In this document: piece by piece, positions 1 through 64,000 of the stretch
Layout of the letters: every line of letters begins with the position of its first letter
Position numbering within the stretch: position 1 is the first letter of the stretch
Source: an uncultured Methylomirabilota bacterium
GTDB lineage: Bacteria > Methylomirabilota > Methylomirabilia > Methylomirabilales > 2-02-FULL-66-22
Assembly: GCA_963705305.1 (NCBI GenBank)
Contig: OY970067.1
Span: 1,088,001-1,152,000, forward strand
Direction of reading: 5' to 3'
Length of the DNA: 64,000 nt
Position numbers and translations under genes: made by a program
The notes under the pieces: model-generated
Seen by the model: the letters and a program-made list of their open reading frames with translations, nothing else
What the model was told of the DNA's origin: nothing
Databases searched by the model: none

Positions 1-73
1 ATCTCGAGCCGCCCTCCAAACCACAGGCCCTTGTCCCGGGCCCCACCCGCCGTCGGCCGGCTCGCATGTGCGC

Positions 74-1039
74 TCACGGCCAGAGGTCGGTGCTCAGATA
101 CTTGAGTCCGGAGTCACAAATGATCACGACGACGGTCTTGCCCCCGAAGTCGCGACGGAGCAGCTGCATGGCGGCCGCCACGTTCGCCCCCGAGGAGAAG
201 CCGGCAAAGATCCCCTCTTCCCGGGCCAGCCGACGGGCCATCTCGATGGCTGTCCAGTCCGAGACCTTCAGGCATCCGTCGATGTGGTTGCGATTGATCA
301 ACGGCAGCTCCGGCATGGAATAGCCCCCGCCCTGGATGCGATGGCCGGGCTGGGTGGCCCGCTCGCCTGCCAGGACGGCCGCCCCCTCCGGCTCGACCAC
401 GAAGCAGCGGATGGAGGGGTCGTGCTCCTTGAACGCCGCCGCACACCCGGCGAAGGTTCCCCCTGTCCCGACGAAATCGCAGAAGGCGTGCAGCTCCCCC
501 CGGGTCTGGTGCAGGATCTCGGGGCCCGTGTGCAGGCAATGGGCGCGGACGTTCCCCTGCAGCCGGAATTGATCGGCCCGGAAGGCCCGGCGCGCCGCCG
601 CGATCCGCTGGGTCTCCGCCTCGACCAGCTGCAGATCCTCGCCGGAGACCTCCCCGTCCTTCGATCCCGGCGCCTGATCCACCAGCACGACCTCGGCCCC
701 CAGCGCGGCCATCATGCGGGCCCGCTCCCGCGAGTTGCCGCGGGACATCACGGCAACGAAGGGATGGCCCGTGATCCCGCACACGATGGCCAGGCCCGTC
801 CCGGTGTTGCCGCTGGTCAGCTCCACCACGGTCTGGCCCGGTCGCAGTCGTCCCTCTCCCTCCGCGTCCTGGATGATCTGGCGCGCAATCCGGTCCTTTT
901 TGGAGAACCCGGGATTGAGGTGCTCCAGCTTGGCCAGGATCCTGCCATCCAACCCCCGTGTCAACCGCGACAGGTCGACCAGGGGGGTCTCGCCGATGGC
1001 CTCGATCGCCGAGGAGAGAACGTCGTCACTCCTGCTCAT
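74..1039 (-). CDS. Cysteine synthase family PLP-dependent enzyme
   Basis: AIGETPLV, KLEHLNPGFSKKDR (PLP lysine), ELTSGNTG, GTGGT, IICDSGLKYLST motifs. Confidence 0.9.
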   Translation of the reverse strand: MSRSDDVLSSAIEAIGETPLVDLSRLTRGLDGRILAKLEHLNPGFSKKDRIARQIIQDAEGEGRLRPGQTVVELTSGNTGTGLAIVCGITGHPFVAVMSRGNSRERARMMAALGAEVVLVDQAPGSKDGEVSGEDLQLVEAETQRIAAARRAFRADQFRLQGNVRAHCLHTGPEILHQTRGELHAFCDFVGTGGTFAGCAAAFKEHDPSIRCFVVEPEGAAVLAGERATQPGHRIQGGGYSMPELPLINRNHIDGCLKVSDWTAIEMARRLAREEGIFAGFSSGANVAAAMQLLRRDFGGKTVVVIICDSGLKYLSTDLWP

Positions 1040-1111
1040 CTGGGTATGCTCCGCGCCGGCTTTCCTCCCAGCGACAGCTCGCGGTCGACCGGCAGCCTGT
1101 CGCCGGCCCCC

Positions 1112-2054
1112 TCAGACACAGCCGTCCGGCCCCGCTCCGCACACCAGGGCGCAGACCGTGTGGCCCGGCCGCGGGCGCACCTTCCCGCTGCACAGCGCGG
1201 CGACGGCGGCGGCCCCGCTGAGAATCGGCGGCCAGGCCCAGCTCGAACCAGAGCCAGTGGGCGGCCTCCCGCATGTCCTCGTCGCTGACGAGAACGATCT
1301 CGTCCACGTACCGCCGAACCATCTCCAGGTTGATGGGCTCGGTCTTGAGCGCCGCCAGGGTCGGGACGGCTGTCGTGATCCCCGGCAGCTCCACCACCCG
1401 TCCGGCTCGCACGCTCTCGTACAGGGTGGGGGCCCCCGTCGGCTCCACGCCGATGATGCGAATCGCCGGCCGCAGGCTCTTGGCCGTCAGGGCGACTCCG
1501 CTGATCAGACCGCCGCCCCCGATGGCCACCACCATCTCGTCCACATCGGGAGCCTGCTCGAGCAGCTCCAGCGCCGTCGTCCCCTGGCCGGCGATCACGG
1601 CGGGATCGGCAAACGGATGAATATAGGTGAGGCCGTCGCGCGCCGCCGCGACCAGGGCGGCCTGGTTCGCCTCGTGCCAGTGATGGCCCGTCACCACCAC
1701 GGTCGCCCCCCAGGCCTCCAGCTTTTTCGCCTTCTCCGGAGAGATGTTCTCGGGAACGTAGACCAGGGTGGCGGTCTTGCCCAGCCAGCCGGCGTAGGCG
1801 GTGGCCAGCCCATGGTTTCCCCCCGAGGCCGTGATGATCCCGCGCCGGATCTCGGCCTCGGAGAGACTGAGGAGCTTGTTGGCCGCCCCGCGCGCCTTGA
1901 ACGAGCCGGTCACCTGGAGGAGCTCCAGCTTCAGCAGCAGCTTCGCATCGGGCAACCGGTCGTCCTTGAGGCAGCAGGCCGCCAGGAGCGGCGTGCGCCT
2001 GACGTAGGGGGCGATGCGCGCAGCCGCGTGCCGCACATCATCGACGGTGATCAT
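1112..2054 (-). CDS. Threonine/serine dehydratase (IlvA/TdcB-like), apparent +1 frameshift near 1223
   Basis: KLELLQVTGSFKARGA, ASGGNHG, HPFADPAVIAGQGT, IGGGGL; removing one T at GCCGATTCTC restores the C-terminus LSGAAAVAAL...VCALVCGAG ending at TGA 1112. Confidence 0.8.
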
Positions 2055-2133
2055 CCAAGTCTCCAGTGGCAGATTGTTGCGGTCTGCCGGTGGGCATCCG
2101 CCGCTGCGCCGTGATCGCCGACCTGCCGTGCGC

Positions 2134-3800
2134 CTAGGCCTGTCCCGGCGTCCACGGCTCGGGCGCGGCGCAGCGTCCATCGGTGATCACCTCGACGACC
2201 GACGGAACGTCGGCGGCCAGCGCCTGTCGCATCGCGGGGCGATCCCGTCGGGCCGCTCGATCCGGATGCCGAGACAGCCCATCTCGCGGGCCAGGCCGGC
2301 AAAACTCACCTCTCCGAAACGGTACATCTCGTCGGGGCTGCCCGGCCGGTTCGCGTAGAGCTTCCTGATCGTGGCCGCGCATTGGCCAAGGGCGAAGTTG
2401 TTGTTGACCACCGTCACGACCCGGATGCCGCAGCGCCTCGCGGTTTCCAGCTCGGCCAGGTGGTACCAGAACCCCCCGTCCCCGGTGAAGCAGACCACCG
2501 GCCGGTCCGGGGCGGCGCATTTGGCCCCCAGGGCCCCCGGGAAGCCCCAGCCCAGCGAGCCAGCGCAGCGGAGGTACCGTTGCCGCGGGTGGGCCAGGGA
2601 GATCAGCGTGCCCGACCAGATGGCGGAGTATCCGGTGTCGGCCACCAGGATCGCATCGGGCGGGAGGCAGTCGGTGATCTCCCGGCAGAGCCGCTCGGGT
2701 CGGATCGGGACCACGTCGGACGCCCGGAGGGAGGCGACCTCCGCCCGCCAGTCGGCCACGAATTGCTGCACGCGCGCCGTCCAGTCTGAGGCCGGACGCG
2801 CAGGGACCGTCTGGAGCAGCATCTGCACCGCCGCCCGGGCATCGCCGCTGAGGCCCACGACATTCGGGTAGCTCCGCCCCAGCTCGGCGGGGTCGATATT
2901 GATCTGGATCGTCGGCGTCCCCGGGCAAGGCACGCTCCAGCCGTTGGTCACCATCTCCCCCGTGCTGCTCCCGACGTAGCAGACCAGGTCCGCCTCCGCG
3001 ACGGCCCGGTTTGCGCACCAGCGGGAGTACCGTCCGACCAGGCCCGCGTTCAGCGGATGGGATTCGAGCAGGGATTCCTTGCCGTTCAGCGAGAAAGCCA
3101 CCGGGATCTGGAGGCGCTCGGCCAGGGCGACCACGTCCGGGCCGGCCGAGGAGGCCGTCACGCCCCCGCCCGCCACGATGACGGGACGCTCGGCGTGGAG
3201 CAGAACGCGAGCCGCCTCGCGGACCGCCGCCGGCTCCGGAGCGGGCCGATGGGGCGGAATCCTCGAGTGGACGGGCTCCGGCTGCACCGCCAGATCCGCC
3301 TCGGCACCCTCGATGGCCTGGCCCTGATAGCCCAGGAGGTCGAGGTGGACGGGGCCCGGCATCCCGGTGGTCGCGTCGCGGAACGCCTGCCGGAGGAGGC
3401 GGGGAAGCTCTTCGAGCGCGGTCACTTCCACGCTGGACTTGGTCACGGCGGAGAAAAGCGGGGCGTGGGGCACCTCTTGGTAGGCGTGGCGGTACTGGGC
3501 CGGGAGGGCGGCACGCCCGGTGATGGCGACGACGGGGGCGCAGCCGAGAAACGGCTCCTGCAGGCCGGAGGCCAGGTTAGCGGCTCCGACCGCCTGGGCC
3601 ATGCAGAGGCCGGGCTTCCTGCCGGCCCGGGCATACCCGTCGGCCATGTAGGCGGCCGCCTTCTCCGAATGGGTCAGGACCCGGCGGATGCCCAGGGCCT
3701 CCATCTCCATGAGGGTATGCCGCAGGATTGCTTCCATGAAGAAGACGTGGGTGATCCCGTAGCTCTGCACCGTCCTCGCGATGAACTCGGCTCCGGTCAT
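2134..3800 (-). CDS. TPP-binding enzyme (acetolactate synthase large subunit-like), apparent -1 frameshift near 2237
   Basis: HSEKAAAYMADGYAR, PGPVHL, GSLGWGFPGALG, GDGG...NN TPP motif; the natural C-terminus AMRQALAADVPSVVEV is in the frame ending at 2134. Confidence 0.85.
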
Positions 3801-3873
3801 GCGCCTGCTCCCCGTTTCCTGCCCTGTGAATCGAGTGCCCGCCGCCGCGCACGCGCCGCTTCACTGGCCGCCG

Positions 3874-4656
3874 CTACTCCAGGAGGATGCCCCCGCTCAC
3901 ATCGATGGTCACGCCGGTCACGTACCTGGACAGCGACGACGCCAGGAAAAGAATGACGGCGGCCTGATCTTCGGGCAGGGCCAGCCTGCGCAGCGGAATC
4001 CGTCCCAGCAGGACCTCTCGCCGCTCGGGGGTGAGCTGGCGCTCGATCCGCTCGGTGAGGGTGACGCCCGGCGCAATCGCGTTCACGCGGATGCCGAGGG
4101 GGCCCAGCTCGCGCGCCAGGTGCCGGGTGAGCCCGATCACCGCGGCCTTCGAAGCGGTGTAGTGCGCTCCCTGCAGGACGCTGCTGGTCTGTCCGGCGAT
4201 CGAGGCCACGTTGATGATGCACCCGCCCCCGGTCCTCATCATGTGGCGGGCAGCCTCCCGGGAGCAGAGAAAGCTGCTGCGGGCGTTCAAGGCGAGCATC
4301 CGATCCCACGCGCCCGCGGTGATCTCCTGAATCGTCGCAGGCTGCCCGCCTCCCACCGCGTTCACCAGAATGTCGATCCGGCCACAGCGTGCCACCACAT
4401 CCTCGCACAGGGCGGCCACCGCCGCTTCGGAGCACACATCGGCCGTCAGGGCATCCGCACGCCGGCCATGTTCCACGATCTCCTTCCGCACGGACTCGGC
4501 TGCTTCGCCGTCGATGTCCACCGCGACAATGTCGGCCCCCCAGCGGGCCAGCAGGATGGCGGTCGATCGCGCGATGCCGCGTCCGGCCCCGGTGACCACT
4601 GCCACCTTCCCGCCGATCCCGAGATCGGGCGCCAAGATGTCCCCGGCCCGGTTCAC
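3874..4656 (-). CDS. SDR family oxidoreductase (FabG-like)
   Basis: TGAGRGIA, YTASK, VNAIAPG. Confidence 0.9.
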   Translation of the reverse strand: MNRAGDILAPDLGIGGKVAVVTGAGRGIARSTAILLARWGADIVAVDIDGEAAESVRKEIVEHGRRADALTADVCSEAAVAALCEDVVARCGRIDILVNAVGGGQPATIQEITAGAWDRMLALNARSSFLCSREAARHMMRTGGGCIINVASIAGQTSSVLQGAHYTASKAAVIGLTRHLARELGPLGIRVNAIAPGVTLTERIERQLTPERREVLLGRIPLRRLALPEDQAAVILFLASSLSRYVTGVTIDVSGGILLE

Positions 4657-4874
4657 CAGACATTCCCCCTGCGGGTTGCGCTGCCCATGCGGCGAAACAG
4701 ATATGGCGCCTCGCCTCTCAAGTCAAGCGGAACTGACCCGGCGCCGCTCGACGGCCAGAGCGCGCGTTCCAGGCACCGCTCGGGTCGCAACGAAGGCCCC
4801 CTCGCCTCAGCGCGTCCAGGCTGTATCCATCCGGAGGCGCTTCTGAGGCAAAGCCGTTGTCTGTGGGCCTCCGC

Positions 4875-6215
4875 TCACACCTTGAGGCCGAAGAGCGTCG
4901 CCGCATTGTCCCGCAGCAGCAGCCCGGCCAGGGCCGGGACCTCATCCTCCACGAGCCAGCCGTCCCTCACCTTCTCCGTCAAGACCCGGCCGACCACCTG
5001 ACGCGCCAGGACGCTGTGGCCGTAGGCCCCCTCGGGGATGATGAAATCGCCCCCGAAAGCAAAGATCTTGCTGGCGGGCACGGTCTCGATCGCTTCGTGG
5101 AGGAGCCGGGCTGCGGCCGTGGGTGAGACGATATACAGCCAGCACAGGTCCAGGTAGACGTTGGGGAAATTCTTTGCCAGGGCCAGCAGTTCGCCGGTGT
5201 AAGGATAGCCGCCATGGAAAATGTCGAACCTGGCCTCCGGGTATTCGATAAACAGGTTCAGGAGGTGGGTCGGGTTCGAATTGGTGACGAGGTTCCCGTT
5301 CCCCTCTTGGAGGCCGGTATGGATCTGAATGGGCAGTCCGCGGTCGAGGGCCGCCCGGATGATCTGATGGAACAGGTAATCCTGCAGGGGCCGGGCCTCC
5401 TCCCAAGACGGCCCCTCACCCAGGTGGCTGAAGATGCGGTCGAACACCCGCTCAGCATCTCCGCGGGGGACCCGCTCGAACCGGAGGGTGCGGCGGTAGG
5501 CGATGCCGATCTTGACGCCTACCGCCCCTTCCTCCACGTACCGGTCAAGGGCGGCGTGCATCGCCCGCTCGAGATCGTTCAGTGAATGGATGGCGGCATG
5601 CGTGTCCGCCTCGATCGCGTGCAGGTCCTGCCTGGTTGTCGCGCACGCAAAGTGTTCGAGACGCACCACCGGGACGAAGAACTGCTTGTCCACGGCGGTC
5701 CGGTAGTCGTCCTGGATACTCACCGCGATTCGGGCTTTCTCCTTCAGGACATGCCGGTACCACCCTGTGCGGCGAGAGTCGGCGATGGCCTCGGAGAGGG
5801 TGCGGTAGGTTTGCCGGTTCAGGTCCGGAATGCCGAAGAGGTCTCGCATGGCGATGCGCAGGCAGGCCCCGTAGCCGGTGTGGCGGATCCGCTCCCAGTA
5901 AGGCTCCAGGGCGTCCCAGCGCTGGTCGAGCGAAAGGTTCGGGTCAGACGGGGAGGCAAGTGGCGGCGGCTTTCGGATCCAGCCGATGCGGGTCAGGCGC
6001 TCGGCCAGCACCGGGCGCGCGGTCCAGCGCACGGCCTCCAAGAGGGCAGCCGGCATTCCTGCGGAGACCAAATCGCTGGAGGCGTAGTGGGGGAAGAGGT
6101 AGCCGAAGTCGTGGGCCGCGCGATGCCGCTCCTCCTCCGCAAGCAGGTGCTCGTGAGTGTCCACGAGCGCGATGGCTTCGACGGTCTGGGCGATCCGATC
6201 GGCGAGTGTGGACAC
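4875..6215 (-). CDS. Amidohydrolase family protein
   Basis: DTHEH, QIHTG, FHGGYPY, AFGGD metal-binding motifs; AGGAGG upstream of the GTG start. Confidence 0.85.
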   Translation of the reverse strand: MSTLADRIAQTVEAIALVDTHEHLLAEEERHRAAHDFGYLFPHYASSDLVSAGMPAALLEAVRWTARPVLAERLTRIGWIRKPPPLASPSDPNLSLDQRWDALEPYWERIRHTGYGACLRIAMRDLFGIPDLNRQTYRTLSEAIADSRRTGWYRHVLKEKARIAVSIQDDYRTAVDKQFFVPVVRLEHFACATTRQDLHAIEADTHAAIHSLNDLERAMHAALDRYVEEGAVGVKIGIAYRRTLRFERVPRGDAERVFDRIFSHLGEGPSWEEARPLQDYLFHQIIRAALDRGLPIQIHTGLQEGNGNLVTNSNPTHLLNLFIEYPEARFDIFHGGYPYTGELLALAKNFPNVYLDLCWLYIVSPTAAARLLHEAIETVPASKIFAFGGDFIIPEGAYGHSVLARQVVGRVLTEKVRDGWLVEDEVPALAGLLLRDNAATLFGLKV

Positions 6216-6459
6216 GAGGCCGTACCTCCTGGCTGTGTGTTTCCAGGGAGGTCTACCACGAAAATGGAAAAAACGCTACCCGCAGTCGGACCCCTTCAAC
6301 CTTTGGCGGACACGCATGCGGATATCGACCGATTCGGAGGTCCGCCGGATGGGTCTCCACCGCACCGCATGGCCTCGAGAAGCGGCTGGGTGCGTCGATG
6401 TCCGGGCGGGAGGATTTGCCGGAATTCGCCCTTGAAGCTACCACATCGTCTGGGATACA

Positions 6460-6584
6460 TATTTTGCCCTCATCCTGATCGTGGGCATCTACCGCGAGGT
6501 CGGCATCTCCGACCTGCCGGAGATCCTCTACGAATGCCGCCTGATCAATCGGGTTCAGCCCCTCTCGCCTGTGGGGTGGGGATG
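6460..6584 (+). pseudogene. Short remnant resembling a TRAP transporter large permease (DctM) segment
   Basis: Reads YFALILIVGIYREVGISDLPEILYEC..., similar to the DctM 'YREL...DLP.IL.E' segment; no start codon or rest of gene. Confidence 0.35.
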
Positions 6585-6696
6585 AAGTCGTCGCGGGGGA
6601 GTCGTTTCCGGCTCGTCGGGGCGGCACGGGGAGGGAAAGGTCAGGAAGCGAGGCAGCGGGCGTATGGCGCCTCTGGGGGGAGCGGTTGGCGGCCTC

Positions 6697-8223
6697 TCAG
6701 CGCACCCGGTACGACCTCTGGTATCCCGTGGTCAAGTCGCTGATGGTGACGGTGATAATGCCTGCGGCATCACACTCGTAGCGCTCCTCGACGTCGTGGG
6801 ACTGGACGGCGGGACTGTGCTGGACGGGGACCTGGTCCAGGCGCCGCCTCTCCACGAGCTGGGGGTCGAAGGCGAACAGCGCCTCGTTCCAGAGGACGAT
6901 GTCCCCCGCCGGCTCGGCCTGCTCTTGCAGTCCGCTGCACTCCAGGAAGCGGAAGCAGCCGATGTTGTGGACAGGCCGATAGCGACGGGAGGCGCAGAGC
7001 GGCGGCTCGCCCGGCCGCGGCAGGGTCGTTTGCTTGCTGAAGATGGGGTCGAAGGCGATCCGCTGCCCGGAATCCGCCTCGCGCCAGACCCCGAAGTGGC
7101 GAGTGAACCGTTCCGTCAGGACGTACCCGCTTTCCCCGTCGGCCGCGATCGCCAGCCCGATGGCGGTGGCTCCCGAGGGGTAGGGGGAGCGGCGAACCCG
7201 TTTCCCGAATCGCTCTCGCAGGGAGCGCGCAAGGATGGGCAGCTCGCACGATCCCCCCACCAGGTATACCGCCGCCAGCCCGGGAACATCCGCGGCGGCG
7301 CTGCCCAGCGCCCCCACCATCGCCGTTTCAGTGGCCTGGATGGTCCGGTAAATCAGGGGGGCGCACCGGGTGTAGAACTCGGCGACCGGCACCATCACCC
7401 CCGCCGCCTCCGGCTGGACCTGCCCGAAATCCACCGTCAGCCTGCGGCTGTTGGGGCTGAGGCTCTCCTTGGCCTCCCGGCACAGGCTCAACAGCCGGGC
7501 CCGCGGCACGGCCCGAGGCGGCTCCGCCAGCGCGGGATCGGATAGGGCCAGCTCGAGGAGGAGCTCGTCGAAGTCGTCTCCCCCCAATCGGGCGATTCCC
7601 TCGCTTGCAATCACGTCGTGCCGGGTGCCGGCCATGTGGATGACGGCCACATCGAACGTTCCGCCGCCGAGATCGTAGACGACCAGGTGCTCTCGCCGCC
7701 GGCTCAGGCCGACCTTGCGGTACCGGTGGGCGTACTCGATGCCCGCCGCCGAAGGCTCGTTGAGCATCCCGATCAGGTCGAACCCGGCCCGCCGGAACGC
7801 CTCCAGCGTGAGGAATCGCTGGTTGCTGTTGGCGTTGGCCGGGATGCCCAGCATGACTTCCAGCCGCTCCCGGGAAGCCACCTCCAGGTTGCTGCGCCTA
7901 GTCAGGTCGCGGCGGAGGGCCGCCGCGAAGCGCGTCATCCACTCCAGAGCGGAGAGCTCCGCGCCACCCACCTTCCACACGGCGGAGGGGCCGGTGTCCC
8001 CGAGCAGGCGCTTGAACGAGGAAAGCAGCTCCCAGCCCGGTTCCCACTGCAGGGCCTGGGCGCGCAGGCCGAACGCCATCTCCCCCCCGCGGGCGGCAAT
8101 CAGGGAGGGATACCACTCCGCCGCATCCCCCTGCTCCGCGTGGAAGCTGACCAGGGGAAAATTGCCCTTGAGGACGGCCGCCACCCGCGTGCGGGTGGTC
8201 CCGAAGTCAATTCCTAATCGCAT
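6697..8223 (-). CDS. Hsp70-family protein (atypical, not DnaK)
   Basis: GIDFGTT, LNEPSAA, VYDLGGGTFD, LGGDDFD, YLVGGS; short divergent C-terminus. Confidence 0.85.
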   Translation of the reverse strand: MRLGIDFGTTRTRVAAVLKGNFPLVSFHAEQGDAAEWYPSLIAARGGEMAFGLRAQALQWEPGWELLSSFKRLLGDTGPSAVWKVGGAELSALEWMTRFAAALRRDLTRRSNLEVASRERLEVMLGIPANANSNQRFLTLEAFRRAGFDLIGMLNEPSAAGIEYAHRYRKVGLSRRREHLVVYDLGGGTFDVAVIHMAGTRHDVIASEGIARLGGDDFDELLLELALSDPALAEPPRAVPRARLLSLCREAKESLSPNSRRLTVDFGQVQPEAAGVMVPVAEFYTRCAPLIYRTIQATETAMVGALGSAAADVPGLAAVYLVGGSCELPILARSLRERFGKRVRRSPYPSGATAIGLAIAADGESGYVLTERFTRHFGVWREADSGQRIAFDPIFSKQTTLPRPGEPPLCASRRYRPVHNIGCFRFLECSGLQEQAEPAGDIVLWNEALFAFDPQLVERRRLDQVPVQHSPAVQSHDVEERYECDAAGIITVTISDLTTGYQRSYRVR

Positions 8224-8362
8224 CCCACCTCACCCATCGGGCCGTCTCCGAGCGTCGGCGAGGGCTGGCACGGGAGAGCGTTCGTCTGACAGCGGCCCAC
8301 CGGCAAGATACCACGATGCGCCTCCGCCGGGTAGCCTTTCCGGAGAAAGGAGGGCCCGCGCA

Positions 8363-8392
8363 TTGACCGGCGGGAACAGATCGCGCTATAAG
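8363..8392 (+). promoter_or_regulatory. Putative sigma70 promoter
   Basis: TTGACC-N18-TATAAG upstream of the flavodoxin-family gene. Confidence 0.45.
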
Positions 8393-8459
8393 GCAGTGTC
8401 GGGCATCCGGATCCGCTATCCGATGGGGAATGCGTCTTCAGCAGAAGAAAGGAGCCAGC

Positions 8460-9035
8460 ATGTATGTGGTAGCGTTCAACGGGAGTGCGCGCCTGGACGG
8501 GAATACTGCAGTCCTGCTCCGGACCGCCCTGGCGGAGCTGGAGCGGGAGGGCATTCGGACGGAGCTGATCCAGCTTGCCGGCCTCCAGCTGCAGGGCTGC
8601 ACCGCCTGCGGCACCTGCCGGGACAGGCAGGACCGGCACTGCGTCCTGGAGGGCGACAGCGTCAACGAGTACATCCAGAAGATGCTCGCCGCCGACGGGG
8701 TCGTGCTGGGCTCGCCGACCTACTTCGCGGACATCACCGCCAACATGAAGGCGCTCATGGAGCGCGCCGGCATGGTCGTCCGAGTCAACGGCGACCTCTT
8801 GCAGCGAAAGGTCGGCGCCGGCGTGGTCGCCGTTCGCCGGGGAGGGGGCATTCACGCATTCGACACCCTCAATCACTTCTTCACCATCGGGCAGATGATC
8901 GTCGTCGGCTCCAGCTATTGGAACCTGGGCATCGGCCGCGATATCGGGGCGGCGCAGCAGGATACGGAGGGCCTCCAGACGATGCGCACACTGGGCCGGA
9001 ATATGGCCTGGCTGATCAAGAAGCTGAAGGGGTGA
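8460..9035 (+). CDS. Flavodoxin family / iron-sulfur flavoprotein
   Basis: NGSARLDGNT, CxxCxxC-x7-C, GSPTYF; AAGGAG RBS. Confidence 0.9.
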   Translation: MYVVAFNGSARLDGNTAVLLRTALAELEREGIRTELIQLAGLQLQGCTACGTCRDRQDRHCVLEGDSVNEYIQKMLAADGVVLGSPTYFADITANMKALMERAGMVVRVNGDLLQRKVGAGVVAVRRGGGIHAFDTLNHFFTIGQMIVVGSSYWNLGIGRDIGAAQQDTEGLQTMRTLGRNMAWLIKKLKG

Positions 9036-9158
9036 GGGCGCCCGAGCCGCAACAACCGCCAGCGGCTGGACGCCAATCGGGGAACAGGTCGGGGCCTGCG
9101 GCTCGGCCCTCAGCAGCCAGCCGGGGCTTCGTGTACGGAAGCTGCCTGCGGCAGGTCC

Positions 9159-9581
9159 TCAGGGCGACGGGGTAAGAGGGAGTCCCCCCTGCATCCATCC
9201 CGTGATGCCCTGCGACATATGGTAGATGGACGTGAAGCCCAGGCGCCGCATGATCTGGACAGCCCTGGTGGATCGGCCTCCCGTCCGGCAGTAGACCAGA
9301 TAGGTTTTTCCCCGGCTGAAGGCGGCGATCCGGGGTTCAAAATCCGGCGCCAAGAGGTTCACGTTCACGGCGCCGGCCAGGTGGCCCTCTGCGAACTCTT
9401 GTGGCGTCCGGACATCCAGGACGACGAACTCCGCTTTTCCGGTGTTTTTCTGGATGAGTTTCTGGGCCTGCGCCACCGTCACGTCCTGGACCCCAGGGCC
9501 GGCCAGAACCGGTGCCACCGCCCCCAGGATCAGCGCCATCACCGCCGTCCATACGCTGGCTCTGCCCTTTCGCACGCGCAT
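9159..9581 (-). CDS. Exported rhodanese-like domain protein
   Basis: Signal-peptide-like N-terminus, LDVRTPQEFAEGHL, YCRTGGRS. Confidence 0.85.
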   Translation of the reverse strand: MRVRKGRASVWTAVMALILGAVAPVLAGPGVQDVTVAQAQKLIQKNTGKAEFVVLDVRTPQEFAEGHLAGAVNVNLLAPDFEPRIAAFSRGKTYLVYCRTGGRSTRAVQIMRRLGFTSIYHMSQGITGWMQGGLPLTPSP

Positions 9582-9871
9582 CCGTTCTTTCCTCCCGATC
9601 AGCCCACTCATACACGGACGTCCGGCGCAGGCCCCTCTTTGACGGAACCGGAGAGCCTGACGCCGCGGCGAGCCGTCTTTCGACTCGGCCCCCATTTCCG
9701 GCCAGGATTCCCTCCCGGACCGGGGCCCGCCGATCAGCGACAGATCTTACCCCCCACCACGAGTAGCCGTCAATGTCAAGACCGCCAGGCCGGATGTCTT
9801 CGTCGGATGACGTTGGGGGAGCGGAACGGCCCCCCGGCATGTTCTGGCATCGATCCATGCGGCGAAACCGA

Positions 9872-9900
9872 TTGACGTCGATGGACGAGACCGGTAGGCT
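9872..9900 (+). promoter_or_regulatory. Putative sigma70 promoter for gdh
   Basis: TTGACG-N17-TAGGCT. Confidence 0.45.
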
Positions 9901-10049
9901 CATGCTGTCGATTTTCTCCGAAAACCGGCTGGCTCGTCCTTCCGTCACTCCGGGGGCAGCGGGCATACAGCTCCCGTGGATGCCTGCGGAGGGGTGATCA
10001 CGGTGGGGTGGGAAGGGCGACCGCGTCATTCGCGAGAGGGAGGAATCCC

Positions 10050-11297
10050 ATGACCGAGCTGAACCCATTCGCCATTGCCCAGAGACAGTTGGACACGGCC
10101 GCCGCGAAATTGGGACTGGATCCCGCGACGCACGAGTTCCTGCGGTGGCCCCAGAAGGAGCTCGTCGTCACGATCCCGGTGCAGATGGATGACGGGGTGG
10201 TCAAAGTCTTTCGGGGCTATCGCGTGCAGTACAACTGCGCCCGGGGCCCGAACAAGGGGGGGATCCGCTGGCATCCCGATGAGACCATCGATACGGTGCG
10301 GGCACTGGCCGCCTGGATGACCTGGAAGACCTCGGTCGTGGACATTCCCCTGGGCGGCGCCAAGGGGGGGGTCACCTGCAATCCGAAAGCGATGTCGGAG
10401 GGCGAGAAGCAGCGGCTGGCTCGCGGGTACATGCGGGCCGTCGCGGGAATTCTGTCTGTCGCCAAGGACGTGCCGGCGCCAGACGTCTACACCACCCCCC
10501 AGATCATGGCCTGGATGATGGACGAGTACGAGACACTCATGGGACACCACCACCCCGGCGTGATCACCGGAAAGCCGCTGCCCCTGGGGGGATCGGAGGG
10601 CCGCGGCGACGCCACGGCGCGGGGTGGGATCTACGTGACCCGCGAGACCGCCCGGGTGCTGGGCCTCGACCTGGCCGGAAAGACCATGGCCATCCAGGGG
10701 TTCGGGAATGCCGGGCAGTTCGCCGCGCTGCTGGGACACGAGCTGCTGGGCCTCAGGCTCCTGGCGGCCTCCGACTCCAAGGGGGGCATCTGGAACAAGA
10801 AGGGCCTCGACCCGCAGAAGGTGGTGGACTACAAGCTGCGGACGGGCAGCCTCCAGGGATTCCCGGAGGCCGACCCCATCAGCAACGAGGATCTCTTGGA
10901 GCTGGATGTCACCGTCCTCTTCCCGGCCGCCCTGGAGAACGTGATCACCGCCGCCAATGCCGACCGGATCCGCTGCAAGATCTCGTGCGAGCTGGCCAAC
11001 GGACCGACGACGCCGGAGGCGGATGACATCCTCTACGACAAGGGGATCTTCGTGCTCCCCGACTTCCTGGCCAACGCCGGCGGCGTCACGGTGTCCTATT
11101 TCGAGCAGGTGCAGAACACGTACAATTTCTACTGGCCGCTCGCCGAGGTCCACCAGCGGCTGGACGAGAAGATGACCCGCGCCTTCCACGGCGTCCACCA
11201 GATGCAGGTCCGGGAGAAGGTGAACATGCGACAGGCCGCCTATCTCGTGGCGGTGGCCCGGGTGGCGGAGGCCTGCAAGCTGCGCGGCTGGGTGTAG
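10050..11297 (+). CDS. gdhA: Glutamate dehydrogenase (Glu/Leu/Phe/Val dehydrogenase)
   Basis: [54 protein letters not shown]. Confidence 0.93.
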
Positions 11298-11423
11298 CGT
11301 CCTGGGTCGTCGGCCCGCCCCCCCCGGGGCGGGGCGGGCCGATAGATTCGTTTGCCCGGTGCGACCTGGGTCCGTTCGCGGTCCGGGCCGCCATTAGGAG
11401 TCTTGTTACTCCTCGAGGCCAGC

Positions 11424-13748
11424 GTGGAGATCTTACGTGTCTACCGCCTACTCCGAAGGATGCACCAGTACCCGACCCTGGTGGCCGTCATGCGGAGCAT
11501 CTTCCTGGACGTGCTTGAGCAGCGGGGTCTCGACAGCCGCGAACATTTGGCCGCCCGGGCCCTGGAGGAGATGGCCAAGGACGGGATCCCCGACTCGGAG
11601 GCCAACCGGCAGGAGTATCTCGAAGCCTTCATCGACACCGCCGTGGCGCAGCACCTGAATTCCAGCGACATCGAAAACTACATCAATCTGGCGCGCAAAC
11701 GGGAGAATGCCCAGACGCTGAGCCGGGTCGCCAACCGGGATCAGGCCACTACCGAGGAGGTGCTCCGCGCCCTGCGCGAGTTCTGCGACATCCCCAAGGG
11801 GGAGGTCTACATCTCCCAGGAGGAGGCCGAGGGGATCCGGGTGGCGCTGATCTCGCGCTTCATCTCCAACCAGCTCCCCTTCATCAGCCTGGCCAAGAAT
11901 TACATCACGATCCGGGACACGGATGCCCTCCTGCGCAACACGCTCGTCAGCTACCGGCGGCCGGGAAAGCTCGGCGGGAAAGCCGCCGGGATGATCCTGG
12001 CCCACAAGATCCTCCTGCCCACCCTGGAGAAGAAAGACCCGGAGCTGGAAGCGCTGGTCCACGTCCCTGACACCTGGTACCTCAGCTCCGGGATATTCTC
12101 CGAGTTCCTGGACCGGAACAACCTCTACCTCTTCCACACCTTCAAGTACAAGGACCGGGAGAGCATCGAGAAGGACTTCCTCCGGATCGAGGAGCAGTTC
12201 AAGGCCGCCACCTTCGATCCGGACGTAGTTGAGGACTTTCGCCGGATCCTGACGGAGATCGGAGAGCACCCCATCATCGTCCGCTCCTCCAGCATGCTGG
12301 AGGACAATTTCGGCCTGGCATTCTCCGGCAAGTACCTGTCGGTGTTCCTGGCCAACCAGGGTGACCTGGAGACGCGGCTCCGCCGCTTCATCGGCGGCCT
12401 CAAGCAGGTCTTCGCCAGCATCTTCGGGCCCGATCCTATCCTCTACCGCCGAGATCACGGGCTGCTCGATTACGACGAGCGCATGGCCATGATCGTGCAG
12501 AAGGTGGTCGGCCGCCGCTTCGGCGACTACTTCTTCCCCTTCGCGGCGGGGGTCATGTTCTCCCGCAACGTCCACACCTGGAACCCAAAGATCAATAAAG
12601 AGGCGGGGCTCGTCCGTCTCGTTCACGGGCTGGGCACCCGTGCCGTGGATCGGGTCGGCTCCGATTACCCCCGCATGGTTCCCCTCAGCCATCCCCAGCT
12701 CCGCCCCGAGGTGACCGCCGACCAGATCCGGAAATACTCGCAGCGACAGGTGGACGTCCTGAATCTCAGGACGGACGTCGTGGAGACGCTAGACTTCCGG
12801 AGCCTCTGCAAGTCGGTCAACCACCCCGACCTGTTTTACGCCGTGTCGGTACTCGCGCACGACCATCTGGCCCCGCCGCTCTTCAAAACACAGGACCTGT
12901 CCGGTCCGGAGCTGTGCCTCACCTTCGACAACCTGCTCGCCAAGACCCCCTTCGTCCCGCTCGCCCGCAAGATCCTCTCGCGGATCGAAGCGGTCTACGG
13001 CCGGCCCGTGGACATGGAGTTCGCCTGGGATGGGGACAAGCTGTACCTGCTCCAATGCCGCTCTCTCTCCATCCGCAAGGAGCTGGAGAAGGTCGAGATG
13101 CCCGAGGCGGTTCCCCCGGAGCGCGTGCTGTTTACCACCCAGTCCGGACTGTCCAACGCCGTGGTCCCTGACCTGGAATTCATCGTGTACGTCAACCCGC
13201 GGGCCTATGACCAGCTCCCCACCCAGGAGGCCAAGCTGAAGATTGCCGGGGTGGTCAACGTGCTCAACCGCCACCTGGCCGGGCGGCGTTACACACTCAT
13301 GGGCCCCGGACGCTGGGGGAGCAACGACATCAACCTGGGCGTTCGGGTCACCTACTCGAACATCAACAAGACCAAGCTCCTGGTCGAGATCGCCTTCGCC
13401 AAGGAGGGCTACACCCCCGAGGTCTCCTACGGCACCCATTTCTTCCAGGACCTGGTTGAGGCCGATATCGTCGTGGCCACCCTGTTCCCCGACGACCCCG
13501 GCGCCCACTTCAACGAAGAGTTCGTGGTGGGCTCCGAGAACCTTCTGGGCGCCATCGCGCCCGAGGTTCGGGACTGCGAGGACGTGGTCCGGGTCATTCG
13601 GGTCCCGTCCGTCCGCCCCGGGGAGTATCTGCAAGTCTACATGGATGCAGCCAGCCGCCGGGGGCTCGGCGTGTTCGGGCCGCGGCAGAACAGCGATCAT
13701 CGGGCCAGTCGCAGCCTGGATGCCGTTCCCTCGCTGGAGACCAGCTAG
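11424..13748 (+). CDS. PEP/pyruvate-binding domain protein (PEP synthase/PPDK N-terminal ATP-grasp-like); start uncertain
   Basis: GGKAAG, IVRSSSMLED, FSGKY, GLGTRAV, PVDMEFA, LLQCR, GPGRWGS, EVSYGTHFFQDL. Confidence 0.85.
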   Translation: MEILRVYRLLRRMHQYPTLVAVMRSIFLDVLEQRGLDSREHLAARALEEMAKDGIPDSEANRQEYLEAFIDTAVAQHLNSSDIENYINLARKRENAQTLSRVANRDQATTEEVLRALREFCDIPKGEVYISQEEAEGIRVALISRFISNQLPFISLAKNYITIRDTDALLRNTLVSYRRPGKLGGKAAGMILAHKILLPTLEKKDPELEALVHVPDTWYLSSGIFSEFLDRNNLYLFHTFKYKDRESIEKDFLRIEEQFKAATFDPDVVEDFRRILTEIGEHPIIVRSSSMLEDNFGLAFSGKYLSVFLANQGDLETRLRRFIGGLKQVFASIFGPDPILYRRDHGLLDYDERMAMIVQKVVGRRFGDYFFPFAAGVMFSRNVHTWNPKINKEAGLVRLVHGLGTRAVDRVGSDYPRMVPLSHPQLRPEVTADQIRKYSQRQVDVLNLRTDVVETLDFRSLCKSVNHPDLFYAVSVLAHDHLAPPLFKTQDLSGPELCLTFDNLLAKTPFVPLARKILSRIEAVYGRPVDMEFAWDGDKLYLLQCRSLSIRKELEKVEMPEAVPPERVLFTTQSGLSNAVVPDLEFIVYVNPRAYDQLPTQEAKLKIAGVVNVLNRHLAGRRYTLMGPGRWGSNDINLGVRVTYSNINKTKLLVEIAFAKEGYTPEVSYGTHFFQDLVEADIVVATLFPDDPGAHFNEEFVVGSENLLGAIAPEVRDCEDVVRVIRVPSVRPGEYLQVYMDAASRRGLGVFGPRQNSDHRASRSLDAVPSLETS

Positions 13749-13787
13749 CCCGCAGTATTCGTGAGCCATGCTCATGAATACTGCGGG
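13749..13787. terminator. Long hairpin between convergent genes
   Basis: CCCGCAGTATTCGTGAGC...GCTCATGAATACTGCGGG near-perfect inverted repeat immediately after the stop codon. Confidence 0.55.
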
Positions 13788-13892
13788 AATGGCCACATCC
13801 CAATTGGTCATTTGTTCAGATAACTCACAAACCCCTTCGTGAACTATCCGGACCAGACCCTTTCGGCCGGCCGGAGGTTGTCCCGCCGGGGC

Positions 13893-14570
13893 TCATTCCT
13901 CCCGGATCTGGATGGCCTCGACCCTGACCCTGGCCAGCCCCTGAGCGTAGAAGCCGAGGCGCTTGGCGGCGCCCATGCTCAGATCGATGATGCGATCGCC
14001 GGACCCTGGATTCTGATCGCTCGGGAACGGGCCGCGATCATTGACCCGCACGATCACGGCCCGGTGGTTCTCCAGGTTCGTCACCTTCACGAACATGGGA
14101 AGGGGCAGATACTTGTGGGCGGCGCTCAGGCCGCTCGGATCGAAGGCCTCGCCGTTGGCCGTCATCCGGCCGCTTTCGTACCCGTACCAGGAGGCGATGC
14201 CTTCTTCCCGGTATCGTTGGGCCGCCTCCATGGACATTGGCACGTAGGTCCTCCCCCTGACGACATAGGGTGCGTCCTTCACCCGCCCTTCGCGGATGGC
14301 CTCCTTGACCGGGAGTCCGTCCATGCTCTCGATCTCGTCGTGCGTCAGCGCCCAGCCGATCGGCGCCTTCACTACCTCATAGGTGAATTCGCCGATTCGA
14401 TACACCACCTTCGTCGTCCCGGCCGTGACCTGGACGGTGGTCTTCACAATCCAGACCCCGCCGCTCACGGTCCCTTTGACAACTCGAAAGGGGGCCGAGA
14501 CCAGCGAGCAAGCTGCACTGGCGACGACCAGACACAGGACCAAGAACCGACCCAGATTTTTGGCAGACAT
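13893..14570 (-). CDS. rlpA: Septal ring lytic transglycosylase RlpA family lipoprotein
   Basis: Lipobox-like ASAAC, GIASWYG, TANGE, AAHKYLPLP, VRVNDRGPF, RIIDLS. Confidence 0.88.
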   Translation of the reverse strand: MSAKNLGRFLVLCLVVASAACSLVSAPFRVVKGTVSGGVWIVKTTVQVTAGTTKVVYRIGEFTYEVVKAPIGWALTHDEIESMDGLPVKEAIREGRVKDAPYVVRGRTYVPMSMEAAQRYREEGIASWYGYESGRMTANGEAFDPSGLSAAHKYLPLPMFVKVTNLENHRAVIVRVNDRGPFPSDQNPGSGDRIIDLSMGAAKRLGFYAQGLARVRVEAIQIREE

Positions 14571-14777
14571 CGCGGGAAGCCTGCTCCGTCTCGGCCGAGA
14601 CATTTCACCGCCGAGACTGCACGGATCGCACGGACCCGTTCCCCTTCATCGGGGCATTAGAGTTGCCGGGATCGCGGCCTCCAGGCCGCCCCTCTTGGCG
14701 GAGCTGTGTCGGCGCGAGGCATGCGGGGTGCCCCTGCAGCCGTCGCGCGCTCTGCGGTCGGTCTGCACTCTCCAGCC

Positions 14778-15659
14778 TCAGCTCATCAGCGCGATGCCCA
14801 GGACGGCCGTGACGGCTCCCGTCACGGTCCGCCGCGAGGGCTGTTTCCCCAGGACCGCGATCTCCAGGGGGATGGTGAAGAGGGGCGAAGTCGTGGAGAG
14901 GACGGTTCCGACGGCCACGCCTCCATACTTGATGCCCAGGGTGAACAGGAGAGAGCTGGTGGCGCTGAGCAGGCAGATGGCCACCAGGCGCGCCAGCTCG
15001 CGGCCGCGGCTGTCCCGCGCCGTCCGCCACGTCCCCCGCGTCCACGGGGTGCACCAGAGGACCAGTCCGGCGAGCGGGTTCCGCACGGCCGTCGCCGCCA
15101 TCGCCGAGACGACTCGGAGTGGAGCTTTCAGCAGGACCGCCGATACTGTCCAGAGGACGGCCGCCGCCAGGACCAGGCGGATGCCCTGGCGTCTGCGCGT
15201 GGACGTTTCGTCGTCCGCCTCGCCCTCCCCGCTGACGATCAGCCCGATGCCCCCCAGAACCAGAAGGATGCCCACCGCTCGCCAGAGCGTGACCCCTTCC
15301 CCCAGCAGCCAGATCCCCACGATCGTGGAGAGCAGAGGGTGGGCCATGCTCAGCGTGTGGGCCCGGGTGACCCCCAAAGAAGCCATTCCTGCGAAGAAGA
15401 CGGTATCCCCTCCGGCGTAGCCGATAGTGATGGAGCACCACAGCGCAACGACGGCCCAGAGGGGCATGCCGACGATCTCGCCCCCGTATCCGGCCGCCAG
15501 CGCCCCGGCCAGGATGGCCAATCCGCCCGCCGTGGCGCGGACGGCATTGATCCCCGCCGGGGTCAGCCGTCCGGACAGGGCCCGCGCCAGAATGCTGATG
15601 GCGGCCCACGTGACGGCGCTCCCCAGCCCGCCCAGAATGCCCATGCTGAGGTCGCTCAT
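14778..15659 (-). CDS. DMT/EamA family transporter
   Basis: About 10 hydrophobic segments in two repeats; PLL...LLGE and SPLFT...LGK motifs. Confidence 0.85.
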   Translation of the reverse strand: MSDLSMGILGGLGSAVTWAAISILARALSGRLTPAGINAVRATAGGLAILAGALAAGYGGEIVGMPLWAVVALWCSITIGYAGGDTVFFAGMASLGVTRAHTLSMAHPLLSTIVGIWLLGEGVTLWRAVGILLVLGGIGLIVSGEGEADDETSTRRRQGIRLVLAAAVLWTVSAVLLKAPLRVVSAMAATAVRNPLAGLVLWCTPWTRGTWRTARDSRGRELARLVAICLLSATSSLLFTLGIKYGGVAVGTVLSTTSPLFTIPLEIAVLGKQPSRRTVTGAVTAVLGIALMS

Positions 15660-16059
15660 GACTCGTCCGATCCTCGAACCCGCGAGCGGGCCGACCGCCC
15701 CCCGGCGGCAACTGTTCACGCCTAACCCGTCCCGCCCAAGATGTCAAGCCGAGAAGGCCCTGGGAGCTTTCGGCTCTGCACGGGTCGTCGGCCCCGGCTG
15801 CATGGTCCACGCAACCCTCCCCCCCACCATCACTGCCTTTTCCAGACGGGGGGCATGCCGGCGATTGGACTTGAAGGAAGGCGGGAGGTTTCCGTGTTGG
15901 ACGCTGCCTGAATCAGGCGTGGAAGGTGCCTCCGGCGGGACGCTTCCGGGGCGCGGGAGATAACACGTGTCGTCTCCCGCACGCCCGAGCACAGGCCATG
16001 CCGTGCCCGGCGGCTGTTCGCCGATCGGTTCTCTCCACCCCCGGCGCCCCCGCCGAAGG

Positions 16060-16296
16060 CTACTGGTCCGCCGCCTTGTTGGTGTCCTCGACCCGCTGTC
16101 GCTCTTGGTCGAGGACCGGCGCGAGCCGCTGCTCCAGACCTTTCTTGGTGAGATTCACCGGCCCGCTGGCACTGGAGGCGCCGGAAAAAGCCCGAAGGAG
16201 CTCCTGGGCGTTGTCGGCCCTGTGCAGGTACGAGACGACCAGGTACCCCATAAGCGCCAGGGCCAGGAGGAGGCCGGCCATCCCCACGATTCTCAT
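16060..16296 (-). CDS. Small single-TM hypothetical protein
   Basis: MRIVGMAGLLLALALMGYLVVSYL...; GGAG upstream; codon usage typical of the window. Confidence 0.55.
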   Translation of the reverse strand: MRIVGMAGLLLALALMGYLVVSYLHRADNAQELLRAFSGASSASGPVNLTKKGLEQRLAPVLDQERQRVEDTNKAADQ

Positions 16297-16327
16297 CGGA
16301 CATTCTCCCCAGGACAACAGATCCTGG

Positions 16328-16556
16328 CAGGCTGCTGAAAAAGACCCATCTGCCGGGTACCCACCTGATGGGTGCCCAGCCTTGGGCCGGGTACCCGCAC
16401 GCTCGGGCGCTCGCTGCGGCGTACCGGAAGTACGCCTTGACCCGCCTGTGGCGGGTACCCCGCCCCGGGTACCCATCCCGAGGGATGGGTGACGCCGCCT
16501 TGCATCTGGGTCCTTTTGAGCAACCTGGGCGAAAAGTGGCTTTTCAGCATTCGGCT
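16328..16556 (-). repeat. MITE-like dispersed repeat, copy A
   Basis: CAGGCTGCTGAAAAAG...CCTTTTGAGCAACCTG inverted ends; internal GGGTACCC/CCCATC..GATGGG palindromes shared with copies B-D. Confidence 0.85.
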
Positions 16557-16747
16557 AAGCCGGGTGGCGCGATGGTGCGCCTGGGGAAAGGCTAGCGTCC
16601 CGTTTTTAAAATGCAACTACAACCACCCGCCTGCCGCCCGCCCCTCTTCGCGTTCGCTTCCCGACCGCGGCCCGTCTGCTCTCCGCCGTGGCTCCCGCCC
16701 ATGGGGCAGCCTGGCGGCGCGGCGGATTTGTGCCCCGGCGGCCGCTC

Positions 16748-18478
16748 TCACGCGTCTCGCTTGCACATCACATTGAGGACCGCCTGTCGCCCCTCCTCCC
16801 GCACCGCCCGTAATGCCCGCTGCAGTGCCGGCCGCACCTGGTCGGGTTTCTCGACCCGCTCCCCGTAGCCGCCATGGGCCTCCACGATCTTCTCGTAGGC
16901 CGGCGACGGCCGGAGGTCGCTGAGGGGGAAGCTCCCCGTCTTCTTCGCCCACCCGTTCGGGAACAGCGCCTCCGTCGTTTTGCGGACGGCCCCCCAGGTC
17001 TCGTTGTTGAAAATGACAACCAGGATGGGGAGGCCGTAGGCAGCGCTCACCCAATGGGCGGCCGTCGGCACGCTGAAGATGTAGGCGCCGTCGCCGACCG
17101 TGGCGATGACGGTCCGGTCCGGGTGTGCCAGCTTGGTGCCCAGCGCCGCTCCCACTCCCCACCCCAGGCACCCGGCCGGCGAATGGGCGAAAAAGGAGCC
17201 CGGCCGATCGCGGCGCACCTGGCTCAGCCGAAGGTCGTATTCGTTGACGAGGATGGCGTCCTCCTCCGCAACCTCTCCGATGCACTGCGACAGCCAGTCG
17301 AAATCGATGGGGGAGTCATCCTGGGCCGAAAGCGCCGCTCTCCGCCAGGCCGCCCGCTGGGACTCGTGCTCGGCCCGGAGCTGCACCGAGCGGATGGCCA
17401 CCTTGGAATCGTGGATCTTCCCCTGTCGCGCCGCCTCGGCGGTTAAGGCCGTCAGGGTGGCGGAGGGGTCGCCGCCCAGCATCACATCCGCCGGGAACGT
17501 GCGGACGGGATAGCGGGCGAACAGCGGATCCTCGCCCACGTGGATGACCCGGGCCTCGCCGTTGACGGACACCCGCGAGGGGAACCACGGAACGTCGCTT
17601 TCAACGACGAGGATGACATCCGATCGGCTGAGGAAGGGGGCCGGGTCGAAGCCGAGGTGGTGCGGATGGCTGGACGGGAAGTTCATGTGGGTCGGATTGA
17701 ACTCCACGACGGGGACGGCCAGCGCGTCGGAGAGCCGCACCAGGGCCTCCGCCGCGGACGGGTCCCGCCCGAGGCGCGTCGTGATCAGGAGGGGGGACTC
17801 CGCCGCGAGCAGCATCGCCGCGGCTGCGCCCACCTGCGCCGGATCGGGCTGGAGATGTTCGCGGGGGAGCCGGGACGAGGCGTCATTCAGCCGGAGTGCG
17901 GTCTGGGCCTCGGCCAGGACCTCGCGCGGCAGGGTGAGGTAGGCAATGCCTTGCGGGCTGGCCGTGGCGACGGAAAGGGCCCGATCCACCACGGCCTCCA
18001 GTTGGATAAAGTTGCGCAGCTCGTAGTCCCACTTGAGAAACTCCCGGATCAGCCCCGCCTGGTCGAAGGCCTCTTGGGCCCAGTGGATGTACAGGTCCCT
18101 GGCGCCCAGAAGTCCCGCTTCCACCAGGGGGGTGCGGCCGGCCGTCATGAAGAGGGGAATGTTGGCGCGGGCGGCGTTGATGAGGGCTCCGGCGCAGTTG
18201 GCGGTCCCCACGATCGTGTGGGCCATCACCACCTGGGGTCGGCCGGTGCACATAGTGAAGCCGTGGGCGATGCTCACGGCCGTGAACTCGTGGGGCACCG
18301 TGATCGGGCGCGGCCGGTCCTTGCCCTCGGCCTCGAACTTGGCGAAGGCGTCTACCAGCGGGCCGAAGTCCGTTCCGGCATTTCCGAAGAAGTAGTCGAT
18401 GCCCCGAATCCGCAGCAGTTCCAGGTAGGCCTGCCCGGTGTTTTCCACCGTGATCGTCAGCCCCTGACGTTCACCCAT
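16748..18478 (-). CDS. TPP-requiring enzyme (acetolactate synthase/decarboxylase-like)
   Basis: FGNAGTDF, VPHE, GCLGWGVGAALG, VGDGAY...FNN. Confidence 0.88.
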   Translation of the reverse strand: MGERQGLTITVENTGQAYLELLRIRGIDYFFGNAGTDFGPLVDAFAKFEAEGKDRPRPITVPHEFTAVSIAHGFTMCTGRPQVVMAHTIVGTANCAGALINAARANIPLFMTAGRTPLVEAGLLGARDLYIHWAQEAFDQAGLIREFLKWDYELRNFIQLEAVVDRALSVATASPQGIAYLTLPREVLAEAQTALRLNDASSRLPREHLQPDPAQVGAAAAMLLAAESPLLITTRLGRDPSAAEALVRLSDALAVPVVEFNPTHMNFPSSHPHHLGFDPAPFLSRSDVILVVESDVPWFPSRVSVNGEARVIHVGEDPLFARYPVRTFPADVMLGGDPSATLTALTAEAARQGKIHDSKVAIRSVQLRAEHESQRAAWRRAALSAQDDSPIDFDWLSQCIGEVAEEDAILVNEYDLRLSQVRRDRPGSFFAHSPAGCLGWGVGAALGTKLAHPDRTVIATVGDGAYIFSVPTAAHWVSAAYGLPILVVIFNNETWGAVRKTTEALFPNGWAKKTGSFPLSDLRPSPAYEKIVEAHGGYGERVEKPDQVRPALQRALRAVREEGRQAVLNVMCKRDA

Positions 18479-18571
18479 GCCCGCCTCCTCCACGGGGTGG
18501 CCATCTCACGGACCACCCGCCGCGCGCATCTACCGGACCGGGAGCTGTGAGGGAGCCCCGGAGACGGCCCC

Positions 18572-19321
18572 TCAGTGGAACACGCGGCCCGCATCGATGA
18601 CCACGGTCTGCCCGGTCACGCTGTCGGTCCGGCAGAATTCCACCACGAGCCTCGCCACATCGTCCTTGTCCGCGCCGCGCCGGAGGAGCGCGCCCTGCTT
18701 GGCCTTCTCCTGGTATTCCGGGGCCAGGTTCTCGCTCATCCGCGTCCCCTCCATGTACCCCGGGGCGACGCAGTTCACCAGCACCCCCGGCGCCAGCGCC
18801 ACCGCCATGCAGCGGGTGAGGTGGATCAGGCCCGCCTTGGAGACCGCGTACGCGATCGAGGAGCCCATCGGACTCAGGCCGGCGATGGAAGACACATTGA
18901 CGATCCGGCCCCGCCCCTGGGCCTTCATAACGGGCGCGACCGCCCGGGTGCAGACGAAGGGACCGGTCAGGTTCACGCTCAGAATCTTCGTCCAGTCCTC
19001 CAGTCGCAGCTCCGGCAGCTGCGCGAACGGGATCCACTTGTTGTAGGCGGCGTCGTTTATCAGAACGTCGATCCGTCCATATTCGCGCATGACCCGGTCG
19101 ACCAGGGCCTGGACGGATTCCGGCCGCGCGATATCCACGGCTGCGGCGATGGCGCGCCCTTCCTGTCTCCCCACCTCTTCCGCCACCGCCTCGGCCTCGG
19201 CACGGCGCTGGGTATAGCAGACCGCCACGCTGGCCCCCTCACCGGCCAGCGCCCGGCAGATCCGCCGCCCCAGGCCGCCGGTTCCGCCCGTCACGATCGC
19301 CACTGCACCCTGAAGGTTCAT
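18572..19321 (-). CDS. SDR family oxidoreductase
   Basis: TGGTGGLG, YAVSK, VNCVAPG. Confidence 0.88.
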   Translation of the reverse strand: MNLQGAVAIVTGGTGGLGRRICRALAGEGASVAVCYTQRRAEAEAVAEEVGRQEGRAIAAAVDIARPESVQALVDRVMREYGRIDVLINDAAYNKWIPFAQLPELRLEDWTKILSVNLTGPFVCTRAVAPVMKAQGRGRIVNVSSIAGLSPMGSSIAYAVSKAGLIHLTRCMAVALAPGVLVNCVAPGYMEGTRMSENLAPEYQEKAKQGALLRRGADKDDVARLVVEFCRTDSVTGQTVVIDAGRVFH

Positions 19322-19424
19322 GGCCACCTCGTCGAGAAAGGATCCTCGTCCCCCGGCAGAATGTGCGCCAGATGTCTCCGTCGCGGCTCTCCGCCCTGCG
19401 CCATCACGGAACGGAGCGCCCCGA

Positions 19425-20501
19425 TCACTTCGAATGCAGCGGGAACGGCACCCCCAGCTCTTCGCCCAAAGCCACGAAGTCCTTGACGATGGGCTCCGGC
19501 ACCGGGATGCCGTTGGCAAGCCGCTCGGCTTTCATTTCGAACTCGATTTCGCCGGGTATGTAAATGCGCTGCACGCCCGCCGCCCGTTCGGAGGACTTGA
19601 TCTCCCGGATGGCCGTGTCCATCCTGGCCGTGAACTTTGACAGGTCCATGAAGCTCTCGATGTTCACGGCGGCAAAGATGCTTCCCACATCCGTGGGCTC
19701 GTTGAGGTTGTCGGCCAGGAAACCCGGGAAGTGGGCCCCGTAGTTCGATCCGGTCATCACCCCGCACAACAGGTCCACGGCCAGGCCAATGCCATACCCT
19801 TTGTACCCGCCGATGGGGGCCAGGAGCCCCTTCACGGCCTCGTGCGGGTCCACGGTCGGCCGCCCCATCTCGTCGAAGGCCCAGCCGGGCTCCAGCGGCT
19901 TGTTCTGCTTGGCATGCAGCAGGATCCGCCCGCGCGCCACGACGGTCGTGGCCAGATCCAGCACCACCGGCTGCTCCGTGCCGGCCGGAATCGCGACGGC
20001 GAAGGGGTTGGTGCCCAGCATCGGGGTGCGGCCGCCGGTCGGGGCCACGACGGCGGGGGCGTTGGTGGCGCTGAAGCCGATCATTCCCTGGGGGAGGGCC
20101 ATCATGGCCCAGTAGGCTGCCGCCCCGTAGTGGTTGGAGTGCGTGGTGGCCACGAAGGCTACGCCCGTCTTCCGGGCCTTCTCGATGGCCAGCTTCATGG
20201 CCGAGGCCGAGGCCACCTGGCCCAGGCTGTTCTTGCACTCGATCAGTGCCGTCGACGGATAATCGCGAATGACGGACAGCTGCGTCTTCGCGCTGACCAC
20301 CCCCACCTGGATCCGTTTCACGTAGACGCAGAGCATCCGCGTGATCCCGTGGGTGTCCACCCCCCGCAGGTTCGCCTCGATCAGCGAATCCGTCAGGATT
20401 GCAGCATCTCCCGGACTGACGCCGACTTTCCGAAACACCTGCTCTGTCCACGTGCGCAGCCCCTCCGCAGCAAACCGTATCCCGCTGTCCACCCCTGGCA
20501 T
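19425..20501 (-). CDS. LDH2/MDH2 (Ldh_2) family oxidoreductase
   Basis: ANLRGVDTHG, SNHYGAA, GTNPFA, LDLAT, GGYKGYG. Confidence 0.88.
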   Translation of the reverse strand: MPGVDSGIRFAAEGLRTWTEQVFRKVGVSPGDAAILTDSLIEANLRGVDTHGITRMLCVYVKRIQVGVVSAKTQLSVIRDYPSTALIECKNSLGQVASASAMKLAIEKARKTGVAFVATTHSNHYGAAAYWAMMALPQGMIGFSATNAPAVVAPTGGRTPMLGTNPFAVAIPAGTEQPVVLDLATTVVARGRILLHAKQNKPLEPGWAFDEMGRPTVDPHEAVKGLLAPIGGYKGYGIGLAVDLLCGVMTGSNYGAHFPGFLADNLNEPTDVGSIFAAVNIESFMDLSKFTARMDTAIREIKSSERAAGVQRIYIPGEIEFEMKAERLANGIPVPEPIVKDFVALGEELGVPFPLHSK

Positions 20502-20995
20502 CCTGTGCGCTCCTTTCTTTGTTTCGCAACTTGGCCGTTGGGATTCGCCAAAAGCGGTTGATTGTACCACACTTCCCGCCGGCGCTCCCCAGATCGAGGG
20601 CGCCCGCGCCCGTGCTCCGGCCCGGTTCAGGTTTTGCGCCTCCTCGCCTCTTCGCCCCTGCGCCCACGCGCTCCCCCCCGCTCCCCTGCGCCTTGTCCCT
20701 TCCCCCCGCCCTGTCTCTCCTTGCGACCGGATATGCGGTATCCGGTACCTTTCCGGTGCACCGCTTGACACCCGTTTCCAGGTCTTGGTAGCGTGCCTGC
20801 GTGCTCGACGGCGACCATGGGAGAGGTCGCTGTCTTTACCTTGACGGCGTTTCCTTCGCGACCTTGGAGGGGAATCCCGCAGCCATTTCAAGACCCGGGG
20901 TAGCGCCCGCCCCCGGTCATCCAACGGGCGGCGGTCCGTCGATTCGTGGCCTTTCTCCCGGGGATCGGCAATCAGGAGCAGACTGGAGGTACCAT

Positions 20996-22054
20996 ATGGC
21001 GTCCGTTCGCGTATTCCCGGCCAAGCGATTGCAAGCATTCATCGCCGGTGCCCTGGCGGCCGCGGGGCTTCCGGAGGGGGATGCGGCAGTCTCCGCCGCC
21101 CGCATGACGGAGGCGGACCTCCGCGGCGTGGACACGCACGGCATCTTTCGCCTGCCCCAGTACCTCAAGATGATTCGATCGGGGGCGATCAACGTCCGCG
21201 CGAAGATTCACCCGGTGCGCGAGAATCTGGTGACCGCCCTGCTGGACGGGGACGGCGGGATGGGGCACGTGGTGGTCACCCACGCCACCCAGTTGGCGAT
21301 CCGGAAAGCCGCGGAGGCGGGCCTGGCCTGGGTCGGGACCCTCAACGGGAATCACGCCGGAGCCGCCGCCGTGTATACCACGATGGCGCTGGCCCAGGAC
21401 ATGATCTGCATGTACATGACGGTGGCAAACGGCAACCATATGCCGCCCTGGGGAGGCGTCGAGCCGATCCTCGGCACCAATCCTATTTCGGTGGCTATCC
21501 CGGCGGGGGACGAGCCCCCCATCGTCCTCGACATGGCCACGACGGTGGCCTCCCAGGGGAAGGTGAAGCTGGCGGCCCAGAAGGGGGAGTCGATCCCCGT
21601 GGGGTGGATGATCGACCGGAAGGGTCAGCCCCTCACCGACCCCAAGCGCGCTTCCGAGGGCTTCCTCCTGCCCATCGGGACCTACAAGGGGTACGGACTG
21701 AACGTGGTCATCGGCATGCTGGCCGGCGTGCTGAACGGGGCGGCATTCGGCCGCTGTGTCGTGGACTTCAACAAGGACTTCACGTCGAAAAACAACAGCG
21801 GGCATGCGATCCTGGCGATGCGGGTGGACAACTTCCAGCCGGCCGACACTTTCAAGAAAGAGATGGACCGGATGATCCGCGAGATCCGGGAATCGGAGCG
21901 GATGGAGGGCGTGGACCGCATTTGGCTGCCGGGCGAGATGGAGTTCTACAAGACCCGCGAGCGGCTGGAGCGCGGCATCCCGCTGGCCCCCGCCGTCGTG
22001 GAGCAGCTGCGCGAGATCGCCAAGACATTCAACGTGGCGGATCAGCTGGAGTAG
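20996..22054 (+). CDS. LDH2/MDH2 (Ldh_2) family oxidoreductase (divergent paralog)
   Basis: ADLRGVDTHG, NHAGAA, GTNPIS, LDMAT, YKGYGL; GGAGG RBS. Confidence 0.88.
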   Translation: MASVRVFPAKRLQAFIAGALAAAGLPEGDAAVSAARMTEADLRGVDTHGIFRLPQYLKMIRSGAINVRAKIHPVRENLVTALLDGDGGMGHVVVTHATQLAIRKAAEAGLAWVGTLNGNHAGAAAVYTTMALAQDMICMYMTVANGNHMPPWGGVEPILGTNPISVAIPAGDEPPIVLDMATTVASQGKVKLAAQKGESIPVGWMIDRKGQPLTDPKRASEGFLLPIGTYKGYGLNVVIGMLAGVLNGAAFGRCVVDFNKDFTSKNNSGHAILAMRVDNFQPADTFKKEMDRMIREIRESERMEGVDRIWLPGEMEFYKTRERLERGIPLAPAVVEQLREIAKTFNVADQLE

Positions 22055-22184
22055 CCCGCTCGCATCGGGAGCGGTGAGGAGCCCCTCCGGCCGAAAGGGC
22101 CGGCGGGGCTCGTGTTTCGCGAGGACACACGGACAGCGTCCTTGCCTGCGCTGACTCCCGCCTCGACCGCAGCCCCTGCGGGAA

Positions 22185-22850
22185 TTACCCCCCTTCCACG
22201 GTGATTTTTCCGACGTACTTCACCCACTCGGACCCGTAGCGATCCTCGGCCACCACCCGCAGGGGGGATCCGTTCCTGCGGGGAAGCGGTTGCCCGTTCA
22301 CCTGGTAGGCCAGAAAGACCGTGTCGGAGAGGACGTCCGCCAGGGCAAACCCCGCGACATGCTGCCCGGCGCCCTCGATGGAAACGCGGGTGGCGGCCGG
22401 GTCGAATCCGGCCTCCTGGAGGATCCTCTTGATCGAGACCCCCTTCCAGCGGCCGTAATTGGCAAAGAATCCAGGGCAGATCAGCAGCGCGTTCCTCTCC
22501 AGGGAGGGAAGCGCCGTGAGCTGGGCGTAGGTCAGCTTCAACGGATGCTTGACCCGTCCCGATATCTCCAGCCGCCAGCCGTTGAGGTCCACCGCGATGT
22601 CCGTGGGACCCATGGTTCCGAAGTCTTCCAGCGGCGTGATCTGCAGGTTGGTCGCATCCAGGTCGGCCGGGTTCTCATTGATAAGGCTTTCCTGGTTTGT
22701 GCCCCTGGCGAGAACCTTCCTGCCCGCCGCCCAGGCGCGCCGTGCTGCTGGACCGAAAGATCCCACGAGGCTCCCAGCCCCCACGAAACCGCCGAGCGCC
22801 AATCGTATGAAATTCCTGCGCGTGCTCACGGTTCCCTCCCTCCCGCGCAT
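22185..22850 (-). CDS. Tat-exported molybdopterin-dependent oxidoreductase (sulfite oxidase/MsrP-like)
   Basis: TRRNF twin-arginine signal; WRLEISG, LLICPG, WKGV, NGQPLP..NGSPLRVV...YGSEWVK. Confidence 0.8.
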   Translation of the reverse strand: MRGREGTVSTRRNFIRLALGGFVGAGSLVGSFGPAARRAWAAGRKVLARGTNQESLINENPADLDATNLQITPLEDFGTMGPTDIAVDLNGWRLEISGRVKHPLKLTYAQLTALPSLERNALLICPGFFANYGRWKGVSIKRILQEAGFDPAATRVSIEGAGQHVAGFALADVLSDTVFLAYQVNGQPLPRRNGSPLRVVAEDRYGSEWVKYVGKITVEGG

Positions 22851-22957
22851 TGCCGTGCCTCTTCGCCTTTCCCGACCTTCCGCGCGCCAGCTCCCGTTGA
22901 GCTCTTCTCTCCCCTGCGCCCCAGCGCCCCTGGACCCGTGCAGCCTTTCAACATCCC

Positions 22958-23932
22958 TCACGCCCGGAACAGCGCCGCCGCGCAGCAGCTTTCGATGGGA
23001 TCGCGGCCGATGGCGGTCTCGTCCGACAAGACGAGCCCCCGATAGCCGCGCTTGAGCGCATCGTGCGCGGCGCAGACTTCCGAGCGGGTCGGGCTCGGAT
23101 GCTCGACCAGGTGCTCGAAGATCTGTCCCGCCAAGAGCACCGGAACAGGCAGCTCGGATACTCGATCTGAAAACTGGGAGACGGTCGCTGCCATGGTACG
23201 CGCGCCGAGCTCGGCGCCGAGATCGCCCCGACACAGCCACAGCTCGGCGGCCGATTCTGCAATCTGCTGCGCCTCGTCCACCGCCGGCTGGCGCTCCAGC
23301 TTGGCGATCAGGGGTGTCGATCCGCCGATCTGCCTGCGGTAGCTGGCCATCTCCACGGCATCTTTCACGTACGACAGAGCATAGCGGATGCCCGTCAGAT
23401 GGCGGGTGCGCTCCAGGATCGCCAGATCCGTATCGTGCAGGGCCTCCTGGCGGTACGCGGAGGCCGTGTAGGTGATCCCCTTCCGCGGGAGGATCGGCCC
23501 GCCGGTAGTCACGCGGGCAGTGAGGGCGTCCCCCGCCATCGCCTCCAGCCGGAGGCAGAGCTTGGCGTCATCGAGGACGATCTCCCCGCTGGAGACGGCC
23601 GCCGCCCGAAAGAAATCGGGATGCGGAACCGGCAGCACGCCGGGAAGGCGGGTGGAGGCCGCACATACGACCGACACCCGCTGTCCCGCCACCAGCTCGC
23701 CGGCGGGGAGCGCGCCCAGGCGCCACTTGCTGCCCTGGAGGTCGAGGATGAGCGGCGGCGCCTCCCCCGCGGCGAAGCAGGCGCCCAGCCGGTCCAGCCA
23801 GGCTGCCAGCTCGGGAAGAGACACGTGGGAGGTATTCAACCGGAACGCGGTCGCCCCGGCGGCCAGCATGGCCCTCCAGATCGTGTCGGTGTCGCTGCTG
23901 GGCCCGAGGGTGGCCACGATCTCGTAGTCCAT
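22958..23932 (-). CDS. pyk: Pyruvate kinase barrel-domain protein lacking the C-terminal regulatory domain
   Basis: IVATLGPSS, FRLNTSH, DLQGSK, IAKLE, RGDLGAE, PTRSEV, LSDETAIG; ends after about 324 aa. Confidence 0.75.
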   Translation of the reverse strand: MDYEIVATLGPSSDTDTIWRAMLAAGATAFRLNTSHVSLPELAAWLDRLGACFAAGEAPPLILDLQGSKWRLGALPAGELVAGQRVSVVCAASTRLPGVLPVPHPDFFRAAAVSSGEIVLDDAKLCLRLEAMAGDALTARVTTGGPILPRKGITYTASAYRQEALHDTDLAILERTRHLTGIRYALSYVKDAVEMASYRRQIGGSTPLIAKLERQPAVDEAQQIAESAAELWLCRGDLGAELGARTMAATVSQFSDRVSELPVPVLLAGQIFEHLVEHPSPTRSEVCAAHDALKRGYRGLVLSDETAIGRDPIESCCAAALFRA

Positions 23933-24000
23933 GCGCTGCCCTTTCGGGGCGACGGGACCGCCCCCAGTTGGCCCCCCCAGTTGAGAAGGTTGCCGCGCGT

Positions 24001-24366
24001 TCAAAATGCCCGGACGGTCTTCTCCAGCTTCTCCAGGAGCAGATCCCGCCGGGCCCGCATGGCGAGGAGTGGCCCTTCTTCCTCTTCCGCGATCGGTCCC
24101 TCGCGATTGATCTTCCGAAAGAACGCCTGCACGCTCTCCGGGCTCATTTTCGAAGACGAGAGCTCCGTGTACACGCAGAGCGCCGCGACGGTTCGCAGCA
24201 GGGCATTCACCGTGAACTCGTGCATCTGCTTCGCATCTTTCTGGCCCAGTGCGTTCCCCCACTTTTCGATGGTGGCCAGGAGACGTTTCATGAGATCGAG
24301 CTCCAGCCGTCGCTGCTCGTCTGGGGCCCTGAAGAGCGGAATCTGTGCGTCGCTCATGGGGGTCAT
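24001..24366 (-). CDS. Hypothetical protein (helical)
   Basis: ORF C-terminal part with protein-like composition (MTPMSDAQIPLF...KTVRAF). Confidence 0.55.
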   Translation of the reverse strand: MTPMSDAQIPLFRAPDEQRRLELDLMKRLLATIEKWGNALGQKDAKQMHEFTVNALLRTVAALCVYTELSSSKMSPESVQAFFRKINREGPIAEEEEGPLLAMRARRDLLLEKLEKTVRAF

Positions 24367-24536
24367 CCTCGCTTCCCCGGGAAGTTCTGGGCGCCCACGC
24401 CGGACATCCGGTCCTCCCCGCCAACGCCGACGGTCCGGTCCACGACACTTTGGAGGCTGCCGGCGTCGACGGATCCGTCCAGTGCGCTCACAGCCCGCCG
24501 GGCATCTGCCCGCAGTCGCACGGCCCGAAGGGACGC

Positions 24537-25070
24537 CTAGACGGGCGGCTTGAGAGCCGCGATATACGGAAGGCTCCGGTAGCGCTGGTGATAGTCGAGG
24601 CCGTACCCGACGACAAATGTGTCGGGAATCTCGAAGCCGCGATAGGCGATGGGGTGGTCCACGATCCGCCGCACGGCTCGATCGAGGAGTGCGCACACCC
24701 GCAGGCTGGCCGGGCCCCGCTCGCGAAGGATGCGCAGGAGATATCCCAGCGTGAGACCCGTGTCCACGATGTCCTCGACCACCAGCAGGTCCCGTCCGGC
24801 GATCTCCTCCTCCAGATCCTTGACGATGCGGACCACGCCTGCCGCCTTGCTGCTGGGGCCGTAGCTCGAGATGGCAATGAAATCGATAGCCGCCGGGATG
24901 GAGAGCGCCCGGGCCAGGTCCACCAGGAAGAAGGCCGCCCCCCGCAGGACCCCCGCCAGGACCAGATCGCGCCCCGCATAGTCCCGGGAGATCGCCCCGC
25001 CCAGTTCGCGAACGCGGGCGGCAATCTGATCCGCCGAGAACAGCACCTCGCCCAACTCTTCCCCTTTCAT
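24537..25070 (-). CDS. hpt: Hypoxanthine phosphoribosyltransferase
   Basis: GVLRGA, ISSYG, VVEDIVDTGLTL, FVVGYGLDY..RYRSLPYI. Confidence 0.95.
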   Translation of the reverse strand: MKGEELGEVLFSADQIAARVRELGGAISRDYAGRDLVLAGVLRGAAFFLVDLARALSIPAAIDFIAISSYGPSSKAAGVVRIVKDLEEEIAGRDLLVVEDIVDTGLTLGYLLRILRERGPASLRVCALLDRAVRRIVDHPIAYRGFEIPDTFVVGYGLDYHQRYRSLPYIAALKPPV

Positions 25071-26089
25071 AGCGACTGGCCCTCCTCGCCAGGGCGAGTG
25101 GGCGCTCTGGGGGCGATGCCTGGCGGCAAGACAACCCCGTATTTCTGGATGAGGCTCCGGAAGTCCCGCCCGTAGAAGATTTTCAGCCGGATATTGGGAT
25201 ACAGCTCTCTGAGCTTACGGATCTTCCGGTTCTTCTCGGTCACCAGACTTTGCTTCAGCGTGGTCAGCTCCAGGTAAAGATCCAGGTCCGGCAGGTAGAA
25301 ATCCGGGGTGAAAGCCTCGCTGACGTGGCCGGCAACGTCCCAGGCCAGGGGGAACGATGTCGGCTCGTACTGCCAGCGGATCCGGTAAAAGTCCAGGACC
25401 CTGGCCAGCTCGGCTTCACTGGGATGAACGAATCCCGGGTGCTCCCCCAGCCCCTCTACCGAAACACCGCTCCCGCGATGCGCGATCCAGACGGCGATCT
25501 CGTCCAGGTGTCCCCCGATTGTCCGGAGCGAGGCGGCTTCTCGGATGATCGCGGCCGCCGCGTCGGAGCCCAGACGATCGGTCCTGACGATCAGGTCGTA
25601 CTGGGAGGCATCCCCCCAATCCGCACTATAATTATGGCGGATCCACTCCGCTCGCTGCCGATCGTCCTCCGCCAGCACGGCCTCGGCGTCCGCCTCGGGA
25701 ATGTTGCGGTCTTGTCGAATGGCGCTCAGGCGCGCGCCGAGACCGGCGACCACCTTCGCGTGGAGACTCCAGGGGCAATCCCGGAACAAGAACTGTCCCC
25801 CCCGCCCCACGACGACCAGATCTTCCTTCTCGGCCAGCTCCAGGAGCACCGCTTGAAGATAATCCACGTGCACCTGCGGGGCCGTGCCGTGGGGTGACCC
25901 ACCCCGCTCCTCGTCGCTGTCATCCAGCTCCGCACCGGTTAACCCGTGCTCCTGGACGAGCGCCTCGAGGCGGGCGCGGTCCACGAGGGCAAAGCCGAGG
26001 CCTTCGGCCACCTGCGTAGCCACCGCGTCTCCTTGGCTGCCAGCCTGGCGGGCGATCGTGATGATGCCCACAGCCGGTTCCCCCCGCAC
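25067..26089 (-). CDS. Cytidylate-kinase-like domain fused to a C-terminal PD-(D/E)xK-like domain
   Basis: N-terminal ITIARQAGSQG, VVVGRGG, YDLIV; C-terminal HPSE...YEP...FTPDFYLPDLDLYLELTT; overlaps the hpt start (ATGA). Confidence 0.75.
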   Translation of the reverse strand: MRGEPAVGIITIARQAGSQGDAVATQVAEGLGFALVDRARLEALVQEHGLTGAELDDSDEERGGSPHGTAPQVHVDYLQAVLLELAEKEDLVVVGRGGQFLFRDCPWSLHAKVVAGLGARLSAIRQDRNIPEADAEAVLAEDDRQRAEWIRHNYSADWGDASQYDLIVRTDRLGSDAAAAIIREAASLRTIGGHLDEIAVWIAHRGSGVSVEGLGEHPGFVHPSEAELARVLDFYRIRWQYEPTSFPLAWDVAGHVSEAFTPDFYLPDLDLYLELTTLKQSLVTEKNRKIRKLRELYPNIRLKIFYGRDFRSLIQKYGVVLPPGIAPRAPTRPGEEGQSL

Positions 26090-26246
26090 GATGACCTGCG
26101 TGAAAGACGATCAGGTCCTGCAGCAAGCCGATGCCCCAGCGCGGTGATCAGGGGTCGGTCTTGAGGACCCGCTGGTCGTGATGGTACCAGAAAAGGGGGC
26201 GGAAGAGAATGGAGCCTCGAAAGCGGAACGCCGGCGAGAGGCAAAT

Positions 26247-26411
26247 AAAAAAGGACGACCCCGAGTGACCTTCCGGCCCTTCCTGACTTCCTCGTCCAGG
26301 TTTCCTCGGTTTCCTCGGTCTCTTCCTTCCTTGCGGTCGGTCGATCTCGATTCTTCCGTCGGTTCCCTTTCCGAGGTTTCCTGGATGGCCTTCCGACCTC
26401 TCGGGATCGTC
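26247..26411 (-). ncRNA. Candidate CsrB/RsmZ-like GGA-rich small RNA (~165 nt)
   Basis: 13 GGA (12 GGAA) motifs, several in small hairpin loops; 5' GACGAUCCCGAG pairs with 3' CUCGGGGUCGUC, followed by a U6 tract; promoter directly upstream. Confidence 0.7.
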
Positions 26412-26417
26412 ATCTTT

Positions 26418-26446
26418 AATATGGCGCGCTCCACTCTCTCTGTCAA
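26418..26446 (-). promoter_or_regulatory. Sigma70 promoter of the candidate sRNA
   Basis: TTGACA (26446-26441)-N17-CATATT (26423-26418); predicted +1 at about 26411. Confidence 0.7.
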
Positions 26447-26736
26447 TCCCCAATCTGGTCCTTCGTGGAAATGGATCCGCTTTCCGTCTGACGAGCTCCT
26501 TTTATCTGTCGTATCGCCCCGCGTAGCCCCGGGTACGTGTCTCTCGGCACGCTCTCGATCTTCAGGGACCCCATGTCGCAGGTGCCCATCGACATTTCGC
26601 CTGACCACGGAATACGCCCGGGAAAGTCCCGATCCGACAAAGTGGCAACACAGAGCCTTTTTGCCACCAGGCCTGTCATCTTGGTTCAGAATAGCGGGGT
26701 TGCCGCAGCTGACTCTCCCTAGACTCTCGGCGGCCA

Positions 26737-27988
26737 CTAGCCTGAAGCCGACTCCGGCGGAACGGAGGGGATCTTCAGCCCGGCAGTCAGATAAAACCGC
26801 GGGAACAGGAGGTCGTCTTCTGCGCTGACCATCCCTTCCCGAACGGCTGTCCGGGCCAGGGCCGTGCGCGGGTAGATCCGGATCCCCGCCGTGACCTTGA
26901 GGCCGTCGAGGCCCAGCGAGGCGGCGAAGGCGAGACTTTCCTCGATCGATTCCTGGGTTTCCCCCGGCCCCCCCAGCAAGAGGAATCCCATCCGGCGAAT
27001 GCCGTGATCCGCAAAGCGATCCGAGATCTCGCGGACCTCCGCCGGCCGGAACCGCTTGTTCATGGCTCGAAGCATTCGCGGCGAGCCGCTCTCGAATCCC
27101 AGGCTCACCTCCGCGCAGCCGGCCTCGCCCATGGCCCGAACCAGCTCCGCCGGGACCTGGTGGGGGTAGAGGATGCAGCGCCAGACAACGTCCAGCCGTT
27201 GTTCTGCGATGCAGCGGCAGAGGTCCAGGGCATAGGCCGGCGGGAGATTGAAGGTGTTATCCACGAAGTAGAAGCGCCGCACCCCGCATTGCGCCAGGCG
27301 CGTCATCTCCTCCGCCACCCGCCGAGGAGTGCGGGCGCGGATCACCCGGCCCTCGATGCTAGCGGTGGAGCAGTAGGAACAGTCCAGCGGGCACCCCCGC
27401 CGGCTCTGGATCGGGATCCACGCCTCCGGGTCGGCGGGATCCTCTCCCGGCCACAGGTCGGCTTCGGGGGCAGGCAGGGCGTCCAGGTGGCGGACCGAGG
27501 CCCGCGTCCGGCGGCCGGTGCGGCCGGGGGCACGGACTCCGGGCAGATCGGACGGATCCCTCCCTCTCGCCAGGCGCGCCAGTAGATCCGGGAAGGCGTC
27601 CTCTCCCTCGCCGCAAATACCGAAGTCGGCCCCGAGATACGCCAGGGCTGCCGCCGGGAAGATGCTGTATCCCGCACCACCCAGGACCAGCGGAGCGGAC
27701 GATGCGGCCCGACAGGCCGAGACGACTCCCGCGACCTGGTCCAGGAGAAACCGCGGCGGATGCATGCACTGGTCGTCGATGTTTCGGATGGAGATGCCTA
27801 TGACGTTCCGGCCGAACGGACAGGATGCTTCGCGGAATGGCCGTCCCCGGATCTGGCTCACGCAGAAGGTCCAGGAGGACCGTCGCGTGACCGGCGGCGC
27901 GAGCCGCCGCAGCGACCAGTGCGGCCCCCAGGGGGCGCGCGGGGAGGTTGACTCGCTCCGTGTTGGCCGAGATGAGCAGGACCTTCAT
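26737..27988 (-). CDS. B12-binding radical SAM protein, apparent +1 frameshift near 27807
   Basis: N-terminal MKVLLISAN...PLG; GISIRNIDD; RGCPLDCSYC; YFVDNTFN; removing one A restores RPDVIGISIRN. Confidence 0.82.
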
Positions 27989-28064
27989 CGCCGGCCCCTC
28001 CTGCCAGGCCCCAATCGGCGATTGGCACGGCCGGATAAAGAGTGCGGCCGGCGAACGTCGCGGG

Positions 28065-28829
28065 CTAGCGCCTGGTTCCGGACAACAGAACATACCAGTG
28101 GTTGAGATGAAGCTCGCCGTTCACCGTCCGCAGGTCGAACGTCGCCCGCTGCTGGGGGGTCAGAGCATCGAGGAGTGCGTGGATCTTCTGCGCGTCCTCC
28201 ACCGAGACGTCGGTGGTCAAGGCGCTAAGCGGCCGGTGCCGAAGGTAGCTCTCGACGGTTTCCAGCGCAAAGCCATGCACCTCGAGCAGCCGGCGCCACT
28301 CGCTGGCCCGATACTCCCGCACGTGCGAGCCGTCGTGGTACCGGTCCAGCAGGTTCATGCAGTCATCGGCGAAATCGTCCTCCGGCGCACTCCGATCGTC
28401 GATCACCAGCCGGCCGCCCGGCCGCAAGGCCCGGTGTATCTCGCCGAGCGCACGCCCGATGTCAGCAAAATGGTGGGCGGCCCGCCGGCAGGTGACCAGG
28501 TGAAATGTCCCGGCCGAGAAGGGAAGCCGCTGGACATCCGCCAGTGCGTAAGCAACATTGGAAATGTTGCGCGCTGTTTGGAGCTTCCACGACTCTGCCA
28601 GCATCTGGGCCGTCAGGTCGATCCCGATGACCCGCCGCACCAGAGGCGCCAGGGCGAAGGCGGTATGTCCGGTCCCGGTGGCCACGTCCAGGACCCTCCA
28701 GTCCTCCTGCGGGGCGGCTAGCTCCACCACCCGGGCCAGGACCCGGGGGTCCGTGTGCGCAGCGCTGGTGGTGTACCGGGCCGCGCGCGCGCCGAAGATC
28801 CGCCTCGCCTCGCTTTCGATCGACCCCAT
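28065..28829 (-). CDS. Class I SAM-dependent methyltransferase
   Basis: VLDVATGTGH, LPF...FHLVTCRRAAHHF, LRPGGRL. Confidence 0.88.
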   Translation of the reverse strand: MGSIESEARRIFGARAARYTTSAAHTDPRVLARVVELAAPQEDWRVLDVATGTGHTAFALAPLVRRVIGIDLTAQMLAESWKLQTARNISNVAYALADVQRLPFSAGTFHLVTCRRAAHHFADIGRALGEIHRALRPGGRLVIDDRSAPEDDFADDCMNLLDRYHDGSHVREYRASEWRRLLEVHGFALETVESYLRHRPLSALTTDVSVEDAQKIHALLDALTPQQRATFDLRTVNGELHLNHWYVLLSGTRR

Positions 28830-29052
28830 GCTCCACCCCCGTCCCTTCGGCAGCCTGACCGCTGGCAGCGCAGTGAGTGGGCGGATTATGCGAGGCGAAC
28901 GGCCTCGTCGCAAGGGAAATCCCCGAGATGGTCCCGCCTGGAGTCGGATCATGCCGGGGCCGAGGAGGCTGGAAATCTTCTGATTAGGCTTGGGTATGGC
29001 GGAACAACCCGGATTCCCTGTCGCGGGGCCGGTCGGCCGATTGCAGCGGCCC

Positions 29053-30030
29053 TCAAACGGCGAAGGCCTCCAGAGTGGGATGGAAGTGTCCCGCGTCCGG
29101 AAAGCCGATGGGACGGATGGCGGGCAGGGTGACCCCCGCCTGCCGGTACGCAGCGGCAATGGCGTGAACCACACCTTCGTCCCCGATTCCGCCCAAAGCG
29201 CTCGCCAGCTGATCCGGAACGGCGCGGGCCGGCGCGGACTCCACGCTCTTTTTCCGGTCGAAAATGGCCAGCGCCTGCCCGAACCCGCTGGCGGTCAGCA
29301 TGGCACGATAGAAAGGGAGTTGCAGATAGCGAACCAATTCTTCCTTGAACAGTGCCGTGATGGCCTGGACGTCCGGGCTCAGGGCAGCCGGCACGGCCGC
29401 CACGACTTCGAACCTTTCGAGGGATTTCCCGGCCCGGGCCCGGCCGCGCTCCACGGCCGGCAGGACCGCCGTTCGAATGTACTCCGGCGTGCACAGCCAC
29501 AAGACCACCCCGTCGGCAATCTCGCCGGCCAACTCCAGCATCTTGGCCGACAGGCCCGCCAGGAACACGGGCGGGGGCTCCGGCAGCCGGGGCAGCGCGC
29601 TCCGCCAGTGTACGTGATACCGCTCGCCGGCATGGTCGGCCTGCCCGGCCAGGGCAGCCCGCAGGACCGTCACATACTCCCGCATCGTCCTGAGGGGGCT
29701 TCCCATCTCCAGGCCGAGCGCTTCGGTCATGGACGGCCGATGACTCACCCCGATGCCCAGGCGCAGCCGGCCGGCGGACACTTCGGCCAGGGTCAGGGCC
29801 TCCTGGGCCATCGCCACCGGGTGCCGCGGATAGATCGGGACCACCCCGGTCCCGAGCGTGATGGTCGTGGTGGCCTGGGCATAGGCCGATAGGACCAGGA
29901 AGGCATCACGCCCGCCGCCGTGCGTCACCCACAGGCTTTCGTAGCCCCAGCCTTCCGCCCTGCGCGCCAGCTCGATCGCCGCCGCAAGGTCCGTCCCCGG
30001 AATGAGATATGCGCCCGTACGCTCCTTCAT
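29053..30030 (-). CDS. LLM class flavin/F420-dependent oxidoreductase
   Basis: AEGWGYESLW, LGTGV, GRLRLGIGVS, LAGEIADG. Confidence 0.88.
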   Translation of the reverse strand: MKERTGAYLIPGTDLAAAIELARRAEGWGYESLWVTHGGGRDAFLVLSAYAQATTTITLGTGVVPIYPRHPVAMAQEALTLAEVSAGRLRLGIGVSHRPSMTEALGLEMGSPLRTMREYVTVLRAALAGQADHAGERYHVHWRSALPRLPEPPPVFLAGLSAKMLELAGEIADGVVLWLCTPEYIRTAVLPAVERGRARAGKSLERFEVVAAVPAALSPDVQAITALFKEELVRYLQLPFYRAMLTASGFGQALAIFDRKKSVESAPARAVPDQLASALGGIGDEGVVHAIAAAYRQAGVTLPAIRPIGFPDAGHFHPTLEAFAV

Positions 30031-30067
30031 GGTTGCCCCGCCTTGTTCCGTTTCTGCCGGCTCGACT

Positions 30068-30817
30068 CTAATGGTAGACCACCCCCGAGTCGAGGACCAG
30101 CACCTGCCCGGTCGTGCTGTCGCTCCGGCAGAACTCCATGATCTGCCGGGCCACGTCGTCTCGCTCCACCGGCCGCTGCAGGGCGGCGCTTTTGGTGGTT
30201 CGCTCGACCAGGCTTGGGTCGAGCCTCGCGGTCATGCGGGTGCCCATCATCGTGCCCGGGGCGACCGCGTTCACGGTCACATCCGGTCCGAGGGCCACCG
30301 CCAGGCAGCGGGTCAAGTGGATGAGCCCCGCCTTCGAGACCGCATAGGCGATGCTGCTGCCGAGCGGCGCCAGGCCGGCGATCGAGGCCACGTTCACGAT
30401 GCGCCCTCGCTTTTGCCGCAGCATGATCGGGGCCACCGCCCTGACGCACAGGAAGGGGGAGGTCAGGTTGGCGAGCAGGAGATGGCTCCAGATGTCCGGG
30501 GTCAGCCCGTCCAGATCCTTGAACGGAACCAGCTGGTTGTAGGCGGCGTTGTTGACCAGGATGTCGATCCGGCCGTACGCCTCCAGCACGCGCTCGACCA
30601 CTCCCGCGATCTGACTCTCCTGGGTGACGTCAGCCTGGATGGCGACGCAACGCGGCCCCAGCGCCGACCACTCCCGGGCGAAACTTTCGGCCTGCTCCTT
30701 GGACTGCACGTAGACCCCGGCCACGTGCGTACCGTTCTCCGCGAACGTCCGGCAGATGCGCTGCCCCAGCCCTCCGGTGCAGCCGGTGACGACGGCGACA
30801 GAGCCCTGGAGCTCCAT
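30068..30817 (-). CDS. SDR family oxidoreductase (paralog of 18572-19321)
   Basis: TGCTGGLG, NNAA, GSSIAYAVSKAGLIHLTR. Confidence 0.88.
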   Translation of the reverse strand: MELQGSVAVVTGCTGGLGQRICRTFAENGTHVAGVYVQSKEQAESFAREWSALGPRCVAIQADVTQESQIAGVVERVLEAYGRIDILVNNAAYNQLVPFKDLDGLTPDIWSHLLLANLTSPFLCVRAVAPIMLRQKRGRIVNVASIAGLAPLGSSIAYAVSKAGLIHLTRCLAVALGPDVTVNAVAPGTMMGTRMTARLDPSLVERTTKSAALQRPVERDDVARQIMEFCRSDSTTGQVLVLDSGVVYH

Positions 30818-31249
30818 GGTTCATGTTCTCCTCGGTAAGGGTTCACCGGCGGGTCCAAAGATCGTTTTGCGGCACAGCCTGGCTGGCCGCCGCACGGCTC
30901 CCCGCGCGGTCCGGTGTGACGCTCGAACCCCCTCGGCGAGGCGGGGGGCCCAGGCGAACGCTACGCCGAGGGGGACGGGATGTCAAGATGCAGGGCCGGC
31001 AGAACGAGGATGGAGACAGGCCTTCGATCCCGTCTCGGTATTCGCCCGTCCGGCTGAAGCGATTTGGGCAGGATCCGGGACGCGTTCCAGCGGGCCGCCC
31101 GCGACAGGATCCCGGCCCGGCGGGGGGCCGGTCAACTCGCGCCCCGAACAGAAGTTCGGCTTGTCAAACTCCGGAGATGCGGTAGGATCGTGCAGGGAGG
31201 CGGGCGGCGGCCGCGACAATTCCTGTTCGAGAGGGAGGGGAAGCCAGAC

Positions 31250-32248
31250 ATGGCTGGGGAATGGACGGCAGAGAAATTGAGCGAGGCGGTGCGGGGATTC
31301 CATCCCGCTTGTGTCGTGATCGCGGCGGCCGAACTGGACGTCTTCACCGCTCTGCACGGGCAGCCCATGGGCGCGGCGGCCCTGGCAGGTCGGCTCCGGA
31401 GCGATCCGCGGGCCACGGCGGTCCTGCTGGACGCCCTGGCGGCCATGGGACTGCTCTCGAAGCGGGACGGGACATATGCGGTGCCCGACCCCGTTGCAGA
31501 GCTGCTCACCGAGTCCGGCAGCCGCTGCATGCTGGGAATGGTCCGCCATATGGGAAACTGCCTGCGCCGCTGGGGACAGCTGGCCAGCGTCACGCGCACC
31601 GGAAGGCCCGTTGAAGGGGAAGTCAGCGTCCGGGGGTCCGCGGAGGATATGGCGTCATTCATCCGGGCAATGCACGAGATCTCCGATCCGGTCGCCCCGG
31701 CGCTGATCCAGAGTCTGGGGCCGCTCGAGTTCACCCATCTCTTGGACCTGGGCGGCGCCTCAGGCACCTGGACGATCCCCTTCTTGCGGCGCTATCCGGC
31801 CGCCCGGGCCACGATCTTCGACCTGCCGGACGTGATCCCCATGGCCAGGGCCACGGTGGCGGCCGCCGGCCTGTCAGATCGTGTCCGGCTGGTGGCGGGG
31901 AGCTTCTACGCGGATAACCTGCCGGCCGGTGCCGACCTGGTCTGGGTGAGTGCGATCGTGCACCAGAACAGCCGGGAGCAAAACCGGTCCATGTTCTGCA
32001 AGATTTTCTCGGCGCTGCGCCCGGGCGGGCGCGCGCTGATCCGCGACTTCGTCATGGAGGAGTCTCGAATCAAACCGCCCGGGGGAGCCTTCTTCGCCGT
32101 CAACATGCTGGTGGCCACGCCTGGCGGCGGGACATTCACGTTCGGCGAGCTGCGGGACGACCTGGGGGCCGCGGGATTCGTCGACGCCACGCTGCTTCGC
32201 CGAGGTGAGGGCATGGACTCGGTGGTCAGCGCGGTCAAGCCCGCGTGA
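31250..32248 (+). CDS. O-methyltransferase (dimerisation + Methyltransf_2)
   Basis: AAAELDVF, LLDLGGASG, FDLPDV, LRPGGR. Confidence 0.85.
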   Translation: MAGEWTAEKLSEAVRGFHPACVVIAAAELDVFTALHGQPMGAAALAGRLRSDPRATAVLLDALAAMGLLSKRDGTYAVPDPVAELLTESGSRCMLGMVRHMGNCLRRWGQLASVTRTGRPVEGEVSVRGSAEDMASFIRAMHEISDPVAPALIQSLGPLEFTHLLDLGGASGTWTIPFLRRYPAARATIFDLPDVIPMARATVAAAGLSDRVRLVAGSFYADNLPAGADLVWVSAIVHQNSREQNRSMFCKIFSALRPGGRALIRDFVMEESRIKPPGGAFFAVNMLVATPGGGTFTFGELRDDLGAAGFVDATLLRRGEGMDSVVSAVKPA

Positions 32249-32351
32249 GATCGCCCGGCGGACGCTGCACCGCCGCCCGGCGCCCGCATGCGGGCGCCCA
32301 CCGCGGCTGCCGCCACGTGCCGTTCCTTTCGCCTTTCGCAGGAGCAGCCGG

Positions 32352-33437
32352 ATGAATGAGACGCTGCCGCGCACCTTCGCCGCCCCCGGGACCTACGTGC
32401 AAGGTCCCGGCGTCCTGGGGGTTGTCGGACCCCATCTCGCCCGTCTGGGGAAACGGGCCGTCGGCGTGGTGGATCCCAACGTCCGGGCGCAGGCCGAGCC
32501 CGTCCTCGCCGCCGCCTGCGCTTCCGAGGGGATCGCCTGGCAGGCCGAGCCGTTCCCCGGCGAGTGCACAGAGGGCGTGGTGGACGGGTTGCTGGCGACG
32601 GCGCGTCCCTGGAAGCCCGAGATGGTCGTCGCCGCCGGGGGCGGCAAGGCGCTGGATACCGGCAAGCTCCTCGCGGAGGCTCTCGGCCTCCCGGCGGTCA
32701 TGATCCCCACCATCGCGGCCACCGACGCGCCCACCAGCCGGGTGGCAGTCCTCTATACCGAGGACCACGCGCAGCTTCGCGTGGTCCGACTCCGGAGCAA
32801 TCCAGCGCTGGTTGTGGTGGATACTTCCATCATCGTCCGGGCGCCGCTTCGCTTCCTCGTGGCGGGGATGGGTGATGCCATCTCGACCTGGCCCGAGGCG
32901 CGGACCTGCGCGGCCACCGGGGGGCGCACTCCCGTGGGGGGCCGCTCCTCCCCTGCGGCGCTGGCCCTTGCCGAGCTCTGCTACCGGACGGTCCTGGCCC
33001 ACGGCCGGCAGGCCCGCGAGGACGCCACGCACGGACGGGTCAGCGAGGCGGTGGAACTGGTGGTGGAGGCGAACACGCTGCTCAGCGGCCTGGGCTTCGA
33101 AAGCGGGGGGCTGGCCGCCGCGCACAGCCTCTACGCCGGTCTCAGCACCCTGCCGGCAGGGGCCCCCTACCTCCACGGGGAAAAGGTGGCTTTCGGCGTG
33201 GTGGCCCAAGCCGTCCTAGAGGACTGGCCCGCCGCCGAGCGAGCCGAGCTACTGGATTTCTACCGCGACGTGGGGCTGCCCGCCACGCTGGCCGCGATCG
33301 GTCTCGGAGACGCCACGGCAGCTGATCTTCGGCAAGCCGCCGGGGTGGCCTGTCGCCCCGGGTCCCACATGCACAACTTGCGGCGGCCGATCAGCGTCGA
33401 AGAGTTGGTCGGCGCCCTGGAGAGCCTCCGCCGCTGA
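32352..33437 (+). CDS. gldA: Glycerol dehydrogenase
   Basis: PGTYVQG, GGGKALDTGK, PTIAATDAPTS, AGMGDA, SGLGFESGGLAAAH, HGEKVAFG. Confidence 0.9.
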   Translation: MNETLPRTFAAPGTYVQGPGVLGVVGPHLARLGKRAVGVVDPNVRAQAEPVLAAACASEGIAWQAEPFPGECTEGVVDGLLATARPWKPEMVVAAGGGKALDTGKLLAEALGLPAVMIPTIAATDAPTSRVAVLYTEDHAQLRVVRLRSNPALVVVDTSIIVRAPLRFLVAGMGDAISTWPEARTCAATGGRTPVGGRSSPAALALAELCYRTVLAHGRQAREDATHGRVSEAVELVVEANTLLSGLGFESGGLAAAHSLYAGLSTLPAGAPYLHGEKVAFGVVAQAVLEDWPAAERAELLDFYRDVGLPATLAAIGLGDATAADLRQAAGVACRPGSHMHNLRRPISVEELVGALESLRR

Positions 33438-33516
33438 TCGGGTTTTCCTGTCGCCGGATTCAGGGCGGCGACGTATGAACCGTCGGCCAGGCGCCACGGC
33501 GCCTCAGGAGATTCCC

Positions 33517-33930
33517 ATGTCCCAGCCAACGATCGTCCGGTTTGACGAGATCCCCGTCGTTCCCCGCGGCAGCGGGGTGGAGACAAAGCCGCTCCTCCTC
33601 GAGGCGACGGGCGCCGAGTCCTTCGTGAGCGGCGTGAGCACTTTCCCGGTTGGATCCGCCCTCCGACTGCACAAACACAACGCCCAGGAAATGGTCGTCC
33701 TCCTGGAAGGGGAGGCTACGGTAGAGGTGAATGAGCAGCGGCACGACCTCGTGCCCTATGACACCACGGTCGTGCCCGCCGGCATGTTCCACCGGTTCAT
33801 CAACCGGGGCCGGACGCCGATGCGCATCTTGTGGGTGTACGGCTCCACCCATGTCACCCGAACGTTCGCCGATACGGGCGAGACGGCAGAGCACCTGTCG
33901 GCGCAGGATAAAGGCGGCGTTCGCCAGTAG
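33517..33930 (+). CDS. Cupin domain protein
   Basis: LHKHNAQE...LEGE, VPAGMFHRFIN; AGGAG RBS. Confidence 0.85.
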   Translation: MSQPTIVRFDEIPVVPRGSGVETKPLLLEATGAESFVSGVSTFPVGSALRLHKHNAQEMVVLLEGEATVEVNEQRHDLVPYDTTVVPAGMFHRFINRGRTPMRILWVYGSTHVTRTFADTGETAEHLSAQDKGGVRQ

Positions 33931-34158
33931 CCGCGGGATCCCTGGAGGAACGTCCGCGCCCTCTCTGCCTCGTCCCTTTGCCTTTCACCTTGACATGGCG
34001 TTAACGGGCGAGTACTTCTTTGTCCCGAGGGGAACGAACGCCGTGAGTTTCTGGCCGGTTCCTGCGGCGTCCACCGGTCGGGTCCCGGCGCGTTCGGCTG
34101 GGCCCCGGAATACCCTCTGCGCATGGCGGGGGGCGCCACACCGAGAGGGGGAGGGATC

Positions 34159-34431
34159 ATGTCAGGTCTTCCGGGGAATCCGCTGGGCTATGCCCGTGAT
34201 ATCGCCGAGGGCAATGCCCCCCTGACGGTCATCCAGCTCAAAAAGTTGACGCCGGAGGAATTGAAGAAGATGTTCCTCAATCTGAACATCGTCCTCCGCG
34301 AGGTCCGCACTGCCACCGTCGTCGAGCACGATATCGACGGGATGCGCCGACGGGCCCACAAGCTCCAGCGGCTCAGCAACGCGGTCCTGCTGCTGGAGAC
34401 CCACGCCAAGAAGCTGCGCGTCCCCCTCTGA
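34159..34431 (+). CDS. Small hypothetical protein
   Basis: GGAGG RBS; 90-aa helical ORF; TTGACA at about 33989 upstream. Confidence 0.6.
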   Translation: MSGLPGNPLGYARDIAEGNAPLTVIQLKKLTPEELKKMFLNLNIVLREVRTATVVEHDIDGMRRRAHKLQRLSNAVLLLETHAKKLRVPL

Positions 34432-34503
34432 GCCCCCCGATCTGGACACCGCCATCGGCGAGCTCCAGGCGCCGGTTTCTCCCGCCGCCGCCCTCCAGAG
34501 AAC

Positions 34504-35193
34504 TCACGCGCGGGGATACCCCACGGTTTGGGCCAGGGTGATCTTCTGATCCGGGCGCAAACCCATGGCGCGCGCGAGGCCGGGCCGGTCGATCGACGCC
34601 CGGACGACCGTCGCCAGGCCCTCCGACGCGCAATACAGATAGACGTTCTGGCTGATGAACCCCGTGTGCGCGGCGGCGTAGAATTCCCGATCCTGCGGAG
34701 CGGCCCGCCCCATCTTTGCCAGATCCGACACGTAGACCAGGGTCACCGGCGCCTCCTTCACGAACGCCTGGCGGCCGGTCAGTGCCCGGATGTCTTCGGC
34801 GAGAATAGGCACCAGCCCGTGCGTCTTGGCATCATAGAGGTGCAGACCGTCGACCGAGGCTAGATAAATATCCGTTTCCTGCGAATTGCTCGCGGACGGT
34901 GCCGTCCGCCCGCCCGACTCCGGACGATTCACACCGAAGCCCGCCCACAGCATGCCGGAGAGAACGGGGAGCGGCAGCCTCTCCGGCCGGAATTCGCGGG
35001 ACGACCGTCGTTCCCTCAGCACCTGCATCAGTGGTCGCCCGCCGGCCATCTGCGGCGGCGGGAGCGAGATTGCTTTGGCGTTCTGAGCCTCGGCGGCCAA
35101 GCCCGCCCGGTCGGCCACGACGAGCGCCGCCCCGACGGCCGCGAACTGCAGAAATGCACGTCGATCAATGCCGGTGGATCGTGGAGAGGACAT
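34504..35193 (-). CDS. Nitroreductase / SagB-ThcOx-family dehydrogenase with Tat signal
   Basis: DRRAFL; RRSSREF, RTAPSASN, ISQNVYL, QTVGYP. Confidence 0.85.
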   Translation of the reverse strand: MSSPRSTGIDRRAFLQFAAVGAALVVADRAGLAAEAQNAKAISLPPPQMAGGRPLMQVLRERRSSREFRPERLPLPVLSGMLWAGFGVNRPESGGRTAPSASNSQETDIYLASVDGLHLYDAKTHGLVPILAEDIRALTGRQAFVKEAPVTLVYVSDLAKMGRAAPQDREFYAAAHTGFISQNVYLYCASEGLATVVRASIDRPGLARAMGLRPDQKITLAQTVGYPRA

Positions 35194-35345
35194 GCCGGGC
35201 CTCCTTTCGGGCTTCTTGCCTACGGACGCACGAGCGACCTGTCGGGATCATCCGGCGCGATAGGCGGGACAGCCGGATCGTGGCACCCGCGCCGCCGGTC
35301 AGGGCATTCTTCGCGCCCTGGCGGTGAGATATCTTCTGAATGGGC

Positions 35346-36174
35346 TCAGTACCACCTGAGATCGGCGGGTGGCGACACGCCCGTGATGTTGGTTCGCAAT
35401 TCCTTCAATCCCTCGATTTGGCCGATGACCGTCGGCAGCGCGTCCACGACCTCCGGCCATCGGGTCTCGCCGGAGATGGTCACGACTCCGTCACGGGCTG
35501 CTACCTTCAGCTCAGCATCTCGGGTCCGATAGTCCACGGCCAGTGCGGCGGCGACCCGGCCCTCCAGTGTAAGATCTTGCATGGCCCGCAGCGAGGCCGC
35601 CGTGGGCCGGAATTCCTCCCGCTCGGTCATTCGGACCACCATGTCGCATCCGGTCTGGAGGCTCATCCGGCTCAGGTTCAGAACCATGTCGTACAGGTAG
35701 GCATCATCCCAATCGACCCCGAACAGGAATCGAGTCCATTCTCGTCGCTCCTTGTCCACCCGCTCGATGGAGGCGATCGCCTCGGGGCCTCCCAAGCCTT
35801 CCCGCTGCATGGCTACCTTGAGGCGAAACCCGAGAATCGGCGATCACCCGGACGCTGATGACGTGAGAGATGCCGTGCAGAAGAAAATGGCCGAGGTGGC
35901 CATGATACACCAGGTTGCCGTCCATGGCCTGCTCGCACAGGGTTGCCCGCACGACCGCCAGATAGGCGGTGCGCTCCCCGATCACCCGTTCCCAGAAAGA
36001 GGGCCGCCGCTCCATGGCTGCGGTGAGATCCTCCCGCGAAACTCCGTACCGTCTGGCGGCCAACTCGAGGTTCTCTTCCCGGCTGAGGCAGCGGTACCCC
36101 AGCCGGTCTGCCACCCCTCTGGCGAGCGCCTCTCCGCTGCTGAAAGTCCCCCGGGAAATGGCGATGATTGACAT
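35346..36174 (-). CDS. Cytidylate-kinase-like protein with C-terminal BON-like domain, apparent +1 frameshift near 35835
   Basis: MSIIAISRGTFSSGE, NLVYHG, VDKERR..W, YDMVLNL, V..RDGVVTISG; removing one T at GCCGATTCTC joins the two ORFs. Confidence 0.78.
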
Positions 36175-36602
36175 CGTGTCCCTCCGCGCAAAGCCAGATT
36201 CGGACCGCCCACAATGCTGCAAGGGCAGGTCACCGGCCTGGAGTCCACTCTGGAGAGACGACCTGCGTCCGAGCTCCCCTGTCCACCCAGACCCGGCAGC
36301 CGCCCTGGCCCCACCGGCCGGCCGAGGAACGGAGGTCTGGGGGGGGCGTCGCGAATCGCCTCGCTGCAAATAAGATGGTGCCTCCGCATGGATGTGTCAA
36401 CGCGATGCGGCACACGAAGAAAGCATCGGACGAAGACGGAGCAGGGCGGTGCCGAATGGATGGTGTCAACCGTTCACGCTAACCGAGGTGTTGGAGGGTG
36501 GAAGTCGAGAGGATGCGTGATATGCCCCCAGGAAGGCGCGGAGGCGCAGCATGGGTCTGAACGCCGCCGAAGGGCGCACACGGCGAGCCTGACAGGCCCC
36601 GG

Positions 36603-37430
36603 CTATGCCGACCACCCGGCGGGCTCGCACGCTCGTTCTGCCGCCTGGTGGCCCGGCAGGGAGGTGTCCCACCGGAGGGCAACCAGCCGTTTTCCGGTCG
36701 TGGAGGCCGACGCGTCCGAAGCCAGCCAGAGCAGGGGGGCTACCATGATTTCCGGGTCCAGCAGCCGCTGCCGCGCCTCCTCGGACAGGCCGTCGGGGAT
36801 CATGCCCGTGTTGGAAGCGCCGCCCGGGAGAAGGGCATTCACCGTGACCCCCGTCCCGGAAAGCTCCTGCGCCCAGATGATGGTCTCGGACTCCAGCGCC
36901 GCCTTGGACGGGCCGTAGGGCGAAAAGCCGACCCGGCGCATGGTTTCATGGTTGATGCTGATGTTGATGATGCGACCCCACCCCTGCCGCAGCATCTGCG
37001 GCACCACCGCCCTGGCCATCAAAAAGGGTCCATTGACGTTGGTGTCAATGATCATACGCCAGATGCCGGGATTCGCCTCCCAGAACCGGGTCGGCTGCGT
37101 CAGGAAGGCGGAGCTGATATACCGCATACCGCGCCCGGCGTTGTTGACAAGGATGTGGATCGCGCCGAAGCTCGCCATCGCCTCGTCCGCCACGGCGCGG
37201 CAATCCGACTCCCGGGCGACATCCGCCAGCAGCGGCCTGGCGCGTCCGTCCCCGGCCAGCCGATTGGCATCGTCGGCCGCCTGACGGATCTGGGCCACGC
37301 TCTCTGCGGCGGTCGCCACCACCCGTGCCCCCGCCCGCGCCAGCCCCATCACCATCGCTCGCCCCAGGCCGCGTCCGCCGCCCGTCACGATGGCCACTCT
37401 GCCCGAGAGTCCCGGCGCCTGTCCTGTCAT
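36603..37430 (-). CDS. SDR family oxidoreductase
   Basis: TGGGRGLG, LVNNAG, YGPSK, VNALLPGG. Confidence 0.88.
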   Translation of the reverse strand: MTGQAPGLSGRVAIVTGGGRGLGRAMVMGLARAGARVVATAAESVAQIRQAADDANRLAGDGRARPLLADVARESDCRAVADEAMASFGAIHILVNNAGRGMRYISSAFLTQPTRFWEANPGIWRMIIDTNVNGPFLMARAVVPQMLRQGWGRIINISINHETMRRVGFSPYGPSKAALESETIIWAQELSGTGVTVNALLPGGASNTGMIPDGLSEEARQRLLDPEIMVAPLLWLASDASASTTGKRLVALRWDTSLPGHQAAERACEPAGWSA

Positions 37431-37450
37431 TCTCTCGCCCTCCAGAGCCC

Positions 37451-37648
37451 CTAAAAGGGTAATGAAAAACTCGTTTTCGCTCAGGCTGCTCAAAAAGGTC
37501 CAGCTGCAAGGCGGCCCGCAAAGCGCGGGGCACCCGCCACGGGCGGGTCAAGGCGTACTTCCGGTACGCCGCAGCGAGTGCCCGAGTGGGCGGGGTACCC
37601 ATCCGAAGGATGGGCACCCATCAGATGGGTACCCGGCAGATGGGCCTT
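37451..37648 (+). repeat. MITE-like dispersed repeat, copy B (left part, interrupted by the intron)
   Basis: CAGGCTGCTCAAAAAGG...CAGATGGGTACCCGGCAGATGGGCCTT, matching copy C up to the insertion point. Confidence 0.85.
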
Positions 37649-39628
37649 GTAGAGTCAAAGTGGAGCGCGGTCCTGCGCTCGCCCTCGAATCGGTCGCCGC
37701 ACGCGGCTACTGGAGACCACGACGAAGCACCAGACCGTTTCCCCACTCTGCTCATCGAACCGTGCGTGCGGTATTCCCGCACACGGCTCTCGGACGGGTT
37801 TCACACCCCGGCATGCGCAGGCGGCGCCAGACGGACACCGCGCAGCGAGAACACCCCCAGCTCGCCAAACACCCGAGCGAGGCGGAACCGCCGCGTCCCT
37901 CGCGAGGGGACCTTGTGCCGACGCCGCAGGAAGTCGCGCACGCGCTCATAGACGTAGTGGTCCACCGCGCGGTAGGCCAGCCAGCGCGTCCCGTAGGAGA
38001 AGTAGTGGGCCCAGCCCCGGAGCACGGAGTTGAGATCGACCACGATCATCTCCCAGGGCGCCTGGTTGCCCGGCCGGAGGATTCCCCGGATGCGCCCCTT
38101 GACCCGCTGCACCGCCTTCTTGGCGGGCGCGGCCCCCAGGTACCCATGCCCATCCTTCCGGTAGTGCAGCGGCCCGAAGGTGTAGCCCAGGAAGGTGAAC
38201 GGCTCGCGCCGCCCGTCGACCACCCGGGTCTTCTGCTCGTTGAGCGTCAGCCCCATCTGGGTGAACCAGCGGCGCGTCTGCGCGAGGACCTCGGCTGCCC
38301 CATGCTGGCACAGGATCACGAAGTCATCCGCGTAGGAGATGAGCCGCGCCCCGTACCGCCGGTCGAGCCCCCGCAGGCGAAAGACTTTCAGGAAGCGGTT
38401 CATGTAGAGGTTGGCGAGCAGCGGCGAGACACATCCGCCTTGCGGCGTGCCCCGCGTGCTCCGCTTCCCCCCGCTGAACCGCCACCCGCCGCCGTCGGCC
38501 CGCTCCGCCACTGGCGCCTTGAGCCACCGCTTGAGCAGCCGGAGCAGCCGGCGATCGCTCAGGCGGCGGGCCAGCGGTTGCATGAGGTCGGCGTGTGGAA
38601 TCGAGTCGAAGTAGCCCGATACGTCGGCGTCAATCACCGCGGAGTGCCCGGCGCACAGCTCCCGGTGCACTGCCTGGACGGCCTGCAAGGCCGTGCGCCC
38701 CGGCCGATAGCCATAGGCCGTGGGTGCCAGGTCCACCTCGAAGATCGGTTGCAGGATCAGCAGCGCGGCGGTTTGGACCACCCGGTCTCGGATGACAGGA
38801 ATCCCGAGCGGCCGCTCCCCGACCCCGCCCGGCTTGGGAATGCGCACCCGCCGCACCGGTTGCGGCCGATACGTCTCGGTACGCAGCGCCTCCTGCACTG
38901 CGGCCAGCCATGGCTCCACCCCTGCCGCCTCGATGTCCGCGAAGGTCACCCCGTCCACGCCCGGCGCGCCCCCGTGCTGCTTGCTCAGGGCGTAGGCATG
39001 GGCCAGGACGTCCAGGCGGTACACCTTGTCGTACAGGAGGTAGAAGCGGTAGGCCGGCTCCTGCTTGGCCTTGATGTAGAGCGCCTCTTGGAGCCGCCGG
39101 AGCTTTGTTGGAGTTGCCAGGCTCACGCCAATCTCCCACCCCTTGACTCGGTGCGACGCACCCCGAACCAGGGTCCCTTCCCTCCCCACCGGTTGTGTTG
39201 TCCGATGGGTACCCGCGGTACTGTGGACCCCTCCGACGCCCAGAGCCGCCCCCACCCCAACGATGGGGCGAGGGGCGCGACCCCTCGCGGCGTTGGGCCT
39301 CCCGTGTTGCGCTCTGCTCTCTGCCGACGTGCCACGCCCCATACCCCGGTGAGGGACTCCGTCGTCATCGGTCGGTTGCTCCTACGGAGCCGGCGGTCTT
39401 CCCTGACTGAAAAGCAGGTCGACCCTCACGACAGCACTTTCGAGGCTTGCCCAGGCTTCACGCATGTTGCGGCCCGTCCGCTTGCGGACCCACCCACGGT
39501 GGGCCCCTGTCCCGAGGGCTTCGGCCAGTCGGTTACCCTCCTTGCCGCCTCGGTAGCTACTGGGGTGTACCGACAACTCCCCAGGCCGGACTTGCACCGG
39601 CAAGAGCAAAGCGCCTTTCACGGCGCGC
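37649..39628 (-). mobile_element. Complete group II intron (1,980 nt, IIB-type bacterial class, endonuclease-less)
   Basis: 5' GCGCGCCGTGAAAGGCGC; domain V GAGCCGTGTGCGGGAATACCGCACGCACGGTTC (37789-37757); domain VI with bulged A (37655); 3' end ...GACTCTAC; flanks rejoin to GGGCCTTTTTCAGCAGCC. Confidence 0.93.
37801..39126 (-). CDS. ltrA: Group II intron reverse transcriptase/maturase
   Basis: RFYLLYDKV, APGVDG, RRVRIPKPGG..ERPLGIP..RDRVVQ, GTPQGG..SPLLANLYM, YADDF, X domain (LRGWAHYF); no HNH domain; GTG start inferred. Confidence 0.93.
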   Translation of the reverse strand: MSLATPTKLRRLQEALYIKAKQEPAYRFYLLYDKVYRLDVLAHAYALSKQHGGAPGVDGVTFADIEAAGVEPWLAAVQEALRTETYRPQPVRRVRIPKPGGVGERPLGIPVIRDRVVQTAALLILQPIFEVDLAPTAYGYRPGRTALQAVQAVHRELCAGHSAVIDADVSGYFDSIPHADLMQPLARRLSDRRLLRLLKRWLKAPVAERADGGGWRFSGGKRSTRGTPQGGCVSPLLANLYMNRFLKVFRLRGLDRRYGARLISYADDFVILCQHGAAEVLAQTRRWFTQMGLTLNEQKTRVVDGRREPFTFLGYTFGPLHYRKDGHGYLGAAPAKKAVQRVKGRIRGILRPGNQAPWEMIVVDLNSVLRGWAHYFSYGTRWLAYRAVDHYVYERVRDFLRRRHKVPSRGTRRFRLARVFGELGVFSLRGVRLAPPAHAGV

Positions 39629-39644
39629 TTTCAGCAGCCTGCTA
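39629..39644 (+). repeat. MITE-like repeat copy B, right terminus (5' exon of the intron)
   Basis: TTTCAGCAGCCTGCTA, identical to the end of copy C. Confidence 0.85.
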
Positions 39645-39740
39645 AGCGCGCGGGGCGCCTCGGCCGCCCCCTCGCCGGTCCCCGGCACGGCGGGGCCGCT
39701 GGCAGGGGGGCGTAAATTGCAGAAGGTGTCAGCGCACCCT

Positions 39741-40850
39741 TCAACGCAGGCCTTCCTCCGCTTTGGCGATCACCGCTTCCGTCGGCAGGCACTGGTCGAA
39801 CCCGTGGGGCGGATACAATCGGAGCGCCTCCCTGGCATGCTTCAGGGAAGCGGTGAGTTTTTCCCTGCGTACAGTCACGTCGTCCGTGACCGCGGCCTCC
39901 GCCAGCAGATCGATGGCCAGCAGATGCTCGATCCAGGCCGTGCGCTGGGGGCAGTAGCCGCGCGGGCGCGAATAGCAGATGGTGACACCGCTGTCGCCGC
40001 CGGTCTCGCCGGCGGGCAGGTCGCGGACATTGTCCAGGTAGCGGTAGAAGTCGTTCTCGTACGGGCTCAGGTCCGCCTGCGCCGCCGCGGTCTTCGACTG
40101 GATGCAGCCTTGCGGCGTGAACAGGTCCTGCCTCATCAGCCGGATCAGTTCACCCTGGTAGTAGAGCGCGTGGCCGTTGTCCGGATCCAGCGCCAGAAGC
40201 TCCCGGATATCGGCTTGCACGGCCGTGAAATCGGGCTTGCCGTTCTGCAGCATGGCATCCCGGGCGGCGGCGAAATGGGTCTTCAGTGCGCCGGCGAGAT
40301 GGACCATGCGCACGGGCGGGCATCTATCGCGGTACACGATCACGCCGGTCACGAGCAGGGCCGCGACCACAACGACAGGGATCCAGAGTCTGCGGGGTTT
40401 CCGCCGCGCCACCGGCATGGACGACGGCCTGCCGGTTCCGGAGGCTGTCCCGTCCAGCAGGCCGCGAACGGTCTGCGCCAGCAATTCGAGATGCGGCGCC
40501 AGCGGCGGTCGGAAGGCATCGAGCCACTGGGTGGTGCCTAGGAAATATTCCATGGAACCCGCTGGCGCCACATCCTCCAGGCGAACCGGGATGATGTCCA
40601 CGCCCTTGGCCACCGCGCGCTCCACCTCGCGCAGCACCTGGGGCGAGCCGTTGGAGCGGCCGCTGAACAGCAGCACCATCACGCGGCAGCCGTTGATGCC
40701 CTCGATGATGGAGCCGCCCCAGTCGTGGCCCGGCGGGATGTCTCGCGGCGCCATCCACACGCGGATGCCGGCATGCTCCAGCGCTGCGCACACCTGCGCG
40801 GCGACCTGGTCGTCCTTGCTGGAGTGGCTCAGGAAGACATCGCGTGCCAT
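39741..40850 (-). CDS. TIR domain-containing membrane protein
   Basis: VFLSHSSKD, VWMAPRDI..G..W, SPQVLREV, IIPVRL; TM segment LWIPVVVVAALLVTGVIVY; Cys-containing TPR-like C-terminus. Confidence 0.85.
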   Translation of the reverse strand: MARDVFLSHSSKDDQVAAQVCAALEHAGIRVWMAPRDIPPGHDWGGSIIEGINGCRVMVLLFSGRSNGSPQVLREVERAVAKGVDIIPVRLEDVAPAGSMEYFLGTTQWLDAFRPPLAPHLELLAQTVRGLLDGTASGTGRPSSMPVARRKPRRLWIPVVVVAALLVTGVIVYRDRCPPVRMVHLAGALKTHFAAARDAMLQNGKPDFTAVQADIRELLALDPDNGHALYYQGELIRLMRQDLFTPQGCIQSKTAAAQADLSPYENDFYRYLDNVRDLPAGETGGDSGVTICYSRPRGYCPQRTAWIEHLLAIDLLAEAAVTDDVTVRREKLTASLKHAREALRLYPPHGFDQCLPTEAVIAKAEEGLR

Positions 40851-41425
40851 GGTGAAGGCCCCCGATTCCGCCGGCACATCGTATCGGCTCTCAGCGCCGG
40901 CCGGTCTCGCCGGGTGCCGCGATGGCGTGGGCTTCCCGCCCCCAGGCGAGCTTCTGCGGCCGCGGCAGGCGCTGGAGGTCCGCTTCGAGCCGCAGCGCCT
41001 GGGAACGCGCGCCCTGTATGCCGCTGCGGTGTTCCTGGAGACGCCGCGCCGGTTCCATGGTGAAGTCGATATGGCCTGCGCCCATTGACGGGTGCACCCG
41101 TAATGGTAGTCCAAGCCGGCTCCGAACGCCAGCACAGGGCGCGGCTGCGGGAGCAGCGTGGCGATCGCCCGCGCCCCGGGGGCGAACAATCGGGAATGCT
41201 GCGGTCTGGGTCGCTCTTACGCCGATATGGATAGTGATAGCGGCAAGGGCGGCTCGCAAGGGAGGATGACAAAGACTGGAACGTCCCCTCTGACGACAGC
41301 GGCGTTCTTCTGTTACCGGCTTGAGGACGGCTAGGCCGTTCGACGTGTCCCACCTTGACGACCCGTCGCTTTCGGCTAAGATGGCGGCGGTTCTTTCTCA
41401 AACCCCGCATTTCCGGAGGTGGTCC

Positions 41426-41980
41426 ATGAACGAGCAGCTCAGGCAGATTGCGGACAGGATCCACGGCCTGCGGGAAATTGCCCACCTGTCCATCGAGACC
41501 TGCGCCCAGGATCTCGCAATCCCCGCGGAGAGATACCGAGAGTACGAAAGCGGCGCCATAGACATGCCGGTGAGTTTTCTCTACCAGGTCGCCCAGAAAT
41601 TCCAGGTGGAGTTGTCCTCCATCCTCACTGGCGAGGAGCCGCGCCTGCGGATCTATTCGGTTACGCGCGGCGGCCGAGGGGTGAACGTCGAACGCCAGAA
41701 GGAGTACAACTACCAGAGCCTCGCGTTCAACTTCATCGACAAGAAGATGGAGCCGTTTCTCATCACGGTGGAACCCGTCCCCGACTCCGCCCCTGTTCCT
41801 CTGAACTCCCACCCCGGCCAAGAATTTGAGTATCTTCTTGAGGGGACCCTGAAGGTCGTGGTGGGCGGTCACGAGGTGGTGCTCGCGCCGGGAGATTCGA
41901 TCTTCTTCGATTCGAGCCATCCCCATGGGGTGATGGCGGTCGGCGGGTCGCCGGCAAAGTTCGTCGCCGTCATCCTTTGA
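41426..41980 (+). CDS. XRE-family HTH + cupin transcriptional regulator
   Basis: HTH ([10 protein letters not shown]), [31 protein letters not shown]. Confidence 0.9.
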
Positions 41981-42002
41981 AGAAGAAAGGGGGAACGGAG
42001 CC

Positions 42003-43646
42003 ATGCTCGAGCGGTTTCTCTCCCAGGTCAACTATTCCTCCTATGAAGATTTTGCGCAGAACTTTCGGATCGACGTCCCTGAGCGGTTCAACTTCGCCTA
42101 CGACGTAGTGGACCGGATCGCCCGGGAGGCTCCGGACCGATCCGCCCTGGTGTGGTGCGATGACAAGGGCGGTGAGGCGCGCTTCAGCTTCGCCGAGATC
42201 GCCGAGCGCTCGAGCCGCGCTGCGAACTTCTTCCTCTCCCTCGGGATCGGGCGGGGCGACCCGGTGATGCTCATCCTCAAGCGCCGCTACGAATACTGGT
42301 TCTGTCTCCTCGCGCTGCACAAGATCGGCGCCATCGCGATTCCGGCCACGCACCTCCTCACCCGAAAGGACATCGTGTACCGGAACAACGCGGCAAGCGT
42401 GAGGGCCATTGTCTGCGTGGATGAACCCGGTGTCCTCGACAACGTGGAGGCCGCAGCGGCCGAATCTCCTACCCTCGCCTACCGCATCAGCCTCGGTCGG
42501 GCGAGGGCCGGCTGGCTGAGTCTGTCGGAGGGGATGCACGAGGCGGACTCCTCCTTGGAGCGCAAGCCCACCCAAAGCAAGGACACGAGTCTGTTGTACT
42601 TCACCTCGGGCACCACCGGCATGCCCAAGATGGTGCAGCACGATTTCGCCTACCCGTTGGGCCACATCCTCACCGCACGGTACTGGCAGAATGTCGAGGA
42701 GGGGGGCCTGCACCTCACGGTGGCCGACACGGGTTGGGCCAAGGCCGCCTGGGGGAAGATCTACGGCCAGTGGATCTGCGGCTCAGCCGTGTTCGTCTAC
42801 GACTACGACCGCTTCGCCCCGGCCAGCCTGCTCGACGTCATCTCCAAGTACAAGGTCACCTCCTTCTGCGCCCCGCCCACGATCTACCGTTTCTTCATAA
42901 AGGAAAACCTGAAGCGGTACGACTTCCGCGCCCTTCACACCTGCACGGTGGCCGGCGAGCCGCTCAACCCGGAGGTCTATCACCGATTCAAGGAGCTGAC
43001 CGGGCTCTCCCTGAAAGAAGGCTACGGCCAGACCGAGATGACCTTGGCCGTCGCGGTCTACCCCTGGGTTGAGCCCAAGCCCGGCTCGATGGGGCTGCCC
43101 TCCCCCGGATACGACATCGACCTGCTGAACGAACAGGGGGAGTCCTGCGAGGTAGGCGAGAAGGGCGAGATCGTGGTGCGCACGGACAAACGGTCGCCCG
43201 TTGGGATGTTCCTTGGCTACTACCGCGACCCGGACCTCACCGGGAGTGCGTGGCACGACGGGATCTACCACACGGGTGACGTGGCCTGGCACGACGAGGA
43301 TGGGTACCTCTGGTTCGTGGGCCGCACGGACGACGTGATCAAGAGCTCCGGATACCGGATCGGTCCCTTCGAAGTGGAGAGCGCCCTCATCGAGCACCCG
43401 GCGGTCCTCGAATGCGCCGTCACCGGGGCGCCCGATCCCGATCGTGTGCAGGTGGTGAAGGCCACGGTCGTACTGGCCAAGGGATACTCCCCGAGCCCGG
43501 AGCTGTCCGCGGAGCTCCAGGAGCACGTGAAAAAGACCACGGCGCCGTACAAGTATCCCCGCATCATCGAGTTTGCGACTGAGCTTCCCAAGACCATCAG
43601 CGGAAAGATCCGGCGGGTGGAGATCCGAGAGAAGGATGGGTCGTAG
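42003..43646 (+). CDS. Acyl-/acetyl-CoA synthetase (AMP-binding)
   Basis: [51 protein letters not shown]. Confidence 0.92.
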
Positions 43647-43871
43647 CGGCGGTGCCCTTTCGACGGCTCCTGGCAAGGAGTCGGGTGAGATCCACCAGCG
43701 TCATCAATGCGCGCAATGACAATTGGGGACCTTGCAGTCTATGTCGCCTTTCCGTGCCCCCTCACGCGCTTGCCGAATACGTCGCATCCGGCGACCTTCT
43801 TGTCCAAGGCGTAGCGCGTTGGGGCCCGGGCGGCTTCGGCCGCAGCCGCGGCCCTCGAAAGAGAGAGTGCG

Positions 43872-44657
43872 ATGCGCGAGAATCGAGTAAAGGCGAAGAT
43901 GCGCCAAGGAACGCTTGCCATCGGGACGTCCGTCGGTCTCGCGGATCCCGCTGTCGTAGAAGTGATCGGCCTAGCAGGGTTTGATGCGGCCTTCATCGAC
44001 ATGGAGCATGCCTGCTTCGAGCTCGGCCTGGTGGAGGAGATGGTCCGCGCCTGCGAGGTCGCAGGGGTCACGCCCATCGTGCGCGTCCCCGACAACAATC
44101 CGAAAACCATGCTGCGGCTGCTCGATGCCGGCGTGCAAGGCATTCAGGTGCCACATATCGCCGGCGTGGCAGACGCCCTCGCCGTCGTGAAAGCGGTCCG
44201 GTACGCGCCGCTCGGCGAGCGTGGGATGGCGGGCGCGTCGCGAGCGGCACGGTACGGCACTGTGCCGCTCGGGGAGCACCTCGCGACCTCAAATGCCGAA
44301 ATCCTGTTGGCGCTGATGATCGAGGACCTGCCCGCCCTGCGCGACGTGGCGGAGATCGCCGCCGCACCGGGGGTTGACCTCATCGCCATCGGACCGGGCG
44401 ATCTCTCGGCCGCCCTGGGGGTGAGCGATCCGCGGGATCCGCGGCTCCGCGAGACGATCGAGCATGTCGCGGCGACCCTCCGGCGGGTCAACAAGGCGCG
44501 GATGGCCTTCCCGCTGGGCCTCGCGGCGTACCCGGTGACCCCCGCCCGCCTGCGGGAGATGGGCGTCGCCTACTCGAATTGCTATCCCGGGGACCTGGGT
44601 CGCCTTCTGCAATCCTACCAGGCTCAGGTGCAGCAACTCCGGGCTGAACTGGGGTGA
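43872..44657 (+). CDS. HpcH/HpaI aldolase family protein
   Basis: GFDAAFIDMEH, VRVP, LDAG, RYAPLGERG, MIED, IGPGDLS. Confidence 0.9.
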   Translation: MRENRVKAKMRQGTLAIGTSVGLADPAVVEVIGLAGFDAAFIDMEHACFELGLVEEMVRACEVAGVTPIVRVPDNNPKTMLRLLDAGVQGIQVPHIAGVADALAVVKAVRYAPLGERGMAGASRAARYGTVPLGEHLATSNAEILLALMIEDLPALRDVAEIAAAPGVDLIAIGPGDLSAALGVSDPRDPRLRETIEHVAATLRRVNKARMAFPLGLAAYPVTPARLREMGVAYSNCYPGDLGRLLQSYQAQVQQLRAELG

Positions 44658-45149
44658 GGGCGACAGCGGGGCAGGTTACTTTTGGCCCAAAACTACGCGG
44701 TGGGCCAATCGCTGGAGGGAAGACACGGCTCGATCACCGTAATACGGGACGGTAGTGCGTAGTACGCGAGTACGGGACGTAGCATTATTTGTATAATCTT
44801 CTGCGTTTGCGGCCAGCGGGAGCAATAGGAGAAGCCCACGGGTTAGGGCAAGGGAAAGCGGGAGGAAAATCCGTAGGATGCCGGCACGGCGGGCTAGGCC
44901 TGGCCGCGCGCCATCCGAGTCCCTCCCCTCCTCGGGAGAAGTGGTCCGGGGAAGGCAAGATATGACAGGTAATGCAACTCTGACAGCTTCTTCCGAGCCT
45001 ACATCCCGCAGAGGGGCAAGCTCTTCTGGCTGATCTTCGATCTGGTCCGACAGCGGCATCTGGGGGGCTGGATGCAAGGAAGCAGCCGTGGCGGCGAGGA
45101 CTGTGAACTGCCTCGCACGGCGGCTACCCGGTCCGGGAGGCGGCCGGGT

Positions 45150-46193
45150 TTATGGCCCCGGCTCCAGAAGCACGATCTCGCTGTGGGAGCCGAGACGCAT
45201 CGGCGGCCCCCAGAAGCCGGTGCCCGTGGAGATGTTCAAAAAGGCGCCCCCCGTGTCATGCAGGCCTCTGAGGTATGGATAGAACAGTCCCACCATGAAA
45301 TTGAACGGCCAGATCTGGCCGTTGTGGAGGTGGCCGGAGAGCATCAGCCCGACACCGTGACGCGCGGCGAGGTCGAATCCCGTCGGCTGATGATTCATGA
45401 GGACCGTAAAGATCGGCGTGCGGGGCGTGCGGTCGAGGACGGACTGCATCAGGTCCGTGCCGTAGCTGTTATCGACCCCGATGATCCGGATGCCGTCAAA
45501 GCTCATCGCCTCGTTGCGCAGCCAGCGAATCCGTGTGGCCGCCAGCATCTGCCGCACGTTGTCGTATCCGGTGTAGGAATCGTGATTGCCCGAGGTGAAC
45601 ACGGCAGGGGCGACAAAATCCTGAAGCTGCGGGACTATGGCGCGGGTCGTGGGGTTGGCATTATCGAATAGATCGCCGGTGATGAGGATCAGGTCGGGCT
45701 TGAGGGCATTGGTCTTCGCGATGATGTGGGCGAGGGTCGCGGGCCCAATCGATCCGATGTGGATGTCGGAGAGTTGGGCGATCCTGAGCGGCAGATGGGG
45801 CACCCGCTCCCGGCGGACCGTGATCGTGTGGGCGTTGACGAAGGCGAATACCGCGAGACCGCAGGCGAGGCCGCAGGCACCGATTCCCCACGCCCGCTGC
45901 GGGAGGGGGATCACCAGGGACAGGATCTGCTGGGCCGACAGGATCCACAGCAACAAGAAGCAGACTCCCAGCCACAGCATCGCCAGCGTGTACACGGCGC
46001 CGGTCAGACGGTTGCCGATGGCACTTTCCAGGGCGAGGGCGACCACGAATGACAAGGTGAGCGGGACGAGCGCCACGTAGAACCAGCCGCTCTGCCGGAG
46101 GCCAAACAGGCGGAACAATCGCGCCAGGACATACCAGTTCATCCCCAGATACACGCTGCAGACGATCAGGACGAAGAGCACACGGCTTGTCAT
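45150..46193 (-). CDS. Membrane metallophosphoesterase (YkuE-like)
   Basis: N-terminal TM segments; SDIHIG, TGDLFD, GNHD, SGHLHNGQ, TGFWGPPMR. Confidence 0.9.
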   Translation of the reverse strand: MTSRVLFVLIVCSVYLGMNWYVLARLFRLFGLRQSGWFYVALVPLTLSFVVALALESAIGNRLTGAVYTLAMLWLGVCFLLLWILSAQQILSLVIPLPQRAWGIGACGLACGLAVFAFVNAHTITVRRERVPHLPLRIAQLSDIHIGSIGPATLAHIIAKTNALKPDLILITGDLFDNANPTTRAIVPQLQDFVAPAVFTSGNHDSYTGYDNVRQMLAATRIRWLRNEAMSFDGIRIIGVDNSYGTDLMQSVLDRTPRTPIFTVLMNHQPTGFDLAARHGVGLMLSGHLHNGQIWPFNFMVGLFYPYLRGLHDTGGAFLNISTGTGFWGPPMRLGSHSEIVLLEPGP

Positions 46194-46437
46194 GGCTGGA
46201 CGTTACCATACCCATCCAGGGCGGGCAAGGCCGGCGACCCGCGCCGTCCGGACATTCCCCTTGACGCTTGCAGCGCCAGCGCGGCATGATCGAAAGCATC
46301 CAGCAGGCTGCTAGGACATTTTTCTGTGGATCCGGAGAGCGATGCCGGCGCCGTCGTGGCGGCGGCATCTTCCGGGATCGAGGCACGGGCGAGGCGCGCC
46401 CTCGCCGCCGCTCACCTCAACAACAAGGAGCGTTCCC

Positions 46438-47398
46438 ATGAATCCGGTCGTGCTGGTCACCCGCAAGCTGCCGGAGGCCGTCGAGGCTCGCCTCCGGCGC
46501 GATTACCGCCCACGGCTCAACCCCGACGACCGTCTCTATTCTAGCGACGAGATGATCGAGCGTGCTGCGGGCGCGGACGCCGTCCTTCCCTGCCACACCG
46601 AGCGCTTCTCGGCCCCGGTGATCGCGCGGCTTCCCGACAGCATCCGCATCATCGCCAACTTCTCGGTGGGGTTCGACCATGTCGACCTGGAGGCGGCGAA
46701 AGCCAGGGGCATCGTCGTCACCAACACGCCCGAGGTGCTTTCCGACGCCACCGCCGAGCTGACCATCATGCTGATGCTGGGTGCGGCCCGACGGGCCAGC
46801 GAGGGGGAGCGCTTGGTGCGCACCCGCGAGTGGCGGGACTGGAGCCCCAGCTTCATGGTGGGCACCCAGGTGACCGGCAAGCGGCTCGGCATCGTGGGGA
46901 TGGGTCGGGTCGGCCAGGTCACGGCCCGGCGCGCCCGGGGGTTCGACATGGAGATCCATTATCACGACGTTCCGTCGCCTGCCCCCGGAGCGGGAACAGG
47001 GGGCGATCTTTCATCCGACTGTGGAAGACCTCCTGCCTCACTGCGACTTCCTGGCGTTCCACTGCGTCGCCACGCCGCAGACCCGGAAGATGCTCAACGC
47101 CGAGCGCATCGCCCTGCTTCCCAACGGGGCCATCGTCGTCAACGCCAGTCGCGGCGCGGTGATCGACGACGAGGCGCTGATCGCCGCGCTGAAATCCGGC
47201 AAGGTGAACGCGGCCGGCCTCGACGTTTACAACAACGAGCCGGACATCCACCCGGGGTATCGGGAGCTCCCCAACACCTTCCTGATGCCGCATATCGGCA
47301 GCGCGACCAAGGAGACCCGCGACGCCATGGGATTCCGGGCCCTGGACAACCTGGATGCGTTTTTCGCCGGCCGCGAACCCGTGGACCGGGTGGCCTGA
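46438..47398 (+). CDS. D-glycerate dehydrogenase / glyoxylate reductase, apparent +1 frameshift near 46970
   Basis: SVGFDHVD, VTNTP, GIVGMGRVG, VNASRG, LDVY..EP, PHIGSAT; removing one T restores HDVRRLPPE. Confidence 0.85.
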
Positions 47399-47502
47399 AG
47401 GACCGCTGAGGCACAGCAGGGCAGAGGAGCTGAGGCCTGCGGGCCGGGAAGCGGAGCGCGTCGCCCCTGTAGCTCTTGCCTCCCAGCCGATCGCCCAGGC
47501 CG

Positions 47503-47822
47503 CTAGTGTAATCCGTCCAATGCTTCTTTACTTTTGCGGGGCCGTCATGCCGGCGAAAGCCGGCATCCAGGGTGCCCCGCAGGTTGCTCAAAAAGGCGCA
47601 GATGTCCCTCGACTTCGCTCGGGACCGTGAGCCTGTCGAATGGCAAGGCGGCCTCACCCATCCCTCGGGATGGGTACCCGGGCCGAGCACCCGCCGCAGA
47701 CGGGTCAAGGCGTACCTCCGGTACGCCGCAGCGAGTATCCGAGCGGGCGGGGCACCCATCCGAAGGATGGGCACCCATCAGATGGGTACCCGGCAGATGG
47801 GCCTTTTTCAGCAGCCTGCTAG
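47503..47822 (+). repeat. MITE-like dispersed repeat, copy C (composite, CTAG at both ends)
   Basis: Core CAGGTTGCTCAAAAAGG...CCTTTTTCAGCAGCCTGCTAG plus REP-like hairpin GTCATGCCGGCGAAAGCCGGCATCCAG (47544-47570) and a 39-nt cassette (47605-47643). Confidence 0.85.
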
Positions 47823-48490
47823 GGCGTGATGCCCGACCAGTGCAAGAGCTCGTCGGCCGGCACGCGCGTCCGCGGGAAACGGTTCACCGGCGCTTCCGTG
47901 ACCGGGTAGCCGATGGGCAGGGCCAGCATCACCCGCTTGCTCTCGGGGATCCCGAGGACCTCGTGGAAGATCCAGGGATAGCGGAGTGGCGCCGCCTGCG
48001 GGCAGGTGCCCAACCCCTTCCCGTGCGCCAGGAGCTCCAAGGCCAAAGAGATCGCCCCCACGTCCATAACCGCCAGCTCTGTGAAGGCCCGCTCCATGCT
48101 GAGGAGGATGACCTGGGGGGCGTCGAAGAACCCGATCCCGGCAAGGGACCACTCGTCCTTCCTGGCTTTGTCATCCGCCGCGATCCCCAGCGCCTGGAGC
48201 ACGGCGTTTCCCATCTCCAGGCGGCGCTGCTTGAAGCGCTCGGGAAGCTGCGCCGGCCAGCCCATCTCCGGCTTGCCGACGGGATCGGCGGCTGCCGCCT
48301 CGCGCAGGCGTGTGCGGAGCTTCTGAAGCGACTCTCCGCCCACGATCGTGAATTCCCACGGCTGGGTGTTGGCCGCGGAAGGGGCCCAGTGCGCCTGGTC
48401 AACCAGCTCCCGGAGGATGGCAGGCGGCACGGGATCGGGGCGAAACACACGGATGCTGCGGCGTCCTCGGACGGCGTCTTCGAGCTGCAT
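47819..48490 (-). CDS. Nitroreductase family protein
   Basis: RRSIRVF, APSAANTQPWEF, FFDAP, GLGTC, IGYP. Confidence 0.9.
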   Translation of the reverse strand: MQLEDAVRGRRSIRVFRPDPVPPAILRELVDQAHWAPSAANTQPWEFTIVGGESLQKLRTRLREAAAADPVGKPEMGWPAQLPERFKQRRLEMGNAVLQALGIAADDKARKDEWSLAGIGFFDAPQVILLSMERAFTELAVMDVGAISLALELLAHGKGLGTCPQAAPLRYPWIFHEVLGIPESKRVMLALPIGYPVTEAPVNRFPRTRVPADELLHWSGITP

Positions 48491-48500
48491 GGAAACCTCC

Positions 48501-48830
48501 TTATCCTCTCTTCCAGTTTTTCCCCCAGCCGACGTTGGCGGGAAAGACGGTGGGGCCGGCCCCCACCACGGCGGGAGATGCGAACCAGTCCTGCACCCTG
48601 TCGCGCCACGCAATGAAGTGGGGCGTCTGCATGTGGGCGTCGAACGCGGCCCTGTCCGTGTACACCTCGTACAGGTAGATGCGATTCGGGTTCTGCTCAT
48701 CCTGGATGATGTCGAAGCGGACGCACCCGGGCTCGTTGGCGACGGATCCCCGGGCGTCATCCAGCATGGCGGAGACGAACTGCTCTTTGAGGCCGGGCTT
48801 GATGTCGATGGTCACCACCAGAGCGTACAT
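48501..48830 (-). CDS. ABM domain protein (putative quinol monooxygenase, LsrG-like)
   Basis: EPGCVRFD, LYEVY, AHMQTPHF. Confidence 0.85.
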   Translation of the reverse strand: MYALVVTIDIKPGLKEQFVSAMLDDARGSVANEPGCVRFDIIQDEQNPNRIYLYEVYTDRAAFDAHMQTPHFIAWRDRVQDWFASPAVVGAGPTVFPANVGWGKNWKRG

Positions 48831-48879
48831 GCTGTGTCCTCCCCGCGGGGGCGAGCCTCTCTCCGCAGCAGACCGGCTG

Positions 48880-50016
48880 CTACCAGTCGACACGATACCG
48901 CTGCACCGCCGCCTCGTCCAGCTCCACGCCGATACCCGGCCGGGTGGGGACATGGATGCAGCCTTGCTCCACCCTGAACGGCTCCTTGACCAGGCGGGCG
49001 CGCAGGTCGGCCGGCTCTACCGGGTAATAATGCGTGGGCCACTCCACGGCCAGTAGGTTGGGAATCATGGCTGCGAGCTGCACCGCCATGGCGTCGTAGA
49101 TCGGTCCGTAGGGCTGGTGGACCAGGACGGGGGTGCAGGCCACCTCCGCCATATCGGCCACCAGGCGGGCCTCCAGGAGTCCTCCGGCCCGGCCGGGATC
49201 CACTTGGAGGATATCCGCGGCGTGCCGGTCGATCATGGGCTTGAAGGCATAGCGGGTGACCAGCCGCTCGCCCGAGGCGACCGGCGCCCGCAGATTGTCG
49301 GCCACCAGGCGCAGGGCCTCCAGGTCCTCGGAGCCGGTCGGCTCTTCGATGAAGAACGGGTCATACTCCTCCAGCGCCTGGCCGATCCGAATGGCGGCCG
49401 GGGTGTTGAACTTGGCGTGGAACTCGATCCCCATGTCCACGTCGTCCCCCACCGCCTTGCGCACGGCCTCCACGATCCGTACGACCCGCCGAAGCTCGTC
49501 CCGGCCGATGCCCGCGTCTGCGGGGGCGGCGAACCAGAAGGGGTCGAATTTGATGGTCGAGAACCCCTCGGCCACGCGGGCTTTGGCCAGCCCTACGTAG
49601 ACCTCCGGCCCCGGCTCTTTCTCGCCGCCCCAGGTCTGTGCGTGCAGATAGGCCCGGACCGTACTCCGGCACTTGCCGCCCAAGAGGTTGTAGACGGGGG
49701 TGCTCAGGGCCTTGCCCACGATATCCCACATGGCGACCTCGACCGCCGCCAGGGCCGAGACGTGGAGGGAGCTGGGCCCCCGGACATCCAGGTGAGTTTT
49801 GTAGACCTGGGTCCAGAGCGAGCGGATCTCGAACGGGTCGCGCCCCACCACCAGCGGCCTCAGCTCCTGGATGGCGGCGGCCTGGGCCCGCTCGCGGAAG
49901 GCGTTCCCCGCCTCGCCGTAGCCCACGATCCCCTCGTCCGTCATAAGCCTGACGAACACCCACTTGATCAGGCCTCTGGTGTCCACCAGCGTGGTGTCGA
50001 GGTCGGTGATTTTCAT
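48880..50016 (-). CDS. Mandelate racemase / galactonate dehydratase-like enolase superfamily enzyme
   Basis: TDEGIVGYGE, WDIVGK...PVYNLLGG, KFDP, FIEEP, SGERL. Confidence 0.9.
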   Translation of the reverse strand: MKITDLDTTLVDTRGLIKWVFVRLMTDEGIVGYGEAGNAFRERAQAAAIQELRPLVVGRDPFEIRSLWTQVYKTHLDVRGPSSLHVSALAAVEVAMWDIVGKALSTPVYNLLGGKCRSTVRAYLHAQTWGGEKEPGPEVYVGLAKARVAEGFSTIKFDPFWFAAPADAGIGRDELRRVVRIVEAVRKAVGDDVDMGIEFHAKFNTPAAIRIGQALEEYDPFFIEEPTGSEDLEALRLVADNLRAPVASGERLVTRYAFKPMIDRHAADILQVDPGRAGGLLEARLVADMAEVACTPVLVHQPYGPIYDAMAVQLAAMIPNLLAVEWPTHYYPVEPADLRARLVKEPFRVEQGCIHVPTRPGIGVELDEAAVQRYRVDW

Positions 50017-50177
50017 GGAGTCTCCGGGGTCATGCGTCCCAGGTGTCGGGTCGCGCTCACGAGGGTATGCCCCGAACACCCCGTGGATGTCAAGCCAAAA
50101 GGCAAGCGGCGCGGATGCGCAAGGGGTTGCGGGGGCGGAGGTCACGAAGGACCGAGGGACAGTCGGGTCCCTGGGGG

Positions 50178-50354
50178 TTAGCAGGATGCTGGAAAACTCG
50201 TCTTCGCCCAGGCTGCTCAAGAAGGTCCAGATGTCCCTCGACTTGGCTCGGGACCGTGAGCCTGTCGAACGGCAAGGCGGCGCGCCGGGTACCCGGCCGA
50301 AGGCTGGGCACCCATCAGATGGGTACCCGGCAGATGGACCTTTTTCAGCAGCCT
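50178..50354 (+). repeat. MITE-like dispersed repeat, copy D
   Basis: TTAGCAGGATGCTGGAAAA...CAGGCTGCTCAAGAAGG...CCTTTTTCAGCAGCCT; 39-nt cassette at 50234-50272. Confidence 0.85.
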
Positions 50355-50356
50355 CG

Positions 50357-50626
50357 TCAGTCCATTGACTTGGTGAACGACCGGAGGGTCGCGGTCGGGG
50401 GTCGCCCCGGGTCGAATTCCGGCATGGAGTAGCCGGCCTCCTGCAAACCCTCCCGCTCTTCCGCGCTGGCCTCGACGATGCTGAAATCGCCGAATCCGGC
50501 ATCATCGGGCAGGAGGGCCTCGCCGCTCTCCAGGATCACCACCGCCAGCCCATCCGCCCGCAGGGTGCGCTGCTCCAGACTGGCTCGCAGCATCAGGTTC
50601 TCCAGGAGCCCGCAGCTGAGCTTCAT
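50357..50626 (-). CDS. Hypothetical protein
   Basis: 89-aa ORF with GGAGG RBS downstream of lon. Confidence 0.55.
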
Positions 50627-50673
50627 ATCCCCTCCCCCTCCCCGTGGGCCGCGATCCGAGCGGATGGTCGACT

Positions 50674-53136
50674 TCAGGGGTGGCCCGCGCCGGCCGTCTC
50701 GGGCGTAAGGGCCTGCGCCAGAACCTCCTCGGCCGTATCCACGAAGGAAAACTTCAGATCGCGGCGGACCTCTGCGGGGACGTCCTCCACGTCCTGCTCA
50801 TTCCGCCGGGGCAGGATCAAGCGCCTGATCCCGATGCGGTGGGCGGCCAGGACCTTCTCCTTGATCCCGCCCACCGGCAGGACCTTGCCCCGCAGGGTGA
50901 TTTCGCCCGTCATGGCGAGGTCGCTGCGCACCGGCCGCCCGGTGACCAGCGAGGCCACGGCGGTCGTCATGGTGACGCCGGCCGACGGCCCGTCCTTGGG
51001 GATGGCGCCGGCCGGCACGTGGATGTGCATCCGTTTTCCCTCGAAGAGTGCGGGGTCGATCCCGAGGGCGCCGGCATTGGATCGGACGTACGAGACGGCC
51101 GCCTGCGCGCTCTCCCGCATGACATCCCCCAGCATCCCGGTGAGGAGCAAGCCCTCCTCCTTGCTCGACATCATGGTCGCCTCGACGAAGAGGACGTCGC
51201 CGCCAGCCGGAGTCCAGGCCAGGCCCGTGGCCACGCCCGGGCGGGTGGTCCGTTCCGCCACCTCGTCGAAGAAGCGCTGGCGCCCCAGGAAATCGTGCAG
51301 GTTCTGAGCCGTCACGCGCACCGGCTCCGTTTTCCCCTCGGCGATGAAGCGGGCCACCTTGCGGGCCACCGAGGCGATCTGCCGGTCCAAGCTGCGGACC
51401 CCCGCCTCGCGCGTGTAGCCGCGGATGATCTCCCGCAACGCCTCGGCCTCAAAGGCAACCTCCTCCGGCTTCAGCCCGTGCGCCTCCCGCTGCTTGGGAA
51501 CGAGATACTGCTCGGCGATCCGGATTTTCTCCTCGTCCGTGTAGCCCGACAGCTCCAGGATCTCCATCCGATCGCGCAGCGGGGCCGGAATGGTCTCCAG
51601 CGTGTTGGCGGTGGCGATGAAGAGCACCTGGGACAGGTCGAAGCTCACCCCCAGATAGTTGTCCATGAAGGTGTAATTCTGGGCCGGGTCCAGCACCTCC
51701 AGCAGCGCGGAGGAGGGATCCCCCCGCCAGTCGGCCCCCACCTTGTCGATCTCGTCCAGCATGAAGACAGGATCCCGGGCGCCGGCGCGCCGGAGCCCCT
51801 GGACGATCCGCCCCGGCATGGCCCCGATGTAGGTCCGCCGGTGGCCGCGGATCTCGGCCTCGTCCCGCACGCCTCCCAGGGACATGCGGATGAACTTCCG
51901 TCCCAGGGCCCGCGCGATGCTCTGGCCCAGGCTGGTCTTTCCCACGCCGGGCGGTCCGACGAAGCACAGGATCGGCTCGCGGGTGGGCTGATCGCCCGGG
52001 GTCGGCGCCTTGGCGCCGTCCCCGGCGGGGGCCGGCTGCGCGGCGCCGGGGAATCCTGCCGTGTGGCGATCCAGCCGCAGCTTCTTGGCCGCCAGATACT
52101 CCAGGAGGCGATCCTTGATCTTCTCCAGATCGTAGTGGTCCTCGTCCAGGATTCGGCGGGTATGCGGGACGTCGATGGCCCCCCCCGTCATGACGTTCCA
52201 GGGCAGGTCGACCATCCACTCCAGGTAGGTGCGGATGATCCCGTGCTCGGGCGAAGCCTCGGGAATGCTGCTCAGGCGCTTCAGCTCGCGCTCCGCCTCG
52301 CGCTGCGCCTCCTCGGGAAGCTTGGCCTCCTCCAGCCGCTTGTGCAGATCCTCGGCCTGGTCCCCCTCCTGATCCTCGCCCAGCTCCCGCTGGATCGAGC
52401 GCAGCTGTTCCCGCAGGAAGTAGTCCCGCTGGGTCTTGCTGAGCCGCTCCTGCGTGTCGGCGGTGATCTTCTCGCCCAGCTCGCGCACCGCCAGCTCGCG
52501 CTGCAGCAGGTCGATGATCCGCCGCAGCTTCCGATCCATCGGATCCAGCTCCAGGATCTCCTGGCGGACGGAGGCCTCCATCGGCACCACCGCCCCGACC
52601 AAGTAGGCGACCTGCCGGGGGTCGGTCAGCTGCTCCGCCGCGGCGCCCAGCTCGTCCGGGATCTCGGCGGCCATCCCCACCAGGCGCCGGAACAGATCCA
52701 CCGCGGCGCGGCGGAGGGCGTCCCCCTCCGTGCTCTGTTCGGTCTGGTCCGGGGCGGCCTGCACGCGAGCCACGAGATACGGCTCGGTCTGGACGAATTC
52801 CGCGAACCGGACCCGCTCCAGCCCTTGCATCACCAGACGAAGGCTTCCGTCCGGCGCGCGGGAGAGCTGGTGGATCACCCCCACCGTGCCCATGGCGTAC
52901 AGATCCGCGGGGCCGGCCTCATCCGGGGCCTCGGACCGCTTCAGGACCACGGCCAGGATGCGATTCAGCCGCATCACGTCGTCGACCAGCTTCACCGAGC
53001 GCGGCAGGCTGACGGCGATCGGGGCCATGGCCATGGGAAAGACCACCGTGCTGCGGAGCGGCAGGACCGGCAGGCTGTCGGGGATGGCGAACCGCTCCTG
53101 CGGCGCCTGCTGTTCCTCCCGGACCTCATCGGCCAT
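50674..53136 (-). CDS. lon: ATP-dependent protease La
   Basis: [53 protein letters not shown]. Confidence 0.95.
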
Positions 53137-53548
53137 GCGTCCCACCCCCCTTCGGCTTGGGCAGCCGGACCCGTAGGAGCCCGCGCTCGTAGGTGGCCTC
53201 GACCGTGTCGGCTTCGATGGGCTTCCGCAGGGGCACCTCCACGCGGAAGGGTCCCTGGCGGATCCCCACCGCGTGGTACAGGCCTCCCTCCTCGCAGCCG
53301 GGCAGGGTCCGCCGACCCTCCACCACCAGGGCGTCCTCGTAGAGGAGCACATCCATTTCCTCCTCGGCCACCCCGGCCAGCTCCACGACCACCATGAGGG
53401 CGTCCGCCGTCTCGTACACGTCCGCCTCCGGGCGCCAGCACGGCTGGGCCAGGATTCCCTGCCAGCTGCCCTGCCAGATGTCCTCCAGGGGATGCGACCG
53501 CCCGGCGACGACCATCGCGTACCGAATGCCCAAACGTCGATAGCGCAT
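53126..53548 (-). CDS. Hsp20/alpha-crystallin family protein
   Basis: WRPEADVYET, ELAGV, GPF, ATYERGLL.V.LPK. Confidence 0.88.
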   Translation of the reverse strand: MRYRRLGIRYAMVVAGRSHPLEDIWQGSWQGILAQPCWRPEADVYETADALMVVVELAGVAEEEMDVLLYEDALVVEGRRTLPGCEEGGLYHAVGIRQGPFRVEVPLRKPIEADTVEATYERGLLRVRLPKPKGGGTHGR

Positions 53549-53618
53549 GCTCACCCTCTCCTCACCTTGTCCTCGAGTCGGACCGAGGGAATGGGAATGG
53601 CGCAGGCGGTGGCCACAC

Positions 53619-53861
53619 TCAGCGCCGCGGCGAGCGCCCGGACAGGTGCTCGGCCAGCAGGTAGGCCCCTACGGCCGGGAAGAACAGGACGACCTCCGCG
53701 ATGAAGTTGTGGGTGTTTCCCGGGTTGAACCAGCTGAGGACGCCTGCCGCCGCGGTCCGGAAGCTGCCGGTCTGTGACATCTTGCCGACCAGGGCGATCA
53801 GGTTCGCGGTGACGGCGACTCCCACCCAGACCCGGCTGAATGTAAAGAGAAACTGAACCAT
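53619..53861 (-). CDS. Small membrane hypothetical protein
   Basis: MVQFLFTFSRVWVGVAV... with two hydrophobic segments. Confidence 0.5.
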   Translation of the reverse strand: MVQFLFTFSRVWVGVAVTANLIALVGKMSQTGSFRTAAAGVLSWFNPGNTHNFIAEVVLFFPAVGAYLLAEHLSGRSPRR

Positions 53862-53992
53862 GGTTTCTCTCGCGCCCCGTCCAGCCGCGGGGTGCTGGCA
53901 TACCGGCCCGGGGGACCGACGTATGATACCACAGCAACGGAGGGCGTCAGCCCCCGATTGCAGGAGAGCGCTCGGACAGGGCCGGCGCGGGC

Positions 53993-55336
53993 TCAATCCG
54001 CCGGCGCGGGGCCCCGCCGCTCGGCCTGCGGCGCGTCCCAGAGCTTCCGCTTGTCGACCACACGCTGGGCCTTGCCCTCGAAGCGCTGGAGCGTCTTTTT
54101 CTCGACCAGCTTCACCTCGACGCTGATGCCCAGCTCTTGCTGAACGCGCTTCTTGATATGCTCCACGATCTCGCGCTGGCGCCGCATCTGGTCGAAGAAG
54201 ATCGACTCGGCCGCCTCCACCAAGAGCGTCACTTCGTCCATGGCTCCCTGGCGGTCGATGACGATCTGGTAGTGCGGCTCCGTGCCTTCGATCTCGAACA
54301 GCACGGCCTCGAACTGGGAGGGGAAGACGTTCACCCCCCGGATGATCAGCATGTCGTCGGTGCGCCCCATCACCCGGCTCATGCGCCGCCCCGTGCGGCC
54401 GCACGGGCAGTCTCCGGGCAGGAGGCGGGTGAGGTCGCGCGTGCGGTAGCGGATCATGGGGAAGGCTTCCTTGGTGAGGCTCGTGATCACCAGCTCGCCG
54501 GTCTGCCCCGGCGGCACCGGCTGCAGGGTCTCCGGGTCCACGGTCTCGATCAGGAAGTGGTCCTCGTTGATGTGCAGCCCCTGCCGCTCCAGGCACTCGC
54601 CCGAGACCCCGGGACCGATGATCTCGGAGAGGCCGTAGTTGTCGGTGGCGATGATCCCAAGCTTGTCCTCGATCTCCTGCCGCATGGCGTCCGACCAGGG
54701 CTCCGCCCCGAACAGGCCGTACTTCAGCGAGATGGCCGAGACCGGGATCCCCATCTCGCGCAGCGTGTCGCCGATGAGCAGGGCGTAGGACGGCGTGGAG
54801 ACGAGGGCGGTGGTCTTGAAATCGGTCATGATCTTGATCTGGCGCGCCGTGTTGCCGCTGGAGGCCGGGATGACCGAGGCCCCCAGCCGCTCCGCCCCGT
54901 AGTGCAGGCCGAAGGCTCCGGTAAAAAGGCCGTAGCCGAAGGCGATCTGGACTACGTCGTCCTTGGTGACCCCGCCGGCCACCAAAATGCGCGCCACCAG
55001 GTTGCTCCAGGTCTTGATGTCGTTGCGCGTGTAGCCGACCACGGTGGGCATCCCCGTGGTTCCCGACGAGGCGTGCACCCGCACCACCTCCCGCATGGGA
55101 ACGGCGAAGAGTCCGTAGGGGTAGTTGTCGCGGAGATCCTCCTTGGTCGTGAACGGCAGGCGGGCCAGGTCGTCGAGGGAGATCACGTCCTCGGGCGACA
55201 GGCCCAGGGCGTCGAACTTCCTGCGGTAGAAGGGGACGTGACTATAGACCCGGTTGAGCGTCGCCTGTAGCCGCTCCAGCTGGAGCTGCTCCAGCTCCTC
55301 GCGCTCCATGCACTCAAACTGTGGCTCCCAGTACAT
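53993..55336 (-). CDS. paaK: Phenylacetate-CoA ligase family
   Basis: [46 protein letters not shown]. Confidence 0.92.
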
Positions 55337-55485
55337 CGCCGTCCTCCTTCGAACCGAATCCCCGATGCCTCCGCGCCACGGGGCGACCCTCTGAAATCCG
55401 GTGGATCGATCGGTCCTCCGGGGCCGCTCTCCCGGGGGCCCGCACCCAGACGCAATGACACGCGACCCCGCCGGTGCCCCCCTGG

Positions 55486-56220
55486 CTACCGGCCGACGTC
55501 CCGCTCGCGCCCCAGGTACGCCCGCTGCACGTCCCGGTTCGCCAGCAGCTCCTCGGACGACCCCTGCAGCACCACGCGGCCCGTCTCCAGGACGTACCCG
55601 CGGTCGGCGATGGCCAGGGCCCCGCGCGCGTTCTGCTCCACGAGGAGGATTGTCATCCCCCGCTCCGCCCGTAGCCGGGCGATGTGCTCGAAAATCTCCC
55701 GGACCACCCGCGGGGCCAGGCCCATGGAGGGCTCGTCCAGCAGCAGGACCTTGGGCCGCGACAGCAGCGCGCGCCCGATGACCAGCATCTGCTGCTCGCC
55801 CCCGGAGAGGGTCCCCGCGGCCTGCCGCCGCCGCTCCGCCAGGACCGGGAACAGCCCGAAGACCTCCTCGACCTCGGCGCGGATGGCCCGGTGGGTCCGA
55901 AAGCTGAATCGGTGATACGCGCCCAGGAGCAGGTTGTCTTCCACCGTGAGGGGCTTGAAGACGTGCCGCCCCTCCGGCACGTGGGCCACACCCTCGCGCA
56001 CGATCCGGTCGGGCCGCAGATGCGTGATGTCCCGTCCGTTGACGGCCACCTCGCCCGCGGCGGCCCGGACGATGCCGGTGACGGCGGCCAGCAGCGTCGA
56101 CTTCCCCGACCCGTTGCCGCCCAGCAGAGCCACGATCTCGCGTTCCCCGACGTGGATCGACGCCGCGCGCAGGGCGTGGATCATCCCGTAGTAGACCTGC
56201 AGGTTCTTGACCCTCAGCAT
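55486..56220 (-). CDS. livF: Branched-chain amino acid-type ABC transporter ATPase
   Basis: [36 protein letters not shown]. Confidence 0.9.
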
Positions 56221-56999
56221 CGGGTCTCCTCCCCCAGGTAGGCCGCGATCACCGCGTCGTTCTGCTGGATCTCCAGCGGCGTCCCGCTGGCGATCACTTC
56301 GCCGTAGTTCAGGACCAGAACCTGGTCCGAGATCCGCATCACCAGGTCCATGTCGTGCTCGACCAGGAGAACGGTCACCCCCCGCTCCACGACCTTCCGG
56401 ATGAGGATCCCCAGATCTCCCGTCTCCTTCAGGTTCAGTCCCGCCGCCGGCTCGTCCAGGAGCAGCACCTTGGGTTCGGCGCACAGCGCTCGCGCGATCT
56501 CCAGCAGGCGGGCCGCCCCAAACGGAAGCTGCCCGGCCGGGAGCTCCTGCTGGGCGGCGAGCCCCACGAACTCCAGGGCCGCCTCCGCCCGCCGGCGCAG
56601 CGCCCGCTCCTCCCGGAAGAAGCGCCGGGTCCGAAAGAAGTAGTCCAGCGGTCCGTACGTCCCCAGCAGATGTGCGCCGGTGAGGGCGTTCTCCAGGACC
56701 GTCATGTTGGTGAACAGCTCCAGATTCTGAAACGTCCGCGCGATCCCCGCCCGCGCCACCCGGTGCGCCGGCAGGTGGGAGAGGCGCGTCCCGTCCAGGA
56801 AGATCTCCCCCGCCTCCATCCGGTAGAAGCCGGTGATGACGTTGAAGAGCGAGGTCTTCCCCGCGCCGTTGGGGCCGATGATGGCCTGGAGACACCCCCG
56901 CGGGACGGAGAAGGACGCCCCGTGAAGCGCCGTCACCCCCCCGAAGCGCAGGCGGATTCCCTCCCCCCGGAAAAAGGCGGCGGCCGCCAGCGCGCTCAT
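56214..56999 (-). CDS. livG: Branched-chain amino acid-type ABC transporter ATPase
   Basis: [32 protein letters not shown]. Confidence 0.9.
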
Positions 57000-57991
57000 C
57001 GGGCGGCCCCCTTCTTGGTCGGCCGAGCCGCGCCCAACGCGAGATGCCCGAGCGCCCGTGCGGCGCGGGCCATTCCCTCGACCAGGCCGCCGGGCAAAAA
57101 CATCATGCACACGACCAGGATGGCCCCGTAGATCAGGATGTCGAAATCCTCCACGGCCCGCAGCAGCTCCGGCAGCGCGGTGAGGAACAGCGCCCCCGCG
57201 ACCGCGCCCCACAGGGAGTCCATCCCTCCCAGCACTGCCATGGTGACCAGCAGGATGGAGGCGTGGAACCCGAACGTCCCGGGCGAGACGAAGGTCACAT
57301 AGTGGGCGTACAGGGTGCCGGCCACCCCGGCGTAAAAAGCGCTCAGAACGAACACGAAGAGCTTGTAGCGGCCCGTATCCACTCCCAGGACCCCGGCGGC
57401 CGCCTCGCTGGTATGAATGGCCCGAAGCGCCCGCCCCACGCGCGAACGCACCAGGTTCTGCGCCAGGACGAACAGCACCAGGACCGCGCCCCAGACCACG
57501 TAGTAATACGCCCGGTCCGAGGCGACGACCGCGCCGAGCGCCCCCAGGCGCGGGATCCCCGGAAAGCCGGAGGGCCCGCCGGTCAGCGCCGTGGCCTCGT
57601 TCAGGACGATGTAGACGATGATGCCGAAGCCCAGGGTCCCCATGGCCAGGTAGTGGCCCTTCAGCCGGAGAGTGGGGATGCCGATGAGAAACGCCACCAG
57701 GAGGGCCAGCAGGATCCCGGCGGCCATCCCCGCAGGAACCGGCCAGTGCCAGGTGGTGGTGAGAATGCCCGTGGCGTAGGCGGCGATTCCGTAGAACGCG
57801 GCGTGTCCCAGGGAGATCTGTCCGGCGTAGCCCATGAGGAGGTTCAGCCCCAGCACGACGATGACGTTAAAGCCGCCGACGATGAGGACCGTGAGATAGT
57901 AGTCGTTTCCCAGGACGAAGGGCGCGAGGGCCACGGCCGCGGCGAAACCCGCGAGCCCGAGAGGGTGGCCGGAGCGGGGCGGGGCGGCCAT
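56996..57991 (-). CDS. livM: Branched-chain amino acid-type ABC transporter permease
   Basis: GLNLLMGYAGQISLGHAAF, LRLKGHYLA, GRALRAI. Confidence 0.9.
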   Translation of the reverse strand: MAAPPRSGHPLGLAGFAAAVALAPFVLGNDYYLTVLIVGGFNVIVVLGLNLLMGYAGQISLGHAAFYGIAAYATGILTTTWHWPVPAGMAAGILLALLVAFLIGIPTLRLKGHYLAMGTLGFGIIVYIVLNEATALTGGPSGFPGIPRLGALGAVVASDRAYYYVVWGAVLVLFVLAQNLVRSRVGRALRAIHTSEAAAGVLGVDTGRYKLFVFVLSAFYAGVAGTLYAHYVTFVSPGTFGFHASILLVTMAVLGGMDSLWGAVAGALFLTALPELLRAVEDFDILIYGAILVVCMMFLPGGLVEGMARAARALGHLALGAARPTKKGAAR

Positions 57992-57992
57992 C

Positions 57993-58871
57993 TTACACCC
58001 GCTCCGCGTTGCGGGCCCCGAACAGGCCGCTGGGGCGGACGAAGAGGAGCGCCAGCAGGATGACGAATGCCACCGCGTCCTTGTATCCGGAGGAGATGAG
58101 CCCCGCACTCAGCGACTCCAGGATCCCCAGCAGCACCCCGCCCACCACGGCCCCGAACGGATTGCCCAGCCCCCCCAGGATGCAGGCGGCAAACCCCTTG
58201 AGCCCCAGCAGGATCCCCACATCGTACGCGGTAAGGGTGATGGGAGCCAGGATTACGCCTCCCAGGGCCCCCACCAGGGCCGAGAAGGCGAAGGACCAGG
58301 TGACCATGGTCTCCACGCTGATGCCCATCAGGGCGGCTGCCTTACGATCGCAGGCGCAGGCTCGCATGGCCTTCCCGGAGATCGTCCGGTCGAAGTACAG
58401 CTTCATGGCCACGACAGTGAGGAGCGTGACCCCTCCCACCCACAGGCTCTGCGGGAGGAGCGAGGCCCCCCCTATGGCCAGTGGGCTGTTGCCCGAAAAG
58501 CCCGGCAGCGAATAGGTGTCCTTCCCGAAGAGGAGCATAGCCCCGCCCCGCAACAGGATGGAGACGCCGATGGTGATGATGATGAGGGTGATGGCCGATC
58601 GGCCCCGCACCGGGCGGATGGTGAGGCGGTCCACCAGGACGCCGATGGTTGTGGTGAGCGCTACCGCCAGGAGAACCGCCGCCGCCAGCGGCAGCCCCCC
58701 CCAGCGGATGGCGAAGACCGCCAGCATGCCCCCCAGCATGACGAACTCCCCCTGGGCAAAGTTGATGATCTCGGTGGTGTTGAAGATCACCGTGAAGCCC
58801 AGGGCGGTCAGCCCGTAGGTGGCGCCGACGGTCGCCCCGGAGATGAGATACTGCAGCAGCGCAGAGCCCAC
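57993..58871 (-). CDS. livH: Branched-chain amino acid-type ABC transporter permease
   Basis: ALGFT, INFAQGEF, GKAMRA, KGFAA.ILGGLG. Confidence 0.9.
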   Translation of the reverse strand: MGSALLQYLISGATVGATYGLTALGFTVIFNTTEIINFAQGEFVMLGGMLAVFAIRWGGLPLAAAVLLAVALTTTIGVLVDRLTIRPVRGRSAITLIIITIGVSILLRGGAMLLFGKDTYSLPGFSGNSPLAIGGASLLPQSLWVGGVTLLTVVAMKLYFDRTISGKAMRACACDRKAAALMGISVETMVTWSFAFSALVGALGGVILAPITLTAYDVGILLGLKGFAACILGGLGNPFGAVVGGVLLGILESLSAGLISSGYKDAVAFVILLALLFVRPSGLFGARNAERV

Positions 58872-58973
58872 GCGCCCCCCGGTTGCCCTGGTCTCTACCG
58901 CGCGAAGACCGAAGGGCCGGCTGCGGACCCCCGGCCGGCTCCTCGGGTGCGTGACGGTCGCGGTCGATTCAGG

Positions 58974-60122
58974 CTAGCGAACCAGCTGCCAGTTGCCATT
59001 CGTGATGCGGACCATCACGAAGGCGTCCTCGGTCAGCCCGTTGTGATCCTGCGGCGAGAAGTTGAACTGCCCGTCCGTGGCCCAGAAGCCCCGGATCTTC
59101 TCCAGGGCGTCCCGGATGGCGGCGGACTGGGCCGACTTGGCGTCCTGGATGGCGCGGGTCACCAGCATGATGCCATCCCAGGCGTGGCCGCCGAAGGTCG
59201 AGACCGGCTGGTGGAACTCCTGCTCGTATTTGCGGCTGTAGTCCGTGAGGAGCGCCTTCTCCGGGTCGCTGGCCGGGAGCTGGTCCGCCACGATCAGGCG
59301 GCCTGCCGGCAGGAGGATCCCCTCGGCGTTCTTCGCGCCCGCCAGCTCGATGAACTTCATGGAGGCCACCCCGTGGCTCATATAGAGCGGGAGCGTGATG
59401 CCCAGCTGCACTCGGTTGCGCGCGATGACCGCCGGCCCGGGGTTGGTCCCCCAGACGACGATGGCCTGGGCGTCAGCGCCCTTGATGCGGGTGAGCTGGG
59501 CGGTCATGTCGGTGTCCTTGGGGCCGTAGACCTCGTCGGCGACGATGGTCATCCCGGCCGGACCCGCCACGGCCTGCAGCTCTTCCCGCCCCGCCGCGCC
59601 GAAGGCGTCGGAGACTGTGAGAATGGCAATCCTCTTGATCCCCTGCTGTGTGGCATGTTGGTAGATCTTCTTCACCGCCAGGAAGTCGCTCTGCGGGGTC
59701 TTGAAGACCCATGGCTTCACCGGATCCACGATCTTCTTGGCGGCGGCGCAGGAGATCAGGGGGACCTTGGCGGCCTCGAAGCGGGGGATGATGGCCAGGG
59801 TGTTCCCCGAGGTGCTGGGCCCCACCACGGCCACCACCTGGTCCCGCTTCAGGAGCCGGTCGGCGGCCGTCACGGCCTTGGTGGCGTCGGTCTCGTCGTC
59901 GTAGATCACCAGCTCCACCGGGCGGCCCAGGAGGCCGCCGGCCCGGTTGATATCCGCCTCCAGCATCTTGGCCGTGTTCCGCTCCGGCTCTCCCAGGAAG
60001 GAGGCCAGCCCGGTGACCGAGAAGATGGCGCCGATCCGGATGGGCTCGGCGGCCGGGGCCGCACCCGGCAGGGCCGCCAGCACACCCACGGCCAGCAGAC
60101 ACATGACAAGCGACCTGTGCAT
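58974..60122 (-). CDS. ABC transporter substrate-binding protein (LivJ/K-like), copy 2
   Basis: Signal peptide, IRIGAIFSVTG, INRAGG, YDDE. Confidence 0.9.
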   Translation of the reverse strand: MHRSLVMCLLAVGVLAALPGAAPAAEPIRIGAIFSVTGLASFLGEPERNTAKMLEADINRAGGLLGRPVELVIYDDETDATKAVTAADRLLKRDQVVAVVGPSTSGNTLAIIPRFEAAKVPLISCAAAKKIVDPVKPWVFKTPQSDFLAVKKIYQHATQQGIKRIAILTVSDAFGAAGREELQAVAGPAGMTIVADEVYGPKDTDMTAQLTRIKGADAQAIVVWGTNPGPAVIARNRVQLGITLPLYMSHGVASMKFIELAGAKNAEGILLPAGRLIVADQLPASDPEKALLTDYSRKYEQEFHQPVSTFGGHAWDGIMLVTRAIQDAKSAQSAAIRDALEKIRGFWATDGQFNFSPQDHNGLTEDAFVMVRITNGNWQLVR

Positions 60123-60153
60123 GAGACCCCCTCTCTGCGTGCGTGACTGCGGG

Positions 60154-61299
60154 TTATCGGACCAGCTGCCAGTTGCCATTCGTGATGCGGACCATCACGA
60201 AGGCGTCCTCGGTCAGCCCGTTGTGATCCTGCGGCGAGAAGTTGAACTGCCCGTCCGTGGCCCAGAAGCCCCGGATCTTCTCCAGGGCGTCCCGGATGGC
60301 GGCGGGCTGGGCCGACTTGGCGTCCTGGATGGCGCGGGCCACCAGCATGATGCCATCCCAGGCGTGGCCGCCGAAGGTCGAGACCGGCTGGTGGAACTTC
60401 TGCTCGTACTCACCGCTGTAGTCTACGAGGAGGGTCTTCTGCGGGTCGCTGGCCGGGAGCTGGTCCGCCACGATCAGGCGGCCTGCCGGCAGGAGGATCC
60501 CCTCGGCGTTCTTCGCGCCCGCCAGCTCGATGAACTTCATGGAGGCCACGCCTGAGCTCATGTACAGCGGCAGCCGCACGCCCAGCTGCACTCGGTTGCG
60601 CGCGATGACCGCCGGCCCGGGGTTGGTCCCCCAGACGACGATGGCCTGGGCGTCAGCGCCCTTGATGCGGGTGAGCTGGGCGGTCATGTCGGTGTCCTTG
60701 GGGCCGTAGACCTCGTCGGCGACGACCTGGACGCCCGCCTGCGGCGCCGCCTCTTTGATGTCCTCCCGGCCACCGGCCCCGTAGGCATCCGAGGCGGTGA
60801 GGAGCGCCATGCGCTTCAGGCCCTTCTTCTGCAGATCCATGAGGATGCGCCGGGCGGCCAGGACGTCGCTGGCCGGCACCTTGAAGACCCATGGCTTCAC
60901 CGGATCCACGATGTTCTTGGCGGCGGCGCAGGAGATCAGGGGGACCTTGGCGGCCTCGAAGCGGGGGATGATGGCCAGGGTGTTCCCCGAGGTGCTGGGC
61001 CCCACCACGGCCACCACCTGGTCCCGCTTCAGGAGCCGGTCGGCGGCCGTCACGGCCTTGGTGGCGTCGGTCTCGTCGTCGTAGATCACCAGCTCCACCG
61101 GGCGGCCCAGGAGGCCGCCGGCCCGGTTGATATCCGCCTCCAGCATCTTGGCCGTGTTCCGCTCCGGCTCTCCCAGGAAGGAGGCCGGCCCGGTGACCGA
61201 GAAGATGGCGCCGATCCGGATGGGCTCGGCGGCCGGGGCCGGACTCACCAGCGTCCAGACCAGCAGTAGCACCGCCCCAAGACCTCCGATGACTCGCAT
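60154..61299 (-). CDS. ABC transporter substrate-binding protein (LivJ/K-like), copy 1
   Basis: Near-identical tandem paralog at 1,180-bp offset. Confidence 0.9.
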   Translation of the reverse strand: MRVIGGLGAVLLLVWTLVSPAPAAEPIRIGAIFSVTGPASFLGEPERNTAKMLEADINRAGGLLGRPVELVIYDDETDATKAVTAADRLLKRDQVVAVVGPSTSGNTLAIIPRFEAAKVPLISCAAAKNIVDPVKPWVFKVPASDVLAARRILMDLQKKGLKRMALLTASDAYGAGGREDIKEAAPQAGVQVVADEVYGPKDTDMTAQLTRIKGADAQAIVVWGTNPGPAVIARNRVQLGVRLPLYMSSGVASMKFIELAGAKNAEGILLPAGRLIVADQLPASDPQKTLLVDYSGEYEQKFHQPVSTFGGHAWDGIMLVARAIQDAKSAQPAAIRDALEKIRGFWATDGQFNFSPQDHNGLTEDAFVMVRITNGNWQLVR

Positions 61300-61338
61300 G
61301 GTCCGCTCCCTTTCCCTTTCGCGGTCGCGCCCGGCCGC

Positions 61339-61770
61339 TTACAGGGCGTACACCACGTCGCCCGTGAGCACTCGAATCCCGGCCTCCTGGAGGATCTGCG
61401 CCGCGCGCTCCGGCTCGTCGAACCGGAAGATGATGACCGCGTGCTCCGCCGCCTTGTGCACGAAGGCGTACATGTACTCCACGTTGATCCCCGCCGTCTC
61501 CAGCGTCCGGAGGACGCGCGCAAGCCCGCCTGGCTGATCCGGTATTTCCAGCGCCACCATCTCGTTGGTGGCAACCGTAAAGCCGTGCTCCTTGAAGGCC
61601 CGCATCGCCTCCTCGGTCCGATTCACGATGAGCCGCAGGATCCCGAAGTCCGCCGTGTCCGCCAGGGAGAGCGCCCGGATGTTGATGCCCGCCTCGGCCA
61701 GGACTGCGGTGATCTCCGCCAGGCGTCCCGAGCGGTTTTCCAAGAAGATCGAAATCTGGATCAGCTTCAT
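61339..61770 (-). CDS. ACT domain protein (tandem ACT, paaK-associated type)
   Basis: QISIFLENRSGRL, GINIRAL, DFGILRL, PDQPGGL, INVEYMY. Confidence 0.9.
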   Translation of the reverse strand: MKLIQISIFLENRSGRLAEITAVLAEAGINIRALSLADTADFGILRLIVNRTEEAMRAFKEHGFTVATNEMVALEIPDQPGGLARVLRTLETAGINVEYMYAFVHKAAEHAVIIFRFDEPERAAQILQEAGIRVLTGDVVYAL

Positions 61771-62102
61771 GACGCCTCCTCCATCGGGGAGCGTTCCGGG
61801 CCGCTGCCTGCGTATCCGGTCCGGAGGGAGACGCACCTCTCATCGTCCGCCGAAGGTATCCCTTGCGCCGGGGGGCGCCCCTCACCGGAATCCGCCGCAG
61901 GCCGGCAAACCGCGCCGCCCGGGATCCCTCCGGGTCCCGGGCCACCCCGCAGGCCCTGGACGTGTTCCATATCGGGGGAGATATGCTGAGCATCAGCCTT
62001 TATCAAAAGCAGGGGAAGGATGCAAGCGGCAAGCGAAAATCCGGCGAAATTTGTGATGGAGTTGAACAGATCTCGGCCCGCCGGCTCCGGCCGGACTGCC
62101 GC

Positions 62103-62777
62103 TCACCGGTCCGGCTGCCGGCGCGATGGGACCCCGCGGGGCTGCGGGCGGCTGGTGCGGACCGTGTGATACGAGAGGGTCTTCAACAGGACCGAGAGGT
62201 CCACGTTCTGGACCTTGACCCCCTCAGGGACCGACAGCTGTGCGGGGGCAAAGTTCAGAATGGCCGTGACTCCCGCTTCCACCAGGAGATCGGCCACCGG
62301 CTGGGCGGATGGCGCCGGAACGGAGAGGACGGCGATTTTCACCCGCCGGCGGCGGACCTGGGCAACCAGCCGAGCCGCATCCTGCACCTCCACGCCGGCG
62401 ATGGTCTGGCCGACCTTGGTGGGCTCCGAATCGAAGGCCAGGCCGATGCGGAAGCCGCGCTCCCGAAAGCCCTTGTAGGCCATCAGGGCGGAGCCGAGAT
62501 TCCCCGCGCCGACGAGCGCCACCTCCCAGTCCTGCTTGAGGCCGAGGATGCGCTCCAGGTTATGCTTCAGCTCGGCAATATGGTAGCCCAGTCCCCGCAC
62601 GCCGAACTGGCCGAAGTAGGCAAGGTCCTTGCGGACCTGCGCCGAATTCAGCCCGAACCGCTCCGCCAGCTCCCTGGAGGAGATGGAGCTGATCCCCGAT
62701 GCCTCCAGTTCTTCCAGGCAGCGCAGATAGATGGAGAGCCGGGTGACCGTCTTCTCGGGGATCTTGGTTGGCTTCAT
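62103..62777 (-). CDS. rex: Redox-sensing transcriptional repressor Rex
   Basis: IPEKTVTRL..Y, ISSREL, QVRKDL.YFG.FG.RG.GY, GAGNLG, ILNFAP. Confidence 0.95.
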   Translation of the reverse strand: MKPTKIPEKTVTRLSIYLRCLEELEASGISSISSRELAERFGLNSAQVRKDLAYFGQFGVRGLGYHIAELKHNLERILGLKQDWEVALVGAGNLGSALMAYKGFRERGFRIGLAFDSEPTKVGQTIAGVEVQDAARLVAQVRRRRVKIAVLSVPAPSAQPVADLLVEAGVTAILNFAPAQLSVPEGVKVQNVDLSVLLKTLSYHTVRTSRPQPRGVPSRRQPDR

Positions 62778-62817
62778 GCGCTTCCCCCACGCCGGTCCGC
62801 GACTCGCCGGGCAGGAC

Positions 62818-64000
62818 TCACCCGAACAGCGCCCCCATCGACCGCAGGGCCACCTCCAGGAACTGGGATGGGAACAGGCCGACGATGAGGGTGCCCCCGG
62901 CGGCCACCAGGACCGCCAGTCCCAGCGCGGGGGACAGCCGCGGTGCCGCCGACTCCGCTCCCGCCGGCGACATGTACATGACCACCGTGACCCGCAAGTA
63001 ATAGAAGGCCGAGACCACGCTGTTCAGCACCCCGATGACGGCCAGGCCGATGTAGTTGGCCTGGATGGCCGCCCCGAAGATGTACAGCTTGCCCATGAAC
63101 CCGCCCGTGGGCGGAATGCCCACCAGCGAGAACATGAACAGGGCCATGGCCGCACCCAGAACCGGGTGCGCGAGGCCCAGGCCGGCGTAGTCGTCGATGG
63201 TCACCCGCTCCCCATCCGTGCGGGCCAGCGCCACGATCACGGCGAAGGCCCCCAGGTTCATGAAGCTATAGGCCAGCAGATAGAACAGGACGCTGGCCCC
63301 GCCCAGCCGCCCGCCGGCAACCAGGGCCACCAGGATGTAGCCGGCGTGGGCGATGGAGCTGTAGGCCAGCATCCGCTTGATATTGGACTGCGCGATGGCC
63401 ACCACGTTGCCGACCGTCATGGTCAGGACGGCTAGGACCCAGAGCACCCGCCCCCAGTCCGGGTGGAGAGATGGCAGGGCGGTGAGCAGAATCCGCAGGA
63501 ACGCCGCAAAGGCGGCCGCCTTGGTGCCCGCGATCATGAACGCCGTCACCGAGGTGGGCGCCCCCTCGTAGACATCGGGGGTCCACATGTGGAAGGGGAC
63601 CGCGGCCACCTTGAAGCCGAAGCCGACGATCAGCAGCCCGGCGCCGATGGTCAGGAGGGCGGGGTTGGCCACCTTTCCCCCGGCCAGCGCCGCCGCCACG
63701 CGGGGCAGGTTGGTGCTGCCTGTCGCGCCGTAGACCAGGGCAATGCCGTACAGGACAAAGCCCGACGCGAAGGCCCCCAGCAGGAGGTACTTCAGCGCCG
63801 ACTCATTGGAGCGGAGCTGCTCCCGGAGGAAGCCCACCAGCACGTACAGCGAGATGGAGAGGGTCTCCAGCCCCAGGAAGATGGTCATGAGATCCTGGCT
63901 GCTGGCCATGATCATCATGCCCAGGGTGGCGAACAGGAGCAGGGCCGAATACTCCCCGGGGTCTATCCCTACGCGCGGGAGGTAGGCCACGGACAGGAGC
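62818..64000 (-). CDS. nuoN: NADH-quinone oxidoreductase subunit N (5' end outside the window)
   Basis: ESALKY, FKVAAVPFHMWTPDVYEGAP, KRMLAYSSIAHAGY, GIPPTGGF.GK. Confidence 0.93.
   Translation of the reverse strand, partial: LLSVAYLPRVGIDPGEYSALLLFATLGMMIMASSQDLMTIFLGLETLSISLYVLVGFLREQLRSNESALKYLLLGAFASGFVLYGIALVYGATGSTNLPRVAAALAGGKVANPALLTIGAGLLIVGFGFKVAAVPFHMWTPDVYEGAPTSVTAFMIAGTKAAAFAAFLRILLTALPSLHPDWGRVLWVLAVLTMTVGNVVAIAQSNIKRMLAYSSIAHAGYILVALVAGGRLGGASVLFYLLAYSFMNLGAFAVIVALARTDGERVTIDDYAGLGLAHPVLGAAMALFMFSLVGIPPTGGFMGKLYIFGAAIQANYIGLAVIGVLNSVVSAFYYLRVTVVMYMSPAGAESAAPRLSPALGLAVLVAAGGTLIVGLFPSQFLEVALRSMGALFG

Follow-up and report, generated by a model that had tools for sequence, protein, structure and literature searches.

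The window, a 64,000-nucleotide stretch of a Methylomirabilota genome, was found to contain the gene for a predicted small RNA (sRNA) of about 165 nt. This sRNA apparently belongs to an undescribed family that is restricted to one order among the genomes searched. The explanation that we favor, and consider probable with some reservation, is that it is a stand-alone, sigma70-transcribed, structured sRNA whose terminal helix serves as a protein docking site and which acts in trans. Methylomirabilota (NC10) include nitrite-dependent methane oxidizers, and in the part of the literature covered by a full-text search we found no small-RNA work on NC10, Methylomirabilota, Rokubacteria, or Methylomirabilis. 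The outcome of the analysis is a well-delimited RNA family that is supported by covariation and has clear gene signals.

The sRNA locus is a 647-nt intergenic region with all neighboring genes on the minus strand (Table 1). The 3' end of the sRNA lies 157 nt upstream of a gene for a kinase/nuclease-like protein. This gene is followed by hpt, the start of which overlaps the stop of the nuclease gene by 4 nt, and then by a pyruvate-kinase-barrel ORF. The preliminary description of this DNA had proposed an unannotated sRNA gene with a promoter of its own, and this part of it was borne out. The promoter TTGACA-N17-CATATT was present and was the sole sigma70-like site detected by a promoter scan of positions 25500-27500, where 0.2 sites were expected from shuffled sequences. 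The 5' strand of the terminal helix, GACGAUCCCGAGAGGUC, starts seven nucleotides past the -10 hexamer and pairs with GGUCACUCGGGGUCGUC, after which come a C and six U residues. The resulting stem, which joins the 5' and 3' ends as had been described, comprises 12+4 bp. A promoter/terminator scan found no short-loop terminator at the locus, in agreement with the earlier remark that there is no separate local terminator hairpin; the end-to-end stem and U-tract form the only terminator. Promoter, stem, and U-tract were all kept in homologues. The direct repeat noted before was found as a tandem copy of ACCGAGGAA. Also, the ORFs overlapping the sRNA had been taken as noncoding, which is consistent with their lack of a Pfam match and with indels among sRNA homologues that are not multiples of three. 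The genome that contains the window is a single 5.65-Mb contig (98.9% complete), in which the sRNA is present as a single copy by both blastn and covariance models. A group II intron was the only Rfam match in the whole 64-kb window.

Table 1. Features of the sRNA locus and its neighboring genes, in window coordinates
Feature	Position	Strand	Remarks
B12/radical-SAM gene	26737-27861	-	Upstream of the sRNA
-35 hexamer TTGACA of the sRNA promoter	26441..26446	-	In the same place in 28 of 49 distinct family members
-10 hexamer CATATT, 17-nt spacer	26418..26423	-	Among 49 members: TATATT in 20, CATATT in 4, 17-nt spacer in 29
Predicted sRNA, ~165 nt	26247..26411	-	5' end placed from promoter spacing and 3' end from the U-tract (both predicted)
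Terminal helix, 5' strand (GACGAUCCCGAGAGGUC)	26395..26411	-	Outer GACGAU, CCCGAG, A (mismatch), GGUC
Lineage-specific body, 124 nt	26271..26394	-	Purine-rich unbranched rod with 2-6-bp helices between symmetric purine loops
Conserved core GGAAGAAUCGAGAUCGAC of the window's subclade	26340..26357	-	One G-to-A change in G001
GCAA (GNRA-type) tetraloop at the rod tip	26331..26334	-	GAAA, GCAA, or GAGA in seven homologues
Terminal helix, 3' strand (GGUCACUCGGGGUCGUC)	26254..26270	-	GGUC, A (mismatch), CUCGGG, outer GUCGUC
U6 tract	26247..26252	-	With the terminal helix, intrinsic terminator
Extended -10-like element TGGTACCAT	26181..26189	-	TGnTAnnAN, ~60 nt past the U-tract; position kept in 7 of 7 subclade homologues; probable separate promoter of the downstream operon
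Kinase/nuclease gene	25067..26089	-	Cytidylate-kinase-like P-loop domain (residues 9-171) and T7-endonuclease-I-like domain (~residues 220-320)
hpt (hypoxanthine phosphoribosyltransferase)	24537..25070	-	TIGR01203, 189.8 bits against a cut-off of 150; PF00156 match

Taken as a 166-nt RNA, the sRNA was predicted to fold with a minimum free energy (MFE) of -68.3 kcal/mol (z = -4.13), and none of 200 shuffled sequences folded as well. The fold was one unbranched rod with a GNRA tip, and the largest internal loop in the MFE structure was 5x5. Seven homologues were compared; the six closest to the window copy came from three genomes of the same genus and from three metagenome contigs that include a near-identical pair. 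Across the 44 pairs of the rod, 97.0% of the alignment cells were paired, compared to 27-52% when the partners were slid, compensatory changes were seen in seven pairs, and the covariation score was reached by none of 500 shuffles, in an alignment that was fitted to the structural model and therefore favors the statistics of the rod. Watson-Crick pairs take the place of the tandem G.A/A.A loops close to the GNRA tip in G007 and L212, as read from the alignment, which fits a continuous helix. The sRNAs of this subclade are purine-rich, with an A+G content of 66-69%.

With the narrow models R1 and R2, the sRNA was at first placed in 4 of the 21 genomes of the genus. The idea of a genus-restricted RNA was dropped since weak full-length R2 matches in five other families of the order share the terminal helix. 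When these matches were read by eye, the promoter, U-tract, and terminal helix were found to be common to them and the body was not. The pattern CCRAGAGGTY-N100-200-GGTCACTYGG was then found in 32 of the 66 genomes of the order, compared to one match for the reversed control; when 251 genomes of the phylum were searched, 37 had a match to a wider pattern and 5 to its reversed control. Pattern matches in G081, G141 (contig C7), and G042, two of them outside the order and one a second site in a genome of the order, were rejected since they have neither promoter nor U-tract.

A broader model, R3, was built from 49 distinct members with the helix alone as its structure. For the window sRNA, the R1 score was 174.6 bits and the R3 score 86.4 bits. 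One family member is at C1:2417240-2417418 of the complete 2.8-Mb genome G043. At E<=1e-4, and with heuristic searches in which part of the candidates was scored, R3 placed the sRNA in 36 of the 66 genomes of the one Methylomirabilota order. By family, these were 4 of 21 in f1, which includes the window, 12 of 20 in f7, 14 of 15 in f4, 3 of 6 in f5, 2 of 2 in f6, 1 of 1 in f3, and 0 of 1 in f2; the genomes are related and many are incomplete, so these counts are not independent events, and several tallies include the unpublished genomes G169 and G028. Among 85 other genomes of the class, R3 gave only one partial match of 30 bits, which lacks the helix. A metagenome scan with the 17-mer GAAGAATCGARATCGAC gave at least 118 loci and, among the matches listed, three true members (L161, L176, and L212). 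In six families of the order, the primary copy of the sRNA is in a syntenic position, and it is always linked to the T7-endonuclease-I-like gene and hpt. Genus g4 carries up to nine sRNA matches per genome, some of them in tandem 371 nt apart. These paralogues have their own promoters and unrelated neighbors (BrkB/TPR, FG-GAP, tRNA and DUF502, a response regulator, and an MFS transporter), and one more context, MscL/TPR/Kelch, comes from the unpublished genome G169.

The terminal helix and the gene signals around it are the shared features of the family. A promoter of the form TTGANN-N16-18-NANNNT was found in 38 of 49 members, with the -10 hexamer ending 9-14 nt (mode 11) before CCRAGAGG, and thus transcription should start at the outer stem. 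The window promoter, 13 nt before the pattern start CCGAGAGG, is of this form, and the window copy is an exact match to the terminal helix CCRAG-A-GGUY / GGUC-A-CUYGG. Outer pairs 1 to 5 were paired in 49, 49, 49, 47, and 43 of the 49 members, with 2-8 pair types, and the R/Y pair of CCRAG/CUYGG was A-U in 31 members and G-C in 18, with no mismatch in any. The inner helix consists, in order, of an A.A mismatch (49/49), G-C, G.U (49/49), U.G (46/49, with C-G in three), and C-G or U.G, positions that are largely fixed by the search pattern, so that independent covariation comes from the outer pairs and from the R/Y pair. As non-complementary bases are retained at the G.U and A.A positions, the constraint is on the RNA and not on a DNA inverted repeat. 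A run of at least three T residues followed the helix in 45 of 49 members, which suggests that the helix doubles as the intrinsic terminator and that both ends of the RNA are paired. Every member is predicted to start a few nucleotides before the terminal helix and to end a few nucleotides after it. The bodies between the two helix strands range from about 107 to 180 nt and differ by family; those of f1 and f3 are unbranched rods, and those of f4 and f7 branch.

The nuclease gene, together with hpt, was found within 1.5 kb of the sRNA in 24 of 30 fetched loci. In the window protein, the N-terminal domain is Pfam Cytidylate_kin2 and the C-terminal ~100 residues resemble phage T7 endonuclease I. 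No Pfam model matches the latter domain; a phmmer search of the PDB matched it to 3cae_A, with E = 2.9e-5 for the stand-alone form and 0.001 for the window domain. The aspartate of the PDF motif and the glutamate are kept, with a threonine in place of the ExK lysine. In other phyla, the nuclease domain is a protein of ~114 aa beside hpt, and the two genes are 140 nt or less apart at 36 of the 49 non-Methylomirabilota loci (39 of 52 when three Methylomirabilota loci are included). This pair occurs in Armatimonadota, Actinomycetota, Chloroflexota, and Bacillota without such an RNA. No match resembling the terminal helix was detected at the 49 non-Methylomirabilota loci, and in the 27 loci whose upstream regions were scanned, a TTGAC-N16-18-TAnnnT promoter was absent from all and a run of five T residues was present in only two. 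The occurrence of nuclease and hpt without the RNA suggests that the protein does not need it in general.

Within the order, the nuclease domain, conserved beside hpt across phyla, has a strict genomic tie to the sRNA. All 34 genomes with the nuclease domain carried the sRNA (33 of 33 without G169). The sRNA occurred without the nuclease in two genomes, both incomplete g4 assemblies, and 30 genomes, including assemblies that are 98-100% complete, had neither. Five genomes lacking the RNA have another hpt, with 43-54% identity to that of the window, compared to 58-72% in RNA-bearing genomes of other families. Together, the co-occurrence and the hpt identities suggest that the nuclease gene, the RNA, and hpt behave as one inherited block. 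The co-occurrence could also result from physical adjacency alone, as one deletion removes both. In f1, the family of the window, and in f3, the sRNA precedes the operon and shares its strand. At 21 of the 24 linked loci, those of f4-f7, it is encoded between the nuclease gene and hpt, on the opposite strand. At all 20 loci of this second type that were examined, the nuclease ORF ends inside the 3' helix of the sRNA or at most 7 nt from it, and at 12 of these 20 the stop codon is a TGA in the antisense of GGUCACUUGG. In some lineages, conservation of the helix may partly stem from this overlapping ORF.

The preliminary description had read the RNA as a CsrB/RsmZ-like sponge, which would titrate CsrA or a different GGA/GGAA-binding protein through the GGA motifs of its hairpin loops. 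The count behind this reading was right: the window copy has 13 GGA and 12 GGAA motifs, which exceeds its composition (3 of 1000 mononucleotide shuffles reach 13; p = 0.003), and the strong sRNA promoter and the purine richness of the whole subclade also speak for a sponge. However, neither CsrA (PF02599) nor FliW (PF02623) was matched in the 98.9%-complete window genome, while control genomes were matched, and Rfam, including CsrB, CsrC, RsmX/Y/Z, and 6S RNA, gave no match at 26000-26700 even at E<=10. The six closest homologues have 5-9 GGA motifs, not above composition (p = 0.18-0.83), and so among the seven compared only the window copy is enriched. Only three GGA positions are invariant, all of them within or next to helices or internal loops of the rod and none in a hairpin loop. 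The four GGA hairpin-loop displays that had been described can be drawn; however, they are absent from both the MFE and centroid structures, and their bases form long-range helices of the rod instead. Across the seven homologues, 64.8% of the cells of these hairpins pair, compared to 63.5% in shuffles, and 118 of 500 shuffles reach the observed value. The search for homologues and covariation thus upheld the rod and the helix and not the GGA hairpins. Bodies are also quite different in other family members. The CsrA-type sponge reading is largely refuted, and we regard a sponge of any GGA-binding protein as very improbable; the lead toward a Csr-type system is removed, as this lineage has no such system. 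Least probable of all, to the point of being nearly negligible, is that the locus is a non-functional, passively carried, MITE-like repeat whose terminal inverted repeats mimic a stem. Multiple copies in one genus, varied insertion contexts, and 16-17-bp inverted ends are what such an element would show. Against it, 46-49 of the 49 members keep the same non-complementary bases at the G.U, U.G, and A.A positions, and the outer helix pairs covary. Nearly every copy also has a U-tract and, at a fixed distance outside the supposed repeat, a promoter, and the synteny of the primary copy is likewise against passive carriage.

Two further explanations tie the RNA to the expression of its neighbors. 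As a cis leader or attenuator, it would stop most transcription from the strong promoter at the terminal helix and U-tract, and read-through regulated by a protein or in the manner of a riboswitch would set expression of the kinase-nuclease and hpt genes. Purine-salvage genes are often controlled by riboswitches, and in the window's subclade (7 of 7) and in f3 the sRNA and the operon share a strand, with the sRNA 150-210 nt upstream. This role fits the family poorly, as at 21 of the 24 linked loci the RNA lies on the opposite strand, other copies have unrelated neighbors, and the conserved extended -10-like element separates the terminator from the operon. Moreover, no anti-terminator pairing was found as an alternative to the helix, in which the outermost nucleotides at both ends of the RNA are joined, and the unbranched rod offers no conserved junction resembling a ligand pocket. 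We therefore think a leader role unlikely. Slightly more credit, still short of making it a likely explanation, can be given to antisense control of the nuclease-hpt mRNA, as by the RNAs of type I toxin-antitoxin pairs or by 3'-overlapping antisense RNAs; the sRNA would pair with the convergent mRNA and trigger its cleavage or uncouple hpt, and the window copy would have been relocated and would still target the mRNA in trans. The overlap of the nuclease ORF end with the 3' helix and the perfect co-occurrence of RNA and nuclease gene support this reading, and there is too little room between the sRNA promoter and the hpt start for hpt to have an obvious promoter of its own. As judged from the gene layout, an antisense effect on the operon is built in for most lineages and not for the window. 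In the window, there is no overlap, no site complementary to the helix was found in the 64 kb at up to three mismatches, and the duplex energy with the operon mRNA was -79.0, compared to -80.6 +/- 5.0 for shuffled sRNA. The presence of up to nine dispersed paralogues against a single nuclease gene, and of the nuclease without such an RNA in other phyla, also argues against this reading.

For the favored explanation, a stand-alone sRNA acting in trans, we propose the following course. The sRNA would be transcribed from the near-consensus promoter, and transcription would stop at the terminal helix and U-tract. The invariance of the non-canonical pairs suggests that the terminal helix could be a sequence- and shape-specific docking site for a protein, or possibly a processing site. 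A stable ribonucleoprotein (RNP) would result, in the manner of Y RNA or 6S RNA, and the variable body would carry an activity specific to the lineage or paralogue. The likeliest partner or pathway would be the neighboring block of the P-loop-kinase/T7-endonuclease-I-like protein and hpt, since the RNA is inherited and lost with it as a unit. The RNA would, in the majority of other lineages, double as a convergent, 3'-overlapping antisense partner of the nuclease mRNA. In the window, the sRNA is upstream on the same strand and would thus have to act in trans. Dispersed paralogues with their own promoters in unrelated contexts support such action, as does the extended -10-like element conserved past the sRNA terminator in the window's subclade; a blastn search of the sRNA against its own genome gave only short matches at chance level. 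A more specific and rather doubtful version is that the sRNA is the RNA subunit of a new RNP built on the P-loop-kinase/T7-endonuclease-I-like protein. In that case, the helix with its A.A mismatch and tandem G.U pairs would be the handle, and the body would direct or gate the nuclease or kinase activity. If this is true, the genus with up to nine paralogues would carry alternative RNA subunits for one enzyme. The invariant non-canonical helix is an obvious bait for the partner protein.

The sRNA was compared with several known RNA families. Rfam 15 gave no match at the window sRNA locus or in eight member loci, and at the gathering threshold nothing in the window matched at the sRNA locus. 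The sponge RNAs CsrB/CsrC/RsmX/Y/Z, which we take to be covered by the Rfam families CsrB, RsmY, and PrrB_RsmZ, are like the window sRNA in being stand-alone, with a strong promoter and a Rho-independent terminator, and the window copy is GGA-rich. In contrast to them, it is an unbranched rod and not a series of hairpins with GGA loops, and its GGA richness is not conserved. 6S RNA is similar in its length of ~160-190 nt, its rod-like form, its two ends that close the molecule, and a promoter of the abundant type. The sRNA lacks the large central bubble of 6S RNA, with internal loops in the MFE structure of at most 5x5. An identity with 6S RNA (RF00013) was rejected, as there was no match at the locus and the true 6S RNA is at C1:4757152-4757341 (87.2 bits). 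Bacterial SRP RNA (RF00169) was likewise rejected, with no match at the locus and the SRP RNA at C1:1355410-1355509 (68.9 bits).

Convergent antisense sRNAs with 3' overlap are known from type I toxin-antitoxin systems, such as txpA/RatA and bsrG/SR4 of B. subtilis and RalR/RalA of E. coli, in which the toxin is a nuclease. The primary copy of the sRNA in most lineages resembles these in its length of 130-200 nt, its convergent orientation, and its overlap with the 3' end of a nuclease-like gene. The window copy, however, does not overlap that gene, the protein is widespread without the sRNA and is no small membrane toxin, and the family has dispersed paralogues. Multi-copy sRNA families include Qrr1-5 and the cyanobacterial Yfr2-5, to which the present family is similar in having several autonomous paralogues per genome in one genus with a common conserved module. 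Here, the shared module is a terminal double helix, whereas in Qrr and Yfr RNAs it is a single-stranded seed or loop. Y RNAs and YrlA share with the sRNA a conserved end-to-end stem with a U-tail, a variable interior, and several paralogues in some genomes, and the terminal helix may resemble their Ro-binding helix. The sRNA was not assigned to these RNAs, as PF05731 (TROVE/Rsr) had no match in the window genome and Rfam had none at the locus; its helix motif is different, and its conserved neighbors are the T7-endonuclease-I-like gene and hpt rather than rsr. By analogy, Y RNAs and YrlA may nevertheless be the closest guide to how the sRNA works, with a docking stem for a protein and a variable effector body.

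In families f5 to f7 of the order (loci L239-L251), where the small RNA lies on the opposite strand between the nuclease gene and hpt, the antisense of its U-tract and outer stem encodes the final codons of the nuclease ORF, giving protein tails such as ...KKISSK*. The RNA terminator and the nuclease C-terminus constrain one another in these lineages.

Two hpt lineages were found inside the one order and even inside one genus (L252-L256 vs the window hpt, 24537-25070). Where the nuclease gene and small RNA are present as a block, hpt is of one type, with 58-92% identity to the window copy; where this block is absent, it is of the other, with 43-54%. Genomes of genus g4 (G023, G040, G082, G027 and G096) show an expansion of the small RNA family, with 5-9 copies each, some of them in tandem pairs 371 nt apart. 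A second copy immediately downstream of hpt (G063:C189 and G071:C4) also forms part of this expansion.

Features in the window and in compared loci
Feature	Coordinates	Strand	Remarks
T7-endonuclease-I-like domain	window 25067-25750	-	C-terminal part of 340-aa ORF
T7-endonuclease-I-like domain, further example	L048:2477-2821		
Group II intron	window 37649-39603	-	D1-D4 region and domain V/VI matches
g4 small RNA expansion, example	G082:C156:17218-17749		
B12-binding radical SAM protein gene	window 26737-27861	-	
Stretch of ~290 nt, radical SAM gene to small RNA promoter	window 26447-26736		no assigned feature
496-aa ORF	window 22958-24448	-	

Among NCBIfam models, TIGR04072 ('lipid biosynthesis B12-binding/radical SAM protein') matched the radical SAM protein best, with a score of 236.5 bits that falls short of the 360-bit cut-off. 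The gene at this upstream position is not conserved in other subclade genomes. The sole match of the 496-aa ORF was a pyruvate-kinase barrel domain (residues 176-487), and the ORF fell under all NCBIfam pyruvate-kinase cut-offs; its start may be mis-set, or it may be an atypical pyruvate-kinase-like enzyme. The group II intron matched RF02003 (D1-D4 region, 99.4 bits) and RF00029 (domain V/VI, 40.9 bits).

The gene for the T7-endonuclease-I-like domain adjoins hpt in most loci, with a gap of at most 140 nt in 39 of 52 and frequent stop/start overlap. The domain, for which there is no Pfam model, shows 49-72% identity across Armatimonadota, Actinomycetota, Chloroflexota, Bacillota and Methylomirabilota. 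It spans ~100 aa and resembles phage T7 endonuclease I, with threonine in place of lysine in the ExK motif.

Follow-up and report, generated by a model that had tools for sequence, protein, structure and literature searches.

We found that the group II intron on the minus strand of positions 37649..39628 (1980 nt) of the window, which is the whole stretch of 64,000 nucleotides that was analyzed, is inserted in the end of a short non-coding transposon with which the intron RNA can pair. We consider it probable, at roughly 0.8, that the intron is intact, IIB-like and endonuclease-less and that it homes to the inner edge of the terminal inverted repeat (13 bp) of a MITE flanked by YTAR. The intron would lie 13 bases inside the end-repeat because one of its RNA loops base-pairs with that end. 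The first-pass annotation had proposed RNA pairing aimed at the end of a high-copy, non-autonomous transposon, and this central idea was borne out by the covariation of EBS1, by the EBS3 and delta pairs and by 13 junctions found in metagenomes.

The intron and its encoded protein

The annotated group II intron, running from 39628 to 37649, was confirmed by two Rfam matches, which cover the RNA structure of domain I and of domain V/VI: RF02003 at 39603-39462 (99.4 bits against a threshold of 49), which is the best match, and RF00029 at 37791-37649 (40.9 bits, gathering score 40). Its limits were set by alignment with 64 related introns (ending GACTCTAC, starting GYGCGCC). The consensus of group II introns is GUGYG at the 5' end and AY at the 3' end, with U expected at position 2; our intron starts with GCGCG and has C at this position, distant members of the clade start with GUGCG, and the 3' end, CUCUAC, agrees with AY. 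A BLAST search of the intron against its own genome returned a single full-length copy. The encoded protein (441 aa, 37801..39126, minus strand) was recognized as a reverse transcriptase and maturase by Pfam (RVT_1, E=1.9e-33; GIIM, E=1.6e-14) and by its translation, which contains the YADD motif; relatives align across residues 1-441. About 30 aa follow GIIM before the protein ends with ...FGELGVFSLRGVRLAPPAHAGV, and Pfam detected no HNH/endonuclease (D/En) domain in it, in agreement with the endonuclease-less intron first described. Judged by its sequence, the intron is intact and carries, in domain IV, a reverse-transcriptase/maturase gene that lacks an endonuclease domain. Among 40 records spread over a list of at least 5000, the nearest plasmid-borne protein outside the clade was 38% identical. 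The C-terminal motif of class D, LX3AX3PXLF[V/A]HW (given in the accessible part of PMC4615759), was absent when the translation was scanned by eye, as was any PxLF[VA]HW, and the accessible text of Toro and Martinez-Abarca 2013 (PMC3552965) holds no sequence signature usable for class assignment.

The genes flanking the intron are on its strand, and the intron itself has the same orientation as the replication fork, the direction of which was inferred from GC skew. The soil metatranscriptome X15 gave contigs resembling parts of the intron at ~90%; these may represent relatives or DNA. None of the 24 listed sequencing runs contained half of the sampled words, and the contigs of X1, X2, X4 and X15 on 36900-40300 were short pieces, none of which crossed an intron junction or connected 37648 directly with 39629.

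The MITE family and the restored end

With the intron taken out, the end of a 207-bp MITE is restored, and the element has a TTAG duplication at each side. The 5' exon side holds the outer 13 nt of the end-repeat (CAGGCTGCTGAAA, 39629..39641, minus strand), delimited by an alignment of four copies and the consensus of 130 genomic ends, and the 3' exon side holds the other 194 nt (37455..37648, minus strand), which the same comparison shows to carry the opposite end motifs. The flank TTAG at 39642..39645 (minus strand) occupies exon positions -17..-14 and is repeated directly at the far end of the element (37451..37454, minus strand). When 37648 is joined to 39629 the sequence reads GGGCCTTTTTCAGCAGCCTGCTA, the same as 47799-47821, so the claim that removal regenerates an end identical to another copy in the window was correct. 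A search with this 23-mer (<=3 mismatches) found two matches in the window, one of them at 16325-16347 (2 mismatches), and 0 in 100 shuffles. The alignment likewise supports the four repeat copies first reported: besides the interrupted one (copy B) there are copy C (47580..47818, plus strand, left limit approximate) with an empty perfect target, copy A (16328..16540, minus strand, limits approximate) with an empty target mismatched at one position of the 3' exon part, and copy D (50182..50356, plus strand, limits approximate), which is empty, ends in CGAGGCTGCTGAAA and has, as had been noted, one mismatch in the block CAGGCT then called IBS2.

The genome contains 259 end motifs and a family of ~110 paired elements; 112 pairs of motifs are 75-325 bp apart and one pair is 5.6 kb apart, the latter found by a looser scan that paired two degenerate motifs. 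A 29-mer of the MITE end was counted 90 times in this genome and as many as 182 times in a relative, and the end is present in 19 of the 21 genomes of the genus. Both outer ends, the terminal inverted repeats, read CAGG[C/G]TGCTGAAAAA, and outer pairs are 140-330 bp long, small, non-coding and present in many copies. The flank consensus is CTAG (130 ends), and identical 4-nt direct flanks were found in 22 of 58 outer pairs (CTAG/CTAG in 15, CTAA/CTAA in 4 and TTAG/TTAG in 2); the pair CTAA/TTAG was not among the 25 commonest flank combinations listed. With its terminal inverted repeats, target-site duplication and small, non-coding, multicopy elements, the family is a MITE. Among the pairs of outer motifs in this genome no autonomous partner with MITE ends was found, the only long pair being the intron-bearing copy.

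Pairing of the intron with its target

EBS1 (UUUCAGU, intron nt 217-223, 39406..39412, minus strand) occupies positions 3-9 of the 9-nt loop of a hairpin at 39418-39402 (CCUG-CUUUUCAGU-CAGG), and pairs with IBS1 (GCUGAAA, 39629..39635, minus strand), the final 7 nt of the 5' exon, which lie inside the MITE end-repeat. The hairpin and the complementarity of its loop to the exon end had been described correctly; the pairing, given then as 6 bp, extends over 7 bp (exon -1..-7, 39412-39406), the one at -7 being G.U. Among 44 related intron/exon pairs these positions had a paired fraction of 0.75-1.00 and a mutual information of 0.56-1.49, with combinations as different as UGAAUAA/UUAUUCA, UAUGAGA/UCUCAUA and CGUUAAC/GUUAACG. 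Covariation of this kind proves that the EBS1 loop reads the exon.

EBS3 is assigned by mutual information to U at intron nt 288 (39341, minus strand), which pairs with A at 37648, the first base of the 3' exon. This was the top column for exon +1, and the pair forms in 38 of 45 cases; nt 288 is U in all 12 MITE-type introns (those aimed at this end) and G in L022, an 82%-identical relative. The delta pair, defined in 47 aligned introns, consists of U at nt 216 (39413, minus strand) and delta' A at nt 182 (39447); it is C-G in 44 of the 47 and U-A in 3, and nt 182 is A in all 12 MITE-type introns. The aligned sequences indicate that EBS3 and the delta pair have changed along with EBS1. The IIA-style alternative, in which nt 216 itself pairs with exon +1, fits our own intron (U-A) but not the relatives (C with C or U), so that a IIB-type EBS3 at nt 288 is the better fit. 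An EBS3 in the internal (coordination) loop that pairs with exon +1, together with a delta-delta' pair, is a IIB-type trait.

Filled and empty sites

Our genome has 1 filled site against 49 exact empty 17-mers, 34 of which lie in the fork-co-oriented direction; homing in this genome is therefore rare, recent or repressed. The earlier suggestion that the repeat supplies landing sites was right in that the target is present in high copy, but the supply is barely used. A MITE-end/intron junction was present in 1 of the 21 genomes of the genus. A 20-mer spanning the junction recovered 21 metagenome stretches, of which 13 were true MITE-end/intron junctions, all with different upstream flanks. In 11 of the 13 we found EBS1 as UUUCAG(U/C), U288 and A182, and a domain I 86-94% identical to that of our intron. 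As to homologues in unrelated targets, which the first-pass annotation had named as evidence against it, the close homologues sharing this EBS1 have the same target. Two 5' fragments, 90-91% identical to the intron, occur in other sequences.

The same junctions could be explained if one MITE took up the intron a single time and the resulting 2.2-kb MITE::intron was then moved by the transposase of the MITE, since the intron is at the same base in all 13 and YTAR-like flanks precede the end-repeat in all except L112 (ACG). We regard this as unlikely. The metagenome copies differ from our intron by 6-14% over domain I, only one copy among ~110 elements is filled in our genome, and in a related Bryobacterales genome near-identical introns stand before at least 3 unlike types of 3' exon. 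In addition, EBS1, EBS3 and the delta pair all fit the site, a fit that spread by a transposase would not need.

Related introns and their targets

Related introns with 58-86% protein identity, from several phyla (the labels of their MAGs are Acidobacteriota, Proteobacteria, Methylomirabilota and Gemmatimonas), occupy the same offset within other inverted repeats flanked by TAG. Relatives at 80-86% identity carry another EBS1, CGAAUAA, and occupy the site ..GGATTATTCG; their target is different yet analogous. Across 65 sites, the target logo has T-16 in 52, A-15 in 58 and C-13 in 56, while -18 to -20 are mixed. We consider it a tentative proposition, with a little less than even odds, that the whole lineage is specialised for YTAR-inserting transposons, at the inner edge of their 13-bp terminal inverted repeat, with TAG read by the protein and EBS2 unneeded. 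If this is true, a move to a new MITE family would call only for exchanging EBS1, EBS3 and the delta pair, as is the case here.

Another reading is structure recognition as in group IIC, in which the hairpin formed by the repeat in single-stranded DNA is needed and matching of the sequence comes second. A downstream inverted partner of the 13-nt 5' exon is present in 19 loci from 7 genomes, and the site of the closest relatives is a tight palindrome. The distance to the partner, however, is anywhere from 8 to 580 nt, no partner was found for 36 of 59 loci (within <=1400 nt and with <=3 mismatches in a 14-mer), such a stem would bury IBS1, and the covariation of EBS1 is complete. We consider recognition of structure quite unlikely.

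EBS2 and the target's distal portion

The first-pass annotation had a full EBS1/EBS2 model, in which AGCCUG (nt 172-177, 39452..39457, minus strand) is the working EBS2. The motif is indeed a perfect 6-bp complement of CAGGCU at exon -13..-8 and lies 45 nt upstream of EBS1, but an exon-binding role for it is very improbable. Four of its six bases, nt 173-176, belong to internal helix R with nt 290-293 (39339-39336), the pairs of which form in 47/47, 47/47, 47/47 and 46/47 introns with compensatory G-C/C-G/U-A and C-G/U-A exchanges. The motif is kept in introns with unrelated targets whose exons have no CAGGCU and is AGCCCG in 4 of the 12 MITE-type introns, the target of which is unchanged; a match of this kind arises by chance in 3.5% of shuffles (one register) or 8.3% (three registers).

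No consistent EBS2 emerged when 5- and 6-nt complements of exon -7..-17 were compared with all domain I columns of 48 introns, and no intron column covaried with exon -8..-17, the best mutual information being <=0.35 among columns >=0.8 paired with >=3 pair types; because this part of the exon varies little, an invariant EBS2 pairing could escape the mutual-information test. The candidate CGGGC in GGCGGGCCGUAAC was ruled out, as it falls in helices P and Q. The topological place for EBS2 is the 12-nt internal loop of nt 188-199 (GAAAGUGCUGUC, 39430..39441, minus strand) between helices S and H. Speculatively, nt 195-198 (CUGU) could pair with exon -14..-11, and CU is found at nt 195-196 in 10 of the 12 MITE-type introns against AA in the relatives; the mutual-information scan gave no covariation of this loop with the exon in the clade.

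A chance ectopic retrotransposition into the MITE without specialisation, for which one can cite the single copy in the genome and the related-intron fragments elsewhere, is scarcely credible because of the 13 metagenome junctions at other loci, and all 7 EBS1 pairs and the EBS3 pair form while the delta pair has also changed.

Proposed mechanism and implications

We return to homing at the inner edge of the MITE end-repeat. The intron would be transcribed by read-through from the same-strand TIR-domain gene, and at replication forks its RNA would reverse splice into the template of the lagging strand, with nascent DNA as the primer for cDNA synthesis. Comparison of the introns shows that the target is read by EBS1 (7 bp with GCUGAAA) and EBS3 (U with A at +1); EBS2 pairing would play no part. 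The conserved T-16 A-15 R-14 C-13 would be recognized by the intron-encoded protein, on the model of T-15 in RmInt1 and RmInt2; TAR within this block is the flank of the MITE, and TAG may be conserved just from flanking the elements.

The present MITE target probably replaced an older one, TAGCCCGGATTATTCG, through the exchange of all 7 bases of EBS1, of EBS3 (G to U) and of the delta pair (C-G to U-A), with the distal TAGC kept. This is a well-documented natural target change of a group II intron, and it separates the part of the target that is read by RNA from the part that is probably read by protein. An intron that apparently works with EBS1, EBS3 and a short protein-read motif would, if this is true, be of practical interest for targetron design.

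Comparison with known systems

The closest system is RmInt2 of Sinorhizobium meliloti GR4, whose homing sites are the inverted repeats of ISRm17 (Martinez-Rodriguez et al., RNA Biol 2014, PMC4615759, accessible part), and therefore the idea is not new; its authors point out that inverted repeats double the number of sites. No title or abstract in our literature search described a group II intron homing to MITE ends, nor did the accessible part of PMC4853749. Going by that account of RmInt2, both introns are endonuclease-less and IIB-type, have the terminal inverted repeats of a transposable element as natural sites and form a U-A EBS3/IBS3 pair. In the selected target of RmInt2, CTAG directly precedes the paired part (CTAGTTC at -16..-10), whereas the TAG of our target is one base further out, at -16..-14. 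RmInt2 has a lagging-strand bias, and such a bias is predicted for our intron. The host of RmInt2 is an autonomous IS and ours is a MITE; RmInt2 has a 5-nt EBS2 (GAACU), while none was found in our intron by the scans above; and RmInt2 is of ORF class D, whereas our protein has no class D C-terminal motif visible by eye.

RmInt1 (PMC4075523, accessible part) is likewise endonuclease-less, has a 7-bp IBS1 (-1..-7), a single-base EBS3 and a critical T-15 upstream of the paired region that is attributed to the protein; its homing site, too, is in another mobile element, ISRm2011-2. That target, however, is inside the IS and not in an end-repeat, and selection on the EBS2/IBS2 of RmInt1 (-9..-13) is strong.

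Group IIC introns, which insert behind terminator or attC stem-loops (PMC8643678 and PMC3753933, accessible parts), resemble ours in having no usable EBS2 and in using abundant intergenic repeated structures as safe sites. They read a stem-loop and a short IBS1, in contrast to the full 7-bp EBS1 of our intron, the EBS3 and delta pair of which lie in a IIB-type coordination loop and the best Rfam match of which is RF02003; the unrelated upstream flanks of the 13 junctions do not fit insertion just behind a stem-loop. Introns of groups IIE and IIF are small, endonuclease-less and IIB-like, and EBS2-IBS2 is dispensable for their splicing, but they have a covarying EBS2-IBS2 pair (PMC3753933, accessible part). 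The Pseudomonas putida KT2440 intron near REP sequences (Tobes and Pareja 2006, PMC1525189, accessible part) also combines a group II intron with a short intergenic repeat, although only 2 of 9 copies are at REPs and the table row for it gives no pairing model. Taken with RmInt2 and ISRm17, our results suggest that a distinct intron lineage makes widespread use of transposon end-repeats as homing sites and that this strategy reaches non-autonomous MITEs.

An intron within the end of a MITE

Our analysis places a group II intron of 1980 nt on the minus strand of the window (39628 to 37649, with nt 1 at 39628), whose domain I and domain V/VI are matched by the Rfam models RF02003 (39603-39462, minus strand, 99.4 bits) and RF00029 (37791-37649, minus strand, 40.9 bits). 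The ORF for its intron-encoded protein (39126-37801, minus strand) specifies 441 aa with a YADD motif, an RVT_1 domain (E=1.9e-33) and a group II maturase domain (E=1.6e-14); the domain search and the translation revealed no endonuclease domain. No second full-length copy exists in the genome, a single contig of 5.65 Mb. The genes on its two sides, encoding a TIR-domain protein (41189-39741, minus strand) and a short-chain dehydrogenase (37430-36603, minus strand), share the intron's strand, so read-through transcription from a same-strand gene could supply the precursor RNA. The stretch separating the TIR-domain gene from the flank of the MITE contains a GC-rich inverted repeat (GGGGCG..CGCCCC, 39650-39680, minus strand), which may be the terminator of that gene; this repeat is missing from the other 13 MITE-end/intron junctions that we found.

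The finding of an intron in a MITE end is real and well supported, EBS2 being the one wrong detail of the first-pass annotation. Joining 37648 to 39629 yields GGGCCTTTTTCAGCAGCCTGCTA, the same as 47799-47821, which bears out the proposal that removal of the intron regenerates an intact repeat end. The host repeat is a true MITE, 140-330 bp long, with outer ends CAGG[C/G]TGCTGAAAAA inverted to each other and, at one end, an inner second copy of the motif in which C replaces G. The consensus of the 4 bases outside the ends is CTAG, and 22 of the 58 outer pairs have the same flank as a direct repeat on both sides, the informative cases being CTAA/CTAA (4 pairs) and TTAG/TTAG (2 pairs); the intron-bearing copy (39641-39629 plus 37648-37455, minus strand) has TTAG on both sides. 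Allowing <=2 mismatches, we counted 259 end motifs in the genome, which form 112 pairs at spacings of 75-325 bp. Among pairs of the outer motif the intron-bearing copy alone is long, and a looser scan gave two degenerate end motifs paired 5.6 kb apart. The 29-nt MITE end is present in 19 of the 21 genomes of the genus, with 90 copies in our genome and up to 182 in one relative.

Recognition of the target

We confirmed 275 relatives of the intron protein and kept the best 80; both intron ends were definable in 64 loci, and the domain I alignment held 48 non-redundant sequences. No result given here depends on the unpublished genome G028. When mutual information was computed over 44 intron/exon pairs between each column of the intron and each exon position from -1 to -20, one block alone emerged: nt 217-223 with exon -1 to -7, where the seven positions have paired fractions of 1.00, 1.00, 1.00, 1.00, 0.95, 0.75 and 0.84, with as many as 5 types of pair at a position. 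In the intron of the window this EBS1 is UUUCAGU (39412-39406), facing exon GCUGAAA; the pair at -7 is G.U. The loop had been named correctly, as the covariation confirms, but the true pairing is one base longer than claimed. The scan of the 3' exon led to nt 288 (window 39341), within a 3-nt internal loop: 38 of 45 introns form its pair with +1, and here U288 stands opposite A. Nt 216, beside EBS1, and nt 182, on the opposite side of the loop of nt 288, form a pair that is C-G in 44 of the 47 introns and U-A in the other 3. EBS3 together with delta' in the coordination loop is the IIB arrangement.

The EBS2 first put forward, AGCCUG (nt 172-177) pairing with CAGGCU, does not hold. Its complementarity to exon -13 to -8 is real, but 46-47 of the 47 introns have nt 173-176 paired with nt 290-293, and this internal helix has compensatory exchanges (one pair G-C 41, C-G 4, U-A 1; another C-G 35, U-A 11). 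The sequence GAAGCYUGAGCAGGCCUCGAAAG is kept in introns without anything resembling CAGGCU in their exons, AGCCCG replaces AGCCUG in 4 of the 12 introns with the same MITE target, and shuffled sequences yield such a match in 3.5% of cases when one register is allowed and in 8.3% when three are; we rejected the candidate on these grounds. No further intron column covaried with exon -8 to -17 in the 44 pairs, the exon showing little variation there, and an EBS2-type contact that is invariant across the clade might be hidden from covariation on that account. The place for EBS2 in a IIB intron is the 12-nt internal loop nt 188-199, which is GUGCUGUC in 10 of the 12 MITE-type introns versus GUGAAGxx in relatives; that it could form four pairs with exon -14 to -11 is a lead only.

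Probable target switch and use of the MITE

In the nearest relatives, which are introns of three other genomes (G003, 83% identity over the full length; G007 and G008, 83% and 80% over the first 410-450 nt) and of a Gemmatimonas-labelled MAG (86% protein identity), EBS1 is CGAAUAA or UGAAUUA and nt 288 is G; these introns are inserted between TTAGCCCGGATTATTCG and C, after TAACCCGGATAATTCG and at similar sites. The intron of the window thus differs from them in all seven EBS1 bases, EBS3 and the delta pair, and every one of these differences fits the MITE end.

Scanning metagenome contigs for exact matches to the 20-nt 5' junction gave 21 stretches, 8 of them chance matches in unrelated sequence and 13 MITE-end junctions. 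The latter have YTAR-CAGGCTGCTGAAA joined to GCGCGCCGTGAAAG, except for contig L112, where ACG replaces TAR, and the upstream flanks differ in all 13. The 11 contigs with enough intron carry EBS1 UUUCAGU or UUUCAGC, U288 and A182, and their intron is 86-94% identical to ours; L117 includes just 42 nt of intron and L121 is rearranged beyond about 120 nt. In another contig, L118, a 45-bp palindromic mini-element CTAG-CCCGGATTATTCA...CGAATAATCCGGG-CTAG directly adjoins the MITE with CTAG common to both, which suggests that both families insert at CTAG.

The matched target and the 13 further junctions speak for the MITE end as a homing site, whereas its proposed role as a supply of landing sites is little exploited in our genome: 49 exact CAGGCTGCTGAAAAAGG sites are empty and a single one is filled. 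The MITE-end/intron junction occurs in 1 of the 21 genomes of the genus, and two 5' fragments (111 nt at 373264-373374, plus strand, after GAGCCTGGATTCTTCGC; 39 nt at 494353-494391, minus strand) of introns 90-91% identical to ours lie elsewhere in our genome, in unrelated, non-MITE sequence. The empty sites, the single genome and the stray fragments count against heavy use of the MITE target here. GAGCCTGGATTCTTCGC resembles the older target of the clade.

GC skew puts the origin of the genome near 1.82 Mb and its terminus at about 4.14 Mb, and on this basis the intron is oriented with the fork. Introns that lack an endonuclease are expected to lie this way, but ours is a single case. The G-type MITE ends also show an orientation bias: by the same measure, 34 of those 49 empty sites run with the fork.

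Targets of the wider clade

Over 65 distinct sites the clade target is Y-17 T-16 (52) A-15 (58) R-14 (55) C-13 (56) C-12 (54) C-11 (52) G-10 (52), with the variable IBS1 3' of it and mixed bases upstream of -17. In 19 loci of 7 genomes the 13 bases 5' of the intron recur in inverted orientation (<=2 mismatches) at a distance of 8-580 nt downstream; these loci are not independent, many coming from two Bryobacterales genomes. CTAG, CTAA, TTAG or TTAA follows this inverted partner in 16 of the 19, a looser rule gives 23 of 59 loci, and we estimate a chance expectation of about 0.5. The inverted partners and their flanks indicate that the usual clade target, too, is the inner edge of a YTAR-flanked inverted repeat of 13 bp. 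Among cultured bacteria, a plasmid of Mesorhizobium huakuii carries an example, with 62% identity of the protein, exon CTAGCCCGGAAAATTCA and UGAAUUU as EBS1.

Our genome has two unfilled sites of the older type (TAGCCCGCAGTATTCG, then a tight palindrome and AATGGCC-type repeats), one at about 13746-13800 of the window (plus strand) and the other, an exact TAGCCCGGATTATTCG, at genome position 4937088 (minus strand). Another group II intron, with 68% identity to that of the window, is present in the genome as two identical copies (about 1876271-1878270 and about 4098836-4100835). Both come after AAAAAAGGTACCGGACG, and UGUCCGG in the corresponding loop of these introns is paired with CCGGACG; a partial duplicate of the junction lies immediately upstream of one of them. 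Separately, the window contains a tandem duplication (58972-61156, period 1180 bp) with copies 95-97% identical over two 300-nt stretches (families D1 and D2).

Comparison with RmInt2

In the excerpts of PMC4615759, all copies of RmInt2 lie within the inverted repeats of ISRm17, so the strategy of homing into transposon end-repeats is already published and not itself new. The same excerpts report that target selection yielded CTAGTTC at -16 to -10, that EBS2 is GAACU, with recognition of C-16 and T-15 assigned to the protein, that EBS3/IBS3 is U-A and that the lagging-strand template is favoured in homing. Our intron differs in that no EBS2 was found in it, in that its protein, judged by eye from the translation, is missing the class D C-terminal motif as quoted there, and in that its host element is a MITE. 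Its homing habit, moreover, seems to be common to a lineage that extends across several phyla.
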